DNA of 64,000 nt, from the NCBI GenBank assembly GCA_032718475.1, contig JAUCBJ010001095.1:1-64000 (forward strand), in the 5' to 3' direction. The translations under genes were made by a program, and so were the position numbers. Shown here piece by piece: positions 1 to 64,000 of the stretch (its first letter is position 1; each line of letters starts with the position of its first letter). The DNA is from Nemertoderma westbladi (Eukaryota > Animalia > Xenacoelomorpha). The notes beneath the pieces are model-generated. The model was given only the letters and a program-made list of their open reading frames with translations. It was not told the DNA's origin and ran no database searches.

Positions 1-1138
1 TATAATAGGCCTATCGTGAATACCGGTATACAGCTTACACTTATAGTATATATAAGTATAATTATGAACTTGAATTAATTACAGAGTACCGGTATGATTT
101 CAGCTCAAATTTATAGGAATAAATATAATAAGCCTATGGTAAATACCGGTATGTCAATTATTTTAGAATAATTGAATTTCTGAATATTTAGGGTTACTTG
201 GTTACTCTAACTTACTTTGTTACCGTTATTTAAGCAGTAGTCCAACTGATTTTGAGACCTAGTTGTTGTATGGCAGGCCTACTATTTATAAATCGTTTGA
301 GTTGATTTATAATATATATATACCCGTTTAAAATGGGTTTGTCAATATTTGAAATAAATGTTATTATTTCTGGGAGAGTCACTACACAGAAGCTGTGCGC
401 TCTCAGTGGAGTGCTACTTAGGGGACACTAAAACAGATAATTCTAATTTACCTAAGTTACTTAATACTACAAATTACTTACGATACGGGTGAGATTAAAT
501 CTCTAGTTAAACACAACAAAAATATTACGTACGAATTTTTTAGGGTAATTTTACAGGAAGTCTACAAACCAGTCTAACAAAGGGTTAGAATTCTGGTTAT
601 TACAACGGACAGGGTACTACGGTATTTGAAAATAATAAGTAGTAGTAAATATACTGTACTGTCCAGATAGGAAAATACCACCGCCTGACGACCTATAACC
701 GTATCGCTATAGGTACTACGTTATGTATCACGGATTGTTCCTACCTAGAAGTTAATTACCGCGGACTACCAGATCCAGCGTGCCTATTAACCACTTTACA
801 ACACAAATATACTGCCTACACACTAATTACTTCGGAAAGCACTGTACACTAAACCCTAAATTAGGTACAAGTACTGGTATAACAAATAATCAGCAGTTAA
901 ATATACTTGAACAGTTAAAAGAACCACGGCATCTGCTGGAGTGACCGGAGCACAAAGTCACCAGTCTTTACCTACGCCAAACAGCCCGTGTAGTACCGGG
1001 GTTAATTTAACTATAACGGTATGTGTAACAAACACAATTACTGTAGGAATAAACTTGGGGACATGAATGTTGCGAATAATCGCATAAACTCTGAATAATA
1101 AATATTACGCTACCCGTACAGAATACTCAAACAAAATA

Positions 1139-1670
1139 CAAACCAAACGCTGGCAGACTACCACCAAGCCTAAATAAACTACTGTATGTGCAGATTCCAA
1201 AACGGTTAGTTAGTATGCGTTCTAACACGGTAGTACGACTTATTCTTTAAGAGGGGATTGACCTTACAGTTATGACTGCCCCAACTTACTAACTGGCACT
1301 TTATCAGACAAACTCTACACAAGCAGCAATCTCTTCAGACCTAATAATAGCTAGACAACAATCCAGCCTACAAAATATCTGAGTAATAACTATTACGGTA
1401 CCTGAACAGACCACACAAACAAACACAGGCCAAAACGCTGGCAGAATACTGTCAAGCCTAAATAAACTACAGTATGTGCAGATTCCAAAATTGTTAGTTA
1501 GTATGCGTTCTAACACGGTAGTACGACTTATTCTTTAAGAGGGGGTTGACCTTACACTCAAGTTGCCCCAACTTACTAACTGGCACTCTATCGGACAAAC
1601 TCCACACACGCCGTAATCTCTCCAAACCCAACAACAATCCAACAACAGTCTGGCCTACAGTTATCTGAAC
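1139..1670. repeat. Diverged direct duplication, period about 288 bp
   Basis: AAACGCTGGCAGA...GTATGTGCAGATTCCAAAA...TTAGTATGCGTTCTAACACGGTAGTACGACTTATTCTTTAAGAGGGG...CCCCAACTTACTAACTGGCAC starts at 1145 and again at 1433. Confidence 0.85.
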
Positions 1671-1840
1671 AATCTGAGCAGACTTACACGTCTTCAGCTC
1701 AATATTTACTTACTAGGAAATAAAACCGACAGAAATAAGTAAAATCTCAATAAAAACCAGGGCGGCCGTTCCCTATTAAATACTAAGACCTACCGGTATA
1801 CTATAATCAAAATCGAATAATACTAATGTACTTATACTGG

Positions 1841-1966
1841 AAGTACCGGTTAGGGCAGTTGGGCCTACGGACCTACAGAAGTGCCGGTTCTGGCAGTTGG
1901 ACCTACTGACCTACAGCAGTACCGGTTCTGGCAGTTGGGCCTACTGACCTACAGAAGTACCGGTTC
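1841..1966. repeat. 38-bp minisatellite, about 3.3 copies
   Basis: Unit AAGTACCGGTTCTGGCAGTTGGGCCTACTGACCTACAG repeated with few substitutions. Confidence 0.9.
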
Positions 1967-3574
1967 AGGTTTACCGGTCGATCGGTACTTTCAACTTTAT
2001 TGCTTACTGCAATAAAGTCAATGACTGTTATTGTACGCGCTTTTGAAGACCTTTAGCAGTTTAACCTGCCAAAATTTATATGTCTTTTGGTTTATAAATC
2101 GACTCTAGAAGATGACAATATTTAATACCAATAAACACAACATTAGCAGAAGCCAGCCTAGTGCGCGTCCATTCACCCGCTGGATAATCCCGGGAGACTG
2201 GATTCAGTCGGCTTAGATTATTATTGCAGTGAAGCTTACGGTATTGTATTATTCGATTGATCGTTAATAATTAATTTCTGACTAATATTATTCACTTTCG
2301 GGAAATATTAACAGTTCCTTTTAGGACGTGGCGCTCTATCTAAGTAAACAGAGATATGACTTATACTAATCACAACGGTAAGTCGGTAAGGCTTATGATT
2401 CACGTATGAGGCGCATTCTTTAGGAAATGCTTAGTTATCAGCCACAATCATGCACACTACCGGTAACACACAATACTGCTCACTAACTTGCCGACCGTCA
2501 ATGAATTTTATCATATATAAAGAAAATAGCAACGGACCAATGTAGTGCTTATCAAATAGCATTAAATTCAATACACACCACAATAATATAAGTCGCAATC
2601 GCTATATATAACCCGTCTTTCTAACCTGTAGTGTATCAAGAAAATTGGGAAATTTGGGTTCTTTATAAATGTTCTCCAGATAATATTCAATCAACTGATA
2701 TAAAATATGACAACAGTAAAAACATTAAGACGGTAGGTTAAGATATAATATGAACAGATATGTACAGTGATATGTTAAGAATTGTGCCGCCGATTTGATT
2801 TGCTAACAGTCATACGCTCTATAATCTTAAGCCTACTAATGTTTCTTTTTAGAGCCGTTGTTTCTGGCTTAGACAGCAATAACAACAAAGTATCAGTAAA
2901 AAACTGTAAGACTGAACAATCCCAGTATGATCGGCTCAAAGCTCCACATCGACAGAGAGAATCGCTCTGATTGGCTGAAGCCAAACAAAGAACCATGCGT
3001 CCAATGGCTGTTTCCATTTAAGCAACCAGCTGTTAGATGTCGTAATCTGAATCATCACGGCTAAGCTGTGTAAAAGTATTTGCCGTATTGCGGGTTTTTT
3101 GCCTTACCATGTCCGCTAAAACACGTATATAGAAGAATGACTTTTATGTCCGTTAAAAACACCTGTAACGGTACCTTGCGGGCAAGGGGAATATATATAC
3201 AGTTAGAGAACCCTTTTAGAGTATTCCAGCGCCTAGGGGGAAACTGGATTGCGAAGCAAAGGGGCCAGTTATATCCCACAGAAGCTTTTACAGATGGGTA
3301 TGTAAAACCAGCTTATTGTTATGGCTTTATCTCCATTTTTCTGATAATGTTGATTTTTCAAACAGTATTCATTATACATTATGCAGTATATTCATAATAC
3401 ATATTAATAATTACTATAGTTATATTTGATTAAAATAAGTAAATAATATCAAAGACATTGAAAGAAAATAGAAAATAAAGAATTTTGGGTATTGCAATAT
3501 TGCATACACGTAATTATAATATAACCTTAAGTTGTTGAACTATTATTTCTTAACTAAAATACCACAAACATGGG

Positions 3575-5740
3575 TTACGAATGTTTCGCTTCATAGTGGC
3601 TAAACTGCAATGTAAATGAACCACAACCTCGTGTCAATGATCTCAACCTACTAGCGTATCCGAGAGTTAAAGACAAAGACATCTCAGCCTCAATTACCAC
3701 TTCAGTTTCATCGATATACTCAACTTCAAGCACGTTTCCGTGGAGACAAGCGATATCGTCAATGACTTCCACTCTGTAAAGTTCTGGTACTCTGATGCGA
3801 ATAACCATTGTGGGTTCAATAAGAACAGGGTTGCCTTGGGAAACTGCGTTATGGGTTGCGTTAGACGCAGCTGCCGAAATCATCGCCATACTTGTAGACT
3901 TTAACACGGATATCGATTTAACACTTACAAGGATATCAACTACTGGATAACCATTAACAGGACCCTGCGTACAAGCTTCCATTATGCCCGATCTAACTGC
4001 CGCCGTTATATTAGCCGTCTGTTTACTTACATTATCGAGGGTTTCCATATTAATTACAGGAGGTTGTGCCTTTACCTCCGTAGAGGGATCGACACTTAAC
4101 TCAACTTTAACCTTGTGTTTCGTCTCCCCCAACGTTTTATCTAACTCATAATTAACCGTGGCTGTCTTTCTCACAGTTTCCTTATAAGCTACCTGAATTG
4201 GCCCAATATACACGTCCAACTTATAATCATTCAGTAGCTTATGCTTCACTATATCCATATGAAGTTCCCCCATTCCGGTAAGAATAATCTGGTTTGTCTC
4301 AGAATTAACTTTCACATTTAAACTTGGATCTTCCCTACATAGTTTACTCAGAACTTCCATAAGTCGTTTCTCTTTCGATAAAGAAGAAGCTTCTACATGG
4401 CAATAGAATACAGGTTGCGGTAGAACTACGGCGCCAAGGTTGTCCGCTCTAGAACCCAGGTTACATAAAGTATCCCCTGTTCTCGATCTATCCAATCCAG
4501 TCACCGCTATAATACTCCCAGGACCAGCAGTTTCAATTTCCGTACGCTGATTGGCTGACATCCGATACAATTTATAGACCGTCTCCGTTGCAGACTGAGT
4601 CACATTGCGAACCATAAGAGAGGTTGAAATAGTCCCGGAATAAATGCGAACAAAAACAAGAGGTCCAATAGCATCATCGTGGATTATCTTAAATACAAAA
4701 GCTAATAAATCTTTGTTTCTTGATGATTTTAGGTTCTTAATATTTTCCTGAGGCGGTGGCAAATACAAGTTGATAGCGTTCAATAGGGGTTGTATTGCTT
4801 TATTTCTACGCGCCGAGCCGCAGAGAACAGGCGCAACAGATCCGCTACGCGTAGCGATACTCACCGCCTCATTGAGGCGATCCATCGAAAAAATATTCAC
4901 ATCGGTTCTGTAATCGTCGCCGGAAATAATTGCGTCTCCTATTCCGTTGTCGAAGTCCGCTAACACTTCCACTAGCTTTAGACGAGCATCCAAGGTATAG
5001 TTAAAGTTTTCGTGACCTGGTAAAACCGCTTCGCAAACATATTTCGTTCCATCTGTGTCTTTTCTTTCATCCCAAATATATTTTTTCATGGCTACGACAT
5101 CTATAATCCCTTTAAATTCGGCACCTTGGCCAACAGGAAGTTGAATTACTAAAGGAATTTGTGAGAAATTAGACTTCAACGATTCCACAGCTCTATTAAA
5201 GTCGGCGTTATGTTTATCCATTTTGTTTACAAAGACGATCCGAGGTATTCCATATCTGTCAGCTTGTTTGCTGACGGTCACTGTTTGTGCTTCTACGCCG
5301 CGGGAGGCGTCTACCACGGTCACGGCGCCGTCTAGAACGCGGAGACACCGCTCCACCTCCATGGTAAAGTCTATGTGGCCGGGTGTGTCTACAAGGTTGA
5401 TAGAATGGCCGTCCCATCCGAAGGTGACCACCGCTGAGGTTATCGTTATTCCTCGCTCTCTCTCTTCGGCTAGATAGTCCGTAACGGTGTCCCCGTCGTC
5501 GACGTTGCCTAGGTGATTCGACAACCCGGAGTAATACAACATCCTCTCAGTAGTCGTTGTTTTTCCTGCGTCGATATGCGCTATAATTCCGATATTTCGT
5601 GTCCGTGACAATGATTGACATTGTTGAGTGGTTGTTCCTTTACTTCTGGAAGCTATTTGGTGTAACGGGAGGAGAAGCCGGGGTGATAGGTTAATCTGTT
5701 GGACAAAAAGACAATTACTAACACGAATGGTAGACAGCAT
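3575..5740 (-). CDS. GFM2: Mitochondrial ribosome-releasing factor 2 (EF-G2mt), single coding exon
   Basis: 721-aa ORF with translational GTPase motifs AHIDAGKTT, ERERGITI, DTPGH and NKMD. NIGIIAHIDAGKTTTTERMLYYSG and DDGDTVTD match GFM2 rather than GFM1. Basic/hydroxylated N-terminal presequence with no acidic residues; EF-G domains III-V follow. Confidence 0.93.
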   Translation of the reverse strand: MLSTIRVSNCLFVQQINLSPRLLLPLHQIASRSKGTTTQQCQSLSRTRNIGIIAHIDAGKTTTTERMLYYSGLSNHLGNVDDGDTVTDYLAEERERGITITSAVVTFGWDGHSINLVDTPGHIDFTMEVERCLRVLDGAVTVVDASRGVEAQTVTVSKQADRYGIPRIVFVNKMDKHNADFNRAVESLKSNFSQIPLVIQLPVGQGAEFKGIIDVVAMKKYIWDERKDTDGTKYVCEAVLPGHENFNYTLDARLKLVEVLADFDNGIGDAIISGDDYRTDVNIFSMDRLNEAVSIATRSGSVAPVLCGSARRNKAIQPLLNAINLYLPPPQENIKNLKSSRNKDLLAFVFKIIHDDAIGPLVFVRIYSGTISTSLMVRNVTQSATETVYKLYRMSANQRTEIETAGPGSIIAVTGLDRSRTGDTLCNLGSRADNLGAVVLPQPVFYCHVEASSLSKEKRLMEVLSKLCREDPSLNVKVNSETNQIILTGMGELHMDIVKHKLLNDYKLDVYIGPIQVAYKETVRKTATVNYELDKTLGETKHKVKVELSVDPSTEVKAQPPVINMETLDNVSKQTANITAAVRSGIMEACTQGPVNGYPVVDILVSVKSISVLKSTSMAMISAAASNATHNAVSQGNPVLIEPTMVIRIRVPELYRVEVIDDIACLHGNVLEVEYIDETEVVIEAEMSLSLTLGYASRLRSLTRGCGSFTLQFSHYEAKHS

Positions 5741-6309
5741 TGCAATTGGCCTGTACCCAGAGCTGATCCCTCGTGGTTTGTAGCGAGTGAACTCTAGCTA
5801 GGCGTAATGAACACAAACGTAGTGGTAGGTCCTGGTGCAGCGGAATGCTGCCAAAGTCAACTGGTATTCGATAAAAAAAGAATGCAGAAAACCTACTGTG
5901 GTGATTTCGGGACATTTACTTAATTTTTAGTAAATTTTGCATATTATTCTATATTCCTATTCTATTGAATGAAGTATGTATTAATAACAAATCCAACTAA
6001 ACTTGTCACACTTAACATTATTTATGAAAATCACATGAAATTAAACTTAAATTTAGGCAATAATTATCTTATGACGATGATTTATGACCATAAATTATGA
6101 CGTCCTTCTGAAAAAAAAAAATTAATTATTTGGCAAAGATCAGCCACCGTACCCTTCAGTGTATTCTTACCCCCATGATATTTTATTTCAATATAATTTA
6201 AATTCAATAACCTACAGACAACAGATGAGACCACAGATACCTCTAGTCTGCTATTACCAGACAAACACATGGTGGAGATTTATATATAGTAAAGTACTGT
6301 AAGATACAA

Positions 6310-6660
6310 ATAAAATACACCAGGAGTGAGAATACACGAGAGAAATTTAACCGGTGATGGATTTGCCAGATAGATAGGGGAAAGCTGAACGCTATAAAAA
6401 TTCATCCCTCTCCATGGAAAATTGGACGCAAATAACGTTGAATACTCTCAAAAATAAAACTGTAACCTGTTCTATTGTGTTTAGTTTATTGTTTTGGTTA
6501 AATAAAACGTGCCACTGTAACGCTCCTTTCCCTAAAATTGAGAATGAAAATTGATAAATGCAGGGGTGAGTTTTCACTGGAAGGGGTTAAAATACACGAG
6601 GCAAAATTACACCCCAGGAGTGAGAATACACTAGGGAATTTTAACCGGGGGATGATCTTT
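6310..6660. repeat. Interspersed repeat fragments
   Basis: CAGGAGTGAGAATACAC...AATTTAACCGG occurs at 6321 and 6615. The segment between them (AAATAAAACTGTAACCTGTTCTATTGTGTT...CCCTAAAATTGAGAAT) recurs near 30580-30700 and, inverted and partial, near 37470-37520. Confidence 0.65.
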
Positions 6661-7480
6661 ACTAGAGTATTGTACTCAAGTATGGTCGCCGTTCACGATG
6701 GGTAGTATCGATCTCATTGAAGGTGTGCAACGTTATTATACGAGACGTCTTTATCTTCGGTGCAATCTAGGTAGGACTAGTTATTTCGAACGATTGAAGC
6801 ATTTTAAGCTGCAACCATTAGAAATTCGCCGTATAATTTATGATCAAAAAATGGTTTTTTATATTTTACACGGTCTGATAGATTTAGCCTTTGTTGATTT
6901 TTTCTCTTATCCAGTGCGTAGAGGATTGAGAGGACACAACCACAAGCTATTGGTTAACTACAGTAGACTGCAAATTTCGAAATTTTCGTATGCCAATCGC
7001 GCGATTCCAATATGGAATGCATTAGACGCAACAGTAGTAGATTCAGAGAGCTAACTCTCTTTTTCACGTAAATTACTCGATGTTGATTTGCTGCATTTTT
7101 GCAAATTTGATAGATGGCGTGATCCTTTTTAACTATTTTTTAATTAATTATTTTTTACTTATTTTTAACTCAGATTCGTCACTGTAATTCATTGGTTTTT
7201 ACTACCGGTACGGTTTCTGCTTCACTACTGTTTCATTAGTTTTTATTCGCTTTAATATTTAGTAAATAGATATAATCAATGTTCCTTGCTTTATTTATAG
7301 TGTATTTGCTTTCTTTAATTATTGTTCATACCGTATTTTATATTAATAAGTTTCATCATCCTGGATTTTTAGTGTATGGCCCCCATAAGTGCAGTTAAAG
7401 TCTGGGTGGTCTTCTCCCCTTTTATAATTACTTATAATTTAGTGCATGCATAATTTATTATGTTTATCGCATGAATGTTT
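6661..7480 (+). mobile_element. 5'-truncated CR1-group LINE fragment (ORF2 C-terminus plus AT-rich 3' UTR)
   Basis: Translation LEYCTQVWSP..IEGVQRYYTR..LQPLEIRR..LRGHNHKL..FSYANRAIPIWNAL is typical of the CR1 ORF2 C-terminus. In-frame stop at 7052. The 3' boundary is approximate. Confidence 0.85.
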
Positions 7481-8022
7481 ATTTTACCATGGTCCATTGA
7501 CCATGGTCCATGACCATTTACCATGGTGTTGATAATAATAATAATAAAATCCATCCATATTAAAATTAGGTAAATGTGTCGGATTAAAAATAGGTAAAAG
7601 ATTAAGTATAGGTAAATCCCCTTTCACGCTTGCATATAAGTAAGCAAATGTAGAGTCAACTACACAAGTACACAATCTGACAATTACGCCATATCATTTT
7701 GTCAACTCACTGGTAATGTAATAACTATTTACATACTTTGTGTGTAAAAGTAGCACTTTACAGTGTGATGATCCGAGTGGCTTTGTTACATATATGATTG
7801 TACATATACATTAAGTGATAGAAACAGCACAAATTCTATTAGTTGCTGTATAAATAATTGTAAAAATGACATAAATTATGTTATAAATAAGTTAGCTTAT
7901 ATTTATCGCGGCGTTTGGATCCATGTTATAATAATATAGCTAGGCCGTACTGGTTATTAATAGCTATACCCCACCTACCGGTAGGTAATGCAGTAGGCCT
8001 ATCTGGCTGTCAGGCAAATACG

Positions 8023-8096
8023 TGGTAACCATGACGGCGTTAAGTAATGTCCACTAGGTGCTAGGGGGACATTACTTAACGCCGTCATGGTTACCA
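8023..8096. repeat. Perfect 30-bp inverted repeat (hairpin) with 14-nt spacer
   Basis: TGGTAACCATGACGGCGTTAAGTAATGTCC (8023-8052) and its exact reverse complement (8067-8096). Confidence 0.92.
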
Positions 8097-8549
8097 TGTA
8101 AACAATAACACCAAATACAATACAAAATGTACAGGCCAATACAATGGTGTAATGTCCTGTAAAGTTTTAAAGTGCTAAATAACAACTCGCTGTTAACGGC
8201 GTTCAGTAATGTTAAAATTTTGGAATAAAATATTTAAATATATACTGTAAGTATAAGTTATTCCGATTCAGAGCATCAAAATATCGGAATTTTGTTTGTT
8301 CTGCATGTCAACTCGTTTATAACTACCATAGTCTTTAGGCCTACCTCAACTTGCTGACTTGGTATAACTAAAACTTTCAACTTTGGTCCGGTGTTTAGTG
8401 CGCATCTGTGCATGCTGTGCATTGCAAGTAGGCCTACTGTACCTATTCACTATTGACTGACTGAACTGATAGTAAACTAAGTTTTAGGTTCTACAGTAGC
8501 CTTGTAATGTAACTGTATGTATACTGTAGGTATACTGTCTGACTGTAGG

Positions 8550-8690
8550 GATGTACCGGAATTCCGGCTGTTTTGGACTGATTCCGGTTCCGGCCGGAAT
8601 GACTGACGAACCAGATGCGCGTTGCGCGTTTGGGTGAGACAGATGCGCGTTGCGCCTCAGCGCGCAGCTCTGCACTCTGATGCGCACCAC
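8550..8690. promoter_or_regulatory. Candidate CpG-rich promoter patch between divergent GFM2 and MRPS9
   Basis: Local GC/CpG-rich stretch with CCGGAA (ETS-like) sites and a duplicated CAGATGCGCGTTGCGC. Function is inferred only. Confidence 0.3.
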
Positions 8691-9273
8691 AAATTAATTG
8701 AAATCACGAAAATACACAAAAAAATTTCGCTCGCTTCACTCGCGTTTGTTTCTTATTATCATTTCCAATTCTTCAAGCAGCCAAATCATTTCACCATAAT
8801 TCCGGAGCTGAAGATTTGTTAATTTATTTTAACTACTATAGTTATTACTGTATTATGTTTACGGTACGTTAGTAAACAGGTAAAGTTAGAAAGTAACAAA
8901 TTATTAAGTATGCAGCTAAGCTGTAAGCAGCTACAGACTTAACGGTGTAACTGACTAACTCTACTGTGGTGACTCTATCTTGTGATACCCTACTTTTTCT
9001 GGTTTTGATGAGGTATGGTTAGTGGTTACTTAAATATTACCGCTTTTCATAAGCCTACGGTCTGACGGTAGCGGTACGGTGCGGTATTGATTGAATGAGT
9101 TGAGTAGCCTATACACTATCTGACTACTGGACTATACTTATACAGCTATACCTGTAAAGCGGTGTACAGTGTACAGTGTACTACAATACAGCAATATCAT
9201 AATACAAATACAGATATAGGGCCTATCTAGCAGTCTAGCCACTAGCCTATGCAGCTGTGGTTTAAAGTTGAAT

Positions 9274-10494
9274 ATGATTGTATCCAGCTCAACTAAATTA
9301 ATACGCTTCTCTCTCCTTACTGGGGGTAATCCACTCCGCAGTATTACATCTAGTTGTATTCTAAAGGCGGCTCAAATAAACAAGAAAGAATCACAACACA
9401 TTAAGTCATCGGCTTACAGAATGGGCCGATACGCACCAGTCGATCACCAGGACTACCGCAAGGTTCTACCAGGACACGTGTTCGAATACTGGCGTTCAGA
9501 TACTCAACACAGGGACGAGTTGATGCGAGACTACGAGACGGGAAAGCGAATGTTAGCCAACATAATGGGCCAGTCGCCAGAAGAAATGGATGAGAAATCG
9601 GTGTCGCGAGCATTAAACTATCTCCTACCCTCGATGCTGTTCGATAAATCTGCACGCCCCGTTATGGAACATCCCGATAAGATATTCCCACCGATCGCAG
9701 CCCTCTCGAACATCGCAGAGACCCAAACCAGACCTTCCGACCCATTCTTCTATAACAACCCGAAAGGTCTTGGCCTCGGCTCCATTCATCACAAAGCCGT
9801 TAAAGAACTCCTTATACTCGATTCGATTGCGTTTTACGCGCGCGACGCCCCACAGCGGCGGATGCAGGTCGACTGGACGCGATTCCGGTTGAAAAACCAG
9901 GAAGAGTTAAAGAACGATGGACTCATTGGGATCGAAAGGAGCGATTACTTGCGGTTTATTGCGGCTCTCATGAAGATAATCAATCACCCGTTCGGTTTAA
10001 CGTCCGCGGAGTTCTTAGACGAATACTTTGTGAGCGTGGAGAGTCGTGGTAAGTACCAGCGGTGTCCGTTGTGTGTAGATCGAGACGGTAGGTTCTACAC
10101 TATAGTGAAGGGGAGACGGAAGAATCAGTCAGCCGAAGTCAGACTGCTCGATAACGGAACGGGGAAGTTCACCGTGAACGGGATGTCCTTCGGCGATTAC
10201 TTTACGGTAGCGGAGGACAGACAGCAGCTCGTCGTCCCATTCACTGTTATAGGCAGACTAGGGGACTTCGATGTGAATGCTGTGTGTCTGGGGGACGGGG
10301 ACGGGTTTGGGACGCAGTCCAAGGCCGGGGCGATAAGGTACGGGATCGCTAGGGGGCTCACTGCCTTCGTTAGTGACGGGGATATAACCAAACTACAGAT
10401 CGCGGGGTTGCTCACGGCCGATTCCAGGTTCAAGGAGCGGTTAATATACGGGACCTACGGGGCGAGACGACCAAAACCATGGCGACCGCGGTAA
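9274..10494 (+). CDS. MRPS9: Mitochondrial small-subunit ribosomal protein uS9m, single coding exon
   Basis: GKRMLANIMG, YLLPSMLFDKSARPVMEHP and an S9 domain (GRRK, GTGKFTVNG, AGAIRYGIA, AGLLTADSRFKER, GARR..W..R). First ATG is at 9274; the ORF track starts at a TTG. Confidence 0.93.
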   Translation: MIVSSSTKLIRFSLLTGGNPLRSITSSCILKAAQINKKESQHIKSSAYRMGRYAPVDHQDYRKVLPGHVFEYWRSDTQHRDELMRDYETGKRMLANIMGQSPEEMDEKSVSRALNYLLPSMLFDKSARPVMEHPDKIFPPIAALSNIAETQTRPSDPFFYNNPKGLGLGSIHHKAVKELLILDSIAFYARDAPQRRMQVDWTRFRLKNQEELKNDGLIGIERSDYLRFIAALMKIINHPFGLTSAEFLDEYFVSVESRGKYQRCPLCVDRDGRFYTIVKGRRKNQSAEVRLLDNGTGKFTVNGMSFGDYFTVAEDRQQLVVPFTVIGRLGDFDVNAVCLGDGDGFGTQSKAGAIRYGIARGLTAFVSDGDITKLQIAGLLTADSRFKERLIYGTYGARRPKPWRPR

Positions 10495-11099
10495 ACAACG
10501 GGAGAACCGAAATCGAAACCGAAATGTGTACTATTGTTAGTAATAAATAGCCCGTTACCATACCAACAACTGTAAACAAATATGACCAGTCGAAAACCAC
10601 ATGGCGACTGCTGTAAACGAATTGGAGTTAATTAAGTACAGACCCGTAATTCAGTGGAATCTCTATCTGAACCCAGGCCAGGACAACCACTGAAATAATA
10701 CTATGCTACGACTACGACCGTACCCAGTACCAAATCATGGTGGCTGTTGTAAGTAATTGGAGAATAGGTAACCAGGCGACACTGCAAACAGTCAGATCGT
10801 CAACGATGGAACGTGTAAATATAAATTATTTATAAATAATTGTTTCTCTTCAAATATTACAATAATTATGCATTTACAATAGATTGATATGCTACTTTTT
10901 ATTTCCTCTTAGGTGGTGCTGATTTATATTCTCAAAAACTCTAAAATTGAATTAAGGGGTATTAACAAGTATATCGATTATTTAGTATCCCGAGGTAAAC
11001 AAGTGCAGATCCCAAGTAGATTTCTTAGTTGTATTGGTTTATTTTTCCGAATCGAGATCTAAGCAGCAGATAGTTAATTGTTCTTAACACAGCGAGTTG

Positions 11100-11335
11100 A
11101 TGATAACTGACCAAGCCTCTGGGTGGGTATGTGGTTGGTCTAAGGCCAAAGCACAATATTATACACAGGCTGGTTCTCACGGCGAAAGCAATGTCCTGCA
11201 AAGCGGAGGTGGCCTTGTTCAAGTGTCAATCTCGGGGGAAACAATGAGACACATCCAATATTATATTTAATAGTGTCTGACTGGAGATGTATGCATTAGT
11301 GTATTGTACTTGACACAGTGAAACCGGCTGCCACA
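11100..11335 (-). mobile_element. Degenerate RTE-clade LINE fragment
   Basis: Minus-strand reading LRFAGHCFRRENQPVYNIVLW; homologous to 31290-31450 and 34270-34506. Confidence 0.7.
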
Positions 11336-11424
11336 TAAAAATGTTTATCATTATTCAATAAAATGCAACAAGTGTTGCTCTTGCTATTATTTATAATATA
11401 GACATCCATGTATATAATATATCT

Positions 11425-11900
11425 GTGGGGCGAGCGACGAAAGAAAGCGAGCATAGCATACAGGTACCACTAACTCAATCGGTGTGTCTGTTGTTCTGTT
11501 GTGTTCAATTTTAAACGTTAATACCTCAGCCAAGTATCGATGAAATATATCCAAACTTGGTACACATGTAGTCTAGCAAAAGTTTAGAAATTTTCCATGT
11601 TGAATTTCCGTGTGACATTCGAGAAGCTAAGATAATAGCAGTTAATTAATTAAATTGGTTGGGGTAAAAACAGCATTTTCAAGCCTGTCTTGTAATGGAA
11701 ATTAATTATTTTAGAGTATAAGATATAAATAATTATACTTAAAAAAGTTATACAGCTGTAATCCACATACCCCATTCCAATATAGTTTTTAATTAGTTCA
11801 AGTGATTTTTTTTAAGAAATGTGGTTTTAATTGATCTAAACGTAATTAAGTATCAAAATGCCCTCGCCACTCTACCACCCTCATTCCTTGGCATACTAAC
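11425..11900 (+). mobile_element. Possible degenerate Helentron-associated (DINE/HINE-like) non-autonomous element
   Basis: GC-rich GGGGCGAG start with a partial complement CTCGCCAC near 11862, a GTGTGTCTGTT microsatellite-like stretch, and an AAACTTGGTACACATG core motif. Confidence 0.35.
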
Positions 11901-12029
11901 TAGCTAGCTATTGCCTACTACTTGGCAATGGGTAATTACATCTATATAGGACATAAAGGCAGGCACTACAACTAGTGTAACTAATAAGCCAGCTTGCTTT
12001 ATCCTGCCTTTCATTTATCCTCTGTGCCC

Positions 12030-12290
12030 CTTAGGGTTGAGGTGGTGCAGATTAAGAGGGCGGTTGAAGCGAGGGGGGGACTTTCCTCCCTTCTTTGATT
12101 TATTATTATTGGCGGTTTGGTTAAATTTCTTAATTATTTATTAAAATTTCTTAAGTACCGATTTTGGGATAGAATTGCTCAATGTTAATCTGTATCTGAT
12201 AACTGAGCCTCGTCCTGCGCGAAGGCCCCAGAAACGTGTAGCACTGTAGGTAGTTGTAAAAGCAAAACCCTTACCTATACTTTATTATTC
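12030..12290 (+). mobile_element. Possible decayed Penelope-like element 3' end with degenerate hammerhead
   Basis: LKRGGDFPPFFDLLL resembles the GIY-YIG C-terminal tail. It is followed by CTGATAA-[stem]-GAAA-CGTGT-A at 12196-12240. Confidence 0.3.
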
Positions 12291-13453
12291 ATTATTTTTG
12301 CTATTGGCAAAAATTGTAAATTTTTATACAATTGTACAAATTTTAAGCTGCAGGGCATATCAATTCAGATATAGCAAATCCAGAAAAATCCCGATATTTT
12401 TCCTTGCAACACTAATGCACACATATCCAAGCTTGACACGTGAACAAAGCCGCCTCCAATGGTCATAGTCAATGCAACCATGTGGGGCTTCGTTATCGGC
12501 TGGGGTTAATCTGGTTCGTTGTTGGAAAGTTGAGCGAAGTACATTTAATACGTAGACCCTATATTAATCCGCTAACAACAATTATGGCTTCAGTCTGAGC
12601 GACGTACATAATGTACGTTTGGAAAACGCCCTTCCGATGAATTCTCCCAATATTGATTAGACCTTCCAATATGTCAATCATTCCAATTATTTCGCAGTAT
12701 GTCAATCATTGCATTTTTTCGCACTCTCTCCAATATTAATTAGCCACTTCGTGTGTCCACAAAACGAATCACAGAAAGGGCCTACACAACGTTTCGAGTA
12801 GGTAAACGCGTTTCATTATAGGCATACAGTACACGTCGATAAAATGTGCTTTAAAAACATTGATGCTGATCCGTGACATAATTTATTAGCAACTTAATGG
12901 CGTTTAAGAGAACGGCTTCCTTTTATATAATTAATTGGAAGCGCCAATATCTTTTGATTAAACACAAGCTAACACATTTGATGTCTTCATACTGTAGATA
13001 GTCAAAAGTAAAAATCAAATTGGATAGGCTAAGAAATTACTTACAATGGGAATTTATGTAGAACTAGAAATTATAATAATATTTCCTTCCACGAAAATAT
13101 TATTCTAAATTTTTATTGTAGGTCTAACCCCGACTAAATAGTTGGTTAAAAAAATAAGTGGTTTAACTATTGGGAAGGATGTTTACCTTATCTAACAATG
13201 GCAAAGAAACGTTAACGTACAGCCCTGGTTCGAACCTCACGTAGTCGTTTGCATAACTTTTATACAAAAACTATTTTGATGTCTTCATCTCAAAATAACG
13301 TTGAAATAATAGGTCAACTCTAATTTATTAGATAAGCTTACTTTTATTTAACAGCGTTAGAATAAAAGGGAGGAAATAATACCCATTTAGGAATAAATTA
13401 ATTCTTATATAACTGATATATATACTGTATATATCGCCAGCGTTAATTACATA

Positions 13454-13684
13454 ATGGGCGACATAAATCTGAGATATATAATCCCGCTGCTTCTGATGCT
13501 GTTCTTAATGGTAACGTTTAGTCACGGTGAAGAGGTCGTAGATGTTGTGGCACGTGGTCCTCACGGTGAAGAGGTCGTTGATGTTGTGGCACGTGGGCCT
13601 CATGCTCATGGAGAACAGATCGTAAATCTTGAAGCTCGGAATTCGTTGCCACCCACAGCCTTCCCCGGAATCAATAGTGGATAA
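13454..13684 (+). CDS. Putative small secreted peptide precursor (76 aa)
   Basis: Hydrophobic signal peptide (IIPLLLMLFLMVTFS), two 13-aa repeats HGEEVVDVVARGP, a third diverged copy ending LEAR, and a C-terminal Gly before the stop. The two nucleotide differences between the repeats are both synonymous. Confidence 0.65.
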   Translation: MGDINLRYIIPLLLMLFLMVTFSHGEEVVDVVARGPHGEEVVDVVARGPHAHGEQIVNLEARNSLPPTAFPGINSG

Positions 13685-13758
13685 ACACATTTACTACAAC
13701 TAAATAGGTTCAATTGTAGGTAATGTACAGTATAAGTTGTTAACAGTAATGGTGGTTG

Positions 13759-14003
13759 TGTAGCGGTAACAGATATCGAACCGTGAGATACTTTCACTTT
13801 CGACGGACAACATACTGCTGTCCGTGTCAGTCTTCATATTACACTCATACCGGTACTACCATTTACTGGTTTTATATATGTACCTACCGGTGCCACACCA
13901 ACTGTCCTGGTGACAACATAGTACATGTTCCTGACTGTGATATATTACTGTATTACGTTGAAATGATGTGAGTCGCGCTAATGCGAGAATCGCGCTCACT
14001 ACA
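13759..14003 (+). repeat. 5' LTR (245 bp)
   Basis: Matches 17961-18205 except for one substitution seen (CCAACTG vs CCAGCTG). Confidence 0.97.
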
Positions 14004-14004
14004 T

Positions 14005-14017
14005 TGGTGACCCAGAC
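14005..14017 (+). promoter_or_regulatory. Primer-binding site, tRNA-Trp-like
   Basis: TGGTGACCCAGAC 1 nt after the LTR, versus the canonical tRNA-Trp complement TGGTGACCCCGAC. Confidence 0.8.
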
Positions 14018-14076
14018 TGACGCAAACGGGTTTGCGTCAATACAGCAAAATACATCTGTTTATACATAACTGCATA

Positions 14077-14799
14077 ATGGCTAACGAGGCAAATGTCAAC
14101 GCGGTTGGAGTTAAACTGCCACACTTCTGGGCCGAAAACCCGTCGGTATGGTTTGCCCAGGTGGAGGCCCAGTTTAGCATCCGGAGGATCGTCGACGACA
14201 CGACTAAATACTTCTACGTTGTCGCCGCTCTGGATCAACCCACCGCCGCCCGTCTACTGGACATCCTCACCGCCCCGCCTTCCGAAGGGAAATACGAATC
14301 CCTCAAGGCTCGACTCCTCGGAACTTTCGCCTTGAGTCGACGCGAGCGCGCCGCGAAGCTGCTGCGGATGCGCGGGCTGGGCGACCGCAAGCCGTCCCAG
14401 TTGATGGACGAGATGTTGGGGCTCCTCGCCGGCCATACTCCGTGTCTGCTGTTCGAGCAGCTCTTTCTGGAACAGCTCCCCGAGGACATCCGGCTCCAGG
14501 TCTCCAACAACTCTTTCGCGGATCCCCGCGCCCTGGCTGCCACCGCCGACGTTCTGTGGCTAGCCAAACAGCAGGGAGTCTCCCAACCAGCCGGATTAAA
14601 CCGGGTGACGAACTCACTACCGACGAAGAACTCCTCCGCGCCGCAACCCACGAAGGCGACCACGAACTCATCCGGTAGGCCTACTGCTCGACCCGACACC
14701 GACGGGTTGTGCTACTACCACGCCCGGTTTGGTAGTGCCGCCAAGCAGTGCCGGTCGCCGTGCAGCTTCCCGGGAAACGCTCCGACCAGCCGACGCTAG
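14077..14799 (+). CDS. gag: Gag
   Basis: ATG at 14077; KLPHFW...[10 protein letters not shown]-terminus and [18 protein letters not shown] (CHCC) knuckle. Confidence 0.93.
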
Positions 14800-14833
14800 C
14801 CGCTGCGTCGACTGGTCGCTACCACCAGCGGGA
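14772..14833 (+). promoter_or_regulatory. -1 ribosomal frameshift signal (slippery heptamer plus stem-loop/pseudoknot)
   Basis: G GGA AAC at 14772-14778 in the gag/pol overlap. Stem CGACCAG-C-CGACGC pairs with GCGTCG-A-CTGGTCG; loop CCGCT is complementary to downstream AGCGG. Confidence 0.8.
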
Positions 14834-17800
14834 CAACCTCCTCTACCTCTGGGACCGAAACTCCGGCCGCCACTTCCTCGTGGACACCGGCGCCCAGGTG
14901 AGCGTGTTTCCCGCCAGCGGATTTGACACCCGTTCCGGTCGTACCGGACCGCCGCTCCGCGCCGTCAACGGATCACCGATCCGTTCCTACGGAACCCGCG
15001 GAGTTCCTCTGCGGTTCAACGGCCGCCAGTTCAACTGGGACTTCGTGATCGCGGACGTCCCCCAGCCGTTGCTAGGGGCGGACTTCCTCTGCGACCACGC
15101 CCTGATGGTGGACGTCAAGGGGCAGCAACTCATCGACATGGAAACCTTCCAGCCGATCCCCCTCCGTTGCTCCTCCTCCACCATCCCAGGAACCCACCCT
15201 CAACTCGCGTCGACAGCCGTAGATCGAGTCTACGCCGACCTCCTGGCGGAGTTCTCCTCCATCACGACGCCGACCTTCTCGGACTCGTCTACTCGCCACG
15301 GCGTGGAGCATTACATCCCGACCGCCGGTCGCCCCGTCCACGCCCGCGCTCGACGACTCCCGCCGGATAAACTCGAGATCGCGCGGGCGGAGTTCAGCAA
15401 GATGGAGGAGATGGGGATTATTCGCCGTTCGAATAGTCCCTGGTCGTCTCCCCTCCATATGGCGCCCAAGCCGGCCGGGGGTTGGCGCCCCTGCGGGGAC
15501 TACCGTCTCCTCAACGACGCCACGACCCCCGATCGCTACCCAGTCCCGCACATCCAGGACTTCTCGGCGCGTCTCGCCGGGGCCACGATCTTCTCTAAGG
15601 TCGACCTGGTGCGGGGCTACCACCAGATCCCCGTGGCCCCCGGCGACGTTCCCAAGACCGCCGTTATCACTCCGTTCGGACTCTTCGAGTTTGTCCGGAT
15701 GCCGTTCGGCCTCAAGAACGCCGCCCAGGCCTTCCAACGCCTGATGGACTCCGTCTGCGCTGGGTTGGACTTCCTCTTCGCGTACCTGGACGACATTCTC
15801 ATCGCAAGCGCGACCCCCGAGGAACACCTCGTACACCTCCGCCAACTCTTCCAACGACTCCAGGACAACGGCCTCATCGTCAACCTGGCGAAGTGCGAGT
15901 TCGGGGTGGCGGAGATCCAGTTCCTCGGACACATCGTCAACGAGTCCGGAGTCCATCCGCTCCCGGACAAGGTGGAAGCCGTCCGCTCCTTCCCTTGTCC
16001 AACCACCACTAAAGGGTTGCGGGAATTTATCGGTATGGTCACGTTTTACCACCGATTTATTCCCGCAGCTGCTGCCACCATGCAGCCCCTTTATGCCGCC
16101 GTCGCCACCAAGGTTAAGGACGTCGACTGGACTCCCGAACTCACCGCCGCGTTCGAGTCCTCCAAGCGGGCCCTCGCGGACGCCACCATGCTCGTCCACC
16201 CCCGCCACGACGCCCCAACCTCCATCACCACCGACGCCTCCGACTCCGCAGTCGGCGCGGCCCTCGAACAGTGGTCCGATGGGAAGTGGCGGCCGCTCGC
16301 CTTCTTCAGCCGCCAACTCCGCCCTCCGGAACGGAAGTACAGCGCCTACGACCGCGAACTCCTCGGCCTGTACCTCGCGGTCCGCCACTTCCGGTATTTC
16401 CTAGAGGGCCGTCCGTTTGTGGCCTATACGGACCACAAACCGCTGACCCACGCGTTCGCCAAGGTCACTGACCCCTGGTCTCCCCGTCAACAGCGCCACC
16501 TGGCGTACATATCTGAGTTCACCACAAATGTACGTCATGTTGACGGGAAGGACAACCAGGTGGCGGACGCCCTCTCCCGCAGTTTCGTGGGCCACCTGTC
16601 GACCCAACTCGGGGTCGACTACACCGCCATGGCGGCCGCCCAGCGGGAGGACAACGAACTCCAGACCCTCCGGAGAAACCCAGGTAGCCTTGACCTGCGT
16701 GACGTCACGTTCATGGAGAAGGACGTCACGCTTCTCTGCGACGTCTCGACTGGCCAACCCCGGCCGCTCGTCCCGAGTTCGTGGCGCCGTCGCGTGTTCG
16801 ACGTAGTCCACTCCCTGTCCCATCCGTCCATCCGCTCAACTCGGAAGCTCATCTCGGAGCGCTTTGTCTGGCACGGCCTCGCCAAACAGGTAACCGCCTG
16901 GGCCAAGGCCTGCGTCGCCTGCCAGACCTCCAAGGTTCAGCGCCATACGAAGACTCCACTGGAGACCTTCACTGTCCCACGTCGTCGCTTCGACCACGTT
17001 AACGTCGACCTGGTAGGTCCCCTCCCTCCATCCCAAGGGTTCACCTACCTCTTCACCATCGTCGACCGGACGACGCGTTGGCCCGAGGCCATTCCGCTCG
17101 CCGACTCAACAACCGAGACCTGCGCCCGCGCTCTCGTCGCCCACTGGATCGCCCGGTTCGGCGTCCCGGCCGAGCTCTCCTCCGACCGTGGCGCCCAGTT
17201 CACCTCGGAGTTGTGGTCCGAAGTCAACCGCCTCCTCGGGACGAAACTCCACCGGACCACGTCGTACCACCCGCAGGCAAACGGTCTGGTGGAACGGTTC
17301 CACCGCTCCCTCAAGGCGTCCCTGAGGGCCCGACTAACCGGCCCCAACTGGGTGGATGAACTGCCCTGGGCCCTTCTCGGCAACCGGACCGCCCCAAAGG
17401 AAGACCTGAACTGCTCCTCGGCTGAGTTGGTGTACGGCTCACCACTAACGGTGCCCGGTGACTTCGTCGCCTCGCCAACCAATCCACCGGAATCCACAGC
17501 CTTCCTTCAGGACCTCCACAAACACGCGAGGCAGTTCGTGCCGACACCAACCTCGCGACACGGGAAACCCGGCTCATCTGTGCCTCCTCAGCTGAGTACA
17601 AGCGAGTACGTCTTTGTGCGTAATGACGCACACCGCGGCCCCTTACAGCGGCCCTACACTGGGCCGTATAAAGTAGCGGAACGGGGGCCCAAAACATTCA
17701 TCGTCGAGGTGGGTGGTCGGCGCGAAACTATATCCGTCGACAGACTAAAACCGGCCCACCTCGCGATCGACCAGCCCGTTGCAGTGGCCGTCCCGCCACG

Positions 17801-17939
17801 CCGTGGTCGACCACCCACTGCCAGTACCACCCCGGCTGAACCTCCTACTCCCTCACCCCACCAAGCGGAAACTCCGTCCGAACTTCCCGTAACTACTCGA
17901 AGTGGGCGGGAAATCCGACAGCCGAAGTATTTTTTTTAA
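14772..17939 (+). CDS. pol: Pol polyprotein (protease, RT, RNase H, integrase), expressed by frameshift
   Basis: LVDTGA protease, YLDD RT, TDAS RNase H, HHCC plus DDE integrase, GPY motif; uninterrupted frame. Confidence 0.96.
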
Positions 17940-17949
17940 TCACGGTTCT

Positions 17950-17960
17950 GGGGGGAGTAG
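17950..17960 (+). promoter_or_regulatory. Polypurine tract
   Basis: GGGGGGAGTAG immediately before the 3' LTR. Confidence 0.9.
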
Positions 17961-18205
17961 TGTAGCGGTAACAGATATCGAACCGTGAGATACTTTCACT
18001 TTCGACGGACAACATACTGCTGTCCGTGTCAGTCTTCATATTACACTCATACCGGTACTACCATTTACTGGTTTTATATATGTACCTACCGGTGCCACAC
18101 CAGCTGTCCTGGTGACAACATAGTACATGTTCCTGACTGTGATATATTACTGTATTACGTTGAAATGATGTGAGTCGCGCTAATGCGAGAATCGCGCTCA
18201 CTACA
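17961..18205 (+). repeat. 3' LTR (245 bp)
   Basis: Direct repeat of 13759-14003, followed by TSD GTTG. Confidence 0.97.
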
Positions 18206-18227
18206 GTTGCTTACTTCGTGTTTAAAT

Positions 18228-18831
18228 GGGGGCAGGAGTAGGAGTCACCTTTTGGAGACACCTCCAGTGTTGAATTAATGGCACAAAATGACCGCAAGCA
18301 CCAAATATGTGTTTAGTAGGTTTTAAAAACTTAAAGGGAAATGAATATGTTACTACAGTGGTGGTATTTTATAATCAAAACAATAAAAAACTTTATATCA
18401 TATGCGACCAAAATGAGCTGGAAGTCTCTTTTTTCAATTGCGGTCAATGTTCGCCACTATCTGTCAGTTAGTTTTTGGACAATTAAAGGAGTTGTTTTTA
18501 TATATATATGAGTGGAAATTTTACAGATTTATGTATTAGTTAGTTCTTATGAATCCAGCCAGCCAACTTTCTTTCAAAGTTTCAGATTTTCAGTCTAAAC
18601 GCTACATCTACGCCATTTAATAATCAGTTCGTTTGTCTTTTTACTGCTATTAAAGAAGCACCCAGCTGGAATTTTGGAGGTTTTCGTACCTGTGTCGGAA
18701 AATAATTTTTTGGTGTAAAATAATCTTACTTGGATTTTTTTTACAAATGATGATCGCCATTAAATTATGTACTAAAAATCGACAAAGCGTTTATGATTTT
18801 TTGGGTTGAAAAAGGTGAATCCCCCGCCCCC
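18228..18831. mobile_element. Decayed non-autonomous TIR element next to TTAA (Kolobok-like?)
   Basis: Left GGGGGCAGG..GGAGTCACCTTTT versus right AAAAGGTGAATCCCCCGCCCCC followed by TTAA; TIRs are imperfect. Confidence 0.4.
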
Positions 18832-19802
18832 TTAAATAGACTAATTAAAACTTACATACTAAGGTGGTTTGATACTTTTTGTTTATTTACATATTTATAA
18901 ACTTTCTTAAAGTATAAGTGTGGTATGTGGTAGTAAAACGTAGCCTACAGGTTATACCCCACCACTGACATCTCCCTCGAGTCTTATTATTATTATTATT
19001 ATTAATATTTCATAACAACATGCGCACAAAGCGCTATAGTTGAAAATTGCCCGGTTCAGATTGTGCACGGAATACTTAACATAATAATGAACATACAGTA
19101 GGTTATAATGTATGTATAGGTACCGAAAAAAGAAACCGTGAAAACCCAATCAATTTCAATTTATAACTAATATTATTATACAATACCAGACTTTTATAAT
19201 AACACATAATATCTACTAGGATTACATTAATAATTATGGAATTAATAAATGAAAACTGCGGTAGTAGCTCTAATTTATATAATACTTTCAAGGTAGGAAT
19301 TCAGACCGACGTCTAAATGCCTTAAAAACATATATGCTTAATTGCTTTGTTTTGTTCTGAGATGGTAAAGCTAATAACTCAAATAATTTACCAATTGTAG
19401 GTAATCTTGTGTATTTAGCGGGAAGAAATTTCTCCCGCAGGGGTTTATAAAGCGGACACTTCAACACGAAATGGTATTCGTCCTCAACCTCCCCCAGATC
19501 GCAAAGTTGGCACAATCTCTCGCCACGCGGAATATTGTGCCAACGACCGAGCTCGACCTGCAGACGGTGAGACGAACATCTCAACTTTGTTAATGTCCGA
19601 CGCAGGGTTGGGTAACCACTCATATAGTTTAGATACTGCTCCATACCAAACGAGTGTTTAACATACCACAAACTACGTGAGGTTGAGGTACTAGCTAAAT
19701 TAGTCCACCATGTTTGAATGAAATTATCTTTTACTATTTGCGATAGCTGACTTATAAGTATTTTAGAATCGGGAACAAATTGACTATCCCATATGTAGTT
19801 TA

Positions 19803-20217
19803 ACTTAGGTTTTGGATTAACCGGAACGACGTTTTACGTGGCGTATTCATAATTACAGGATTAATAAAGGCAAGGAAGGGTCTTTCACCACGTGGATATA
19901 TAAAAATTGAAGTTAATTATTTACCGTATGGCCATTTCACCCTCGCGGGCGTCTTCAGCGGTATATTCAATTAAAATCGCGTTAAAATATAATTAAATTT
20001 AAAAATTAGTTCACAATTTAAAAGTTTAGGGTACCTGCCAAGCAGCATTTACAGTAAATAATGGGAAATTTACATTGAAATAATTAGGGGACTAATTAAA
20101 ACAGTGAAACGTTGTGAGTACCGGTAGTGCAGTTGCATAGTTGTGGTGGGGCTACAGCGCTACAGCCTAAGCACTGACTGCCTGTCATCAGGCTGCATAC
20201 GTGTACCGTGTGTACGG
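19803..20217 (-). mobile_element. 415-bp insertion with 11-bp TSD, Penelope-like pseudo-LTR or retrozyme-type
   Basis: TATGTAGTTTA duplicated at 19792-19802 and 20218-20228. Removing the insert restores the LINE frame GAGLNYIWDSQFVPDSK. No TIRs; contains a hammerhead motif. Confidence 0.8.
19922..19963 (-). ncRNA. Minimal type I hammerhead ribozyme
   Basis: Minus strand: TACCG CTGAAGA C GCCC-GCGA-GGGT GAAA TGGCCAT A CGGTA. This gives stem I TACCG/CGGTA, core CUGAAGA/GAAA, stem II with a GNRA loop, palindromic stem III ATGGCCAT and an AUA cleavage triplet. Confidence 0.82.
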
Positions 20218-23200
20218 TATGTAGTTTAGTCCTGCGCCATACAACAAATCACGTACATTCGAGACCCAGTTAGTTGTCCCATGTTTTTCAGAGTCTTCCA
20301 ACAGTAAAAGGTAAGCCTGTTTCACTAAGCGGGAGTCTGGCAACCCTAGAATTTTCATCCAATATTTAATAATACGGGTACGCCTAGATATAAACAAGGG
20401 AAATACTCCTGATTCACCATACACTAAACAATCAGGAGTGCTCGATTTAATCCCTAACATATACTTCAAAAATTTAAGCTGTACACGTTCGCAGTGGTGC
20501 GCAGAGTTAAATCCCCATACCTCACTACCATTCTCGAGAACAGAGGCCTTACGAGTGTGTTGAATATATGCAGTTTAAGGTCGACCGAAATATTTGGGAA
20601 CTTGTGTAAGTACTTTAACGTTGCAAAGTATGCCTTCATACCCTTTTCCGCTAATAAAGACTGCGCATAATTAAAGCTACCCCCAGTGCTAAAAGCTATA
20701 CCTAAGTATGTATATGACCCAGAGACCTCCAACACATTCCCCTGGAACATCCACTCCTCATGCCCGGCTAGCACTCCACCTTTACGGAATACAATAATCT
20801 TGGATTTTTTTTATGTTAACATTTAAGCCCCAATACCTAGAGTAATCGCCAAGAACGTCAAGCGCCATCTGGAGGCCATTTACAGAATTGCTAATAAGTA
20901 CTACGTCGTCAGCGTACAATAAAAGGAAGAGTTTTAACACACCAACATCAATACCTTCAACTCCCCTGCCAGCTAACTCCGATTCAAGATCATTTATGAA
21001 CAGTGCGAACAGTAGAGGAGAGAGGCACTCACCTTGCCGCACTCCAACCAGACATTCAAACTCTGTATAAAATGCACCCAGTACTCTAACCCTAGATTTA
21101 GCCGCAGCATACATACTTTGGATAATTTTTAGTACTTTACCCGAAAATCCCAGCGCTATTAGCTTACACCATAGCGCAGACCTATTTTATTATAGAGTCG
21201 AACGCCTTTTGAAAATCAATAAACGCACAATATAGTTTTTTATGCGAGCCGTTGTTAAGTTTATGGTTAATTATTGCATTAAGAATAAATAATTGATCTA
21301 TTGTACTGTACCCGTGTCTAAACCCAGCCTGCGCCTCAATAATTACACCAAAACAGTCGGCCCACCACTGTAACCTATTATTAAGTATAGTTGTGAAAAT
21401 TTTGCCTAGGACATTTAGTAAAGAGATCCCCCTAAAGTTGTCGGGGTCATCGGTACCGCCCTTACCCTTATATAATGCTATAATGTTTGCCAGTCCCCAC
21501 TGTTCCGGATAATAACTAGACGATAACACTGCATTAAATATTGCAGTTAATACAGTTACGAGATGTTTAGAACCAACTATAAAAACTTCCGGACCACAGT
21601 TGTCAGGGCCCGGGGATTTGCCACGTTTAAGCTTGCCAATGACGTCAAGTACTTCGTTCTCGGTAATGGCGTCACCCAGCATATTATCAAAAATAACTTT
21701 ACTCTCAGAAAACTCTAATGTAGGTTTAGCCTGAGTGCCCGCATCTACAAAGACGAAGTCATTCCCAGCATTAAGCTTACGAAAGTGTTCAGACAGCACA
21801 TTCAAATTGCAGCCCTTATAGTCTGCAGAATTTCCCGAAGCCGCCTTCAGTAATTTCCAAAATTTCTTAGAGTCGGCCTCACGATATTCCGCTAACTTAT
21901 TGGATGCCTGTCGGTTGTAAATAAACTTAGCGCTCCTGAGGGATTTTGCATATGTACCTCTTGCTCGTGCAAGATGACCATACGTAACATCGCCAGGGTC
22001 AGTTTTAAAACGGTTTAGAGCCTGTCTGAAAATTATTTTTGATTGGCGGCATAACTCATTGAACCAGGGGTGATGAGATTGCGGTAAATTTGCATCAGTA
22101 CCGCCAGGGGGCGTCTTTACATCTGTGCTTTTACTACAAACGTCATTTACAATGTCCGTAAATTTATTTACTAAACTATTAACCTTTGATTGTGAGTATT
22201 TGCCGTCGATAGCAGCATCCAGAAGGGAGTCTAGTTCAGACACAACTTTGGGTGATTCCAAAACATGACAAAACTTACTTTCGGAACGAGTATTCCAAAC
22301 TTTCTTAAGTATTGTAGCTGTATTTGGATCATTACCATTGCCGTCATTAATAGGATTATCCATACCTAAGCCAGCAACCACATTTGGCGTTACAAGTAAA
22401 TTTCCTAAAGAACTGGTAGAGACGGTCTTGTTAGCAAAACCAATCGTTAAAATACTGTGTTTAGAATACTCGTTGGGGCAGTCAATGGAGAAAAAATTAA
22501 TATAACGCGCTAACCCAACTTTAGCCAGTAAGTAATCTATGGAAGAGTGCCCAGTCTGTCCGGAGTGCAGGTGAGTATGAAATGTAAATTCACCAATTCC
22601 CTCGTCATTCCCTAATCTGCCATTCATAATTCTAAGTCCACTACATTTACACAGTTGCAATAATCTACGCCCATACGCATTACATACTTTGTCCCTGTTA
22701 ACCCTGAAGCGAGGTAAATGTCCCCAATCTTCAGAGGAGTCATATACATAGTCTAGTGCGTAGTAAATTACTAATCGGGTCGAATTCAGAATCCTCGTCT
22801 ACATAGTCCAGTCTATTACCAGTTCTACTATTCAGGTCACCTAAAACAACAAAATCCATGTCATCATAGAAACTAATACTTGACTCCACTACATCGAACA
22901 TGGATATACTGTCACCCCCGTGAGAGGTGGAACCCAACGGTGGAATATAAATCGCACAAATTACAAGATCCCTGTCAAAACCGAAACGGTCCTTGTTTAA
23001 ACGGAGCCAAATCGTGTCTTCCTGTAAAAAATCATTACACTGTGTAATATTATTAGCATAAATTTCTTTATAATAGATTACAATACCACCGCTATACCGC
23101 TTTGCAGCGCGATGTTTAAACTTCCTAGAGTTAATTATCGTCTTATAACCAGTACATTCAATGTTTACCAAAGAATTAGGGCTTAACCATGTCTCCGAGC

Positions 23201-24668
23201 AAATAAATAAATCATACTTTGATACGGTAGAGAAGAAATCTGGATCGGATATTGAAGAAGTTAGACCTTCCACATTTAAGTAACCAACTAAAAAATTGTT
23301 TGGTAAGGTTACATTGTCAACCGGTAGCGTGGAAGCATCACCATGGTTTTTTGGTGTAATGAAATCTAATCGGGTGGGAATCCCACTGTTTTGGCAAAAC
23401 CCTGAGATGCTGGTACAATAATACTAGTGCTTGGCGGTTCTACACCGGCATCGCTACGCACCGGGGGACTAGCGGAGGGTTGATAAGCACAATTTCGCAA
23501 CTCGTATCTACTATTAGCACCAGCTGCAGTAACCACATTTTTGGAACGTGACTTACTGCTTTTTGATTTCCCCTTTAACTTTATTTTTAATCTAGCCCCA
23601 CCGGATAACGGTTCTAAATCAGCAGTATCAGAACTATTCTCGATCATACTGTTAAATAGCGCAAACCTATTCTGAGTAGAAACGTTTACCATCACATCAC
23701 TACTATAACATATACTTATTCAGTAGCCTTGACTCACCTCCCCTCCACCTCCCTAATTTTTCTTAAAAACAAGAGTGGAGCCTTCGGTGCTTCGTGTTTC
23801 ACGTTTACTTTAATTTTATGACATTGGGTATTGGGTAGAACAAGTTTCAGTTAAACAGTATTAACCCTCTACTGCCCCCCGTTCCACCAGTGTAACGTAC
23901 CAGACACAGTGGCTTCCTGCAACTCTAAAAGTCCTATTGCGCGGAATCTAATAGGTTAAAATCGTAGCATAGATGTTAGGCAATTCAAAAAACCATAGGT
24001 TTCCTTTTGGTGGAAAATTTAGAATTAGTTGACTTATGGTATGTTTTATAGCAAAAGTCCAGATTACTCCAATACAACTCGCAATACCGGTCTTTGACCC
24101 CAAAAAAATATTTTTGACTGTGAAAGTATACTGAGTATCCAAAATATCAAAAATGGATATTTTCATAATATTATTGAAAAACCGTATGCTGCACCAGTGC
24201 AACATTGGATTGGGCAGTTACAGTATAGTAATTACATACGTAATATTGTTATGAATCGGCATACATAGTTGCAATTGTAGGAATTGGGGCGTAATTATTA
24301 GAGCACCCGGTCTCTCATTTCAGTGTCCGGTTACAAATCGGAGCACCTGTTTACATATCAGAGCAGCACATGGTTACGAATTTCAGTGGCAAGTTACAAA
24401 TTTAAGTATCTGGTAACGATTTGTGGCGTGCCTGTTTATGAATCTCGTGTTGCGTGCAACGAACCCTTAAGATGTTACCAAAAAATTATTTTTGAACTTT
24501 TTAAAATTATGCTTATATAGGAGATAATTACAACTAAAAATGTTTTCTGAAAAGTAATAATTCGGTAAGTAAAGGGTGATGGTATTACATTACTTATCTA
24601 TTACCGCTACATACAGCTGTAAAATTCAATCTAGAGTTAAGAATCATATGTGTTATAACAACAGGCTG

Positions 24669-27600
24669 TCAATTAGTCTTATTACTTCTTTCTTCAATAA
24701 CATCTTTGATTGTTTTAAGCCGCTTCAAATGACCCACCCCCAAACGGTGGTCCTGCGCAAGTTTCAGCGAAGATAACGCCACATCACAAAAGCTGCAGTC
24801 GAACGAGAGTCCCTCCGTTGAACTGAATGCATCTGGGTTTAATACAGGATCCTTATCCAAATATTCCTGCACGTAGGCCAATAACTTCATCCGTTTAGCT
24901 CCTACGGGTTTGGACTCGTTAGCCGATGATACTGGGTTACCCGTTGCTGGGTCACCTCTTGCTGGTTTACCCGCTTTGGTCTGTGGATTCTCATCGGATT
25001 TCAACAACTCCGCCACATACTTCTTCTTTTTTAGGTGAGTCTTGCTTGATAGGTGTTGTTGTACCGCATCTGGGTATTTGCATACACTCGCGCAGAGCTC
25101 GCACACCCATATATAGGAGCCATCCACGGACCTCATACTCCGCAAACTGCTGGTCTCGCTAAGCGCACCGGCACACTTTGGTATGGATTCCGATTGGGGA
25201 ACAACCATTCGCCCAGTAATGGCCTTCGTAAGTTTTACGCGCTTCGCGTGTTTCATCCCGTTGAAATGGGTATCAGCCATTTCCTTAGAGTTGAATCCAA
25301 TGTTACAAACTGTACAATATTTGAAGTATTTCTTGGGGATATCGAGGAGCTCCGATTCATTCACTACGGATGACTTCTCATCACCTTTACCGATTATTTC
25401 AGTGACGTATTTCCCTTTCCTATTAGAAATACCAGATGTTGATGGCATTCCTGTGTCTCCTCCTTTAGGATTTGTCACAGGTACAACGTCAACATCCGTA
25501 TTCTTTGATGAAGCTTTACTTTTCACTCGGTTATTCGGATCTCGATAAAATGACTCTAACTGTTTAAATCGATCTTCCACTTCCAACGGTGGGCCATCAC
25601 TATAATCTGAGTCATCTCTATATATTCCGTGTGGGTCGGTTTCATTCATTCCTATTATTGCATCTTCACGCGAACTCAGACCAGATGATTTGGGTTTTAT
25701 AGACCTATCATATCGTTCTCTTTCCCTTGAGAAATCTCGTGTTTTCATAGATTGACCATATAGTTCTCTCTCTCTTGAGAAATCTCGTCTTATCTGAGAA
25801 TTCTCGTAACGTTCGTTATCTCTTGAGAAACCCCTGGTTCTCATATAGTTATCATGTGCAGGTGGTTCTTCGTCTCTTGAGAGATCTCGTTTTCTCATTG
25901 ATCTATCATATGTATCTATATCGCTTGAGAAATCTAGTGTTCTCTGAGATTTATCATATGGTACTACATCTCTTGAGAAATCTCGTTTTCTCATAGATCT
26001 ATCATATGGTTCTCCATCATTTGAGAAATCTCGTGATGTTCTCTGAGATGTATCATATGGTTCTCCATCATTTGAGAAATCTCGTGATGTTCTCTGAGAT
26101 GTATCATATGGTTCTACATCTCTTGAGAAATCTCGTTTTCTCATAGATCTATCATATGGTTCTCTATAACTCGAGAAATCTCGTGTTCTCTGAGATTTAT
26201 CATATTGTTCTACATCTCTTGAGAAATCTCGTTTTCTCATAAATCTATCATATGGTTCTCTATCACTTGAGAAATCTCGTGTTCTCTGAGAATTATCATA
26301 TGGTTCTCTATCTCTTGAGAAATCTCGTATTCTCATAGAGCTATCATATGGATCTCTATCACTTGAGAAATCTTGTTTTCTAACAGAGCTATTATAAGGT
26401 TCCCTTTCTCTTGAGAAATCTTCCGTTCTGCTATATTTATTATATGGTTCGATATCACTTGAGATATGTCTGGTTCTAATATATTTATCATATTGTTCTA
26501 CATCTCTTGACAATTTCCGAGAACTTTCTGGTCTATAAACTACAGGATCTATATTTACTGGTATTTCAGGATATCTCAATGATTCATCCGATTGCCTCCT
26601 GCACAGTGATGAGGCTCTCACTCCGACAGATCTGTCATTAAATTCTACATCTTTTATAAACTTTGGTGTTCTTATATTCCTATCTCTATCTCTAACCCTT
26701 AGCAAATCTTGATTAACGATACGTTTCTCCCAAGACTCGTTATATTCAGATATATCTCTGGTTCTTAAAAAACTATCACTAAGTTTCTCCGATTCCCCCC
26801 ATGAACTCCCTGACATTTGATACGACCCTTCACTTGTATTTGTACTAGGTGACCTCTCTCGAGTTCTTTTAGATCTATGGTGTGATACTGCAACGGAATC
26901 GTATGACGTATCTCTGGTTCTCTTTCGACAAAATCGTTCTATATCCATTGAGGTCTCAGTGGTTTCTTTTGGCAAATCATATTGTTCTCTACTTGTTAAC
27001 CTGCCTTTAGCTCGTTGTGATCGCGGAAACGGATCCCTATTAATCCCAGACGACTTTCTCTTTGATTTTAATTTAATCTGATGTTCTGATTGTCGATATC
27101 TTAACGTGTCATTGATTATTATTCTTGCATTCTTCCCTTCCATAGTAATCAGTTCATTCCTCTGACTAAGTCCATATTTCCGACTCGTTAATAAATGTGT
27201 ATCAATCGTTTTTGGTATTGCAGAGTCGCCTCTACCATCCACATAATACATGATATCATTGTCAATGTTAGATGCAGTACTGCTATTACCAGATCTGCTG
27301 ATTTCCTTTGAACTAACAGGTAAACCTAATAATTTATTCTTGTAAGCTGAGGTATAAAAATGTGTAGATTTGCTTTCATTTGGGTCAATAGGTTTACCAC
27401 CATGACTATCCTTACAGCTCTGACTGGTCTGTACTTCAACCCCCAAATTAACTTCGGGTACCGGTAAGCTATCACCTGGAATACACGGATTTGTATTTCC
27501 CGGAATGCACAGACCTTTATTTCCCAGAATACACGGATCTTTATTTTCCGGAATACACGGATATTTATTTCCCGGAATATACGGATCTTTATTTCCAGGA

Positions 27601-28424
27601 ATACACGGATCTTTATTTCCATCTTTATTTCCCTTGTAATAAATATTCGATGAATGAATCTCATCATCAAATACATGAAATGGAGTTAACGATATAATAT
27701 TTGAATTAGTGTTGGTTCTTCCACTGACATTTACTGATTCAATAATATTACTTCCAATTAAAGATACATTATTTACAGTTTCCATATGATGCTCAGAGTG
27801 AAGAGCACGATCTTGGTGATTAATCACCTTTTCTTTATAAGTTTCATTATCTTGTGCCGATTCGTTGAATCTCGGAACCAAAATCTGGTAATTTGCTACC
27901 CGTACATCACTGTCATGTCTCATATTATTTAGCGGCTCTGGACAATTATTTTTTTCTTCATCAATTAATAGACACCCCTCTTCCTCTTGCAGTTCATCAT
28001 ATTGTGATATAGATTTAAATTGCATAGCTCGCTGCAATAAATTATCTATAGATGAAGCGAGATTCTGTGCGCCGCCAGTTAATTCATCACCCTGTATGTT
28101 CTCACTAGGTAGATTATCAATATCGTATGTTATAGAACTGAAACCCCCAGGTTCTTCACATGCAGGACTTTTGCTGCCATTGATGTCACATTGCCCATAA
28201 TGAGAGCTAAAGTCCTGTACAGAAGATTTGGAAGGGTGTAATAAGCCAGTTGTAGCTGATGTAATCTTCTGGTGAACAACGGTACTCTTTGCGCTTTGTT
28301 CAGATTCTTCCAGTGTGTGATTTCCACTCGATCTTAGCCACTCGATTTGTTCCTGTATCAACTTATGTTTCTGTAATAAAGTAAGATACTGTTTTTTTTT
28401 CACCTCAGAATCCCCCCTATCCAT
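24669..28424 (-). CDS. 1251-aa low-complexity protein with three C-terminal U1/matrin-type C2H2 zinc fingers, single coding exon
   Basis: CTVC..HFNGMKH, CELC..HLSSKTH and CSFC..HRLGVGH. The long uninterrupted frame is maintained through two coding tandem repeats. Confidence 0.85.
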   Translation of the reverse strand: MDRGDSEVKKKQYLTLLQKHKLIQEQIEWLRSSGNHTLEESEQSAKSTVVHQKITSATTGLLHPSKSSVQDFSSHYGQCDINGSKSPACEEPGGFSSITYDIDNLPSENIQGDELTGGAQNLASSIDNLLQRAMQFKSISQYDELQEEEGCLLIDEEKNNCPEPLNNMRHDSDVRVANYQILVPRFNESAQDNETYKEKVINHQDRALHSEHHMETVNNVSLIGSNIIESVNVSGRTNTNSNIISLTPFHVFDDEIHSSNIYYKGNKDGNKDPCIPGNKDPYIPGNKYPCIPENKDPCILGNKGLCIPGNTNPCIPGDSLPVPEVNLGVEVQTSQSCKDSHGGKPIDPNESKSTHFYTSAYKNKLLGLPVSSKEISRSGNSSTASNIDNDIMYYVDGRGDSAIPKTIDTHLLTSRKYGLSQRNELITMEGKNARIIINDTLRYRQSEHQIKLKSKRKSSGINRDPFPRSQRAKGRLTSREQYDLPKETTETSMDIERFCRKRTRDTSYDSVAVSHHRSKRTRERSPSTNTSEGSYQMSGSSWGESEKLSDSFLRTRDISEYNESWEKRIVNQDLLRVRDRDRNIRTPKFIKDVEFNDRSVGVRASSLCRRQSDESLRYPEIPVNIDPVVYRPESSRKLSRDVEQYDKYIRTRHISSDIEPYNKYSRTEDFSREREPYNSSVRKQDFSSDRDPYDSSMRIRDFSRDREPYDNSQRTRDFSSDREPYDRFMRKRDFSRDVEQYDKSQRTRDFSSYREPYDRSMRKRDFSRDVEPYDTSQRTSRDFSNDGEPYDTSQRTSRDFSNDGEPYDRSMRKRDFSRDVVPYDKSQRTLDFSSDIDTYDRSMRKRDLSRDEEPPAHDNYMRTRGFSRDNERYENSQIRRDFSRERELYGQSMKTRDFSRERERYDRSIKPKSSGLSSREDAIIGMNETDPHGIYRDDSDYSDGPPLEVEDRFKQLESFYRDPNNRVKSKASSKNTDVDVVPVTNPKGGDTGMPSTSGISNRKGKYVTEIIGKGDEKSSVVNESELLDIPKKYFKYCTVCNIGFNSKEMADTHFNGMKHAKRVKLTKAITGRMVVPQSESIPKCAGALSETSSLRSMRSVDGSYIWVCELCASVCKYPDAVQQHLSSKTHLKKKKYVAELLKSDENPQTKAGKPARGDPATGNPVSSANESKPVGAKRMKLLAYVQEYLDKDPVLNPDAFSSTEGLSFDCSFCDVALSSLKLAQDHRLGVGHLKRLKTIKDVIEERSNKTN
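25700..26510 (-). repeat. Coding tandem repeat, about 51 bp (17 aa, RDFSRDxEPYDxSxRx), roughly 15 copies
   Basis: TTGAGAAATCTCGT...ATCATATGGTTCT recurs at about 51-54 bp spacing. Confidence 0.9.
27475..27632 (-). repeat. Coding tandem repeat, 24 bp (8 aa, GNKDPCIP), about 6-7 copies
   Basis: GGAATACACGGATCTTTATTTCC repeated. Confidence 0.9.
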
Positions 28425-29765
28425 ATCCTCCTGTTACCATTCAAGTTGAACTTGAATATTTTATTACAAATCTGTTTAAGTTTATATATATAACAATAAT
28501 ATCTAAGAATGTATAAATATAATTTAACAGCGGAAACTATCTGATTAGGCTATATAAACGACTCTACGAATTAATTAATTTCTTAAGAGGCCTAGACCTA
28601 GAATACGGAATTAGTATGGTTATATGACAGCTGACCACCCCCCCCCCCCCCCCCCCCCCCCAGAACTACAGTGAAATAGAGTGAGTCAGTACAGGCAGAC
28701 AGGTAAGGTATAGTATCCTCAGTTAGTAAGTAGAAGTTAATGGCCTGACCTTTAAAATTAATAAAATAAATTAAGGTTACGGGCATTACAGCGGCGGATA
28801 TTTCTAATCAAAAGAATAAACGATAAGAATACAGGTTACAGTTTTATTGTTGCTCTGCTTGACTGCTTGAGGGACTTTCGTTTTTAGTTTTAGTTAGAAA
28901 AGCCAGCCCTGGGTAACAGACGTTTCGGTATAAGACTACTATTTAAGGCTACCTACGTCTAGGACGTTTGGGCCCAATGAGTGAATTATATAAGATTTGC
29001 TTGTGGGACGTAGCCAGAGATTCACTTACTACCTAGAACGCTAGAAGCTATATAGTATAGAAAAATAAGATTTGCAATAAACTAAATTATTGCGGGATAT
29101 TGTTCGTCTAACTGTTAATTTGCGCTATGCTCCCTTCGCGTTCAAGATGTTCGAATATCGAATATACGCGATAATAGGCCTATATGATACAAATAATATA
29201 TGTTCTTATTGTTTTTTTCTGTAATCTAACTCTAAATCATACCTTATACTTCTATGTTTTAAACAGTATTATCTTGTGGGGTTCTATCACATTTAGGCAC
29301 AGTGACAAACACCTTTCCCCAGTGGCCATTTTTGGACCGATTTCTCAAATTTCACACAGCAGTGCACTCCCTGACCTATGTGTAACTTGATAGAAAAAAA
29401 ACAGTCACGTCGCAGTTTTTGGCAAGTTGCTAGCAAGGGGAGAGAGGTTAGCAACAACAAGTTGCAGTTCGTTGCGTTCCTTGGTAACTGTGCCCAGAAG
29501 CACACAACCGTCAAACCAATCGTGGCATGGCTTCAAGTTGCCCGGAAATTCAAGCGGGATGACGCGAGCGAGAAAGTTGCAATTCTTCCAATAGGTTTAG
29601 TTGAAATTGTGGCCCATACAGCCATACTTGTTGCATGTAATTATAATTTTTAGTTAATTTCATACTTTTAAATAATAAAACTTAAAATATAATTATGTTG
29701 TGAATTACTTTACAGTAATTTGTCTCGGCATTTTATACTAAGTACAGTATTATTCATGTAATCAA

Positions 29766-32044
29766 TAGGGTTGACTATTCAAATTCCGGACAAAATTTCA
29801 TATTTTTTTTAATTTGGGACACTTTAAGTTGCTTTAATCCTTCATATTATGTTTGCATCTGTACAAGATGCTATTGTAGTTCACTATAAAACCAAATTGT
29901 TACCACTCAGTTCAACTGTTTAGTTGTAACTGGGTGGTTTTCATTTTATAAATTGACTGTCCGGATATTTGACTACCTGGTAAAATACCGGACATGTATA
30001 TAATTCCGGACAATGCCTTTTATTATTTGATGTGAGAGTTGATGTGAGGGTTGATATTAGGGCCTATTTTAATAATTAAATTAAACTTTATTTCCATTAG
30101 TTTAGGTATCTGGGTGTATTACATAGGGCCTACAGCCATATTTTACTCCATGTACTCAGTTCTGAAGTTATGCAATGCTTATGTTTTGCATACCAACCCC
30201 AGATAGGGGGCCCATGTAAAGAATACCAGACTTTCTGCCGTTATATTTCACTTTGCAGTAACCCCCATGTGAAGAATACCAGGTTTTCACCAAAAACACA
30301 GATTACAGGAGGGCTGAATCTAACCAAAACAATAAACGAATTAGTATATGTACAGGGTAGGCTATAAGACAGAAATAAGCGGTATAAAACACTTAATAAA
30401 GATATATTTAAAAAAAATAAAAAATCTTCATATATAAAATTCCAATAAAAAGTCGACCGAAAAGTTAAATCCTGGCGCCTGGTATTCTTCGCATGGGCGG
30501 GATAGGGGGTGGGGGGAATGAAATTGAATGAAATTGTCGAATGAAATTCGACAGAAATAACAGTTCGATTACTCCCATAAATAAAACTATAACCTGTTCT
30601 ATTGTGTTCCATTTATTGTTTTGGTTAGAAATACGTGTCACTATAATCTGCTCATTCGAGTCATTTGACATTGCCCTAAATTGAGAATTTAACATTGAAG
30701 CGAAATATTCATTCACCAAGATGGGATTTGCGAAAAGTTAGCAGTTGCTGATAATTGAAACTATTATAAATTAAACAAAGTTGTTCTAGAGTTACTACAG
30801 TCTGACAGTGCTATGGTTGTTGGCAGACATTACATGGATTGGAAATATCACCAGACGCATTCCTTTATGACGTGGATTAGTTGGTCTCGGTTTAGTCAGT
30901 CAGTGGCCAACCACAATCACCAATATATATCAGAGTCACTCAGTCACTACATATTTCTCAATGTTTGGATCAATTATCGATGGGGCTCCTCTCCCAAATT
31001 GTCTATTTGACGATTTATAGAATTTAACCTGTATCTCGCGGTTATAACCCAGCGTCATCGTAATAGGTACCGCCTATAATATATATGATACACCTACTGG
31101 AATATATATAATATATATATTTCTGTAGTTATGCCTAAAGCATTCAAGGGTCTGCTGGCTAGCTGGCTTATAAAAAGTACTGTTTAGACATATCACAAAA
31201 GATAGATAAGTAGGTTTGGGGAGCCTTTATTGGTAATAATAATAAGCAAACAATTTATGCAATAGGCAATCAACAGCTAGCAACTTTTGAAAATTTGGTG
31301 ATGCTTGAATCTGTCTATGCAGTCCTGCAAAAGCGAAGGCGGCTCCGCCCTAGAGTCAAGCTAGGGGAGATTGATGGAACACCTCCAATTTTGTATAGAG
31401 TCTGATTAGAGATGTGTTCATTGTACTTGAAACAATGAACCCGGCGCAGCATTCTTGTGAAAGTACCATCCAGATATTTGGTATCCTCAGCAGTTAGAGC
31501 TCAGCATGGACTCCCATAAGAGTAATGGCACTATTGCTGCTCTAAACAATCGAACCTTAAGGTTATGTTTTATTCTATCAGTCTATGGGACTTCCAATTC
31601 ATGGACAGACTATTTAACGCTGCGCCCATGCCTTCCCCTTACGTATCCGAAGGTCTTCACCTGACTTTCTGATCCATGATCCCAAGTAACAGAAGTCATA
31701 CACGTGCTCAAGAAGGTTCCGTTGCGTTTGTCCGTAGAGCTTGTGCCCTTACGATCAGACATTTCTTGAGGGCTGTCTAGGTTGACTGTGATTATTTTGG
31801 TCTTCTTGGAATTTACAAAAAGACCAGACACTAGAAGCAACCTGCTCCAATTGGCAGAGAAGCCTTTGGGCTCCCTCTAGTGATTCTGACAGTACCTCTA
31901 AGTCATCAGTGATCAAAGTCTATAGGCTATTGTACAAAGTCAGATATTAATTCTATAGTTTGTACCAATGAAATTTAAATTTGTCCGTAATTTGACCATG
32001 GTGTCCGGAATTTGATTTGTCCGGAATTTGAAGAGTTAACCCTA
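29766..32044. mobile_element. Non-autonomous TIR DNA transposon (hAT/Blackjack-like termini), 2279 bp
   Basis: TIR TAGGGTTGACTATTCAAATTCCGGACAAA vs TTTGTCCGGAATTTGAAGAGTTAACCCTA, with subterminal TCCGGA repeats. It interrupts a repeat whose intact copy is at 32460-32890. No clear 8-bp TSD. Confidence 0.8.
31290..31920 (-). mobile_element. Degenerate RTE-clade LINE fragment inside the TIR element
   Basis: Frameshifted readings GLFVNSKKTKI, KVRLFRAAIVPLLL, YLDGTFTRMLRRV and EHISNQTLY. Confidence 0.75.
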
Positions 32045-32890
32045 TATAATTAATCAATTTTTAATAATAGTTTTTTTTAGTAAATTATGTAATTTTTAAT
32101 TAATCGATCATTTTTTAGTACGTTTTTTAAGTCAAATTATTAAGCAATTATTATATTACAGTATTACAGTGCATATTTTTTAGGAATTGTGACATTTTGT
32201 ACAATAATAAATCAATTTGCAGTTTGTGCCATTTATTAATACATAGTTAATTAGCAGTTTTAGTTAATTAGGTAATTATATGCAATATTACAGTGCAATG
32301 TATGCAAAGCAGGTATTGTTATTTACTACTGTACTATTACAATTGGCATTTCGAAAAAAGCCATAAACCCTCATCAACTCATGTGGAGTTGCACACGCAT
32401 CAGATGCGGAAGCGGCAATCTCTCTGCCCGCCCTGACGATGAATATTTTTGATGATATATTTTTAAATAATATAACTTACAATACAATTATGTTGTGAAT
32501 TACTTTACAGTAATTTGTTGCTGTGTTGTGGCATTTTATATTAGGTCAGTAAGTATTATTCATGTAATCAATAATTAATAAATTTTTAATAATAGTTTTT
32601 TTTAGTTAATTATGTAATTTATAAGGCCTACTAAGTAATTTTTATCGATCATTTTTTAGTACAATTTTTTTAGTACACCTCAAATTATTATTCAGTTATT
32701 AAGTAATTATTATATTACAGTGCATATTTTTAGGAATTGTGGCATTTTGTACAATAATAAATCAATTTGCAGTTTGTGCCATTTATTAATACATAGTTAA
32801 TTAGCAGTTGTAGTTAATTGGGTAATTATTTGCAATATTTCATGCTAATCAAGTATTGTTATCATTACTACAGTACTACTATTAATAAAT
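32045..32890. repeat. AT-rich direct duplication of about 430 bp (first copy split: 29660-29765 plus 32045-32340; second copy 32460-32890)
   Basis: Shared ATTATGTTGTGAATTACTTTACAGTAATTTG and GTACAATAATAAATCAATTTGCAGTTTGTGCCATTTATTAATACATAG. Confidence 0.8.
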
Positions 32891-33061
32891 AAATAAAACG
32901 TTAATAAATAAACTTACAAATAATTAGATTCCTTAATAAGGTCATATAGACGGATAGAGGAATCAACAAACAACAAACTTTGAATATGAGTGGTTTGCTA
33001 TGGACGTAGCTGAATCAACAAACTTTTGAAAAAAGTATAAGTGGTTCGCCATGGGCATAGG

Positions 33062-34975
33062 CAGTCGGTGAGAAGTCAAAAATTGGACTTAAGTCCAAAA
33101 TTGGACTTCGACTCCATTTCAAGTCCAAAATTGGACTTCTGTGAGTCCAATATTGGACTTCAAATCAGCCAATTGTTCCAGGGCCTTGGGTAATTGGATC
33201 GGGCGGGATTTTTTTTTATTAATCGAAAATATATCAAAAAATAAGAGTTTTGAACAGGGGGACCTGAAATTCACCAGGGGGAACTTTTTTTATAAGGCTT
33301 TGAATTTTTACAAAAGTCCAATATTGGACTTTAAGTCTAATTTTGGACGTGACATTGAGAATCAAACTTAAAGGTACATGAAGCATGACAGATGAGAGAC
33401 AGCCAGACAGCTATTAAGTTATGGAAAGTTACCTTTGCAGCTCTATATGTATCTTCAGTGTACTGTACTTAGAATATAGGCTAAATGGTACATTCTAGCA
33501 TTCTAGGTACTGCTACTTTGTACTTTAATTTTAGCGTATTGTTTACATTCATGTTATGTCTAACCTTACAGCCTTATGTACCCAGGGCCAGGATTTTAGA
33601 GCAGTAGAGTCTTTATGACTAGATTAGATTATGCTCCAACAAATATTTAATTACAAATTATATTTGGTGGAAACTGGTAGCAATGCCAGGTTTGCCAACT
33701 GCAGCTGCTGCTAAGGCTAACTACAGTACAAGCTACGATTTCGTCTAAGCCTATGGGAGCCCAATCAGAAAGAAATACTACAAGTTGATACTACCACCAT
33801 CTCTTATAATTTTTCCATACAACAGGCAGACAGGAAGGGTGTTTTAAAACAGCTGTATAATGAAAGGGGATTAGTAACTGATTAACGTGTTGGGGTCTCC
33901 ACATAATAAGTACAGAAGTAAGAAGTAACACACGTCATAATTATAAACCAATTGGGGAAAGGAACAGGTTACAGAGGCAGGCTTTTCTAACTAAAACAAT
34001 AAACGGCCACTTTTGACTTTACCAATTGAAGGAGCCTTATCACCTCACCACATACTACTACTCTGCTACTACCTGTACTACAATCGGCATGCTGCATTAC
34101 AGCTGCATTATATATATAGACCCTATTACTGTATTAAGAATGCTGTGCCGGCTTGTTGACAAAAGTGCGCCTCCACAACTCCCTTACACTCTTACAGCCT
34201 TATCACCCATGACATTTGCTAGATCATCCGCATTTTCAAGGCCAGTTGCCAGTGTCCTTTAAGACAGTAAGAAAGATGCGTCTCAAGAAAGTCATGGGCT
34301 GTCCACCATGCTTATTCACTCCTTGAGGTGCACTGGCTGGTCCTCACGGCTTAAAAGCGATGTCCTGCAAAGCGGAGGCGACTTTGTTCTAGTGTCAAGC
34401 TTGGGGGAACCAATGACTGAATGAGACACCTCCAACCACAATGTTATATAGTGTCTGGTTGGAGATGCAGAGATGTGCTGTGTATATTGTACTTGACACA
34501 GTGAACCTAATCAAAACAATTAGTCAATAAACATTAACTCAATTACATAATAGGTTACAGTTTTCAGTAGTCTTATTTTTGCCATACGAAAATACCACAG
34601 GTATGGGTATGAATGAACTATAAAGCTATAACTCAACTACTGCTACTGCGGTATACACCGCTAAGGCAGTAAGGCTACCGCAAAGCCATACCACTACCGC
34701 AAAAAGTAACTACTGATGTCTGACTGTACGTGTGCGATCCCTGCTTATAATACTTATAATAATTAATTTGATCATTAAAATGATGTTGCATTGTAATTAT
34801 GTAATATATATGTACTGATACGGGATGCAGTTTTGATTTAAATACCGATATACAGTATGGCAGCATGGGTACACTTGGAGTTGTACTAAAGTCCAATATT
34901 GGACTTTGGAGTCAAAAATTGGACTTGAAGTCTAAAATTGGACTTGAAGTCCAATTTTTGACTTCTCACCGACTG
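33062..34975. mobile_element. Non-autonomous TIR DNA transposon with 5-bp TSD (hAT5-like), 1914 bp
   Basis: Perfect 29-bp TIR CAGTCGGTGAGAAGTCAAAAATTGGACTT, TSD ATAGG (33057-33061 and 34976-34980), and arrays of the palindrome AAGTCCAAWWTTGGACTT at both ends. Confidence 0.9.
34270..34506 (-). mobile_element. RTE-clade LINE fragment carried inside the TIR element
   Basis: GTCCTGCAAAGCGGAGG...GTACTTGACACAGTGAA is homologous to 11190-11325. Confidence 0.7.
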
Positions 34976-35994
34976 ATAGGGAAATCATCAAAGTTTGAAA
35001 AAAAAGTATACCGGTAAGTGGTTCGCCACGGGCAGACGCAGAGACGGGCATAGGGGAATCAGGAATCGATCAAAAAATTTCTTACCACTGTGCCTTAAAT
35101 ATGCAAATGTGCTATTACCCCGAGTTTATGTTGAGCACTGAAAAGTAATCTGTCTGACTGTGACTGTAACATGACTGACTCTGACTGTGTGTAAAGGCAG
35201 AAAGGCCTTATGCTGCTACCGGTATGCCCTTGCCCTAACAATAAAACCAATATAATTCTGCAATTGTATAGGCCTACCGCGCATGTAGGCCAGTAGGCCT
35301 ACTGATGTATCCAATCCATGTACAGATGTATGGCACTTCGACACAAGTGCAAGTCACTTCGACACAGAAATTGCAGAATTGTGTAATGAACGACAGGTCA
35401 CTCTACAGCTCTAACAGTCTAAAGTGTACCGGTAACCAGGCACCAGGTGACGTGTAGAAGTAAGCCAAAAGCAATTTCGCTACAGATTTTTAGTCATTTC
35501 GTCACAACTTAAAAGCACAATTAAAAGCATCTGCATCTGAGCATTGCACATTCAGACATTGTTCTGTCTGTGGTCTGTCTGTTGTTCATGTTCTGCTCAT
35601 GTTGTCAATTTACATGCAGACATGCCATGCTCATGGCAGCATGGTCTGTGATATGATTATCATACCAGACTATGATGTTTAATACCAGTTCCAGTTGCCA
35701 GTTACCTACCGTACTACTGTACTACCGGTACTACACTCTGACACTGCTGCACTGCAAGTTATAACGTTTAGTAGGCCTACCAGCCTACTGTCTGACTGTG
35801 GACTGTACCAGGTCTAACGCAGTACGCAGTAAACATGTAATGCATTGTTGCCCAGCTACGTATTTGGATAAACAAAATATTCCAGATTATGATGCATTTA
35901 TTAAATAGAATATAATAGCCTCGCGCAGGTGCAAAACCATGCCTGCATGGGTGCATGCAACATTTGAACGCCCGTAACTCAGGGTAAATCTTTT

Positions 35995-36210
35995 CGACCT
36001 ACGCGTAGGCCTACGCGTATAGCTATACGCGTATTTCGCAACATTGGGTCATATCACCAGTTTCAGAGTTTTAACATTAACTACGCGTAGGTGCTACGCG
36101 TAGGTCCTATACGCGACCTACGCGTAAGTGCTACGTACTGTATAACTACGCGTAGGTGCTACCCATAACTATGCCTATACGACGTTTATCATTAGTAGGC
36201 CTACACGTAT
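35995..36210. repeat. Cluster of palindromic CTACGCGTAG repeats
   Basis: About 8 exact or near copies of TACGCGTA; probably the subterminal array of a decayed DNA transposon. Confidence 0.7.
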
Positions 36211-37091
36211 TCCAAGCGGTTCAGTACTAAAATAAGACAATACTGTATGTTCAACAAACAACCCACAGCAATCAAATGCTTTCAACAGTAATTTATCCTA
36301 TACCTGTATACTCCTATAGTCTATATAGAGGCATACGCTAAGGCTACATATTCTTCTCTTCATGCGTTACGGGCGCTAAAATGTGTTAATAATTTAACAC
36401 TATTTATTCTCCGCTGTAGCAGGAGAATTTGCCCCCTGTGGTGTCTCCACGGGCATAATCTCCTAGGAGATTATGTCCACCCGGTCTCACTCCTAGGATA
36501 TCCCCCCCCCCCCCCCTCCGCCCCCCAGACATAATCTCTTTAGTAGAATTTACGCCTCCCCTAAGGATCCCCCCCCCCCCCCCCCCCCATTTTCCAGCAC
36601 ACTACTCTGCCAGCGGACTATTCCAGTATTCGCCTATTGCAGTATTCTAGTATTGCAGTATTGGCTATGGCTATGCTCTTTGGAGTGATTCCATTCAAAT
36701 TCGACAAATCTCGGTGGCACTCATTTTTTTAAAATGATTCGATCTTTACCAATTTTATTATTATGTTAAGTTATTGTTTAGCTATTATTAAGTTATGTTG
36801 AAAATTTCAACAAATTTGGTTCATTAGAACCGAAGTTATGGCCATTTTAAATTTCGTGTTTAATAAAATTCAATATTTTCAAAAATAAAACTTAATGTAA
36901 CTTTGGTGTACATAGTCCCCAGGATTTCAAACACATATCAAATTATAATATATGAGTGTTACTGTTTGCTACTGAAAGCCCGAAGAACAACAATTTTTAA
37001 AACCAACTTTATTTTTTACTTTAATTTGGTCATATTTTATATTTTCCAATAATATACCCCAATTTAATAGTTAATTTTATTCACTTCAGAA

Positions 37092-38415
37092 TTAAAGACG
37101 GCGTCGAGACGCCGTGAAGGAACCGAAGTTAAACCAAACCGAAACAAATATTTTTACAGGCCATAAGCCGCTAACTATTTTTTTCAGGATATCATCTAAC
37201 TCTAAACCAGTTTCGAATCTGAGCGCCTGGTTACAAATCTGTATTTCCGCATTACGAATCAATGTGTTTGGTTAAAAATATGAGCACCTTGTCACGAATT
37301 GATGTCCCTGGTTACAATTTGTTACAAATGGTTGCAAATATGAGCACCCAGTATCAGTCAGCACTACCTATACTAATACTGTAATTTGCACGTATGTTCA
37401 GCATTTATAATAAAAAATTGCACCAAGGTAGTGAACAAAGGAGACAGGGGTGGAAGTGGACGCAAAACCCACCTTGGCGAATTAATATCCCGCCTCAATG
37501 TTAAATTCTCAATTTAGGGAAAAGAATCTCATATCTCATAATCTGTTCCTAATAGTATAGTTTACCAAAAGTACCCTACAGTTAGGTTCATATATGGCGA
37601 GTCAGAACTGCGAATAACCAGCGAACTTAGGTGTAGGTTTCAGTGTATGTGTGTGTCGGAAGCCAATATCAGAATATATAACTAGTCATAGTATAATTAT
37701 AATTGTTCGCTGAGAGAGTTAGGCCTCACTCGTGTACACTACTCTATAACTAAAAAGTCATTCAGGTGGCCAGCTTTCCCCACTCTGTATTCCCTCTGGT
37801 TTGACAGATTAATATAATTAATGTTTGCCAAGCAAGTCATTAACTCACCTCCCTCTCGGATTTTTAAATACATCAATTATTATTTTATTATTAGCTGAGT
37901 ATAGTACCATTAACGGTAACCAGCACTATGTGTGTAACTAAAATTCATTCCGCTGACCCACAACCCACCACCACCTTGTAGATATTCCCTTAGGAAGCAC
38001 GGGGAAGAGTTATTCAGCTGATGGATGATAATAGTATATTAAAAACTAACCAAAATGTTTGCTTATAGTCTGGGTTGAAAGAGTGAGTGATTAAATAAAA
38101 ACTTGGCACAGAAAGTACATCCTTGTTAGTTGGCCCTTTCTCTATTGAATAGAATCACTAGGCCCTCTATACATTTTTCATGCGCTCCAGCTGGTGTTTT
38201 ATCATTGCGCCTATGGCGTTTTTTCGTTTATGACTATTTTTCGAGCCCACATTCTATGGACAGACATGGGACCAGCGGGAAACGATAGTGGTCATCAAAA
38301 CATTGCGTTATGCAAAATTTTAACAAAATCGTTAGAGCCGTTTTTATGTTATTTCGCTTCAAAATATTACTACTATTACATCAAATTCTTACAGAAAGTA
38401 ACCTTCGGTTCCTAA
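37092..38415 (-). mobile_element. Unit C (diverged; B-type hairpin with A-type subTIR)
   Basis: ACGGCGTC-GA-GACGCCGT then AGGAACCGAAG at the left end; CTTCGGTTCCTAA at the right end. Confidence 0.75.
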
Positions 38416-39889
38416 CTAGTGACGGGCCTAGCGGCCCGATAAGGAACCGACTTTTTATTTTAAATAAAAGAGACAACGAGAATTAGTATAGAACTAATAA
38501 TTATGTAAAAATACAATCATATTTCATACAATAATTATTAATAAATTCGATCTATTATTAGTTGCTCAATTCTAGAACAAAATCGACCTGCAACTAGTGA
38601 AGACCTCGTTTTGGAATTTCGAAACCACGCTGGTGCGATGCGCGATATCGTGTTTAGTTAATAAATTGAAAACTCCATCAATTCATGTGCAACCAGTAAT
38701 AAGAAATCGCGATAAATGTAATTAAATAAAAATTATTCTAGAAAAATTTTCCTCAAAAAGTATGAAGTCTTGGCATTGGTGACGCGAAACTAAGCTAGTG
38801 AGATTCAGGATATTGCGTTTAATATAAAAATCGAAAACGCTATCGAATTCCGTAAAGGCGTTAATAAAATACTGCAACTTTTTTGAAATTTGTAAAATTC
38901 TAGAACTAGAAAAAATTAATTTTTGAACGGCGCTGTTTGGGGTTTCGAAACATGGATAGGCTGAAAGAGGACATCGAATTAAGTTGAAAAATGAAAACCC
39001 CATCGAATTTGGACAAAGCGTTCCGGAGTTATAGCGGATCGAAAAAAATTGACCCCCCCCCAGTCGCCAAAAATTTACAGTAATTTAAAATTTTGCAAAA
39101 AAATTTTTTTGCGTTATTTTTGATGGCGAATCGATTGGCAGTACTGGCTACGAAAAAATTTTTTTGAAATTTTTGGTCAGAAAAAAAAACATGGAAAAAG
39201 TATCTTTTTAAAAAGATTTGATGTCTTTGCCTATGGTCAGAGAATGATCCAACTCTGTAACTTGGCAATCGCTCAAATCCATTCAGCTGAATGGCACAGT
39301 AGAGTAAACTAAAGTAAATTCCCTATACAATGTTCTGAAGGGGAGCTACTGACAGAGAGTAATCCAACAATAAAACATTTTGCAATAATGTTGGCATTAA
39401 TGTAGCCAACACACTGTGTACTTAAGTCATTCAGCTTACATTAGCAGAGTGAGATATTCGCATAGAATGCATTGGGAAGAGTAATTCAGCTGAGGCGATA
39501 AACTAAACCAACCAGTTAATATTTGCTTTGACAGAGTGTCCTAGGGCCTAAACAAACAGTATGGGTGTACTGAGTATAATAATCTTGGCAACCTCATCGA
39601 TTTATTACTAAGCCTTCTGTAGAAATGCATTACATAAGCCATTTTTCATGAGGACACCAGCTGTCATTGGTGTTATTTTACCATTGCGCCTATGGCGTTT
39701 TTTCGTTTATGTCTATTTTTCGAGCCCACGGCTCATGGACGAAATAGCGGAACATATCAGGGACCTTAGAATCGCGGTATCTAGCCGCTGTGAAAATTTC
39801 ATCAAAATCGTTAGAGTAGTTTTGGTTGTAGATCAGCCAGCCAGTCAGTCACGAGCAATTCTTACAGTAATGAACCTCTCGGTTCCTAA
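38416..39889 (-). mobile_element. Family A unit (representative, 1474 bp)
   Basis: CTAGTGA-CGGGCC-TAGC-GGCCCG-ATAAGGAACCGA ... GAACCTCTCGGTTCCTAA. Other A units: 40824-43968 (split), 45077-47726, 47727-49216, 49217-50864, 50865-53514, 53515-55004, 55005-56493, 57601-59102, 59103-60825 and 60826-62092 (truncated). Confidence 0.85.
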
Positions 39890-40823
39890 CTAGTGACGGC
39901 GTCAAGACGCCGTTAAGCAAGTCGGAAGTCGTCAATCAAAGGTAAGTTCCCTCAACAATGTTTACCTTTGTTCAGAAGGGAAGTGTTATTTATCTATGGT
40001 CAGAGAGAGATCCCACTCTGTAATTTGGCAATTGCTCAAATCCATTCAGCTGAATGACTCAGTAGAGTAAACTAAAGTAAATTCCCTCAGCCTCAACAAT
40101 GTTTGCCTATGGTGTGAAGGGAATCTGACAGAGAATAATCTTAGCCACTAAATGTCATTCACCTAACAAAACATTTTGAATGCCACAATGATTAACCCAA
40201 TACAGATAATAAGCAGTTATTTTTATATTTCAAACTATAATGTTAGTGTAAGCCTTACAGAGTATCAGTATGAGGCTGAGTAAACATTCCGCCTTATAAG
40301 CATAAAGCCTCCACAGTATTAATGTTGGCCAAAAGATTTAAAAATAAAATACAGTGCAATAGTACTCTGTAACCTACAGTCATTCAGCTTGCACTAAATC
40401 AACCAGACAAACTAAATCAACCAGTTAATATTTGCTTTGACAGAGAGTGCAGGGCCTAAACAAACAGTATGGGTGTACTAAGTACAATAATCTTGGCAAC
40501 CTCATCGATTTATACTAAGCCATGTGTAGAAATGCATTACATAAGCCATTTTTCATCAGGACACCAGCTGTCATTGGTGTTATTTTACCATTGCGCCTAT
40601 GGCGTTTTTTCGTTTATCTCTATTTTTCGAGCCCAGAGGCTATGGACGGAGTAGCCGATCATACCAGGGACCTTAGAATCGTGGTATCTAGTCGCTGTGA
40701 AAATTTCATCAAATTCGTTAGAGCAGTTTTGGCTGTAGATCAGTCAGTCAGCCAGCCAGTCAGCCAGCCAGTCAGCCAGTCAGTCAACAATTCTTACAGT
40801 AATCAAGTCTAACGACTTGCTAA
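39890..40823 (-). mobile_element. Family B unit (representative, 934 bp)
   Basis: CTAGTG-ACGGCGTC-AA-GACGCCGT-TAAGCAAGTCG ... CAAGTCTAACGACTTGCTAA. Other B units: 40966-42463, 43969-45076, 56494-57600, and one inverted from 62093. Confidence 0.85.
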
Positions 40824-40965
40824 CTAGTGACGGGCCTAGCGGCCCGATAAGGAACCGACTTTTTATTTTAATTAAAAGAGACAACGAGAATTAGTATAGA
40901 ACTAATAATTATGTAAAAATACAATCATATTTCATACAATAATTATTAATAAATTTGATCTATTA

Positions 40966-42463
40966 CTAGAGACGGCGTCAAGACGCCGTTAAGCAAGTCG
41001 GAAGTCGTCAATCAAAGGTAAGTTCCCTCAACAATGTTTACCTTTGTTCAGAAGGGAAGTGTTATTTATCTATGGTCAGAGAGAGATCCCACTCTGTAAT
41101 TTGGCAATTGCTCAAATCCATTCAGCTGAATGACTCAGTAGAGTAAACTAAAGTAAATTCCCTCAGCCTCAACAATGTTTGCCTATGGTGTGAAGGGAAT
41201 CTGACAGAGAATAATCTTAGCCACTAAATGTCATTCACCTAACAAAGCATTTTGAATGCCACAGTGATTAACCCAATACAGATAATAAGCAGTTATTTTT
41301 ATATTTCAAACTATAATGTTAGTGTAAGCCTTACAGAGTATCAGTATGAGGCTGAGTAAACATTCCGCCTTATAAGCATACAGCCTCCACAGTATTAATG
41401 TTGGCCAAAAGATTTAAAAATAAAATACAGTGCAATAGTACTCTGTAACCTACAGTCATTCAGCTTGCACTAAATATCAATCACCTATAAAACATTTAAA
41501 CATTTTGAATGCCACAGTGTGTAACCTGATACAGATAATAAGCAGTGATTTTTATGTTTTAAACTATAACGTTAGTGTTAGCCTTACAGTGTATCAGTAT
41601 GAAGCTGAGTAAACATTCGCCTTATAAGCATACAACCTCCAAAGTATTAATGTTGGCCGAAAGATTTAAAAATAAAATACAGTGCAGTAGTACTCTGTAA
41701 CTAACAGTCATTCAGCTTGCACTACATGTCAATCACCTATAAAACATTTTGAATGCCACAGTGATTATTAACCCAATACAGATAATAAGAAGTGATTTTT
41801 ATATTTCAAACTATAATGTTAGTCTTAGCCTTACAGAGTATCAGTATAAGGCTGAGTAAACATTCCACCTTATAAGCATACAGCCTCCACAGTATTAATG
41901 TTGGCATAATGTAGCCGATACACTGTATACCTAATAGTCATTCAGCAGGGGGAAGAGTTATTCAGCTGAGGCGGTAATAGATTGCAAACTAAACCAACCA
42001 GTTGGCAGCCTCATCGATTTATACTAAGCCTGTGTAGAACCACAAACTAAATCAACCAGTTAATATTTGCTTTGACAGAGAGTGCAGGGCCTAAACAAAT
42101 AGTATGGGTGTACTAAGTACAATAATCTTGGCAACCTCATCGATTTATACTAAGCCTTGTGTAGAAATGCATTACATAAGCCATTTTTCATCACGGCACC
42201 AGCTGTCATTGGTGTTATTTTACCATTGCGCCAATGGCGTTTTTTCGTTTATGTCTATTTTTCGAGCCCACGGCTCATGGACGAAATAGCGGAACATACA
42301 TGAGACCTTAGAATCGCGGTATCCAGCCGCTGTGAAAATTTCATCAAAATCGTTGAGAGTAGTTTTGGCTGTAGATCAGCCAGCCAGTCAGCCAGCCAGT
42401 CAGCCAGCCAGCCAGTCAATCAGCTAACAATTCTTACAGTAATCAAGTCTAACGACTTGCTAA
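40966..42463 (-). mobile_element. Family B unit nested inside an A unit
   Basis: The A sequence TCTATTA|TTAGTTGCTC is split exactly by CTAG...GCTAA without a TSD. Confidence 0.9.
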
Positions 42464-45139
42464 TTAGTTGCTCAATTCTAGAACAAAATCGACCTGCAAC
42501 TAGTGAAGACCTCGTTTTGGAATTTCGAAACCACGCTGGTGCGATGCGCGATATCGTGTTCGGTTAATAAATTGAAAACTCCATCAGTTCATCTGCAACC
42601 AGTAATAAGAAATCGCGATAAATGTAATTAAATAAAAATTAATCTAGAAAAATTTTCCTCAAAAAGTATGAAGTCTTGGCATTGGTGACGCGAAACTAGG
42701 CTATTGAGATTCAGGATATTGCGTTTAATATAAAAATCGAAAACGCTATCGAATTCCGTAAAGGCGTTAATAAAATACTGCAACTTTTTTGAAATTTGTA
42801 AAATTCTAGAACTAGAAAAAATTAATTTTTGAACGGCGCTGTTTGGGGTTTCGAAACATGGATAGGCTGAAAGAGGACATCGAATTAAGTTGAAAAATGA
42901 AAACCCCATCGAATTTGGACAAAGCGTTCCGGAGTTATAGCGGATCGAAAAAAATTGACCCCCCCCCCAGTCGCCAAAAATTTACAGTAATTTAAAATTT
43001 TGCAAAAAAAATTTTTTGCGTTATTTTTGATGGCGAATCGATTGGCAGTACTGGCTACAAAAATTTTTTTTTTGAAATTTTAGGTCAGAAAAAAAAACAT
43101 GGAAAAAGTATATTTTTAAAAAGATTTCATGTCTTTGCATATGGTCAGAGAATGATCCAACTCTGTAACTTGGCAATCGCTCAAATCCATTCAGCTGAAT
43201 GGCACAGTAGAGTAAACTAAAGTAAATTCCCAATACAATGTTCTGAAGGGGAGACTGACAGAGAGTAATCCAACCATAAAACACTTTGCAATAATGTTGG
43301 CATTAATGTAGCCAAGAAGTGATTTTTATATTTCAAACTATAATGTTAGTCTTAGCCTTACAGAGTATCAGTATAAGGCTGAGTAAACATTCCACCTTAT
43401 AAGCATACAGCCTCCACAGTATTAATGTTGGCATTAATGTAGCCGATACACTGTATACCTAATAGTCATTCAGCAGGGGGAAGAGTTATTCAGCTGAGGC
43501 GGTAATAGATTGCAAACTAAACCAACCAGTTGGCAGCCTCATCGATTTATACTAAGCCTGTGTAGAACCACAAACTAAATCAACCAGTTAATATTTGCTT
43601 TGACAGAGAGTGCAGGGCCTAAACAAACAGTATGGGTGTACTAAGTACAATAATCTTGGCAACCTCATCGATTTATACTAAGCCTTGTGTAGAAATCCAT
43701 TACATAAGCCATTTTTCATCACGACACCAGCTGTTATTGGTGTTATTTTACCATTGCGCCTATGGCGTTTTTTCGTTTATGTCTATTTTTCGAGCCCACG
43801 GCTCATGGACGAAATAGCGGAACATACCAGGGACCTTAGAATCGCGGTATCCAGCCGCTGTGAAAATTTCATCAAAATCGTTAGAGTAGTTTTGGCTATA
43901 GATTAACCAGCCAGCCAGCCAGCCAGTCAGCTAACAATTCTTACAGTAATGAACCTCTCGGTTCCTAACTAGAGACGGCGTCAAGACGCCGTTAAGCAAG
44001 TCGGAAGTCATCAATCAAATATAAATTCCCTCAACAATGTTTACCTATGGTCAGAATGGAAGGGCTATTTACCTATGGTCAGAGAGAGATCCCACTCTGT
44101 AATTTGGCAATTGCTCAAATTCATTCAGTTGAATGGCACAGTAGAGTGAACTAAACTAAATTCCCTCAACAATGTTTGGCTATGGTCTGAAAGAACTAAC
44201 AGTCATTCAGCTTGCACAATGTCAATCACCTACAGTATAAAACATTTAGAATGCCACAGTGTGTATCCTGATACAGATAATAAGCAGTGATATATATATT
44301 TCAAACTATAATGTTAGTGTTAGCCTTACACAGTATCAGTATGAGGCTGAGTAAACATTCCACCTTATAAGCATACTGCCTCCACAGAATTAATGTTGGC
44401 CGAAAGATTTAAAAATAAAACAATTATTATTATAAATACAGTGCAATCCAATAGTGCCCAACACACTGTGTAACTAACAGTCAATCAGCTTACACGTCAA
44501 TTAACATAGAAGAGAGAGTAACCTTGTAGATCGCCATAGAAAGCATTGGGAAGAGTTATTCAGCTGAGGCTGTAATAGCCGGCTAACCCAGTGAATGATT
44601 ATAAAGTTGGCACTGTATGTACTTCCTTGTTAGGTGGCTCCCTATAGAATAGCAAACCAACCAGTTGATGTTTGTTTGCACAGAGTGGTTGGTAGGGCCT
44701 AAACAAACAGTATGGGTGTACTAAGTATAATACTCTTGGCAACCTCATCTATTTAATACTAAGCCTTGTGTAGAATTGCATTACATAAGTCATTTTTCAT
44801 CAGGACACCAGCTGTCATGGGTGTTATTTTACCATTGCGCCTATGGCGTTTTTTTCGTTTATCTCTATTTTTCGAGCCCAGAGGCTATGGACGGAGTAGC
44901 CGATCATGCCAGGGACCTTAGAATCGCGGTATCTAGATGCTGTGAAAATTTCATCAAAATCGTTAGAGTAGTTTTGGCTGTAGATCAGCCAGCCAGCCAG
45001 CCAGCCAGTCAGCCAGCCAGCCAGCCAGTCAGTCAGTCAACAATTCTTACAGTAATCAAGTCTAACGACTTGCTAACTAGTGACGGGCCTAGCGGCCCGA
45101 TAAGGAACCGACTTTTTATTTCAAATAAAAGAGACAACG

Positions 45140-46300
45140 AGCTCGGCTCGGTCTGGCATGATTGGGCTCGATTCAGTTCGACTTGGCTTGATGGGCTCGG
45201 TTTGGCTCGATTGGGCTCGACTCAGCTTGATTGGGCTCGACTCGACTCAGCTCGATTCGTCTCAATCGGCTTGATTGGGTTCGACTCGGTTCGGTCTGGC
45301 TCGACTTGGCTCAATTGGGCTCGACTCGGCTCGATTGGTCTCGACTCAGCTCGATTGGGCTTGATTGGTCTTGATTCGGCTCGATTTGGCTCAACTTGGC
45401 TCAGTCTAGCTCGACTGGGCTCGGTCCGGCTCAATTGGGCGCGACTAGGCTTGATTGGGCTCGACTCGGCTCTATTGGGCTCGACTCGATTCGATTAGGC
45501 TCAACTCGGCTCCGTCCGGCTCGACTCGGCTTGATTGGTCTCGACTCGACTCAGTCCGGCTCAATTTGGCGTGACATGGCTCGATTGGGTTCGGCTCGGC
45601 TCGATCTGAGTCGACTCAGCTCGATTCGGCTCAATCGGCTCGATTGGGTTTGACTCGGCTCGGTTCAGCTCGACTCGGCTCAATCCACTCGACTCGGCTC
45701 GGTTTGGATTGATTTGGGCTTGACTCGGCTTGATTTGGCTCAACTTGGCACAGTATGGCTCGATTGGGCTCGACTTGGCTCGGTCCGGCTCAATTGGGCT
45801 CGACTAGGATTGATTGGGTTCGACTCGGCTCTATTGGGCTCGACTCAACTCGATTGGGCTTGTCTCGGCTCAGTTTGGATCGCTCGGCTTGATTGGGCTC
45901 AACTCGGTTCCATTCGGCTAACTCGGCTCGATTGGCTCGTCTCGGCTTGATCGCCTCGATTGGTTCTATTCGGCTCGATCGGTATGATTCTGCTCGATTG
46001 ACACACGCTGCTGGAAGGGTCAAAGCCAAACCCACGTGCTGCTCGAAGGGACGAAGTCAAACAGTGTGTCTATTATTTGATGTAACTCACGTGCTGCTCG
46101 AAGGACGCAACATCATATATCAAGGGTCAAAGCAAAACTCACGTGCTGCTCGAAGGGACAAAGTCAAACAGTGTGTCTATTATTTGATGTAACTCACGTG
46201 CTGCTCGATGGGTCAAAGCCAAACTCACGTGCTGCTCGAAGGGACAAAGTCAAACATTGTGTCTAATATTTGATTAACTCACTTGCTGCTCGAAGGGCGA
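45140..46300. repeat. Pentamer satellite (GGCTC/GACTC/GATTG) followed by ACTCACGTGCTGCTCGAAGGG repeats
   Basis: About 860 bp of 5-bp periodic sequence inside an A unit. Confidence 0.92.
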
Positions 46301-49300
46301 GTATAGAACTAATAATTATGTAAAAATACAATCATATTTCATACAATAATTATTAATAAATTCAATCTATTATTAGTTGCTCAATTCTAGAACAAAATCG
46401 ACCTGCAACTAGTGAAGACCTCGTTTTGGAATTTCGAAACCACGCTGGTGCGATGCGCGATATCGTGTTTAGTTAATAAATTGAAAACTCCATCAATTCA
46501 TGTGAAACCAGTAATAAGAAATCGCGATAAATGTAATTAAAAAAAATTATTCTAGAAAAATTTTCCTCAAAAAGTATGAAGTCTTGGCGTTGGTGACGCG
46601 AAACTAGGCTAGTGAGATTCAGGATATTGCGTTTAATATAAAAATCGAAAACGCTATCGAATTCCGTAAAGGCGTTAATAAAATACTGCAACTTTTTTGA
46701 AATTTGTAAAATTCTAGAACTAGAAAAAATTAAATTTTGAACGGCGCTGTTTGGGGTTTCGAAACATGGATAGACTGAAAGAGGACATCGAATTAAGTTG
46801 AAAAATAAAAACCCCATCGAATTTGGACAAAGCGTTCCGGAGTTATAGCGGATCGAAAAAAATTGACCCCCCCCCCCAGTCGCCAAAAATTTACAGTAAT
46901 TTAAAATTTTGCAAAAAAAATTTTTTGCGTTATTTTTGATGGCGAATCGATTGGCAGTACTGGCTACGAAAAAATTTTTTTTGAAATTTTTGGTCAGAAA
47001 AAAAACATGGAAAAAGTATATTTTTAAAAAGATTTGATGTCTTTGCCTATGGTCAGAGAATGATCCAACTCTGTAACTTGGCAATCGCTCAAATCCATTC
47101 AGCTGAATGGCACAGTAGAGTAAACTAAAGTAAATTCCCTATACAATGTTCTGAAGGGGAGACTGACAGAGAGTAATCCAACAATAAAACATTTTGCAAA
47201 AATGTTGGCATTAATGTAGCCAACACACTGTACTTAAAGTCATTCAGCTTACATTAGCAGAGTGAGATATTCTCATAGAATGCATTGGGAAGAGTAATTC
47301 AGCTGAGGCGATAATAGATTTCTAACTAAACCAACCAGTTAATATTTGCTTTGACAGAGTGTCCTAGGGCCTAAACAAACAGTATGCGGGTGTACTAAGT
47401 ACAATAATCTTGGCAACCTCATCGATTTATACTAAGCCTTGTGTAGAAATCCATTACATAAGCCATTTTTCATCACGACACCAGCTGTTATTGGTGTTAT
47501 TTTACCATTGCGCCTATGGCGTTTTTTCGTTTATGTCTATTTTTCGAGCCCACGGCTCATGGACGAAATAGCGGAACATACAAGGGACCTTAGAATCGCG
47601 GTATCCAGCCGCTGTGAAAATTTCATCAAAATCGTTAGAGTAGTTTTGGCTATAGATTAACCAGCCAGCCAGTCAATCAATCAATCAGCCAACAATTCTT
47701 ACAGTAATGAACCTCTCGGTTCCTAACTAGTGACGGGCCTAGCGGCCCGATAAGGAACCGACTTTTTATTTTAAATAAAAGAGACAACGAGAATTAGTAT
47801 AGAACTAATAATTATCTAAAAATACAATCATATTTCATACAATAATTATTAATAAATTCGATCCATTATTAGTTGCTCAATTCTAGAACAAAATCGACCT
47901 GCAACTAGTGAAGACCTCGTTTTGGAATTTCGAAACCACGCTGGTGCGATGCGCGATATCGTGTTTAGTTAATAAATTGAAAACTCCATCAATTCATGTG
48001 CAATCAGTAATAAGAAATCGCGATAAATGTAATTAAATAAAAATTATTCTAGAAAAATTTTCCTCAAAAAGTATGAAATCTTGGCATTGGTGACGCGAAA
48101 CTAGGCTAGTGAGATTCAGGATATTGCGTTTAATATAAAAATCGAAAACGCTATCGAATTCCGTAAAGGCGTTAATAAAATACTGCAACTTTTTTGAAAT
48201 TTGTAAAATTCTAGAACTAGAAAAAAATAATTTTTGAACGGCGCTGTTTGGGGTTTCGAAACATGGATAGGCTGAAAGAGGACATCGAATTAAGTTGAAA
48301 AATGAAAACCCCATCGAATTTGGACAAAGCGTTCCGGAGTTATAGCGGATCGAAAAAAATTGACCCCCCCCAGTCGCCAAAAATTTACAGTAATTTAAAA
48401 TTTTGCAAAAAAAATTTTTTGGGTTATTTTTGATGGCGAATCGATTGGCAGTACTGGCTACGAAAAATTTTTTTTGAAATTTTTGGTCAGAAAAAAAAAC
48501 ATGGAAAAAGTATATTCTTAAAAAGATTTGATGTCTTTGCCTATGGTCAGAGAATGATCCAACTCTGTAACTTGGCAATCGCTCAAATCCATTCAGCTGA
48601 ATGGCACAGTAGAGTAAACTAAAGTATATTCCCTATACAATGTTCTGAAGGGGAGACTGACAGAGAGTCCAACAATAAAACATTTTGCAATAATGTTGAC
48701 ATTAATGTAGCCAACTCACTGTGTACTTAAGTCATTCAGCTTACATTAGCAGAGGGAGATATTCCCAGAGTGCGCATTGGGAAGAGTAATTCAGCTGAGG
48801 CAATAATAGATTTCAAACTAAACCAACCAGTTAATATTTGCTTTGACAGAGTGTCCTAGGGCCTAAACAAACAGTATGGGTGTACTAAGTACAATAATCT
48901 TGGCAACCTCATCGATTTATACTAAGCCTTGTGTAGAAATCCATTACATAAGCCATTTTTCATCACGACACCAGCTGTTATTGGTGTTATTTTACCATTG
49001 CGCCTATGGCGTTTTTTCGTTTATGTCTATTTTTCGAGCCCACGGCTCATGGACGAAATAGCGGAACATACCAGGGACCTTAGAATCGCGGTATCCAGCC
49101 GCTGTGAAAATTTCATCAAAATCGTTAGAGTAGTTTTGGCTATAGATTAACCAGCCAGCCAGTCAGCCAGTCAATCAGCCAACAATTCTTACAGTAATGA
49201 ACCTCTCGGTTCCTAACTAGTGACGGGCCTAGCGGCCCGATAAGGAACCGACTTTTTATTTTAAATAAAAGAGACAACGAGAATTAGTATAGAACTAATA

Positions 49301-50927
49301 ATTATCTAAAAATACAATCATATTTCATACAATAATTATTAATAAATTCGATCCATTATTTAGTTGCTCAATTCTAGAACAAAATCGACCTGCAACTAGT
49401 GAAGACCTCGTTTTGGAATTTCGAAACCACGCTGGTGCGATGCGCAATATCGTGTTTAGTTAATAAATTGAAAACTCCATCAATTCATGTGCAATCAGTA
49501 ATAAGAAATCGCGATAAATGTAATTAAATAAAAATTATTCTAGAAAAATTTTCCTCAAAAAGTATGAAATCTTGGCATTGGTGACGCGAAACTAGGCTAG
49601 TGAGATTCAGGGTATTGCGTTTAATATAAAAATCGAAAACGCTATCGAATTCCGTAAAGGCGTTAATAAAATACTGCAACTTTTTTGAAATTTGTAAAAT
49701 TCTAGAACTAGAAAAAAATAATTTTTGAACGGCGCTGTTTGGGGTTTCGAAACATGGATAGGCTGAAAGAGGACATCGAATTAAGTTGAAAAATGAAAAC
49801 CCCATCGAATTTGGACAAAGCGTTCCGGAGTTATAGCGGATCGAAAAAAATTGACCCCCCCCCCAGTCGCCAAAAATTTACAGTAATTTAAAATTTTGCA
49901 AAAAAAATTTTTTGCGTTATTTTTGATGGCGAATCGATTGGCAGTACTGGCTACAAAAATTTTTTTTTTGAAATTTTAGGTCAGAAAAAAAAACATGGAA
50001 AAAGTATATTTTTAAAAAGATTTCATGTCTTTGCATATGGTCAGAGAATGATCCAACTCTGTAACTTGGCAATCGCTCAAATCCATTCAGCTGAATGGCA
50101 CAGTAGAGTAAACTAAAGTAAATTCCCAATACAATGTTCTGAAGGGGAGACTGACAGAGAGTAATCCAACCATAAAACACTTTGCAATAATGTTGGCATT
50201 AATGTAGCCAAGAAGTGATTTTTATATTTCAAACTATAATGTTAGTCTTAGCCTTACAGAGTATCAGTATAAGGCTGAGTAAACATTCCACCTTATAAGC
50301 ATACAGCCTCCACAGTATTAATGTTGGCATTAATGTAGCCGATACACTGTATACCTAATAGTCATTCAGCAGGGGGAAGAGTTATTCAGCTGAGGCGGTA
50401 ATAGATTGCAAACTAAACCAACCAGTTGGCAGCCTCATCGATTTATACTAAGCCTGTGTAGAACCACAAACTAAATCAACCAGTTAATATTTGCTTTGAC
50501 AGAGAGTGCAGGGCCTAAACAAACAGTATGGGTGTACTAAGTACAATAATCTTGGCAATCTCATCGATTTATACTAAGCCTTGTGTAGAAATCCATTACA
50601 TAAGCCATTTTTCATCACGACACCAGCTGTTATTGGTGTTATTTTACCATTGCGCCTATGGCGTTTTTTCGTTTATGTCTATTTTTCGAGCCCACGGCTC
50701 ATGGACGAAATAGCGGAACATACCAGGGACCTTAGAATCGCGGTATCCAGCCGCTGTGAAAATTTCATCAAAATCGTTAGAGTAGTTTTGGCTATAGATT
50801 AACCAGCCAGCCAGCCAGCCAGTCAGCTAACAATTCTTACAGTAATGAACCTCTCGGTTCCTAACTAGTGACGGGCCTAGCGGCCCGATAAGGAACCGAC
50901 TTTTTATTTCAAATAAAAGAGACAACG

Positions 50928-52088
50928 AGCTCGGCTCGGTCTGGCATGATTGGGCTCGATTCAGTTCGACTTGGCTTGATGGGCTCGGTTTGGCTCGATT
51001 GGGCTCGACTCAGCTTGATTGGGCTCGACTCGACTCAGCTCGATTCGTCTCAATCGGCTTGATTGGGTTCGACTCGGTTCGGTCTGGCTCGACTTGGCTC
51101 AATTGGGCTCGACTCGGCTCGATTGGTCTCGACTCAGCTCGATTGGGCTTGATTGGTCTTGATTCGGCTCGATTTGGCTCAACTTGGCTCAGTCTAGCTC
51201 GACTGGGCTCGGTCCGGCTCAATTGGGCGCGACTAGGCTTGATTGGGCTCGACTCGGCTCTATTGGGCTCGACTCGATTCGATTAGGCTCAACTCGGCTC
51301 CGTCCGGCTCGACTCGGCTTGATTGGTCTCGACTCGACTCAGTCCGGCTCAATTTGGCGTGACATGGCTCGATTGGGTTCGGCTCGGCTCGATCTGAGTC
51401 GACTCAGCTCGATTCGGCTCAATCGGCTCGATTGGGTTTGACTCGGCTCGGTTCAGCTCGACTCGGCTCAATCCACTCGACTCGGCTCGGTTTGGATTGA
51501 TTTGGGCTTGACTCGGCTTGATTTGGCTCAACTTGGCACAGTATGGCTCGATTGGGCTCGACTTGGCTCGGTCCGGCTCAATTGGGCTCGACTAGGATTG
51601 ATTGGGTTCGACTCGGCTCTATTGGGCTCGACTCAACTCGATTGGGCTTGTCTCGGCTCAGTTTGGATCGCTCGGCTTGATTGGGCTCAACTCAGTTCCA
51701 TTCGGCTAACTCGGCTCGATTGGCTCGTCTCGGCTTGATCGCCTCGATTGGTTCTATTCGGCTCGATCGGTATGATTCTGCTCGATTGACACACGCTGCT
51801 GGAAGGGTCAAAGCCAAACCCACGTGCTGCTCGAAGGGACGAAGTCAAACAGTGTGTCTATTATTTGATGTAACTCACGTGCTGCTCGAAGGACGCAACA
51901 TCATATATCAAGGGTCAAAGCAAAACTCACGTGCTGCTCGAAGGGACAAAGTCAAACAGTGTGTCTATTATTTGATGTAACTCACGTGCTGCTCGATGGG
52001 TCAAAGCCAAACTCACGTGCTGCTCGAAGGGACAAAGTCAAACATTGTGTCTAATATTTGATTAACTCACTTGCTGCTCGAAGGGCGA
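50928..52088. repeat. Pentamer satellite, near-identical copy of 45140-46300
   Basis: Offset 5788 bp. Confidence 0.92.
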
Positions 52089-55000
52089 GTATAGAACTAA
52101 TAATTATGTAAAAATACAATCATATTTCATACAATAATTATTAATAAATTCAATCTATTATTAGTTGCTCAATTCTAGAACAAAATCGACCTGCAACTAG
52201 TGAAGACCTCGTTTTGGAATTTCGAAACCACGCTGGTGCGATGCGCGATATCGTGTTTAGTTAATAAATTGAAAACTCCATCAATTCATGTGAAACCAGT
52301 AATAAGAAATCGCGATAAATGTAATTAAAAAAAATTATTCTAGAAAAATTTTCCTCAAAAAGTATGAAGTCTTGGCGTTGGTGACGCGAAACTAGGCTAG
52401 TGAGATTCAGGATATTGCGTTTAATATAAAAATCGAAAACGCTATCGAATTCCGTAAAGGCGTTAATAAAATACTGCAACTTTTTTGAAATTTGTAAAAT
52501 TCTAGAACTAGAAAAAATTAAATTTTGAACGGCGCTGTTTGGGGTTTCGAAACATGGATAGACTGAAAGAGGACATCGAATTAAGTTGAAAAATAAAAAC
52601 CCCATCGAATTTGGACAAAGCGTTCCGGAGTTATAGCGGATCGAAAAAAATTGACCCCCCCCCCCAGTCGCCAAAAATTTACAGTAATTTAAAATTTTGC
52701 AAAAAAAATTTTTTGCGTTATTTTTGATGGCGAATCGATTGGCAGTACTGGCTACGAAAAAATTTTTTTTGAAATTTTTGGTCAGAAAAAAAACATGGAA
52801 AAAGTATATTTTTAAAAAGATTTGATGTCTTTGCCTATGGTCAGAGAATGATCCAACTCTGTAACTTGGCAATCGCTCAAATCCATTCAGCTGAATGGCA
52901 CAGTAGAGTAAACTAAAGTAAATTCCCTATACAATGTTCTGAAGGGGAGACTGACAGAGAGTAATCCAACAATAAAACATTTTGCAAAAATGTTGGCATT
53001 AATGTAGCCAACACACTGTACTTAAAGTCATTCAGCTTACATTAGCAGAGTGAGATATTCTCATAGAATGCATTGGGAAGAGTAATTCAGCTGAGGCGAT
53101 AATAGATTTCTAACTAAACCAACCAGTTAATATTTGCTTTGACAGAGTGTCCTAGGGCCTAAACAAACAGTATGCGGGTGTACTAAGTACAATAATCTTG
53201 GCAACCTCATCGATTTATACTAAGCCTTGTGTAGAAATCCATTACATAAGCCATTTTTCATCACGACACCAGCTGTTATTGGTGTTATTTTACCATTGCG
53301 CCTATGGCGTTTTTTCGTTTATGTCTATTTTTCGAGCCCACGGCTCATGGACGAAATAGCGGAACATACAAGGGACCTTAGAATCGCGGTATCCAGCCGC
53401 TGTGAAAATTTCATCAAAATCGTTAGAGTAGTTTTGGCTATAGATTAACCAGCCAGCCAGTCAATCAATCAATCAGCCAACAATTCTTACAGTAATGAAC
53501 CTCTCGGTTCCTAACTAGTGACGGGCCTAGCGGCCCGATAAGGAACCGACTTTTTATTTTAAATAAAAGAGACAACGAGAATTAGTATAGAACTAATAAT
53601 TATCTAAAAATACAATCATATTTCATACAATAATTATTAATAAATTCGATCCATTATTAGTTGCTCAATTCTAGAACAAAATCGACCTGCAACTAGTGAA
53701 GACCTCGTTTTGGAATTTCGAAACCACGCTGGTGCGATGCGCGATATCGTGTTTAGTTAATAAATTGAAAACTCCATCAATTCATGTGCAATCAGTAATA
53801 AGAAATCGCGATAAATGTAATTAAATAAAAATTATTCTAGAAAAATTTTCCTCAAAAAGTATGAAATCTTGGCATTGGTGACGCGAAACTAGGCTAGTGA
53901 GATTCAGGATATTGCGTTTAATATAAAAATCGAAAACGCTATCGAATTCCGTAAAGGCGTTAATAAAATACTGCAACTTTTTTGAAATTTGTAAAATTCT
54001 AGAACTAGAAAAAAATAATTTTTGAACGGCGCTGTTTGGGGTTTCGAAACATGGATAGGCTGAAAGAGGACATCGAATTAAGTTGAAAAATGAAAACCCC
54101 ATCGAATTTGGACAAAGCGTTCCGGAGTTATAGCGGATCGAAAAAAATTGACCCCCCCCAGTCGCCAAAAATTTACAGTAATTTAAAATTTTGCAAAAAA
54201 AATTTTTTGGGTTATTTTTGATGGCGAATCGATTGGCAGTACTGGCTACGAAAAAATTTTTTTGAAATTTTTGGTCAGAAAAAAAAACATGGAAAAAGTA
54301 TATTCTTAAAAAGATTTGATGTCTTTGCCTATGGTCAGAGAATGATCCAACTCTGTAACTTGGCAATCGCTCAAATCCATTCAGCTGAATGGCACAGTAG
54401 AGTAAACTAAAGTATATTCCCTATACAATGTTCTGAAGGGGAGACTGACAGAGAGTCCAACAATAAAACATTTTGCAATAATGTTGACATTAATGTAGCC
54501 AACTCACTGTGTACTTAAGTCATTCAGCTTACATTAGCAGAGGGAGATATTCCCAGAGTGCGCATTGGGAAGAGTAATTCAGCTGAGGCAATAATAGATT
54601 TCAAACTAAACCAACCAGTTAATATTTGCTTTGACAGAGTGTCCTAGGGCCTAAACAAACAGTATGGGTGTACTAAGTACAATAATCTTGGCAACCTCAT
54701 CGATTTATACTAAGCCTTGTGTAGAAATCCATTACATAAGCCATTTTTCATCACGACACCAGCTGTTATTGGTGTTATTTTACCATTGCGCCTATGGCGT
54801 TTTTTCGTTTATGTCTATTTTTCGAGCCCACGGCTCATGGACGAAATAGCGGAACATACCAGGGACCTTAGAATCGCGGTATCCAGCCGCTGTGAAAATT
54901 TCATCAAAATCGTTAGAGTAGTTTTGGCTATAGATTAACCAGCCAGCCAGTCAGCCAGTCAATCAGCCAACAATTCTTACAGTAATGAACCTCTCGGTTC

Positions 55001-58000
55001 CTAACTAGTGACGGGCCTAGCGGCCCGATAAGGAACCGACTTTTTATTTTAAATAAAAGAGACAACGAGAATTAGTATAGAACTAATAATTATCTAAAAA
55101 TACAATCATATTTCATACAATAATTATTAATAAATTCGATCCATTATTTAGTTGCTCAATTCTAGAACAAAATCGACCTGCAACTAGTGAAGACCTCGTT
55201 TTGGAATTTCGAAACCACGCTGGTGCGATGCGCAATATCGTGTTTAGTTAATAAATTGAAAACTCCATCAATTCATGTGCAATCAGTAATAAGAAATCGC
55301 GATAAATGTAATTAAATAAAAATTATTCTAGAAAAATTTTCCTCAAAAAGTATGAAATCTTGGCATTGGTGACGCGAAACTAGGCTAGTGAGATTCAGGG
55401 TATTGCGTTTAATATAAAAATCGAAAACGCTATCGAATTCCGTAAAGGCGTTAATAAAATACTGCAACTTTTTTGAAATTTGTAAAATTCTAGAACTAGA
55501 AAAAAATAATTTTTGAACGGCGCTGTTTGGGGTTTCGAAACATGGATAGGCTGAAAGAGGACATCGAATTAAGTTGAAAAATGAAAACCCCATCGAATTT
55601 GGACAAAGCGTTCCGGAGTTATAGCGGATCGAAAAAAATTGACCCCCCCCAGTCGCCAAAAATTTACAGTAATTTAAAATTTTGCAAAAAAAATTTTTTG
55701 CGTTATTTTTGATGGCGAATCGATTGGCAGTACTGGCTACGAAAATTTTTTTTTGAAATTTTTGGTCAGAAAAAAAAACATGGAAAAAGTATAATTTTAA
55801 AAAGATTTGATGTCTTTGCCTATGGTCAGAGAATGATCCAACTCTGTACTTGGCAATCGCTCAAATCCATTCAGCTGAATGGCACAGTTGAGTAAACTAA
55901 AGTAAATTCCCTATACAATGTTCTGAAGGGGAGACTGACAGAGAGTAATCAAACAATAAAACATGTTGCAATAATGTTGGCATTAATGTAGCCAACTCAC
56001 TGTGTACGTAACAGTCATTCAGCTTACATTAGCAGAGTGAGATATTCCCATACATTGCATTGGGAAGAGTAATTCAGCTGAGGCTATAATAGATTTCAAA
56101 CTAAACCAACCACCAGTCAATGTTTGCTTTGACAGAGAGTGCAGGGCCTAAACAAACAGTATGGGTGTACTAAGTACAATAATCTTGGCAACCTCATCGA
56201 TTTATACTAAGCCTTGTGTAGAAATGCATTACATAAGCCATTTTTCATCACGACACCAGCTGTTATTGGTGTTATTTTACCATTGCGCCTATGGCGTTTT
56301 TTCGTTTATCTCTATTTTTCGAGCCCAGAGGCTATGGACGGAGTAGCCGATCATGCCAGGGACCTTAGAATCGCGGTATCTAGATGCTGTGAAAATTTCA
56401 TCAAAATCGTTAGAGTAGTTTTGGCTGTAGATTAGCCAGTCAGCCAGCCAGTCAGCTAACAATTCTTACAGTAATGAACCTCTCGGTTCCTAACTAGAGA
56501 CGGCGTCAAGACGCCGTTAAGCAAGTCGGAAGTCATCAATCAAATATAAATTCCCTCAACAATGTTTACCTATGGTCAGAATGGAAGGGCTATTTACCTA
56601 TGGTCAGAGAGAGATCCCACTCTGTAATTTGGCAATTGCTCAAATTCATTCAGTTGAATGGCACAGTAGAGTGAACTAAACTAAATTCCCTCAACAATGT
56701 TTGGCTATGGTCTGAAAGAACTAACAGTCATTCAGCTTGCACAATGTCAATCACCTACAGTATAAAACATTTAGAATGCCACAGTGTGTATCCTGATACA
56801 GATAATAAGCAGTGATATATATATTTCAAACTATAATGTTAGTGTTAGCCTTACACAGTATCAGTATGAGGCTGAGTAAACATTCCACCTTATAAGCATA
56901 CTGCCTCCACAGAATTAATGTTGGCCGAAAGATTTAAAAATAAAACAATTATTATTATAAATACAGTGCAATCCAATAGTACCCAACACACTGTGTAACT
57001 AACAGTCAATCAGCTTACACGTCAATTAACATAGAAGAGAGAGTAACCTTGTAGATCGCCATAGAAAGCATTGGGAAGAGTTATTCAGCTGAGGCTGTAA
57101 TAGCCGGCTAACCCAGTGAATGATTATAAAGTTGGCACTGTATGTACTTCCTTGTTAGGTGGCTCCCTATAGAATAGCAAACCAACCAGTTGATGTTTGT
57201 TTGCACAGAGTGGTTGGTAGGGCCTAAACAAACAGTATGGGTGTACTGAGTACAATAATCTTGGCAACCTCATCGATTTATACTAAGCCTTGTGTAGAAA
57301 TGCATTACATAAGCCATTTTTCATCAGGACACCAGCTGTCATGGGTGTTATTTTACCATTGCGCCTATGGCGTTTTTTTCGTTTATCTCTATTTTTCGAG
57401 CCCAGAGGCTATGGACGGAGTAGCCGATCATGCCAGGGACCTTAGAATCGCGGTATCTAGATGCTGTGAAAATTTCATCAAAATCGTTAGAGTAGTTTTG
57501 GCTGTAGATCAGCCAGCCAGCCAGCCAGCCAGTCAGCCAGCCAGCCAGCCAGTCAGTCAGTCAACAATTCTTACAGTAATCAAGTCTAACGACTTGCTAA
57601 CTAGTGACGGGCCTAGCGGCCCGATAAGGAACCGACTTTTTATTTTAAATAAAAGAGACAACGAGAATTAGTATAGAACTAATAATTATCTAAAAATACA
57701 ATCATATTTCATACAATAATTATTAATAAATTCGATCCATTATTAGTTGCTCAATTCTAGAACAAAATCGACCTGCAACTAGTGAAGACCTCGTTTTGGA
57801 ATTTCGAAACCACGCTGGTGCGATGCGCGATATCGTGTTTAGTTAATAAATTGAAAACTCCATCAATTCATGTGCAACCAGTAATAAGAAATCGCGATAA
57901 ATGTAATTAAATAAAAATTATTCTAGAAAAATTTTCCTCAAAAAGTATGAAATCTTGGCATTGGTGACGCGAAACTAGGCTAGTGAGATTCAGGATATTG

Positions 58001-59164
58001 CGTTTAATATAAAAATCAAAAACGCTATCGAATTCCGTAAAGGCGTTAATAAAATACTGCAACTTTTTTGAAATTTGTAAAATTCTAGAACTAGAAAAAA
58101 TTAATTTTTGAACGGCGCTGTTTGGGGTTTCGAAACATGGATAGGCTGAAAGAGGACATCGAATTAAGTTGAAAAATGAAAACCCCATCGAATTTGGACA
58201 AAGCGTTCCGGAGTTATAGCGGATCGAAAAAAATTGACCCCCCCCAGTCGCCAAAAATTTACAGTAATTTAAAATTTTGCAAAATAATTTTTTGCGTTAT
58301 TTTTGATGGCGAATCGATTGGCAGTACTGGCTACGAAAAAATTTTTTTGAAATTTTTGGTCAGAAAAAAAAACATGGAAAAAGTATATTCTTAAAAAGAT
58401 TTGATGTCTTTGCCTATGGTCAGAGAATGATCCAACTCTGTACTTGGCAATCGCTCAAATCCATTCAGCTGAATGGCACAGTAGAGTAAACTAAAGTAAA
58501 TTCCCTATACAATGTTCTGAAGGGGAGACTGACAGAGAGTAATCCAACAATAAAACATTTTGCAATAATGTTGGCATTAATGTAGCCAACACACTGTGTA
58601 CTAAAGTCATTCAGCTTACATTAGCAGAGGGAGATATTCGCATAGAATGCATTGGGAAGAGTAATTCAGCTGAGGCGATTAACTAAACCAACCAGTTAAT
58701 ATGCTTTGACAGAGTGTCCTAGGGCCTAAACAAACAAACAGTATGGGTGTACTGAGTACAATAATCTTGGCAACCTCATCGATTTATACTAAGCCTTGTG
58801 TAGAAATGCATTACATAAGCCATTTTTCATGAGGACACCAGCTGTTATTGGTGTTATTTTACCATTGCGCCTATGGCGTTTTTTCGTTTATGTCTATTTT
58901 TCGAACCCACGGCTCATGGACGAAATAGCGGAACATACCAGGGACCTTAGAATCGCGGTATCTAGCCGCTGTGAAAATTTCATCAAAATCGTTAGAGTGG
59001 TTTTGGCTAGAGATTAGTCAGTCAGTCAGTCAGTCAATCAGTCAGTCAGTCAGCCAGCCAGTCTCGAGCAATTCTTACAGTAATGAACCTCTCGGTTCCT
59101 AACTAGTGACGGGCCTAGCGGCCCGATAAGGAACCGACTTTTTTTTCAAATAAAAGAGACAATG

Positions 59165-60035
59165 AGCTCGGCTCGGTCTGGCACGATTGGGCTCGATTCA
59201 GTTCGACTTGGCTTGATCGGCTCGGTTTGGCTCGATTGGGCTAGACTCGGCTTGATTGGGCTCGACTTGACACATCTCGATTCGGCTCAATCGGCTTGAT
59301 TGGGTTCGACTCGGCTCAGTCCGGCTCGATTGGGCTCGACTCGGCTCGATTGGGCTCGAATCGGTTCGATTTGGATTCATTGGGCTTGACTCGGCTTGAT
59401 TTGGCTCAACTTGGCTCAGTCCGGCTCGATTGGGCTCGACTTAGGCTTGATTGGGCTCGACTCGGCTCTATTGGGCTCGACTCGATTCGATTGGGCTCGA
59501 CTCGGCTTGATTGGGCTCGACTCGACTCAGTCCGGCTCAATTTGGCGTGACACGGCTCAATTGGGCTCGGCTTGGCTCGGTCTGAGTCGACGCAGCTCAA
59601 TTCGGCTCAATTGGCTCGATTGGGTTCGACTCGGCTCGGTCTGGCTCGACTCGGCTCGATTGGGATTGATTGGGCTCAACTTGGCTCAGTCTGGCTCGAT
59701 TGGGCTCGGTCCGGCTCAATGAGGCACGACTAGGATTGATTGGGCTCGAATCGGCTCTATTGGGCTCGACTCGACTCGATTGGGCTTGCCTCGCCTCAGT
59801 CTGGCTCGACTAGGCTTGATTGGGCACAACTCGGCTCCGTTCGGCTTGACTCGGCTCGATTGGGCTAGACTCGGCTTGATCGCCTTGATTGGTTCTATTC
59901 GGCTCGATCAGTATGATTCGGCTCGATTGACACACGCTGCTGGAAGGGTCAAAGCCAAACTCACGTGCTGCTCGAAGGGACAAAGTCAAACATTGTGTCT
60001 AATATTTGATTAACTTACGTGCTGCTCGAAGGGCG
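59165..60035. repeat. Pentamer satellite, diverged third copy
   Basis: Same start (GAGCTCGGCTCGGTCTGGCA) and end (GATTGACACACGCTGCTGGAAGGG) but a different internal arrangement. Confidence 0.9.
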
Positions 60036-62092
60036 CAACTACATATATCGAAACAAGCCCCTGTCTTGTATTTTAATAATAATATAATAATATACACTCC
60101 CCAACGGGGTAAATGAAATTCGGTAAAATCATAATATTATTTTATCAATAAAATAGATATAAAATAAAAATAAATCAATTTGTATTTTAATTATATCAGA
60201 AATCGTTGCCATGCATAATGTACTTACTATATTTGGGTCCCATGACCCACCCCATTGAACAGCTTTGCTTACATCTGATAGAGAGTAATCCCAAATTAAC
60301 TTCCCTCTACGAAAATTATTTTAATTAAATACATGCAACATAGCCGTCTACTCTACAGTCAACAGTAGTAGGCCTACACAATAACTAAAATGGCATTTCA
60401 TTGGATTCAGTGAGTGTGTGAGGGCTATTGGGAGAGCAATCAGCTTATGATGTAATACATTAGAATCCCACGGCTTTTATTTGCTTACTGTCTGAGTTGT
60501 AGAGTGAGGATAATACTTGGCACAGAAAGCATTTCCTTGTTAGGTGCCCATTCCTATATAATAGCATTACTAGGCTATCTCTATCCATTTTTCATGAGTG
60601 CCAGCTGGTGTTTTTATCATTGCGCCTATGGCGTTTTTTCGTTTATGTCTATTTTTCGAGCCCACGGCTCATGGACGAAATAGCGAAACATACCAGGGAC
60701 CTTAGAGTCGCGGTAACTAGCCGCTGTGAAAATTTCATCAAAATCGTTAGAGTAGTTTTGGCTGTAGATCAGTCAGCCAGCCAGTCTCGAGCAATTCTTA
60801 CAGTAATGAACCTCTCGGTTCCTAACTAGTGACGGGCCTAGCGGCCCGATAAGGAACCGACTTTTTATTTTAAATAAAAGAGACAACGAGAATTAGTATA
60901 GAACTAATAATTATCTAAAAATACAATCATATTTCATACAATAATTATTAATAAATTCGATCCATTATTAGTTGCTCAATTCTAGAACAAAATCGACCTG
61001 CAACTAGTGAAGACCTCGTTTTGGAATTTCGAAACCACGCTGGTGCGATGCGCGATATCGTGTTTAGTTAATAAATTGAAAACTCCATCAATTCATGTGC
61101 AATCAGTAATAAGAAATCGCGATAAATGTAATTAAATAAAAATTATTCTAGAAAAATTTTCCTCAAAAAGTATGAAATCTTGGCATTGGTGACGCGAAAC
61201 TAGGCTAGTGAGATTCAGGATATTGCGTTTAATATAAAAATCGAAAACGCTATCGAATTCCGTAAAGGCGTTAATAAAATACTGCAACTTTTTTGAAATT
61301 TGTAAAATTCTAGAACTAGAAAAAAATAATTTTTGAACGGCGCTGTTTGGGGTTTCGAAACATGGATAGGCTGAAAGAGGACATCGAATTAAGTTGAAAA
61401 ATGAAAACCCCATCGAATTTGGACAAAGCGTTCCGGAGTTATAGCGGATCGAAAAAAATTGACCCCCCCCAGTCGCCAAAAATTTACAGTAACTTAAAAT
61501 TTTGCAAAAAAAATTTTTTGCGTTATTTTTGATGGCGAATCTATTGGCAGTACTGGCTACGAAAAAATTTTTTTGAAATTTTTGGTCAGAAAAAAAAACA
61601 TGGAAAAAGTATATTCTTAAAAAGATTTGATGTCTTTGCCTATGGTCAGAGAATGATCCAACTCTGTAACTTGGCAATCGCTCAAATCCATTCAGCTGAA
61701 TGGCACAGTAGAGTAAACTAAAGTATATTCCCTATACAATGTTCTGAAGGGGGGACTGACAGAGAGTCCAACAATAAAACATTTTGCAATAATGTTGACA
61801 TTAATGTAGCCAACTCACTGTGTACTTACAAGTCATTCAGCTTACATTAGCAGAGGGAGATATTCCCATAGAGTGCGCATTGGGAAGAGTAATTCAGCTG
61901 AGGCAATAATAGATTTCAAACTAAACCAACCAGTTAATATTTGCTTTGACAGAGTGTCCTAGGGCCTAAACAAACAGTATGGGTGTACTAAGTACAATAA
62001 TCTTGGCAACCTCATCGATTTATACTAAGCCTTGTGTAGAAATCCATTACATAAGCCATTTTTCATCACGACACCAGCTGTTATTGGTGTTA

Positions 62093-63100
62093 TTAGCAAG
62101 TCGTTAGACTTGATTACTGTAAGAATTGTTAGACTGACTGGCTGACTGACTGGCTGACTGGCTGGACTGGCTGATCTACAGCCAAAACTGCTCTAACGAT
62201 TTTGATGAAATTTTCACAGCATCTAGATACCGCGATTCTAAGGTCCCTGGCATGATCGGCTACTCCGTCCATAGCCTCTGGGCTCGAAAAATAGAGATAA
62301 ACGAAAAAAACGCCATAGGCGCAATGGTAAAAAAATAACACCCATGACAGCTGGTGTCCTGATGAAAAATGGCTTATGTAATGCATTTCTACACAAGGCT
62401 TAGTATAAATCGATGAGGTTGCCAAGATTATTGTACTCAGTACACCCATACTGTTTGTTTAGGCCCTGCACTCTCTGTCAAAGCAAATATTAACTGGTTG
62501 ATTTAGTTTGAAATCTATTATCGCCTGGGCTGAATTACTCTTCCCAATGCATTCTATGGGAATATCTCACTCTGCTAATGTAAGCTGAATGACTGTTAGG
62601 CTGACTGGCATTCAAAATGTTTTATAGGTAATTGACATTTAGTGCAAGCTGATTGACTGTTAGTTACAGTAAACTATTGCACTGTATTTTATTTTTAAAT
62701 CTTTCGACCAACATTAATACTGTACGAGGCTATATGCTTATAAGGCAGAATGTTTACTCAGCCTCGTACTGATACCCTGTAAGGCTAACACAAGCTGAAT
62801 GACTGTTAGGTACACAGTGTGTTGGCTACATTAATGCCAACATTAATACTGTGGAGACTGTATATTTACTGTTGGCGCTTTAGGAAGGCAATATTCATAC
62901 TGTAGATCAGTTATTAGTTTTACTACTGTATTACACTCTCACTAGCTGAATGACTGTTAGGTACACAGTGTGTTGGCTACATTAATGCCAACATTAATAC
63001 TGTGGAGACTGTATGTTTACTGTTGGCTTTAGGAAGGCAATATTCATACTGTAGATCAGTTATTAGTTTTACTACTGTATTACTCTCTCACTAACTGTGT
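62093..63100 (+). mobile_element. Inverted family B unit inserted into an A unit; 3' end not seen
   Basis: TTAGCAAGTCGTTAGACTTG begins right after GGTGTTA (intact copies read GGTGTTA|TTTTACC). Internal tandem duplication of about 151 bp at 62793/62944. Confidence 0.85.
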
Positions 63101-64000
63101 GTTTGTAATATAAATTAGTGTAGCCAGCTGATAGCTCTTCTGTCGAAATCCAATGCAAATATTTATTACATAGGTCTGTAGGTTAATGAGTGTATCTGAA
63201 CTGAACTGATGAATGGCCCTAACTGAATTCATTAAGCCTCTACAGAAATTAGCCTCTACAGTACACTATCAGACTATGACAATCACAAAATACAGCTAGT
63301 ACAGTATTACAGTACATGATTACTGGATTATATTGATTCCACAGCCAGTTCAGCAGTTGTTAGAACATAAGTAGGCCTACCATACCACATACTGACTGAC
63401 ATACCAGTCTGCAGTCGGCTAGCAGCTTGGTCGGTACCGGTACAGCACAGCCAGACAGCAGCACAGATATCGCGCAGTCAGGAGTATATACAGCCTACTG
63501 CCCTGGCAGCTCTGTACACAGTATGCTAATTACAGTATGCTAGTATGCAGTACAGCATACGGCTGTACGGCCAGTAGGCCTACTGCAGTTGCAGTACTGC
63601 AGTACGGCTGTAGGCCTACAGTGTACAGCGCATACAAGCCTACGTCAGTCAGTCAGTACGTGTACGGTCCAGCGGTCGGTTCGCCAGATGCCAGAGCTGT
63701 AGACTGTAGACAGCAGATCCTGCCTTCCTCCATTAACTCAGACGGGACTGCCAGGCTGCCACTCCACTGCTCCAGGCTGCCGGGCGCCAATCTGCCAATG
63801 CCAGTTACCAGTAGGCCTACTGACTGACTGACTGCAGTAAATACACACAACAAAACAAAAAAACACAAACAGACAAAAATACACAAAAAAACACAATATG
63901 ACCCAAAAAAAGTAGGCCTAGGTACCCCTACCCAAAAAGACAAAAAAAATGTTTTTAATAAACAATGTATCTACAATAAGATTTAGGTTAATTGTAAGAA

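What the first reader, a model, noticed from the sequence alone, without database searches (positions are those of the whole stretch)
19922..19963. Minimal hammerhead ribozyme with loopless palindromic stem III
Seen (minus strand): TACCG-CTGAAGA-C-GCCC(GCGA)GGGT-GAAA-TGGCCAT-A-CGGTA. All core nucleotides are present, with one extra base before stem II, a GNRA tetraloop and self-complementary stem III ATGGCCAT. Known: such minimal type I hammerheads occur in Penelope-like element pseudo-LTRs and metazoan retrozymes, and are proposed to cleave as dimers. It lies in the sense orientation of the host LINE, so it could cut read-through transcripts (inference).
Basis: partly seen in the sequence, partly recalled or inferred. 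Interest (0 to 1): 0.75.

Follow-up and report, generated by a model that had tools for sequence, protein, structure and literature searches.

The report
Minimal hammerhead in Penelope-like fragment
The motif is a real miniature hammerhead ribozyme sequence, predicted to cut RNA only as a pair, carried by a 415-base piece of a repeated jumping element (likely Penelope-like) that landed inside another jumping gene; it is an ordinary new example of a kind described in 2014.

Summary
The 42-base motif is exactly as described and is beyond chance (0 of 300 shuffled windows give its equal). It does not belong to the LINE around it. It lies in a 415-bp insertion (19803-20217) bounded by an 11-bp target-site duplication; the empty LINE site is assembled in 3 of 4 public runs. 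The insertion is a 5'-truncated copy of a multicopy family with a fairly fixed 3' end, four inverted junctions and a 34-nt tail, all hallmarks of Penelope-like element (PLE) pseudo-LTRs. A sister family keeps the core and changes one stem I pair on both sides. An unrelated contig with the same core and stem III octamer lies about 40 nt behind a GIY-YIG frame, in inverted arrangement. This family's own RT/endonuclease frame was not seen. Cutting of LINE read-through RNA here is unlikely: the motif is alone in 64 kb, the active fold costs 7-9 kcal/mol in context, and the LINE copy is already broken. Verdict: new member of a known kind (Cervera and De la Pena 2014); low interest.

The parts
19922..19963 (-). 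Minimal type I hammerhead motif (stem I 5 bp, core, extra C, stem II 4 bp + GCGA loop, palindromic stem III, AUA triplet)
19928..19935 (-). 8-nt self-complementary stem III (2 bp + 4-nt loop as monomer; 8-bp duplex of -11.3 kcal/mol as dimer, predicted)
   Evidence: same octamer in L046
19926..19927 (-). Predicted cleavage site (between A17 at 19927 and C at 19926)
   Evidence: hammerhead numbering applied; not tested
19803..20217 (-). 415-bp 5'-truncated copy of a multicopy element, likely a PLE pseudo-LTR plus tail
20218..20228 (.). Target-site duplication, 5' side; its first 5 bases are also shared with the element family (microhomology)
   Evidence: D6; family matches to 20222, then runs on unlike
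19792..19802 (.). Target-site duplication, 3' side
   Evidence: D6; empty-site joint 19791->20218, 11 letters fit both sides
19803..19835 (-). 33-34-nt 3' segment, likely the PLE 'tail': two kinds of joint in other copies break at 19835
   Evidence: table 5 (goes back 34; opposite strands 19835/20038)
20050..20062 (-). 13-nt stretch predicted to pair with 19916-19928 and cover the cleavage site
   Evidence: (I8); not exceptional by the energy control
19288..23719 (-). Host LINE copy (endonuclease-like part, RT, C-terminal zinc finger), broken by frame changes and by this insertion; ends approximate

Best explanation
The motif is a minimal type I hammerhead sequence inside a 415-bp, 5'-truncated insertion that is likely the pseudo-LTR and tail of a Penelope-like retroelement family, and at this locus it is likely a silent passenger. 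Shown: the motif, the insertion with its 11-bp duplication, the empty site, the multicopy family, its inverted joints. Inferred: a PLE RT/GIY-YIG protein nicked an AT-rich site in a LINE copy, began reverse transcription at the tail of the element's RNA, copied through the uncut hammerhead, stopped after 415 nt and joined the 5' end by a 5-nt microhomology. Predicted: in the parent's partial-tandem transcript two hammerheads pair through the palindrome and cleave slowly after AUA, probably with protein help; a lone copy like this one would not cleave.
For: Insertion and empty site: 11-bp direct repeat; joint 19791->20218 in 3 of 4 runs (X1, X2, X3; X4 does not cover the LINE flanks); LINE homologues P0012, P0013 and P0014 stop at 20218-20227 and resume at 19803-19794 within 3 residues. 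Family: summed contig depth rises from 340-600 at the 5' end to 3000-3700 near 19870-19906 in X1-X3, then falls to LINE level below 19796 (the tool warns that depth is no copy number). 4 of 7 listed joints are opposite-strand joints and 1 goes back 34 nt, matching the inverted pLTRs and 30-40-bp tail described in PMC8557442 and PMC3846280; TSDs of 8-10 bp and microhomology 5' joints are described in PMC3846280. Motif: extra base between 9 and 10.1, short stem I, palindromic stem III as in PMC4209133. Of 16 substitution rows in 19875-20005, 1 touches an invariant core base (one contig). X4 record 28 matches only 19926-19959 and its two loose ends give a 4-bp stem I with the second pair changed on both sides. 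Of 49 metagenome loci with the same core and octamer, 1 (L046) has both stems; it has two inverted copies, one about 40 nt behind a GIY-YIG frame (PF01541, E 5.4e-05, above cut-off). In context the active fold costs 7.4-9.1 kcal/mol against 4.4 for the 42-mer alone.
Against: No RT or GIY-YIG frame of this family was seen: the 415 bp have no such frame and the window has no GIY-YIG match (best E 2.7); the 600 nt by which one contig runs on upstream (X4 record 27) could not be read. L046 shares no alignable sequence with the insertion at E < 0.01, so it is an analogue, not a close relative. The 10.1-11.1 pair is G-U. One X4 contig breaks the palindrome at 19929. The depth peak over the motif is two-sided in X2, X3 and X4 but not in X1. 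No cleavage or expression data. No listed contig spans the filled site.
Confidence: 0.85

Rival explanations
1. The insertion is a stray monomer of a tandem non-LTR retrozyme (150-450-bp units cut by the hammerhead into circular RNAs and re-inserted).
For: Size (415 bp) and low GC fit the 150-450-bp range (PMC7229834, passages); no coding frame in the insertion; a 2026 preprint derives such retrozymes from PLE pLTRs and counts solo monomers (10.64898/2026.07.22.740005, part 1 of 5).
Against: 0 of 7 listed joints is a unit-length head-to-tail joint; the family runs on past 20222 with different sequence for about 600 nt in one contig; depth shows a 5'-truncation gradient rather than a flat unit; no tandem repeat here.
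Confidence: 0.1
2. The hammerhead works at this locus: read-through RNA from the LINE is cut at 19927/19926, as a monomer or in trans with transcripts of other copies, silencing or re-ending the LINE RNA.
For: Sense orientation to the LINE; intact core; the family is abundant, so trans partners could exist; AUA triplets occur in active natural hammerheads (PMC1636495, abstract).
Against: No second motif in 64 kb; stem I probability about 0.002 in the 415-nt fold; twice the folding cost (about 15 kcal/mol) exceeds the palindrome duplex gain (11.3); min-HHR monomer inactive and dimers weak in PMC4209133; no cleavage without protein in PMC11167929; the LINE copy is already broken.
Confidence: 0.04
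3. The motif is a chance match with no relation to ribozymes.
For: 48 of 49 metagenome loci with the same core and octamer have no stems, so the letters alone arise by chance; the 42-mer folds no better than shuffles (z -0.47); Rfam gives no hit.
Against: 0 of 300 shuffled windows match it in full; a sister family shares only the motif and compensates stem I; the context is the one known for this motif.
Confidence: 0.01

Closest known systems
Minimal hammerheads (min-HHR) of metazoan PLE pseudo-LTRs, subtype with a small palindromic helix III (Cervera and De la Pena 2014, PMC4209133)
   Same: Type I topology, 4-5-bp helix I, extra base between 9 and 10.1, palindromic 15.2-16.2 region, dispersed single copies in truncated elements, pairs on opposite strands in inverted structures.
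   Different: Helix II is 4 bp (7-8 bp in Schistosoma, 6 bp in D. virilis); pair 10.1-11.1 is G-U instead of the conserved G-C; the carrier's ORF is unseen.
Poseidon element of Anolis carolinensis (Frangieh et al. 2024, PMC11167929)
   Same: Hammerhead in the pLTR upstream of a 30-40-nt tail; AT-rich target; copies made from uncut RNA.
   Different: There the ORF starts inside the hammerhead and protein-assisted cleavage was measured; here no ORF start is established and nothing was assayed.
Metazoan non-LTR retrozymes (Cervera and De la Pena 2020, PMC7229834; preprint 10.64898/2026.07.22.740005)
   Same: Type I hammerhead in a short, AT-rich, non-coding mobile unit.
   Different: No tandem unit found; the copy is a 5'-truncated part of a longer element with inverted joints and a tail.

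Membership tests
Type I hammerhead ribozyme | Core C3 U4 G5 A6 N7 G8 A9 / G12 A13 A14 A15.1 / U16.1 H17 | tested here: met
   core list as in PMC3088659
Type I hammerhead ribozyme | Core-adjacent pairs in stems I, II and III | tested here: met
   G-C (stem I), G-U wobble (10.1-11.1), A-U (15.1-16.1)
Type I hammerhead ribozyme | Self-cleavage after H17 | not testable with these tools
   needs an in vitro assay
PLE min-HHR | Extra nucleotide between 9 and 10.1 and palindromic helix III | tested here: met
   C at 19951; octamer 19935-19928; features from PMC4209133
PLE min-HHR | G10.1-C11.1 pair | tested here: not met
   G-U here; no change listed at 19939 among the family's contigs. A consensus trait in PMC4209133, not part of its descriptor.
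PLE min-HHR | Compensatory changes across copies or families | tested here: inconclusive
   one two-sided change in stem I read from the loose ends of one contig; three two-sided differences in stem I of the unrelated L046; no full alignment possible
Penelope-like element | PLE-type RT with GIY-YIG endonuclease in the same element | tested here: inconclusive
   absent from the 415-bp copy and from the window; upstream family sequence not readable; present beside the look-alike motif in L046
Penelope-like element | 5' truncation with a common 3' end | tested here: met
   depth gradient and drop below 19796
Penelope-like element | Inverted 5'-truncated copies next to the main copy | tested here: met
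   4 of 7 listed joints are opposite-strand
Penelope-like element | Optional 30-40-bp tail | tested here: met
   2 of 7 joints break at 19835, 34 nt from the 3' end; reading it as the tail is inference
Penelope-like element | Partial tandem (pLTR-ORF-pLTR) | not testable with these tools
   no genome held; short contigs only
Non-LTR retrozyme | Head-to-tail tandem units each with a hammerhead | tested here: not met
   single copy in the window; 0 of 7 listed joints of unit length; units longer than the laid stretch would be missed
Non-LTR retrozyme | Abundant monomeric circular RNA | not testable with these tools
   no RNA run was listed

The most novel reading that the evidence does not exclude
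Genomic copies of this family record hammerhead cleavage in vivo: two distinct contigs stop matching at 19927, one base from the predicted cut, one of them at an explicit inverted junction, as expected if reverse transcription ran off a ribozyme-made 5' end; and single-locus contigs carry the 3' tail as 50-51-nt repeats, as if the telomerase-like RT had re-used the tail template. A genome-wide pile-up of 5' ends at 19926/19927 would be direct evidence that a PLE minimal hammerhead cuts during retrotransposition.
Probability: 0.08. Interest if true: 0.6.

Novelty: new member of a known kind. Interest (0 to 1): 0.16.

Why it matters
As it stands it adds one more family to the thousands of PLE minimal hammerheads known since 2014, with a clean empty-site proof of insertion and a fixed G-U pair at 10.1-11.1. 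It would matter more only if copy ends in this species showed that the ribozyme cuts in vivo, which is open: PMC11167929 found cleavage only with protein, not needed for insertion in vitro, and no RNA reads ending at the site.

Tried and rejected
Rfam at E <= 10 over 6 kb and over 461 bp: no hammerhead model hit; the library does not catch this minimal form. No whole genome is held, so copies could not be counted. No RNA holder listed: no evidence on expression either way. Metagenome pattern scan: 48 of 49 loci were stemless chance matches and none aligned to the insertion. An upstream 13-bp helix over the cut site looked like a designed off-switch (19 of 1000 shuffles of the upstream 254 nt reach its duplex energy, picked after seeing it), but the cost of the active fold is not unusual (9.1 against 7.5 +- 2.6 kcal/mol; 46 of 200 shuffles reach it): rejected as a selected switch. 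A second CTGATGA near 20191 has no matching hammerhead (not a hit). An ATG at 19850 opens a frame to the 3' end, but the letters that follow in other copies (table 5c) close or shift it, so no ORF start is claimed. No histone stem-loop family hit behind the motif. Host placement: the two mitochondrial proteins are not in the collection by exact sequence; RRF2mt is 42-45% identical to the best 120 hits, which are animal proteins where named, so only 'likely a divergent animal' is claimed. No earlier finding by sequence or place.

Full report
Observation. It has a 5-bp stem I, the full core, one extra C, a 4-bp stem II with a GCGA loop, an 8-nt palindrome that includes A15.1 and U16.1, and A at position 17; the predicted cut is between 19927 and 19926. 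A descriptor search found it as the only type I hit on both strands of the window. In 300 shuffled windows there were 18 loose hits, 1 with stems as long, and 0 with the palindrome too (strict limits taken from the motif itself). A degenerate core pattern gave 1 match and 0 of 100 shuffles. Rfam has no matching model at E <= 10, and the monomer folds no better than shuffles (z -0.47), as expected for a motif with no stable stem III.

It sits in its own insertion. The surrounding LINE (RVT_1 in two pieces; 27-55% identical homologues) is interrupted between 20218 and 19802. An 11-bp direct repeat lies at 19792-19802 and 20218-20228. Three LINE homologues stop at one repeat and resume at the other within 3 residues. 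Contigs of 3 of 4 public DNA runs (X1, X2, X3; X1 and X3 are one sample) join 19791 to 20218, skipping 426 bases with 11 fitting both sides. So the insertion is 415 bp (19803-20217) plus a target-site duplication. No listed contig spans the filled site, so whether it is polymorphic is unknown.

The insertion is a truncated copy of a repeat family. Summed contig depth rises from 340-600 at the 5' end to 3000-3700 near 19870-19906 in X1-X3 and falls to LINE level below 19796 (the tool warns that depth is no copy number, so only 'multicopy' is claimed). Family contigs match to 20222 and then run on with other sequence, one of them for about 600 nt: the copy is 5'-truncated and shares 5 bases with the target at that joint. 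Of 7 listed joints, 1 is the empty site, 4 join opposite strands (19835/20038, 19862/19927, 19865/19919, 19865/19970), 1 goes back 34 nt from 19835, and 1 skips 144 nt. Inverted 5'-truncated copies and a 30-40-bp tail are described as PLE traits (PMC8557442, passages; PMC8969392, passages), with 8-10-bp TSDs, microhomology joints and insertion into a LINE in rotifer PLEs (PMC3846280, passages). The window copy differs from all covering contigs at 4 listed places in 20037-20156, so it is young or from another individual.

The motif is kept. Over 19875-20005, 16 substitution rows are listed; 5 fall in the motif, and 1 of these hits an invariant core base (A13, one contig, depth 54 of 1742). Loop II varies: substitutions at 19944-19945 and four kinds of one-base insertion at 19941-19942, so the GNRA loop is not a kept feature. 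Depth drops at the 5' edge of stem I in all 4 runs; on the 3' side it drops in X2, X3 and X4 but not X1. One X4 contig (101 nt, depth 227) matches only 19926-19959; its two 33-nt loose ends give a 4-bp stem I in which the second pair is U-A instead of C-G. Against: one X4 contig breaks the palindrome at 19929, and one decayed contig lacks 5 bases at 19928. The 10.1-11.1 pair is G-U with no change listed; PMC4209133 calls G-C highly conserved there, while PMC3088659 reports even U-U in natural hammerheads (passage).

An outside analogue. A metagenome scan for the core plus the same octamer gave 49 loci; 48 lack stems, which shows that the letters alone are not enough. L046 has a 3-bp stem I and 5-bp stem II in two inverted copies, one about 40 nt behind a 218-aa frame with a GIY-YIG domain (E 5.4e-05, above Pfam's cut-off): the inverted PLE arrangement. 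It does not align with the window's insertion. This family's own coding part was not seen, which is the main gap in the assignment.

How it likely works. The isolated motif favours the dimer (active dimer -31.9 against 2 x -11.3 kcal/mol; palindrome duplex -11.3). In its 415-nt context stem II forms (p 0.98) but stem I does not (p about 0.002), because 20062-20050 pairs with 19916-19928 across the cut site; the active fold costs 7.4-9.1 kcal/mol. That cost is not unusual (46 of 200 shuffles of the upstream flank reach it), so I do not claim a switch. Published work agrees with low activity: a min-HHR monomer did not cleave and dimers cleaved weakly (PMC4209133, parts 1-2 of 4 read); the Anolis PLE hammerhead cleaved only with protein, was not needed for insertion in vitro, and reverse transcription started at two sites that bound the tail (PMC11167929, parts 1-2 of 4 read). 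The simplest history, inferred: nick at an AT-rich site in a LINE copy, priming at the tail, copying through the uncut hammerhead, early stop, microhomology joint.

Comparison and novelty. It works like, and by anatomy is, a PLE minimal hammerhead of the small-palindromic-helix-III subtype; membership of the carrier in PLEs is likely but lacks the ORF test. Tandem retrozymes (PMC7229834, passages; preprint 10.64898/2026.07.22.740005, part 1 of 5) are the lesser rival. PMC1636495 was seen as abstract only. No supplements were opened; the supplementary alignments of PMC4209133 may already show G-U at 10.1-11.1. I make no claim that this family is absent from print. The scan's own index holds 37 earlier findings with these words in at least 11 genomes, unchecked notes that only show how common the catch is. 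The host is likely a divergent animal. Score: real, well supported, ordinary; interest 0.16.

Noticed in passing
window 19802-19835 (in run contigs, tables 5 and 5c): At single-locus depth, contigs carry the 34-nt 3' segment again after 16-20 purine-rich letters, in three or more variants: a 50-51-nt repeat of the tail region. Unexplained; not a consistent reading frame.
   Followed up: partly
window 19927: Two distinct contigs (X1 record 5 = X2 record 12 = X4 record 25, and X3 record 20) stop matching at 19927, one base from the predicted cut; other contigs stop at 19919, 19942-19943, 19962-19976 and 20038, so no enrichment is shown.
   Followed up: partly
window 13755-18205: Young LTR retrotransposon: 249-bp LTRs 99.2% identical, DUF7041 frame and an open 1067-aa RT-RNase H-integrase frame, GC 62-64% against about 37% in the host.
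   Followed up: no
window 3575-5740 (-), 9274-10494 (+), 24669-28433 (-): Mitochondrial ribosome-releasing factor 2, mitochondrial S9 and a 1254-aa zinc-finger protein with 48-nt and 24-nt repeats are each one unbroken frame with no intron, unusual for an animal; RRF2mt is only 42-45% identical to its best hits.
   Followed up: partly
window 38000-63000: A large complex repeat array with units of about 1.5 kb, a 5.6-kb duplication at 98% identity, 4-nt microsatellites and blocks of 10/20-nt repeats; no Pfam hit for four of its frames.
   Followed up: no
L046 292-326 and 1045-1079: A PLE fragment in a metagenome contig: GIY-YIG frame, hammerhead with the same stem III octamer, and an inverted second copy; a 7-nt stretch just upstream is complementary to the core.
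   Followed up: partly
window 20204-20218: The 5' end of the insertion holds a small hairpin whose arms have the same five letters as the two arms of hammerhead stem I (D4 and I11); predicted pairing with the hammerhead is nil. Probably chance.
   Followed up: partly
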